13,734 nucleotides of DNA from Methanotrichaceae archaeon (GTDB taxonomy: Archaea > Halobacteriota > Methanosarcinia > Methanotrichales > Methanotrichaceae), in the NCBI GenBank assembly GCA_963813075.1, contig CAWEXU010000025.1, positions 1 through 13,734 of the forward strand, in the 5' to 3' direction. The translations under genes were made by a program, and so were the position numbers. Shown here piece by piece: positions 1-13,734 of this stretch (the first letter of the stretch is position 1; each line of letters begins with the position of its first letter). The notes under the pieces are model-generated. The model saw only the letters and a program-made list of their open reading frames with translations, made no database searches and was not told the origin of the DNA.

Positions 1-38
1 CCTTCTTGCCGTTCTTTCGTTGCCAAAACACCATCCAT
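1..38 (-). CDS. Probable 5' end of the next gene of the operon, running off the left edge; product unknown
   Basis: GGATGTGAT (57..49, minus strand) is the same RBS-like string found before the gene starting at 1891. An ATG at 38 opens MDGVLATKERQE..., open to the edge. An ATG at 34 in another frame (MVFWQRKNGKK) is an alternative start. Confidence 0.35.
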   Translation of the reverse strand, partial: MDGVLATKERQE

Positions 39-64
39 TGATATGTTAATCACATCCAAATTCC

Positions 65-361
65 TTAGAATGAATAAATCCGACTGCCTTCTGCCACCAT
101 CTCTTCCACCAGGAGCTGGTAGAAGTCTTCAGGCACCCTCACCCCTTCTCCTGCCTGCAATCCTCTCGCTTCCAGGTCCTCATTGCAGGCCATAACCTTT
201 CCAGGCCATTCTCTCATGAGGGCCTCATCCAGAAGATTGTAGACCCCATCTCCCGCCAGATAGAGAACGGGATCTTCACTGTGCTCCATCAGGCGCAGGC
301 ACAGCTCTGCCCGTTTACTCTGGGGCGGGTTGGTCAGAAGGAAGATATCTCTATTTGCCAT
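65..361 (-). CDS. dsrH: DsrH/TusB-like sulfur relay subunit, 98 aa
   Basis: Motifs LLTNPP, LYLAGDGVY, EDLEARGL and DFYQLLVE match the DsrH/TusB pattern. It has Cys21 and a GGTGA RBS, and is third in a dsrE-dsrF-dsrH-like order. Confidence 0.8.
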   Translation of the reverse strand: MANRDIFLLTNPPQSKRAELCLRLMEHSEDPVLYLAGDGVYNLLDEALMREWPGKVMACNEDLEARGLQAGEGVRVPEDFYQLLVEEMVAEGSRIYSF

Positions 362-371
362 AATTCACCCT

Positions 372-713
372 TCATAGTGCAATCAGATCGTCGGCAGCAA
401 GGGCCTGCTTCACGAAATCCTCCTCATCGAGAAGTTCCACCCTCTCCACCAGCCCACGGCTCAAGAGGCCCCTCTCCACCAGGGAGGGCTCGTGTGCCAG
501 GACCCGCAGCTCGGGAAAGGCATAGAGGATATCGGAAAGATTTGGCACATCAAGAAGGCTGGAGTTCTGACCGGCAAGGGCAAGATACACGCCATCCGCG
601 TACAGGCCCAGCGTTGCATCCATCTTGATGCTCACCGCTGCCGCATTGAGAACGCCATAAGCCTTTTCGCTTCCATAGGGCGCGCTGTCGAGAAGATAGA
701 AGATCGATCTCAC
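372..713 (-). CDS. dsrF: DsrF/TusC-like DsrE-family protein, 113 aa, GTG start
   Basis: Motifs LLDSAPYGSE, LYADGVYLALAGQ and SLVERGL; no Cys at the DsrE active position. The GTG at 713 overlaps the upstream TGA (GTGA coupling), so the ORF-track start at 842 is over-extended. Confidence 0.75.
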   Translation of the reverse strand: MRSIFYLLDSAPYGSEKAYGVLNAAAVSIKMDATLGLYADGVYLALAGQNSSLLDVPNLSDILYAFPELRVLAHEPSLVERGLLSRGLVERVELLDEEDFVKQALAADDLIAL

Positions 714-1072
714 AGCGCAATCACCCGGTCGCTCTTCTCCAGCATCTCTGCCAGGTCGTAGAGGCTGGTGATCTTTATCCCCTGCAAGTAATCCGGGCAG
801 CTTCCGTCCTCCTCTGCCAGATAGCCTCTGGCAGCAGCGCATCTGGCGCAGGCCCTGACCACAGCTCCTCTATCTGCCAGCTCCTGGAAGAGCCTTCCAG
901 TATTTTTAAATTGAGAGGGATTCTGGCCGCTCTTTGGTATATGGACTGCATCCAGATAGAGGAATATGTTCACTTGGAACACATTGAGCGCCCGGGAGGC
1001 GATCTTATAGGCCATATCTGCATACTGGGAGATATAAGGCCCGTCTGTGAGGATGATGGTCAAGGTCTTCAA
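710..1072 (-). CDS. dsrE: DsrE/TusD-like sulfur relay subunit, 120 aa, TTG start
   Basis: Motifs ILTDGPY, IFLYLDAV, ACARCAAARG (C75/C78, persulfide-carrying region) and SLYDLAEMLEKSDRVIAL. A GGTGA RBS lies upstream. Confidence 0.85.
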   Translation of the reverse strand: MKTLTIILTDGPYISQYADMAYKIASRALNVFQVNIFLYLDAVHIPKSGQNPSQFKNTGRLFQELADRGAVVRACARCAAARGYLAEEDGSCPDYLQGIKITSLYDLAEMLEKSDRVIAL

Positions 1073-1093
1073 CTGCTCACCTGCATGGCATCC

Positions 1094-1891
1094 TCAAAGG
1101 TACTCCAGCAGAGTCCTGATGTGCTCGAGATTGGTGGCATACCTGGGCTCGATTAGCGGCGTGCATTTATCGATCTCGGTCTCCCTGCCCACCAGCTTGA
1201 TGGCAAAGGCATAGCAGCTCTGCTCGCCGCAGATCTGGCAGTCGGTGCGGGGAAGGTACTGGTAGATCTCGGCATGGTCCACTTTGACCTTCTCCCGCGG
1301 AGCGGGAGTGACTCCCTTAATAATGGCCTCATTGATGGTCTTTTTCAGGTCCTCCAGAACCTCTCTGGCCTCTGCCTCGCTCTTGATCATGGTCATGGTC
1401 ACATTGCCCGTGGAATATATGGTGATCAGAATATTGCCCCTCTGAATGATCAGAGCGCCGATCCGATCGGAGTACCTGGCTCTGGGGAAGAGGGGCTCCA
1501 ATAGCTTGAGGGCTCCTTCCAGCGGTGGCTCGAAGCGGGCGATTATCCTGAACTTGCTGCTGTCGGCGATGCAGGGCAGGAGCTGACGCAGATCGACGAC
1601 CTGTAGAGGTCTGGTGCCAGCCAGGCTTTTTTTAGCTTCAGCCGGCTTCTCGGACTTGGTCTCCATGAAGTTCTTTCCGAAATCCGTGATGACGACCCTG
1701 TCCTCTCTCATGTCAGCCAGGCCTGCTTGCTTGAGCATTTGCAGGTGGTAGTCGAGCATGGTACCTCCCACTGCCTGCTCTATCTCTTCATTTGTCCTCT
1801 CTTTTTCCACCAGCATGGCCATGATCTTCCTCCTCGTAGCATTGGCCATGGCATTGCTCACGAGCTTAACATCAGCAGGCGATCCAGTCAT
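1094..1891 (-). CDS. Winged-HTH protein with a central alpha/beta domain and a C-terminal putative [4Fe-4S] domain (COG4871-like), 265 aa
   Basis: N-terminal ArsR-like wHTH (ANATRRKIM...LDYHLQMLKQAGL) and a PCIAD motif. The C-terminal LPRTDCQICGEQSC-x16-C is the CxxCx4Cx16C FeS domain also found in AcsC/RnfB N-termini. Confidence 0.8.
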   Translation of the reverse strand: MTGSPADVKLVSNAMANATRRKIMAMLVEKERTNEEIEQAVGGTMLDYHLQMLKQAGLADMREDRVVITDFGKNFMETKSEKPAEAKKSLAGTRPLQVVDLRQLLPCIADSSKFRIIARFEPPLEGALKLLEPLFPRARYSDRIGALIIQRGNILITIYSTGNVTMTMIKSEAEAREVLEDLKKTINEAIIKGVTPAPREKVKVDHAEIYQYLPRTDCQICGEQSCYAFAIKLVGRETEIDKCTPLIEPRYATNLEHIRTLLEYL

Positions 1892-1910
1892 TTTATATCA
1901 CATCCGGATT

Positions 1911-3008
1911 TCAAGTGCGTTCACAGAATATCTTCTCCGGGGCGGAAGGATAGTACCTGTCCTTCAGCTTTAAAGCCACATTCACCAGGGCGATCAGGAC
2001 CGGTACCTCGATCAAGGGCCCAATGACCGCAGCGAAAGCCTCCTGGGAGGCGATGCCAAAGACGCCCACGGCAACGGCGATGGCCAGCTCGAAGTTGTTG
2101 CTGGCCGCAGTAAATGAGAGGGCGGCAGTGTTCTCGTAGCTCACGCCCAGCTTGTAGGACATAAAGAAGCTGACCGAGAACATCAGCAGGAAGTAAATGG
2201 CCAAAGGTATGGCCACCCGCACCACATCCAGGGGGAGCTGCACGATATAGTCCCCCTTAAGGGAGAACATGACAACTATGGTGAAGAGCAGGGCGATGAG
2301 GGTTAGGGGCGATATCCTGGGCAGGAAATCCCTCTCATACCAGCTATTTCCCCGCGCCCGGATGAGGCTGAACCTGGTGATTATCCCTGCCAGGAAGGGT
2401 ATTCCCAGGTAGATGAATACGCTTTCAGCGATCTGGGATATGGTAACATCAACAGCTATGCCCGCCGCTATTCCCAAAGCTGCCGGCAGGACGGTGATGA
2501 AGATGTATGCATAGATGGAGTAGAAGAACACCTGAAAGATGGAGTTGAGTCCCACCAGGGCGGCGCAGTACTCGGTGCAGCCGCAGGCCAGCTCGTTCCA
2601 GACGATGACCATGGCGATGCAGCGGGCAAGTCCTATGAGGATTATGCCATACATGAGATGAGGCGAGTCCCGCAGGAAGATCACAGCCAGGGCGAACATC
2701 AGAATGGGGCCCACGATCCAGTTTTGAATCAAGGAGAGGCCCAGGACCTTTCGATCTGTAAAGACCTGTCCCAGCTCCTCGTACTTGACCTTGGCCAGAG
2801 GTGGATACATCATCAGTATCAGGCCGATGGCAATGGGAATTGAGGTCGTGCCGATCTGCAGGCTGAGGATGAACCGGGTTATGCCGGGAGCATAATAGCC
2901 AAGGGCGATTCCCATGATCATGGCCACGAATATCCAGATGGTAAGGTAGCGAGAGAGAAAATCCAGCCCCTTGCTCACCCCATTTGACCCACTTGATCCA
3001 CTTGACAT
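1911..3008 (-). CDS. acr3: ACR3-family arsenite efflux transporter, 365 aa
   Basis: Motifs [53 protein letters not shown] and [11 protein letters not shown]; about 10 hydrophobic segments. Confidence 0.97.
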
Positions 3009-3035
3009 ATCGCTCCATCATCCCAAAAAATGCAA

Positions 3036-4037
3036 TTATGTCTTGCCGAGCTTTACGTACTTAGAATCAGTATCATCTCCCTTACCCTCATGCGCCTGCC
3101 AATCCCCCCAGGAGTAGACGGCAGCCTCATAGCCCATGAGCTGCAGAGAATAAGCCACCAGAGCAGATTGGCTGTAGTCATCGGAATAGACCACAATCGG
3201 CATATCCTTATCCAGCCGGCTGAAGACGGTTCCTAGATCGCCACCATTCTTGATTTTATCCCCTTTGATCACATTGGCCGGGTCCAGGGCTGTGGAGGCT
3301 GGTATGCGGCCTTTTCCAAAGTCCACAAAAGGCCGGACGTCCACGATCCGAGCCTGGCCGGACTTAACATAATCGTATTCTGCTATCACGCCAGGCCTTG
3401 CGGTGGGAATATATTCAGCAGCAGGAATTATAGTCTCCTGGGCCTCAACCGGCAGGCCTGCAGCCTTCCAGTCATCCAGGCTTCCGTCCAATAGCATCAC
3501 ATCCTCCTGCCCCAGATGTCTCAGGACCAGGAATGCTAACTGCGCCTCGCCGGAGCTTTCAGCACTTCCATATACAACTACGGAGTCCTCTTTAGAGAGG
3601 CCTGCCTCACCCAGGAGCCTGGAAAGCTCTTCATCGCCCTTGAGATTGCCATTGCTGTCCAGAAAGTCCTTGCTGGGGATGTGAATGGCGTTCTTGATAT
3701 GAGATGCAGCATAGCCATCTCCGTTGGATGCATCTATTATCACATCAGAGCTGGAGACGCTCTTCATGGGCTTCATGATACTGCCATTGGGGTATGATGC
3801 CAGCCTATCGGGCGGATCTTGAGGGCTGCTGGAGCTTCTTGCTTTGCTTTCTTGCGATCCTTCTGCCTGGGCGGACTGGATGGGCTGACTGGGCAGGCCT
3901 GCGCCGGGATCGGAGTTCAGAAATCCGCTAGGGTCCCAGGTGCCTCCACTGCAGCATCCGCCAGCATTGGCCAGGGGAGCTAGAGTTAACAAAGAAATCA
4001 TGAGAATTGCAGGAATAATAAAATCATTTTTTGTCAT
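3036..4037 (-). CDS. Exported tandem-rhodanese-fold protein lacking catalytic Cys, 333 aa
   Basis: Signal-peptide-like N-terminus (MTKNDFIIPAILMISLLTLAPLANA) followed by GGCCS and a Ser/Pro/Gln-rich linker. Rhodanese motifs IIDAS...HIKNAIHI, VVVYG, LDGSLDDW and IVDVR...GRIPAS. The ATG at 4037 has a GAGG RBS and is preferred over the ORF-track start at 4067. Confidence 0.8.
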   Translation of the reverse strand: MTKNDFIIPAILMISLLTLAPLANAGGCCSGGTWDPSGFLNSDPGAGLPSQPIQSAQAEGSQESKARSSSSPQDPPDRLASYPNGSIMKPMKSVSSSDVIIDASNGDGYAASHIKNAIHIPSKDFLDSNGNLKGDEELSRLLGEAGLSKEDSVVVYGSAESSGEAQLAFLVLRHLGQEDVMLLDGSLDDWKAAGLPVEAQETIIPAAEYIPTARPGVIAEYDYVKSGQARIVDVRPFVDFGKGRIPASTALDPANVIKGDKIKNGGDLGTVFSRLDKDMPIVVYSDDYSQSALVAYSLQLMGYEAAVYSWGDWQAHEGKGDDTDSKYVKLGKT

Positions 4038-4443
4038 TGGAGTTGCCTCTTTGGTCTTTTGATTCAATCAATATGTTCACTAGATTAAGCATCTCAATCA
4101 CTGCTCCTTCTGAGAGCCTGTATCTGGACCATCTTCCGTCTTTGCGCTCTTTGATCAGACCGGCATTCTTGAGGATGGTGAGATGATGAGAAGTGCTGGA
4201 TTGGGGTCGGTCCACGCTGATCATGATCTCGCAGGCGCATAGCTCCCCCTCCCGCAGAAGAGAGAGTATCTTGAGGCGGCAGGGATCGGCCATTGCCTGG
4301 AAGATCTCAGATTCCGTTTTGAGCTCCTCTTCATCCAGGTCCATGGTCAGAGTGCGCAACCTGTTCACTTTGCATTCTGCCTTATCGCGATCGCCGATGA
4401 GCCTGGTCATCCTGTCGACGGCCTCTTTGGATATGCAGGACAT
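4024..4443 (-). CDS. arsR: ArsR/SmtB-family repressor, copy 1, 139 aa
   Basis: Motifs ADPCRLKIL, GELCACEI (CxC As(III) site), SHHLTILKNAGLI and RKDGRWSRYRL. AGGAG RBS. Confidence 0.93.
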   Translation of the reverse strand: MSCISKEAVDRMTRLIGDRDKAECKVNRLRTLTMDLDEEELKTESEIFQAMADPCRLKILSLLREGELCACEIMISVDRPQSSTSHHLTILKNAGLIKERKDGRWSRYRLSEGAVIEMLNLVNILIESKDQRGNSNDKK

Positions 4444-4458
4444 GAGTCTCCTATCGCC

Positions 4459-4602
4459 TCAGCAGCATGAGCAGCTTTTTTGAGCACATAGATTGTCTCT
4501 CTCTTTCTGCAGGCAATCGCTGCAGATCCTGATTTTTCCCTTTTCTTTATGTGTAACCAGGAAAAAGGATTTTCCGCTTCTATTGCATATTTCGCATTCC
4601 AT
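4459..4602 (-). CDS. Small Cys-rich protein, 47 aa with 8 Cys: CxxC...CxxC zinc-finger-like core plus a C-terminal CSCC tail
   Basis: Sequence MECEICNRSGKSFFLVTHKEKGKIRICSDCLQKERDNLCAQKSCSCC. It has a GAGGT RBS, lies directly downstream of the TATA/operator, and ends 15 nt before arsR. Confidence 0.75.
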   Translation of the reverse strand: MECEICNRSGKSFFLVTHKEKGKIRICSDCLQKERDNLCAQKSCSCC

Positions 4603-4630
4603 CGTGACCTCAAATAAGCAATACAACACC

Positions 4631-4662
4631 ATATCCAGCAATCTCGATATATAAGAGTTTCC
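4631..4662 (-). promoter_or_regulatory. Archaeal promoter (BRE + TATA) with overlapping palindromic ArsR-type operator, driving the acr3/dsrEFH operon
   Basis: The minus strand reads GGAAACTC-TTATATA-TCGAGATTGCTGGATAT. The plus-strand core is ATCCA-gcaatc-TCGAT (4633-4648), flanked to give ATATC-N10-GATAT. Confidence 0.75.
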
Positions 4663-4849
4663 AGTCAGGCGGTGAAGGGCAGGTACGACATCTGACGATA
4701 ATTATATATATTTAAATTGATATATGTATTCCTGCTGTCTGCAAATCTTATTTGACAACCATTGATTCATAATTCATTTTAAATATAATACAATGCATGA
4801 TCTTAAAGCAAATGTTTTCCTCAGGTATGTCTATATAGATCGAATTGAC

Positions 4850-4920
4850 GAAAGTCTTATATCCAATAATGTCGATGTGCTGAGATTAGCTCCTCATACC
4901 AACAGCAAGATGTCGATGTG
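4850..4920 (+). promoter_or_regulatory. Promoter with ArsR-type operator ahead of the thioredoxin-ccdA operon, plus an 11-bp direct repeat
   Basis: GAAAGTC-TTATAT (4850-4862) overlaps ATCCA-ataatg-TCGAT (4861-4876). ATGTCGATGTG occurs at 4869-4879 and again at 4910-4920. Confidence 0.6.
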
Positions 4921-4966
4921 ATAGTTGGATCGGCATGAGAATGAGTGGGGAATAGGAGAGTGTATC

Positions 4967-5512
4967 ATGGATATTGTATCGAGAAAATATGGCATTGCCT
5001 CATTAATTGCATTAATCCTTATCGCTTTAGGCTTCAATGCCACGGGAGCTGAATATTCAGTGGGATCGGAAAGCGATGACTGGTGGACAGAATATCCCGA
5101 TCAGTCCACTGGTGCAGGCGGCGATGTCAGCCATCCTGATTGGGTATTGGACGCTCTGGAGAACAAGCCTGTGCTGATCTATGTGCATAAAGAATGTGAT
5201 TATTGTGTACCACAGACCGAGGCCGTGCAGAAGATAATCGACGAATTCGACGGGAAGATCACGATCTTCGAGATGGGGGCCGATGGCAGTGATGCCAGGT
5301 CTGGTGAAGCCCTGCAGGCCTATGATCCCAATGGCGGCCTCGACATGTTCGTTCCTCTGACTGTCATATTGACCCTGGCTCCCGATTCTGAGGGCGAGGT
5401 CGTGGCAGTCTGGCACAGCTCGGATGAAATAACGGGCGAAGAGTGGATCAGGAATTATGTGGAGGACGCTATAAGCCAATATGATGAGAACTCCGCAGAC
5501 TGGGATAATTAA
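4967..5512 (+). CDS. Exported, acidic thioredoxin-fold protein, 181 aa
   Basis: Signal-peptide-like N-terminus, KPVLIYVHKECDYC (CxxC) and a cis-Pro-like FVPLTVIL. The ATG at 4967 has an AGGAG RBS and is preferred over the TTG at 4925. Confidence 0.8.
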   Translation: MDIVSRKYGIASLIALILIALGFNATGAEYSVGSESDDWWTEYPDQSTGAGGDVSHPDWVLDALENKPVLIYVHKECDYCVPQTEAVQKIIDEFDGKITIFEMGADGSDARSGEALQAYDPNGGLDMFVPLTVILTLAPDSEGEVVAVWHSSDEITGEEWIRNYVEDAISQYDENSADWDN

Positions 5513-5542
5513 TGACGGATCTCAGATAAAGGGATCGTTGCC

Positions 5543-6964
5543 ATGTCCACGAAATGTAAGAAATCCCTGATATCGGGACCCGTCACACTTTTTGCTGTTA
5601 TAATTTCCATTATCTTTTCCATCTTCTTCATATGCTCATCACCTGCTCTATCCCAGGTAGCTATGGCCCCTGATTTTCAGGCAGTAGATCTTGATGGGAA
5701 AAATGTCTCCCTCTCCGACTATCGGGGTGAGGTAGTCCTGCTCCATATCACCAACATAGAAAATCCCCTCTGTAGGGAGTGCGAGAATGCTCTTGATGCC
5801 CAGACCAACCAGCTCTCTCAGCTTGCCGAAAAGGATGCCGGCGTGAACATCATAACCCTCAATGTGCGGAAGAATTCCTTCTCATTGGATGGGCGAGCAC
5901 TGGCTGAGGGATGGTGGAAGGCCAATATCACCTGGCCCTGGATTGAGGACTTTGACCCATTTCCGCTCACCGGCAAGTACATCGACTACTCAACTCTGGA
6001 GGGGGGCTTTGCTAATCCTACTCTGATTTTTATCGATAAAGAGGGGAATGTGGCAGATCTCTACCACGTCTATCAACTGGGCAAGGGGGAGATAGACGGC
6101 ATCCAGAGTGCTGAGTCGTTGAAAAGCAGTCTTGAGAGAATAGAGGCAGGCGAGGCCTCCGGATTCGAGGGAATCGCCTCCAGCCAGGGCATAAACTATC
6201 TGGGCATGTTCGCCCTGGGAATTGTCACCTCCCTCTCCCCCTGCTCCATAGCGCTTCTCCTGGCCATGTTCTCCTATGTTATGACCGCCCGCAGGAAGGA
6301 CGAGTATCTGAGAAAGACAGCCTCGGCATCAAAAGAGGGCTTTATGATCGGCATAGCCTTCACTCTGGGCATGGCGGCGGTATTTTTCATCGTGGGTTTT
6401 TTCCTCTCGGATATCGGCGTTTTCATCCGCCAGGCCCGCTTCTTTGACCTGGCTGCGGGTCTTTTGATGATCATCCTGGGGATAAACATCATCAAGCCCA
6501 TTGGGGAGATCATCGAGCCGGTGCGCTCACGCCTTTCTTTTGGCAGAGGCAATTCCGATGCGATTGATGAGGAGACGATAGCGGAGAAGAAGGGGATCAT
6601 GGAGAGACTGGTTTCAGTCTCTATGAACCTCTTCCGGTACTCGGCATTCATCGGTGCCTTCACTCTGGGGGTCTTCTTTGCCCTGGGATGGGCCCCATGT
6701 GCCGTGTCCCTGGTCTTTCCGGTGCTCATCTGGCTTATATCCCAGGACGTGACGCCTTTGGGCGGAGCCCTGATGCTCTTTGTCTTCGGGGTGGGCCATG
6801 GAGTGCCGGTGATTCCCATCGCCACCTTCTCCAGAGCTGTGGGCGGGCAGATCGGTGAGAAGTACATCGCTGCTGGAAAGCATGTCACAAAGATATTCGG
6901 TCTGGCGGTAATCGTCATCGGATTGATCTATGCGGTGAGGTATCTGGGGTTCAAGATGTGGTAA
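5543..6964 (+). CDS. ccdA: Fusion of a redoxin (TlpA/ResA-like) domain and a CcdA/DsbD-beta membrane thiol-disulfide transporter, 473 aa
   Basis: N-terminal signal/anchor, then APDFQAVDLDGKNVSLSDYRGEVVLL, CREC and PTLIFIDKEG. The multi-TM C-terminal domain carries the two Pro-Cys motifs (LSPCS, WAPCA). Confidence 0.88.
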   Translation: MSTKCKKSLISGPVTLFAVIISIIFSIFFICSSPALSQVAMAPDFQAVDLDGKNVSLSDYRGEVVLLHITNIENPLCRECENALDAQTNQLSQLAEKDAGVNIITLNVRKNSFSLDGRALAEGWWKANITWPWIEDFDPFPLTGKYIDYSTLEGGFANPTLIFIDKEGNVADLYHVYQLGKGEIDGIQSAESLKSSLERIEAGEASGFEGIASSQGINYLGMFALGIVTSLSPCSIALLLAMFSYVMTARRKDEYLRKTASASKEGFMIGIAFTLGMAAVFFIVGFFLSDIGVFIRQARFFDLAAGLLMIILGINIIKPIGEIIEPVRSRLSFGRGNSDAIDEETIAEKKGIMERLVSVSMNLFRYSAFIGAFTLGVFFALGWAPCAVSLVFPVLIWLISQDVTPLGGALMLFVFGVGHGVPVIPIATFSRAVGGQIGEKYIAAGKHVTKIFGLAVIVIGLIYAVRYLGFKMW

Positions 6965-7021
6965 TGCGAAAAGAGTATGCCCCGCGGTGAGGAGGCCACC
7001 TCCCGCTGGGCTTTTGCATTA
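6962..7021. terminator. Long imperfect GC-rich hairpin between convergent genes; possible terminator or RNA-stability element
   Basis: Nested pairings TAATGC/GCATTA, AAAA/TTTT, GCCC/GGGC, GCGG/CCGC and GAGG/CCTC, starting at the ccdA stop codon. Confidence 0.5.
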
Positions 7022-7110
7022 TCGAAAAGCGGTTTATTCAGGATGGACAGCAGAAACGGAATTTGTGATCTGCCCAAGAGGATAGACAGCGGATCTTCCA
7101 TCGATCACCG

Positions 7111-7454
7111 TCATCGGTCATAAGAGGGAACAGAAATAGATGGTAATTTCAGCGGATCTTTGGTCCTATCGTCTTCCAGACTCTCCCTGGCCAGATACCT
7201 CAATCTTTCCAGTATGTCCCTGGCCCTCTGCACGCTGTCGCACTGGGAGAGGTCCTTGGGATTGCAGCAGGCCAGAAGGTCCATCATCCTATCCGCCAGG
7301 GGGAAAAATCCCTTCTCCTCCAGGCTCTGCAGCAATAGGGCTGCACGATGGTTGAAATCCCGGCACTCAGAAGATTGGGTGATCTTTTGGTGACTTATGC
7401 AGAGATTTCGATCTCCTGCAGGATCTCTAGATCTCCATATTGCTTTGCCATCAT
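7111..7454 (-). pseudogene. Frameshifted Cys-rich helical hypothetical protein, about 114 aa if one base is restored near 7406-7408
   Basis: The ATG frame reads MMAKQYGDLEILQEIE(ISA*). A second frame, with no ATG upstream of its internal Met-Met, reads NLCISHQKITQSSECRDFNHRAALLLQSLEEKG...LACCNPKDLSQCDS. Adding one A (GAA AAT CTC) joins them. A TTAAAA box lies 24-29 nt upstream of the ATG. Confidence 0.55.
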
Positions 7455-7589
7455 CAGGGCAAATGGCAGGCAGGGGATTTTAATGTAACCGGCGCCCAAC
7501 AGAACTTCAGCACAAATCCGCCTCCTGCGCCAAAAAGCATTAAAGCGATAAAAGAAGAACTGGCCCTGGCATAGGCCGGGATGATTTTC

Positions 7590-7841
7590 ATGATCAATGT
7601 ATCAATCGATAGAGAGGGCTGCATAAGCTGCGGCCAGTGCTGGGGGGACTGCCCCGATCTCTTCGTTGAGAATGAACAGGATGGCAAGAGTCAAATCGCC
7701 GAGAAGTTCCGCATAGCTGGGAAGCTGGATGAGGGAGTCGCTTTTGAGGATCAAGAGGAATGCGCAAAGAAGGTGGCAGAGGAGTGTCCCTCTCAGGTGA
7801 TAGGCGTGAGCCCTCCGGCAATGGGCTTCGATCCGATCTAA
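7590..7841 (+). CDS. Monocluster [4Fe-4S] ferredoxin, 83 aa (alternative start at 7581)
   Basis: VSIDREGCISCGQCWGDCPDLF...EECAKKVAEECPSQVI gives CxxCxxC...CP cluster ligands plus a likely disulfide pair. Confidence 0.9.
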   Translation: MINVSIDREGCISCGQCWGDCPDLFVENEQDGKSQIAEKFRIAGKLDEGVAFEDQEECAKKVAEECPSQVIGVSPPAMGFDPI

Positions 7842-7910
7842 CTCATTTTTTCCTCATTGCCATCCGGCCGGACAAAATGCTGATTTACCATAAAGGCACC
7901 TGGATATCAG

Positions 7911-8408
7911 ATGAAATCAGATTCTGCATCCAGTTTGGCAGAAGGGAAGAGGAAGGTCCTGTTTCTCTGCACTCACAACTCCGCCCGCTCCCAGATGGCT
8001 GAGGGGCTCCTGCGGGCCACGTATGGCGATCGATATGAGGCCTATAGCGCCGGGGTTGAGGCAACCGCAGTCGACCCCCGCGCTGTGCGGGCCATGAGTG
8101 AGATCGGCATTGATATCTCCGGCCAGCGCTCCAAATCCTCCGAGGAATTTCTGGATACGGTCTTCGACCTGGCGGTCACTGTCTGCGACCGGGCCAGGCA
8201 GGCCTGCCCCATCTGCAGCACAAATATCGAGCTTCCCGCCCGAACGCCCCGCGCGAGAGAGGTCATCCACAGAAGCTTCCTGGATCCGGCGGCGACAAGA
8301 GGATCGAAGGAAGAGGAGATGCAGGCCTTCAGAAGAGTGAGAGATGAGATAAAGGAGTGGATCTCTCAGACCTTTGAGGATGATGTCAGGACTCTTTTTT
8401 CGCCCTAA
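7911..8408 (+). CDS. arsC: Arsenate reductase, LMW-PTP fold, thioredoxin-coupled type, 165 aa
   Basis: Motifs VLFLCTHNSARSQMAEG (CX5R), YSAG, EIGIDIS, VTVCDRARQACP and DP...AFRRVRDEI. Confidence 0.95.
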   Translation: MKSDSASSLAEGKRKVLFLCTHNSARSQMAEGLLRATYGDRYEAYSAGVEATAVDPRAVRAMSEIGIDISGQRSKSSEEFLDTVFDLAVTVCDRARQACPICSTNIELPARTPRAREVIHRSFLDPAATRGSKEEEMQAFRRVRDEIKEWISQTFEDDVRTLFSP

Positions 8409-8450
8409 TTCGCCTGCAATATTTCCATTTCTTTTCTCATTCTGCAACTA

Positions 8451-9356
8451 TCACAAAGCCAGCCAGTTGGCCAGATATCCGACCGCAACCGCTATTGCGA
8501 TGATGGTGAGCACAAAGGCTGCCAGCATCTTCCTTTTGAATATGGCGGAAAGGAGGGTCAACTCAGGGATGCTCGCGCCCGCTCCGCCGATGACCAGGGC
8601 CAGCACAGCTCCAGTGCTCATCCCTTTCTCTATGAGGGCCAGGCCGATGGGGATCATTGTCTCCGCCCGGATGTAGATAGGGACGCCTATGATTGCCGCC
8701 ACGGGAACAGCAAAGGGATTTCCCGCTCCGGCGATGCTTGATATCAGCTCCGTAGGCACGAATCCATGAATGAAGGCTCCGATTCCCGCTCCCAAGAGAA
8801 GATAGGGCACAAGCTGGCGGAATAGGCTGAAGGCGAATCTTGCCGAGCGCTGCACTCTTGATTTTGCATCCTCAGCCGGCTTACAGTCGCAGCAGCCTCT
8901 CACCGCGGCCACAGATTTAACCTGGTTGGCAAATCCCAGACTGTCAAGCATCAGACCGATTACGATTGCCGCCAGGAAGGTGACGGAAAAGTAGAGAGCA
9001 GTTATCTTCCAGCCCAGTAGAATGATGAACAGGGACACTATCACCGGATTGAGCAGGGGCGAGGCAAACAGAAATGCCATTGCAGATGCAAAGGGCACGC
9101 CCGCATTGAGCATTCCCAGGAGCAGAGGTATGGTCGAGCAGGAACAGAAAGGGGTAAGAGCACCAAAACCGGCGCCCAGAAAGCTGCCCAGGATCCTGTG
9201 TCGCCCTCCTAAAGCTCTCTTAATGGTCTCATCAGGCACATACTCCTGGATCAGCCCCACGAGAAAGGTTATCCCTATGAATAATACTATCAGTTCTACT
9301 GCAATCTCTAGGAAAAAGCTCATAGCCGTCGCTAGAGTTGTCAAAGAACATCTCAT
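8451..9356 (-). CDS. arsP: ArsP (DUF318) permease, probable organoarsenical efflux, 301 aa
   Basis: Motifs LTPFCSCSTIPL, FLFASPLLNP, GVPIYIRAETMIPI and GAGASIPE; two hydrophobic halves joined by a GCCDC loop. Confidence 0.92.
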   Translation of the reverse strand: MRCSLTTLATAMSFFLEIAVELIVLFIGITFLVGLIQEYVPDETIKRALGGRHRILGSFLGAGFGALTPFCSCSTIPLLLGMLNAGVPFASAMAFLFASPLLNPVIVSLFIILLGWKITALYFSVTFLAAIVIGLMLDSLGFANQVKSVAAVRGCCDCKPAEDAKSRVQRSARFAFSLFRQLVPYLLLGAGIGAFIHGFVPTELISSIAGAGNPFAVPVAAIIGVPIYIRAETMIPIGLALIEKGMSTGAVLALVIGGAGASIPELTLLSAIFKRKMLAAFVLTIIAIAVAVGYLANWLAL

Positions 9357-9381
9357 CCCACCACTTAAAAATCTTTTAGTG

Positions 9382-9801
9382 TTACTTTATCTTCTTCAGC
9401 TCTCGAGCCTGCTTGATCATCTCATTGACAGCGCTGTCTGCCAGGCGGTAGTAGGACCATTTGCCATCCTTTCGCTCTCTGACCAGTCCTGCCTCTCTGA
9501 GAATGGATAGATGATGGGAGGTGGTGGACTGAGGCTTATCAAGAGCAGTCATGATCTCGCAAACGCATAGCTCTCCTTCCTTCAAGAGCTTCACAATCCT
9601 GAGCCTGCAGGGATCGGCAACGGCCTTGAAGACCTCCACCTCTCCTTCCGGGCCATCAATGTCGATCGCCTTCATCAATGATAAGAGCCTTCTGGTCCTC
9701 GACCGCGCCCGATCCTCATCTCCGATGAGCCTGGCCAGGCTGCATATTGCAGCCTCATCGATTGATTCCTCAATGATCTCATCATTCGTCGAATCTGGCA
9801 T
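9382..9801 (-). CDS. arsR: ArsR/SmtB-family repressor, copy 2, 139 aa
   Basis: Motifs ADPCRLRIV, GELCVCEI, SHHLSILREAGLV and RKDGKWSYYRL. GGTGA RBS. Confidence 0.93.
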   Translation of the reverse strand: MPDSTNDEIIEESIDEAAICSLARLIGDEDRARSRTRRLLSLMKAIDIDGPEGEVEVFKAVADPCRLRIVKLLKEGELCVCEIMTALDKPQSTTSHHLSILREAGLVRERKDGKWSYYRLADSAVNEMIKQARELKKIK

Positions 9802-9889
9802 AACTGTCTATTTCACCCACCAACTACTCATAGATTTCTGGCCGGGTCATGAATGCAGGAATGGCTTTTATGGCCTTTTGCATTGGATC

Positions 9890-10183
9890 CTATTTTTTTC
9901 GGGCTTCGAAGTACCTCTGATATTCTGCCAAAAAGGCAATTTTATACATCTCCTCCGCCCCCTCGGCGATGAAGTTGAGCTTTTTCAGCTCCTCGACCAG
10001 CTCACTTCCGGTGGAGTCCTCTGGCTTCTTTCCCTTTTTAAAGAATTCCTGGAGGGCTTCATCCAGGCCCATGATTCCTACGCTGCGTCCACCTACGTTG
10101 ATCTGTCTGAGTCCCACAATGCGGGTGCTGCAGCAACAACCGCTGCTGCCCTTATCTTTGAAGATCTTATCTTTCAGTCCCAT
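9890..10183 (-). CDS. Small hypothetical protein with an N-terminal CCC motif, 97 aa
   Basis: Sequence MGLKDKIFKDKGSSGCCCSTRIVGLRQINVGGRSVGIMGLDEAL...LKKLNFIAEGAEEMYKIAFLAEY. The ORF-track GTG at 10192 is part of the GTGAT RBS for the ATG at 10183. It is the first gene after the TATA/operator. Confidence 0.8.
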   Translation of the reverse strand: MGLKDKIFKDKGSSGCCCSTRIVGLRQINVGGRSVGIMGLDEALQEFFKKGKKPEDSTGSELVEELKKLNFIAEGAEEMYKIAFLAEYQRYFEARKK

Positions 10184-10196
10184 GGTAATCACAGAT

Positions 10197-10225
10197 CATA
10201 TCAATATTTGCCGATATATAATGCT
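10197..10225 (-). promoter_or_regulatory. Promoter (TTATATA) with overlapping ArsR-type operator, driving the CCC protein-arsR-arsP operon
   Basis: CATATCAATATTTGCCGATATATAA (10197-10221) matches CATATCCAGCAATCTCGATATATAA (4630-4654) at 18 of 25 positions. Confidence 0.75.
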
Positions 10226-10294
10226 TGCGCCTTATCCCGATTAAGCTAGAATTTGATGTGCAAAGCATCAAAATCATTCTGAAATCCAAAGTCA

Positions 10295-10385
10295 GATAAA
10301 TTTTAAGAATAACGCATCGATGATTGTAGATATGAAATATTGCTTTAAAGAGATTTTTCTGATTTTTCAGAAAATCTTAAATAAT
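10295..10385 (+). promoter_or_regulatory. Promoter region of the hgcC-like/arsM operon, with an ArsR-type box and a second, unrelated palindrome
   Basis: TATA-like TTTTAAG (10301-10307), ATCGA-tgattg-TAGAT (10316-10331), TTTTCTGA-N4-TCAGAAAA (10355-10374) and TATA-like CTTAAATA (10376-10383). Confidence 0.55.
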
Positions 10386-10404
10386 CAGAGATCACGATAT
10401 TATT

Positions 10405-10680
10405 ATGGCGGCTAAATCCGAAGACAAAGCCTGTTGCCTGCCGGGATCGATGAGCTCATGCCGAGTGGAATCCATAGTAAGCGTAGATGAGCGCGGGCAG
10501 ATGGTCCTCCCCAAGGATATCAGGGAAAGGGCAAAGATCCGGCCAGGAGACAAGCTGGCAGTGGTGAGCATGGAGAAGGATGGCAAGATCTGCTGCTTAT
10601 CATTGATCAGGGTTGAAGAGCTGGAGGGCATGGTGAAATCTGTGCTGGGGCCGGTTATTGAGGATATATTCAAGAAATAA
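10405..10680 (+). CDS. hgcC: AbrB/MazE/SpoVT-fold protein of the Cys-rich HgcC-like type, 91 aa
   Basis: VSVDERGQMVLPKDIRERAKIRPGDKL is an AbrB swapped-hairpin signature. ACC, CRVES and KICCLSLI resemble, from memory, the HgcAB-associated HgcC of methanogens; the symbol is tentative. Confidence 0.8.
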   Translation: MAAKSEDKACCLPGSMSSCRVESIVSVDERGQMVLPKDIRERAKIRPGDKLAVVSMEKDGKICCLSLIRVEELEGMVKSVLGPVIEDIFKK

Positions 10681-10711
10681 TACTATATTTAGAATTTGAG
10701 GTGAACTAACG

Positions 10712-11464
10712 ATGAACGATTCGGAAATAAAGGTACTGGTAAAGGATAGGTACGGAAAAATAGCCGGGAAAGGAGGCTCGTGCTGCCCCACCAAGGGCTC
10801 ATGCTGTGGAACTGCTCCCCCGGAGGAGATCAGCAAAGGTATCGGCTACTCAGAGGAAGAGATGAATGCCGTGCCCCAGGGGGCAAATCTGGGCCTGGGC
10901 TGCGGCAATCCAATCGCGCTGGCATCGATCAAAGAAGGGGAGACTGTGCTCGACCTGGGCTCGGGGGCGGGATTTGACAGCTTCCTTGCCGCCAGCAGGG
11001 TCGGACCGACAGGAAAGGTCATCGGAGTGGATATGACCCCGGAGATGATCAACAGGGCAAGAGAGAATGCAGCTAAAGGAAGCTACAGCAATGTACATTT
11101 CAGGCCTGGCGAGCTGGAGGATCTGCCGGTTGAGGATAATAGCGTGGATATTGTCATCTCCAACTGCGTCATCAACCTGGTGCCCGACAAAGAGAAGGCC
11201 TTCAAAGAAGCCTTCCGGGTGCTCAAGCCCGGCGGCAGGCTGATGGTCTCAGATCTCGTCCTGCGCCAGGAGCTGCCTCTTGGCATAAAGGAATCAATCG
11301 AAGGCTATGTGGGCTGCATATCGGGAGCAGCTATGAAGGATGTCTATCTGGATGCGATAAGATCTGCAGGCTTCGACGAAGTCGCAGTTATTGAGGAATC
11401 CGCCTTCAACGGATTTGCAGACTCCGTATCCAGCATAAAGGTAAGGGCCATCAAGCCGCTATGA
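10712..11464 (+). CDS. arsM: Arsenite S-adenosylmethionine methyltransferase, 250 aa
   Basis: Motifs NLGLGCGNP, VLDLGSGAGFD, GVDMTPEM, ISNCVINL, RVLKPGGRL and VGCISGA, with an N-terminal GSCC twice. GAGGTGA RBS. Confidence 0.96.
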   Translation: MNDSEIKVLVKDRYGKIAGKGGSCCPTKGSCCGTAPPEEISKGIGYSEEEMNAVPQGANLGLGCGNPIALASIKEGETVLDLGSGAGFDSFLAASRVGPTGKVIGVDMTPEMINRARENAAKGSYSNVHFRPGELEDLPVEDNSVDIVISNCVINLVPDKEKAFKEAFRVLKPGGRLMVSDLVLRQELPLGIKESIEGYVGCISGAAMKDVYLDAIRSAGFDEVAVIEESAFNGFADSVSSIKVRAIKPL

Positions 11465-11471
11465 TGGTGGG

Positions 11472-11530
11472 ATCAGGCCCGGGATTTGGGGATTAGAGGC
11501 CTGATTTTCCTTTATCTATTTTCTGATTGT
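11472..11530 (+). terminator. Inverted repeat followed by T-rich tracts after arsM
   Basis: ATCAGGCC (11472-11479) pairs with GGCCTGAT (11498-11505), followed by TTTCCTTTATCTATTTTCT. It lies between convergent genes. Confidence 0.45.
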
Positions 11531-11549
11531 ATAGATCTATTAAAAATGC

Positions 11550-12965
11550 TCATCCTTTGTGGGAGGAGTTGCTTGAATTTGTGCCTGCAACCATCGATAA
11601 TATGCCATCTATGATCCATTTATGGCTATCGTCTGGCGCAACCTTGATTATCTCTTTCAGGTAAGTGGAACTGCAATCCGATGAATCCGTCAGCCATTGA
11701 AGTCTCTTATAATTGTTAATGAGGTCTTGGTAAGCAGCATCATCGAACTCAAGATGACTTATGCAATCCCATTTTAAATAGAGCCAATCATATCCAGCTC
11801 CAGTTAAATTGATGGTATTAATCTGGGTGCTCTCGAAATGGACATTCTTTTTAAACTGTGTATTATAGAAATTGACTCTATCGCTGAACGCAGTTCTGCT
11901 GAAGTCGGCCGGACCGCTGAAGATGGAATCGCTGAAATCAGCATCATATGCAAACTTCGAACCTCCAAAATCGGCAAATCCAAGGAAATTGCTTCCGCTG
12001 AATTCTGCTGGTTCAAGAAAAGTTGTATTATTGAATATGGTATCAACCTGGAAATCGGATTCTTTGAAGGTGGCGTTTTTAAGGAAATTACAGTCGCCGA
12101 ACTCGACTAGATCATCAAACCTGGCCCTTGCGAAGAATGCCGGACCCTCGAATTGAGTCCGATCAAATCGAACCTCCTTTTCAAACTGCACTGAATTGAG
12201 GGCTATAGATTCGTTGAATACAGATTCAGAAAATTGAGCAGACCCGGAGAATTTTGCACCATCAAATGAGGTCTCTTTTTCGAATCTGGTTCCATTGAAT
12301 TCCACATCCTGATTGAACTGAGATGCTATGAATTTGGCTTCTCCTTTAAAATCTGTTTTATCAAAGAGGGCATCAGATGAGAATTGGCTGGAGGCGAAAT
12401 TGCCAACTGAGTGGAACTGGGCGAGGGAGAAATCAGCAATGCCGCCAAATTTGGCGGCATTAAATGATGCCGGCCGGCTGAAACGGGTTTGGAAGAAATT
12501 CGCCTTGCCGTCAAACCTTGATCCTTCGAAGCTTCCTTCTTTTAAAAATATAGAATGATTAAATGCAGCATCGTCATTGAAAGTTGAGTTTACAAATAAT
12601 GCATTTTCGACAAAAAACACATTCTCGAAGCTGACCTGCTTATGAAATTGTGTGTTGTTAAAGTCCACTCTGCCGCATATAATGGAATTTTTGATCACGA
12701 CAGATGAATTGACCTGCATCTGCTTGGATTGCGGCATCTTCACCTCAAAGGGGATGCGCAAGATCTGCTTGGCAGTCATACCCAGCCGGTCAGATGTAAG
12801 GTTTCCTTTTATGACCGTATTTTCGTACTCCACTGGCAAGCCCAGCCTCATTTTGATCATTATATCATCGGCTGCTACCACAGTCTCCGATTCGCTAAGA
12901 GCCTTCAGGGGAGTGCAAAAGATCAAAACCAATCCAACCAGGATAATAGTTAAAGCATGCTTCAC
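11550..12965 (-). CDS. Exported pentapeptide-repeat-type (Phe-periodic beta-solenoid) protein, 471 aa, GTG start
   Basis: Signal-peptide-like N-terminus and many 11-residue A-x-F-x-x-x-x-F-x-x-x units (for example ADFSLAQFHSV, ADFSDSIFSGP). GGAG RBS. Confidence 0.85.
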   Translation of the reverse strand: MKHALTIILVGLVLIFCTPLKALSESETVVAADDIMIKMRLGLPVEYENTVIKGNLTSDRLGMTAKQILRIPFEVKMPQSKQMQVNSSVVIKNSIICGRVDFNNTQFHKQVSFENVFFVENALFVNSTFNDDAAFNHSIFLKEGSFEGSRFDGKANFFQTRFSRPASFNAAKFGGIADFSLAQFHSVGNFASSQFSSDALFDKTDFKGEAKFIASQFNQDVEFNGTRFEKETSFDGAKFSGSAQFSESVFNESIALNSVQFEKEVRFDRTQFEGPAFFARARFDDLVEFGDCNFLKNATFKESDFQVDTIFNNTTFLEPAEFSGSNFLGFADFGGSKFAYDADFSDSIFSGPADFSRTAFSDRVNFYNTQFKKNVHFESTQINTINLTGAGYDWLYLKWDCISHLEFDDAAYQDLINNYKRLQWLTDSSDCSSTYLKEIIKVAPDDSHKWIIDGILSMVAGTNSSNSSHKG

Positions 12966-13234
12966 GGGTCATCTCCTTCCAAATATTAAGCCTCATGCTC
13001 AACTTTAGGTTGCTTTACGCCCTATCTATGCGTATATCTGAGAGGCTATATTTCTGATGGATACACTCCATTTTGATCCCTGGCAAGTCTCTCTTAAATT
13101 TGCAGCTATTTGCCCACTCTGATAGAGGCAGTTTGCTTTTCAAGTATAAATGGTTTTGCTTCCATATCTATATAGAATCATTCATTCTATAGACTCCTTA
13201 ATACTTGTTGACTCCCTCGTACGACCAACTCCAC

Positions 13235-13734
13235 CTATGACAGACGCTGAGGCAGGAACCTCTCGTGAAGCTTTATAGAAACCACAAGGAAGAGCAGGGT
13301 GGACACCACCAGGACGGCCAGATCTATGGGAAGCGAGTAATAACTTATGCCCGTTGTCGAATATCTTGCCAGGTCAATGAAATAGGTTAGCGGTGAAGCT
13401 GATGCGATGGTTTGCCCCCATGCAGGCATCTCTTCTACCGGGACGAAAACACCGCTGATGAAGACCAGGGGAAACCTCACCAGCGAGGATAGCATCATCA
13501 CAGTGGCAGGCACATCCGTAGGCGGATAGACTGACAGCAATATGCTCAACGATGCAAAACAGATGGTTGCCAAAATCATGCCCAGGCAGAAGACCAGGAG
13601 GTGCACAACTTCTACGCCCATCAATACGGCGACGGCCAGGGGCATGATGGAGATCAGCAATCCAAAGACGAACGAAGCGAAGACATCCCCAAGAAGAAGG
13701 GCCCAGACCTCCACCGGAGAGGATACCAGCCGTT
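13235..13734 (-). CDS. ABC-2 type transporter permease, C-terminal part; the 5' end lies outside the window
   Basis: The frame is open to the edge (RLVSSPVEVW...). Motifs FPLVFISGVFVPVEEMPAW and SPLTYFIDLAR; several TM segments. Confidence 0.88.
   Translation of the reverse strand, partial: RLVSSPVEVWALLLGDVFASFVFGLLISIMPLAVAVLMGVEVVHLLVFCLGMILATICFASLSILLSVYPPTDVPATVMMLSSLVRFPLVFISGVFVPVEEMPAWGQTIASASPLTYFIDLARYSTTGISYYSLPIDLAVLVVSTLLFLVVSIKLHERFLPQRLS

Follow-up and report, generated by a model that had tools for sequence, protein, structure and literature searches.

DsrEFH and TusBCD complexes are the closest described relatives of the protein trio analyzed here. DsrE Cys78 is a sulfur-binding residue, and its role and that of DsrH Cys20 are given in the available sections of PMC3397948. 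DsrE-like proteins are described with a single conserved cysteine in the accessible part of 10.1101/2023.12.18.572138. According to the available text of PMC13293266, the type II DsrEFH genes are syntenic with tusA and yeeE and accompany dsrAB; the terms "arsenic" and "methano" have no occurrences in its main text. SaoD, a DsrE-like CxxC protein of the SAO system, is found with an ArsP-family exporter (accessible part of 10.1101/2022.07.06.499078). As(III)-sensing alpha3 ArsR repressors are defined, in the portion of PMC12607644 at hand, by three cysteines in alpha3, which are Cys32, Cys34, and Cys37 in R773. Our literature search yielded no paper describing the four-gene module reported below or naming this gene set as a component of an ars operon.

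The window, which is the whole 13,734-nucleotide stretch of DNA that was analyzed, is an arsenic island of Methanothrix. A prior sequence-only reading had placed eight genes in one operon joining arsenite efflux to a sulfur relay, and we recovered the same eight minus-strand ORFs with the same gaps (15, −14, 27, 19, 21, −4, and 10 nt). The first ORF (4459–4602) encodes a 47-amino acid Cys-rich protein with two CxxC pairs plus a CxCC at the C terminus; the family search of window proteins gave no match for it, and its four CxxC cysteines are kept in 34 to 35 of 35 homologs. Its start is most likely the ATG at 4602, because the alternative TTG at 4641 falls within the operator described below. 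It is followed by genes for an ArsR/SmtB repressor (4024–4443), a tandem rhodanese-fold protein (3036–4037), and, after a gap containing a T6 run, the Acr3 arsenite efflux pump (1911–3008), which scores 442.9 bits with TIGR00832 (cut-off 282.8) and has motifs A, B, and C. The four genes of the module complete the unit. A ninth co-oriented gene begins at 53, 11 nt past dsrH, and is truncated by the contig end so that only its start (1–53, minus strand) is present; it is a paralog of the gene at 9890–10192, and its full version follows dsrH in close relatives (L030, L031, L054, L126, and L127).

The rest of the island (7581–11464) encodes a ferredoxin, an ArsC-like LMWP reductase, an ArsP-family permease, a second ArsR, a Cys-rich small protein, an HgcC-like AbrB protein, and ArsM. 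ArsM (341 bits, cut-off 263) and HgcC (124.5, cut-off 70) score above their model thresholds, and the ArsC-like protein (123.8) falls under that of TIGR02691 (174.3). The repressor of the eight-gene unit scores 91.1 bits with NF033788 (cut-off 55) and only 36 with the BigR model, far under 155. Its alpha3 motif, ELCACEI, carries two cysteines (C69 and C71) and lacks the third R773-type residue, for which the nearby C55 may substitute.

The eight-gene arrangement is not fixed, because in a relative whose DsrE is 98% identical, a dedicated arsR separates acr3 from the Fe-S gene. Nor does the rhodanese-fold protein appear to be a member of the relay, as had been proposed, because neither active loop contains a cysteine and its N terminus resembles a signal peptide. 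This PF00581 protein has cysteines only at positions 28 and 29. Among 46 homologs, the second loop is without Cys in all those listed, and a first-loop CxxC occurs in 17 of the 46 and is absent from the window protein. The hydrophobic N terminus (mean hydropathy 2.56) recurs in 42 of the 46, as judged by hydropathy only. A cytoplasmic location shared with DsrEFH was rejected on account of this N terminus, and the protein is predicted to be exported and noncatalytic.

Upstream of the unit lies a 20-bp imperfect palindrome, ATATCnA-N6-TnGATAT (4631–4650), that overlaps the archaeal TATA box (4647–4654). The box and its upstream purine-rich BRE-like stretch (together 4647–4662, minus strand) are conserved in relatives, and the palindrome occurs in 20 distinct promoters among 34 upstream regions. 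It is the top-scoring site in the window (25.3). Weaker sites precede the divergent thioredoxin-like/ccdA genes at 4925–6964 (4859–4878, score 11.8) and the unit comprising the 9890–10192 gene, arsR2, and arsP (10198–10217, score 10.9). The scan found no site scoring 8 or more between positions 1 and 4630 and none on the NifS contig. We infer that ArsR is the likely binder of the 4631–4650 operator.

A survey of gene neighborhoods revealed that the conserved unit consists of four genes, encoding the Fe-S protein, DsrE, DsrF, and DsrH. The Fe-S gene lies immediately 5′ of dsrE in 80 of 80 loci; next comes dsrF, in 78 of 79 loci, and then dsrH, in 75 of 76. The gene preceding the module varies among the 80 loci (acr3 in 23, arsR in 21, ccdA in 10, an Fe-S paralog in 9, other genes in 11, and a contig end in 6), and the acr3-neighbor label requires at least seven changes on the tree. 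Linkage to ars genes is conserved nonetheless, with a homolog of acr3, arsC, arsM, or arsP present in 55 of the 80 loci and in 32 of the 40 that have at least 5 kb on each side. This exceeds chance, because the stretches within 8 kb of such homologs make up only 3.0% of the window's own genome. The module was found in 36 of 68 sampled genomes of the class; arsM is present in 35 of these 36 and in 16 of the 32 genomes without the module, although related genomes in these counts are not independent. In two Methanosarcina-type genera, all eight module genomes have arsM, and five of these eight are without close arsC and acr3 homologs.

The shared operator is likewise found ahead of modules that have no acr3 next to them. 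A matrix built solely from small-ORF/arsR unit promoters matches within 300 nt of the module Fe-S gene or its tandem paralog in 20 of 25 Methanosarcina-type loci, and in none of 226 control ORFs. In the 24 module promoters led by arsR, the operator is a variant that is mostly under the matrix threshold; two loci (L163 and L199) lack a box ahead of the Fe-S gene, and the module copy of L205/L046 has neither an ars neighbor nor the operator. The module shares its operator with arsenite-efflux genes, is likely repressed by ArsR and induced by arsenic, and very probably belongs to the arsenic regulon.

The proposal that it instead answers to another inducer, as a cassette for reactive-sulfur or general metal stress that carries a separate regulator of the ArsR family and accumulated in resistance islands, we judge highly improbable. 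It would account for the dedicated arsR, remote from acr3, in 21 of the 80 loci, for the 8 of 40 well-flanked loci without a strict ars gene, and for a deep-branching copy without ars linkage. However, the operator is the same as that of the arsR-acr3 unit in distant relatives, 17 of 27 sequences of the dedicated ArsR carry an LCxCEI motif, the window ArsR scores poorly with the BigR model, and the presence of the module agrees with that of acr3 in 32 of the 34 genomes of a family sample.

The DsrE/YchN-like protein (710–1072, minus strand; PF02635 65.7 bits, gathering cut-off 22.7) has C75 and C78 in a CxxC motif, as previously noted, and both are present in 108 of 108 homologs. The invariant C75 aligns with the sulfur-carrying Cys78 of DsrE/TusD (alignments with 1jx7, 2hy5_A, and 2d1p_A), and C78 is extra. 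The DsrF/TusC-like protein (372–713, minus strand; GTG start; 29.6 bits, cut-off 22.7) has no cysteine, also as previously noted, and its best PDB match is 2hy5_B (E 4.7e-12). In the DsrH/TusB-like protein (65–361, minus strand; PF04077 29.1 bits, cut-off 24.4), the reported C21 lies opposite DsrH Cys20 in a weak alignment to 2hy5_C (E 0.077) and is kept in 97 of 98 homologs. DsrE has a further cysteine, C92, and DsrH has C59, which had been overlooked and is kept in 83 of the 98. Single-chain proteins in which two DsrE-type domains follow a third domain retain the same CxxC in 20 of 20 cases and point to joint action of the subunits.

The Fe-S protein (1094–1891, minus strand) comprises a winged HTH, a TBP-like domain, and an Fe-S domain of the CdhE/RnfB electron-transfer type. 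Cys107, in a PC motif of the TBP-like domain, is present in 144 of 144 homologs, and the four cluster cysteines (C218, C221, C226, and C243) in 142 to 143 of the 144. Its earlier designation as a regulator is disfavored because the HTH is dispensable, being absent from module-linked homologs in L106 and L046, and because the ArsR recognition-helix motif S-x-x-S-x-H-L is found in 0 of 129 Fe-S proteins versus 60 of 92 ArsRs. The HTH scores 28.5 bits, under the ArsR-model cut-off of 55, although the protein may bind DNA via another code. When the Fe-S part of protein P0293 was searched against proteins of 316 to 1007 amino acids, all 30 of 30 matches were cysteine desulfurase/Fe-S fusions, of which 28 have the PC motif and 30 the four cluster cysteines. 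In one locus (L208) the desulfurase and the Fe-S protein are adjacent genes, and DsrEFH or ars context is not evident there. Given these bacterial fusions and the dispensable HTH, the protein is more likely an enzyme partner than a regulator. The window's own genome encodes a NifS above cut-off. Two observations weigh against the sulfur-transfer model proposed below: a cysteine desulfurase homolog lies in only 1 of 226 loci, and the Fe-S protein is also present without DsrEFH in some cases.

It is somewhat more likely than not that the module performs persulfide chemistry in partnership with the Fe-S protein. With linkage and operator observed, induction would proceed through binding of As(III) to the ArsR alpha3 cysteines and release of the TATA box. 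If the bacterial fusions are a guide, the Fe-S protein would accept persulfide on Cys107 from a housekeeping cysteine desulfurase, replacing TusA/DsrC, and its cluster would reset cysteine redox. By homology, sulfur would then pass to DsrE Cys75 within a DsrEFH-type complex. In the most speculative steps, the extra vicinal Cys78 might aid capture of As(III) or MAs(III), which would take the sulfur, and the product might exit as a pentavalent thio-arsenical, the oxygen-free counterpart of MAs(III) oxidation. That sulfane sulfur flows from the Fe-S protein and DsrE to trivalent (methyl)arsenic as acceptor is our preferred but tentative proposal, and the fullest version, in which a dedicated, anaerobic, cysteine-fed arsenic sulfurtransferase would convert arsenite and ArsM-made methylarsenite to (methyl)thioarsenates, is doubtful.

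Donation is challenged by the CxxC motif itself, because a vicinal second cysteine could resolve a persulfide to H2S, a feature that fits reduction better; the single conserved cysteine described for DsrE-like proteins (10.1101/2023.12.18.572138) is a further point against it. A somewhat less probable alternative is that the module is a reductive thiol or persulfide reductase in which ferredoxin, via the Fe-S protein, reduces the DsrE C75-C78 disulfide, either stripping sulfur from thioarsenates to provide As(III) for Acr3 and ArsM or re-reducing ArsC, ArsM, and arsenylated thiols. The invariant CxxC would suit a resolving pair, the cluster domain is of an electron-transfer type, neither TusA nor DsrC was found in the genome, and one clade has the module co-oriented with upstream thioredoxin-like/ccdA genes, often with ferredoxin-arsC-arsM downstream (10 ccdA-led loci). 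Nevertheless, only 6 of 40 loci have a ferredoxin close to the module, the five Methanosarcina-type genomes without a close arsC are difficult to reconcile with such a role, characterized DsrEFH complexes do not accept thiosulfate sulfur (available text of PMC3397948 and PMC13293266), and the desulfurase fusions point to sulfur flow into the Fe-S protein.

These fusions and the retained relay-type cysteines are also consistent with an arsenic-induced relay that supplies sulfur for rebuilding As(III)-damaged Fe-S clusters or thio-cofactors and leaves arsenic untouched, and DsrE/F-like gene expression in Thioalkalivibrio shifts under As(III) (accessible part of PMC6620896). We regard this as unlikely: no scaffold or carrier family was found among the annotated recurring neighbors (34 representatives), general repair would not require the module to stay so close to genes for efflux and methylation, and this reading does not account for the extra Cys78. 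Vicinal dithiols bind trivalent arsenicals. The conserved cysteines might accordingly bind As(III) or MAs(III) and deliver it to Acr3, ArsP, or ArsM. The Dsr fold would then be just a scaffold, with no movement of sulfane sulfur. The pairing of SaoD with an ArsP-family exporter, noted above, and an ArsP-family permease pair directly after the DsrEFH trio in L106 favor this chaperone role, but it is improbable, as it leaves the invariant Fe-S partner and its desulfurase fusions unexplained.

Digesters, sediments, and paddy soils harbor abundant Methanothrix and Methanosarcina; in these settings arsenic and sulfide meet, and methylated thioarsenates are relevant to rice. Because Methanosarcina is genetically tractable, the four-gene ars accessory offers a concrete, deletable target there, and it makes enzymatic formation or removal of thioarsenicals by methanogens testable. 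A widespread and uncharacterized Fe-S protein gains a functional hypothesis. Note that annotation of dsrEFH or tusBCD in methanogens does not equate to sulfur oxidation or tRNA thiolation. If the module is indeed a dedicated arsenic sulfurtransferase, methanogens would possess an oxygen-free ArsH equivalent, it would be the first enzymatic source of compounds that are generally attributed to abiotic sulfide chemistry, and the Fe-S partner would represent a new persulfide-carrier class replacing TusA/DsrC in archaea and Firmicutes.

Overall, the sequence-only reading held for the ars linkage, the operator, DsrE Cys75, and the sulfur link of the Fe-S protein, and found no support for the rhodanese, the regulator, the fixed operon, and the canonical relay. 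As to the last, searches for DsrC/TusE (PF04358) gave no match in the window's own genome (83% complete) or in five near-complete module genomes, and those for TusA (PF01206) gave none in the own genome and a match in only two of those five, away from the module. Like DsrEFH type I from Allochromatium vinosum (PDB 2hy5) and Escherichia coli TusBCD (PDB 2d1p), the module has three DsrE/F/H-type subunits in order and retains equivalents of DsrE Cys78 and DsrH Cys20; it differs in its extra vicinal Cys, obligate Fe-S neighbor, ars context, and lack of DsrC/TusE in the genomes searched. Scores with the NCBIfam TusD, TusC, and TusB models (TIGR03012, TIGR03010, and TIGR03011) are all under cut-off (34.6/89.25, 29.8/94.15, and 45.3/49.2). 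Sulfate reducers and cable bacteria have type II, likewise a divergent trio with a sulfur-binding Cys (available text of PMC13293266), and its synteny is not shared, with no TusA found in the own genome and no YeeE among window proteins. E. coli YchN (PDB 1jx7), the best PDB match of the window DsrE (E 3.2e-07), also has CxxC at its active site, and the SaoD model gave no match to window proteins at E 0.01; unlike YchN and SaoD, the module DsrE is accompanied by distinct F and H subunits. The uncharacterized TIGR01977 cysteine desulfurase fusions of Firmicutes carry the PC motif of the window Fe-S protein together with its TBP-like and four-Cys cluster domains (hhalign 99.5%) and have no HTH. 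Finally, the components of canonical ars operons (arsR-acr3-arsC, arsM, and arsP) are all represented in the window by ArsR, Acr3, ArsC-like, ArsM, and ArsP-family proteins; the difference is the four-gene module, which the literature found does not describe as an ars component.

The Fe-S gene (1094-1891, minus strand), dsrE (710-1072), dsrF (372-713), and dsrH (65-361) make up a real, conserved accessory of the methanogen arsenic regulon. This four-gene module is apparently undescribed, as a full-text literature search, with most subscription journals outside its reach, returned no paper describing it. Among the 80 best of 138 relatives recovered in a single GTDB scan, the Fe-S gene lies immediately 5′ of dsrE in all 80 loci, and where enough flanking sequence is present dsrF comes next in 78 of 79 loci and dsrH in 75 of 76. 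A strict ars gene is found at 32 of the 40 loci having at least 5 kb on both sides (37 if arsR is included), compared with a background of 3.0% in the window's own genome; no P value is given for this count because kin are not independent. The sequence-only reading had proposed that the Dsr and Fe-S genes are joined to arsenic genes, and this neighborhood survey establishes that the linkage is conserved in other genomes. A distant version with the order Fe-S, H, E, F occurs at three loci (L106, L209, and L211), and in L106 an ArsP-family permease pair comes after it. Second module copies that branch deeply (L046/L205 and L199) have a diverged or absent helix-turn-helix (HTH) domain, and their Fe-S gene lacks an operator; a radical SAM/SPASM gene lies near L046. 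Searches of plasmids yielded, for the Fe-S protein, a single bacterial homologue and, for DsrE, six weak matches in haloarchaea.

We also compared gene content in 68 genomes of the class that are at least 90% complete, using strict single-query cut-offs by which divergent homologues are missed. The module is present in 36 genomes, which carry arsM in 35 cases, acr3 in 30, arsC in 30, and arsP in 19, versus 16, 3, 9, and 3, respectively, for the 32 genomes without it. The module is thus almost never found without ArsM, though ArsM is common. In this comparison, a dependence of the module on ArsC, or on the present Acr3 by itself, was rejected.

The window is complete contig C25 of its genome (2.7 Mb, 83% complete), and an arsenic island fills nearly all of positions 65-11464. 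The island encodes two ArsRs, Acr3, an ArsC-like reductase, an ArsP-family permease, ArsM, an HgcC-like AbrB protein, a ferredoxin, and a thioredoxin-like/CcdA pair. A second copy is located on contig C6 (about 9300-21100; L054 and L055), with protein identities to the window of about 82-97%; there, rhodanese, ccdA, arsC, and arsP carry frameshifts, and acr3, the Fe-S gene, and dsrE/F/H are intact. Contig C21 of the same genome holds a third arsM (98%). In the window, the HgcC-family AbrB-like gene (10405-10680) is immediately upstream of arsM, and a pentapeptide-repeat protein (11550-12965) is encoded in a stretch of lower GC content (0.42-0.47) adjoining the island. An Rfam search gave no match.

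Upstream of the module, the eight-gene run comprises genes for Acr3 (1911-3008), a rhodanese-fold protein (3036-4037), ArsR (4024-4443), and a 47-amino-acid protein (4459-4602). Rechecking ORFs and sequence confirmed the sequence-only reading on all eight ORFs, all seven gaps, and its cysteine assignments; TTG 4641 was rejected as the start of the first ORF. The fixed order implied by a single eight-gene operon is not conserved. Across the same 80 of 138 loci, the gene upstream of the module is acr3 (23), arsR (21), ccdA (10), an Fe-S paralogue (9), another gene (11), or the contig end (6). A tree built on DsrE+DsrF, covering 78 rows (the 80 loci, L106, and the window, as far as both ORFs could be recovered), requires at least seven changes for each of the labels acr3 and arsR. 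L126, whose DsrE is 98% identical, has an additional arsR between acr3 and the module. Therefore, the run in the window is one state of a labile junction.

Each downstream gene in the run is preceded by a purine-rich stretch resembling a ribosome-binding site, and the gap from acr3 to the Fe-S gene is short (17-95 nt) in the 29 loci listed. A ninth gene continues the unit past dsrH and is cut by the contig end. An extra base at about position 15, relative to contigs from two public runs, would shift the frame of this gene and is possibly an assembly-end error. Transcription might be attenuated at a T6 run located between the rhodanese gene and acr3. Terminator-like matches (5 versus 3.2 ± 1.8 in shuffled sequences) were not clearly elevated in a sigma-70/terminator scan that is ill-suited to archaea. 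RNA-library contigs from 4 of 23 listed runs span acr3-FeS-dsrE-dsrF (X1, 457-2103) and rhodanese-acr3, and contig X7 covers the entire window evenly, as DNA would. Because such contigs cannot prove a single transcript and the coverage by X7 is DNA-like, we did not count them toward cotranscription or induction.

The 47-amino-acid protein matches no family, is usually encoded just 5′ of arsR, and has two CxxC motifs and a C-terminal CxCC, making it a possible small metal(loid)-binding protein. The rhodanese-fold protein was weighed as a member of the sulfur relay. Its active loops contain no Cys, its N terminus is signal-like, and only 17 of 40 loci have its gene close to the module, so we place it outside the module chemistry and rejected it as a sulfur donor.

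A 20-bp imperfect palindrome (4631-4650) overlapping the TATA box was identified with a matrix derived from 20 small-ORF/arsR promoters; it appears similar to bacterial ArsR boxes (ATCAA-N6-TTGAT). In the window, the matrix also located sites ahead of the trx/ccdA and arsR2/arsP units and no second site within 1-4630. With duplicates (L160 and L167) and loci of unclear family (L147, L168, and L200) left out, 20 of 25 Methanosarcina-type loci have an operator 140-200 nt 5′ of the module Fe-S gene or of a tandem paralogue of that gene; counting only the adjacent gene, the figure is 10 of 25. By comparison, sites preceded none of 226 control ORFs, and 400 kb of sequence contained 2. Two of the five misses (L095 and L103) are downstream of a boxed arsR-arsP unit. 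No other result argues as strongly that the module is a regulon member and not a mere neighbor. A conserved operator variant, mostly below the matrix threshold, is present in 23 of 24 arsR-led module promoters.

ArsR likely binds the 4631-4650 site, given that operators also precede arsR-led units without an Fe-S gene and that the ArsR recognition-helix pattern occurs in 60 of 92 ArsRs versus 0 of 129 HTH domains of Fe-S proteins. The latter count, together with the optional nature of the HTH, speaks against the earlier view of the Fe-S protein as a regulator. An alpha3 motif holding two of the three canonical Cys residues suggests As(III) as the inducer. Two further operator sites (G000:C22:3962 and 4054; L311) lie between divergent genes of a second metal(loid) island, which contains rhodanese paralogues and an arsR.

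Besides its optional HTH, the Fe-S protein has a TBP-like domain with an invariant Cys107 (144/144) and a CdhE/RnfB-type four-Cys domain. Other archaea have homologues without the HTH that stand alone; acr3/arsP clusters hold some of them, and TauE or DsrC genes adjoin others. In a single lineage (L117, L237, and L238), such a gene closes an acr3 cluster with dsrC directly next, which may be chance; in another archaeal lineage (L108, L118, L119, and L212-L217), it is near TauE/SafE-family and universal-stress genes. At L219, L249, and L255, an ArsF-family protein gene follows the Fe-S gene, often with a ccdA-like gene; the L219 copy exceeds the NF040494 cut-off, and arsM is near in L249 and L255. 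All 30 matches in Firmicutes (clusters P0293 and P0305-P0333) are fused to a TIGR01977 cysteine desulfurase, 28 with the PC motif, and these fusions are apparently uncharacterized. At L208, the Fe-S gene directly follows a separate cysteine desulfurase gene. The ESM Atlas returned only unnamed PF04060 clusters, below 0.9, and yielded no structure.

DsrE residues C75 and C78 are invariant (108/108), with C75 aligned to Cys78 of Allochromatium vinosum DsrE and Escherichia coli TusD, and C78 to the second Cys of YchN. DsrH C21 is retained in 97 of 98 sequences and aligns to DsrH Cys20; C59 is retained in 83 of 98. DsrE, DsrF, and DsrH all score under the curated Tus/Dsr cut-offs. Twenty single-chain proteins of 323-425 amino acids (P0171, P0200, P0206, P0208, and 16 more), one cluster of which is labeled Lokiarchaeota, combine two DsrE-type domains and the CxxC of the module with a third, N-terminal domain; hhalign gave 10.9% for this domain against DsrH and matched the DsrF part at 95.3%. 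DsrC/TusE was found neither in the window's own genome (83% complete) nor in five near-complete module genomes, and a DsrC/TusE-dependent role in tRNA thiolation or rDsr was rejected. TusA is present in two of those five and was not found in the window's own genome at its 83% completeness.

Arsenite and sulfane sulfur react to form thioarsenate. Our tentative reading, which could well prove wrong, is a shuttle for persulfide: the Fe-S protein would substitute for TusA/DsrC, and DsrE, presumably in complex with its partners, would donate sulfur to trivalent (methyl)arsenic, its dithiol being the proposed arsenic-binding site. The desulfurase fusions suggest the direction of sulfur flow, and regulon membership points to arsenic as the target. 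A reductive role accounts equally well for the CxxC and for the co-orientation with ferredoxin and arsC, and we consider it somewhat unlikely. Repair is an unlikely function and a chaperone role distinctly more so, and that the module is simply a passenger, against which its operators speak, is very improbable.

With the comparison literature as reference (PMC13293266, PMC3397948, PMC6620896, 10.1101/2022.07.06.499078, 10.1101/2023.12.18.572138, PMC12607644, and PMC4628125), the module departs from DsrEFH/TusBCD in its curated scores and its partners but is like these systems in fold and catalytic cysteines.
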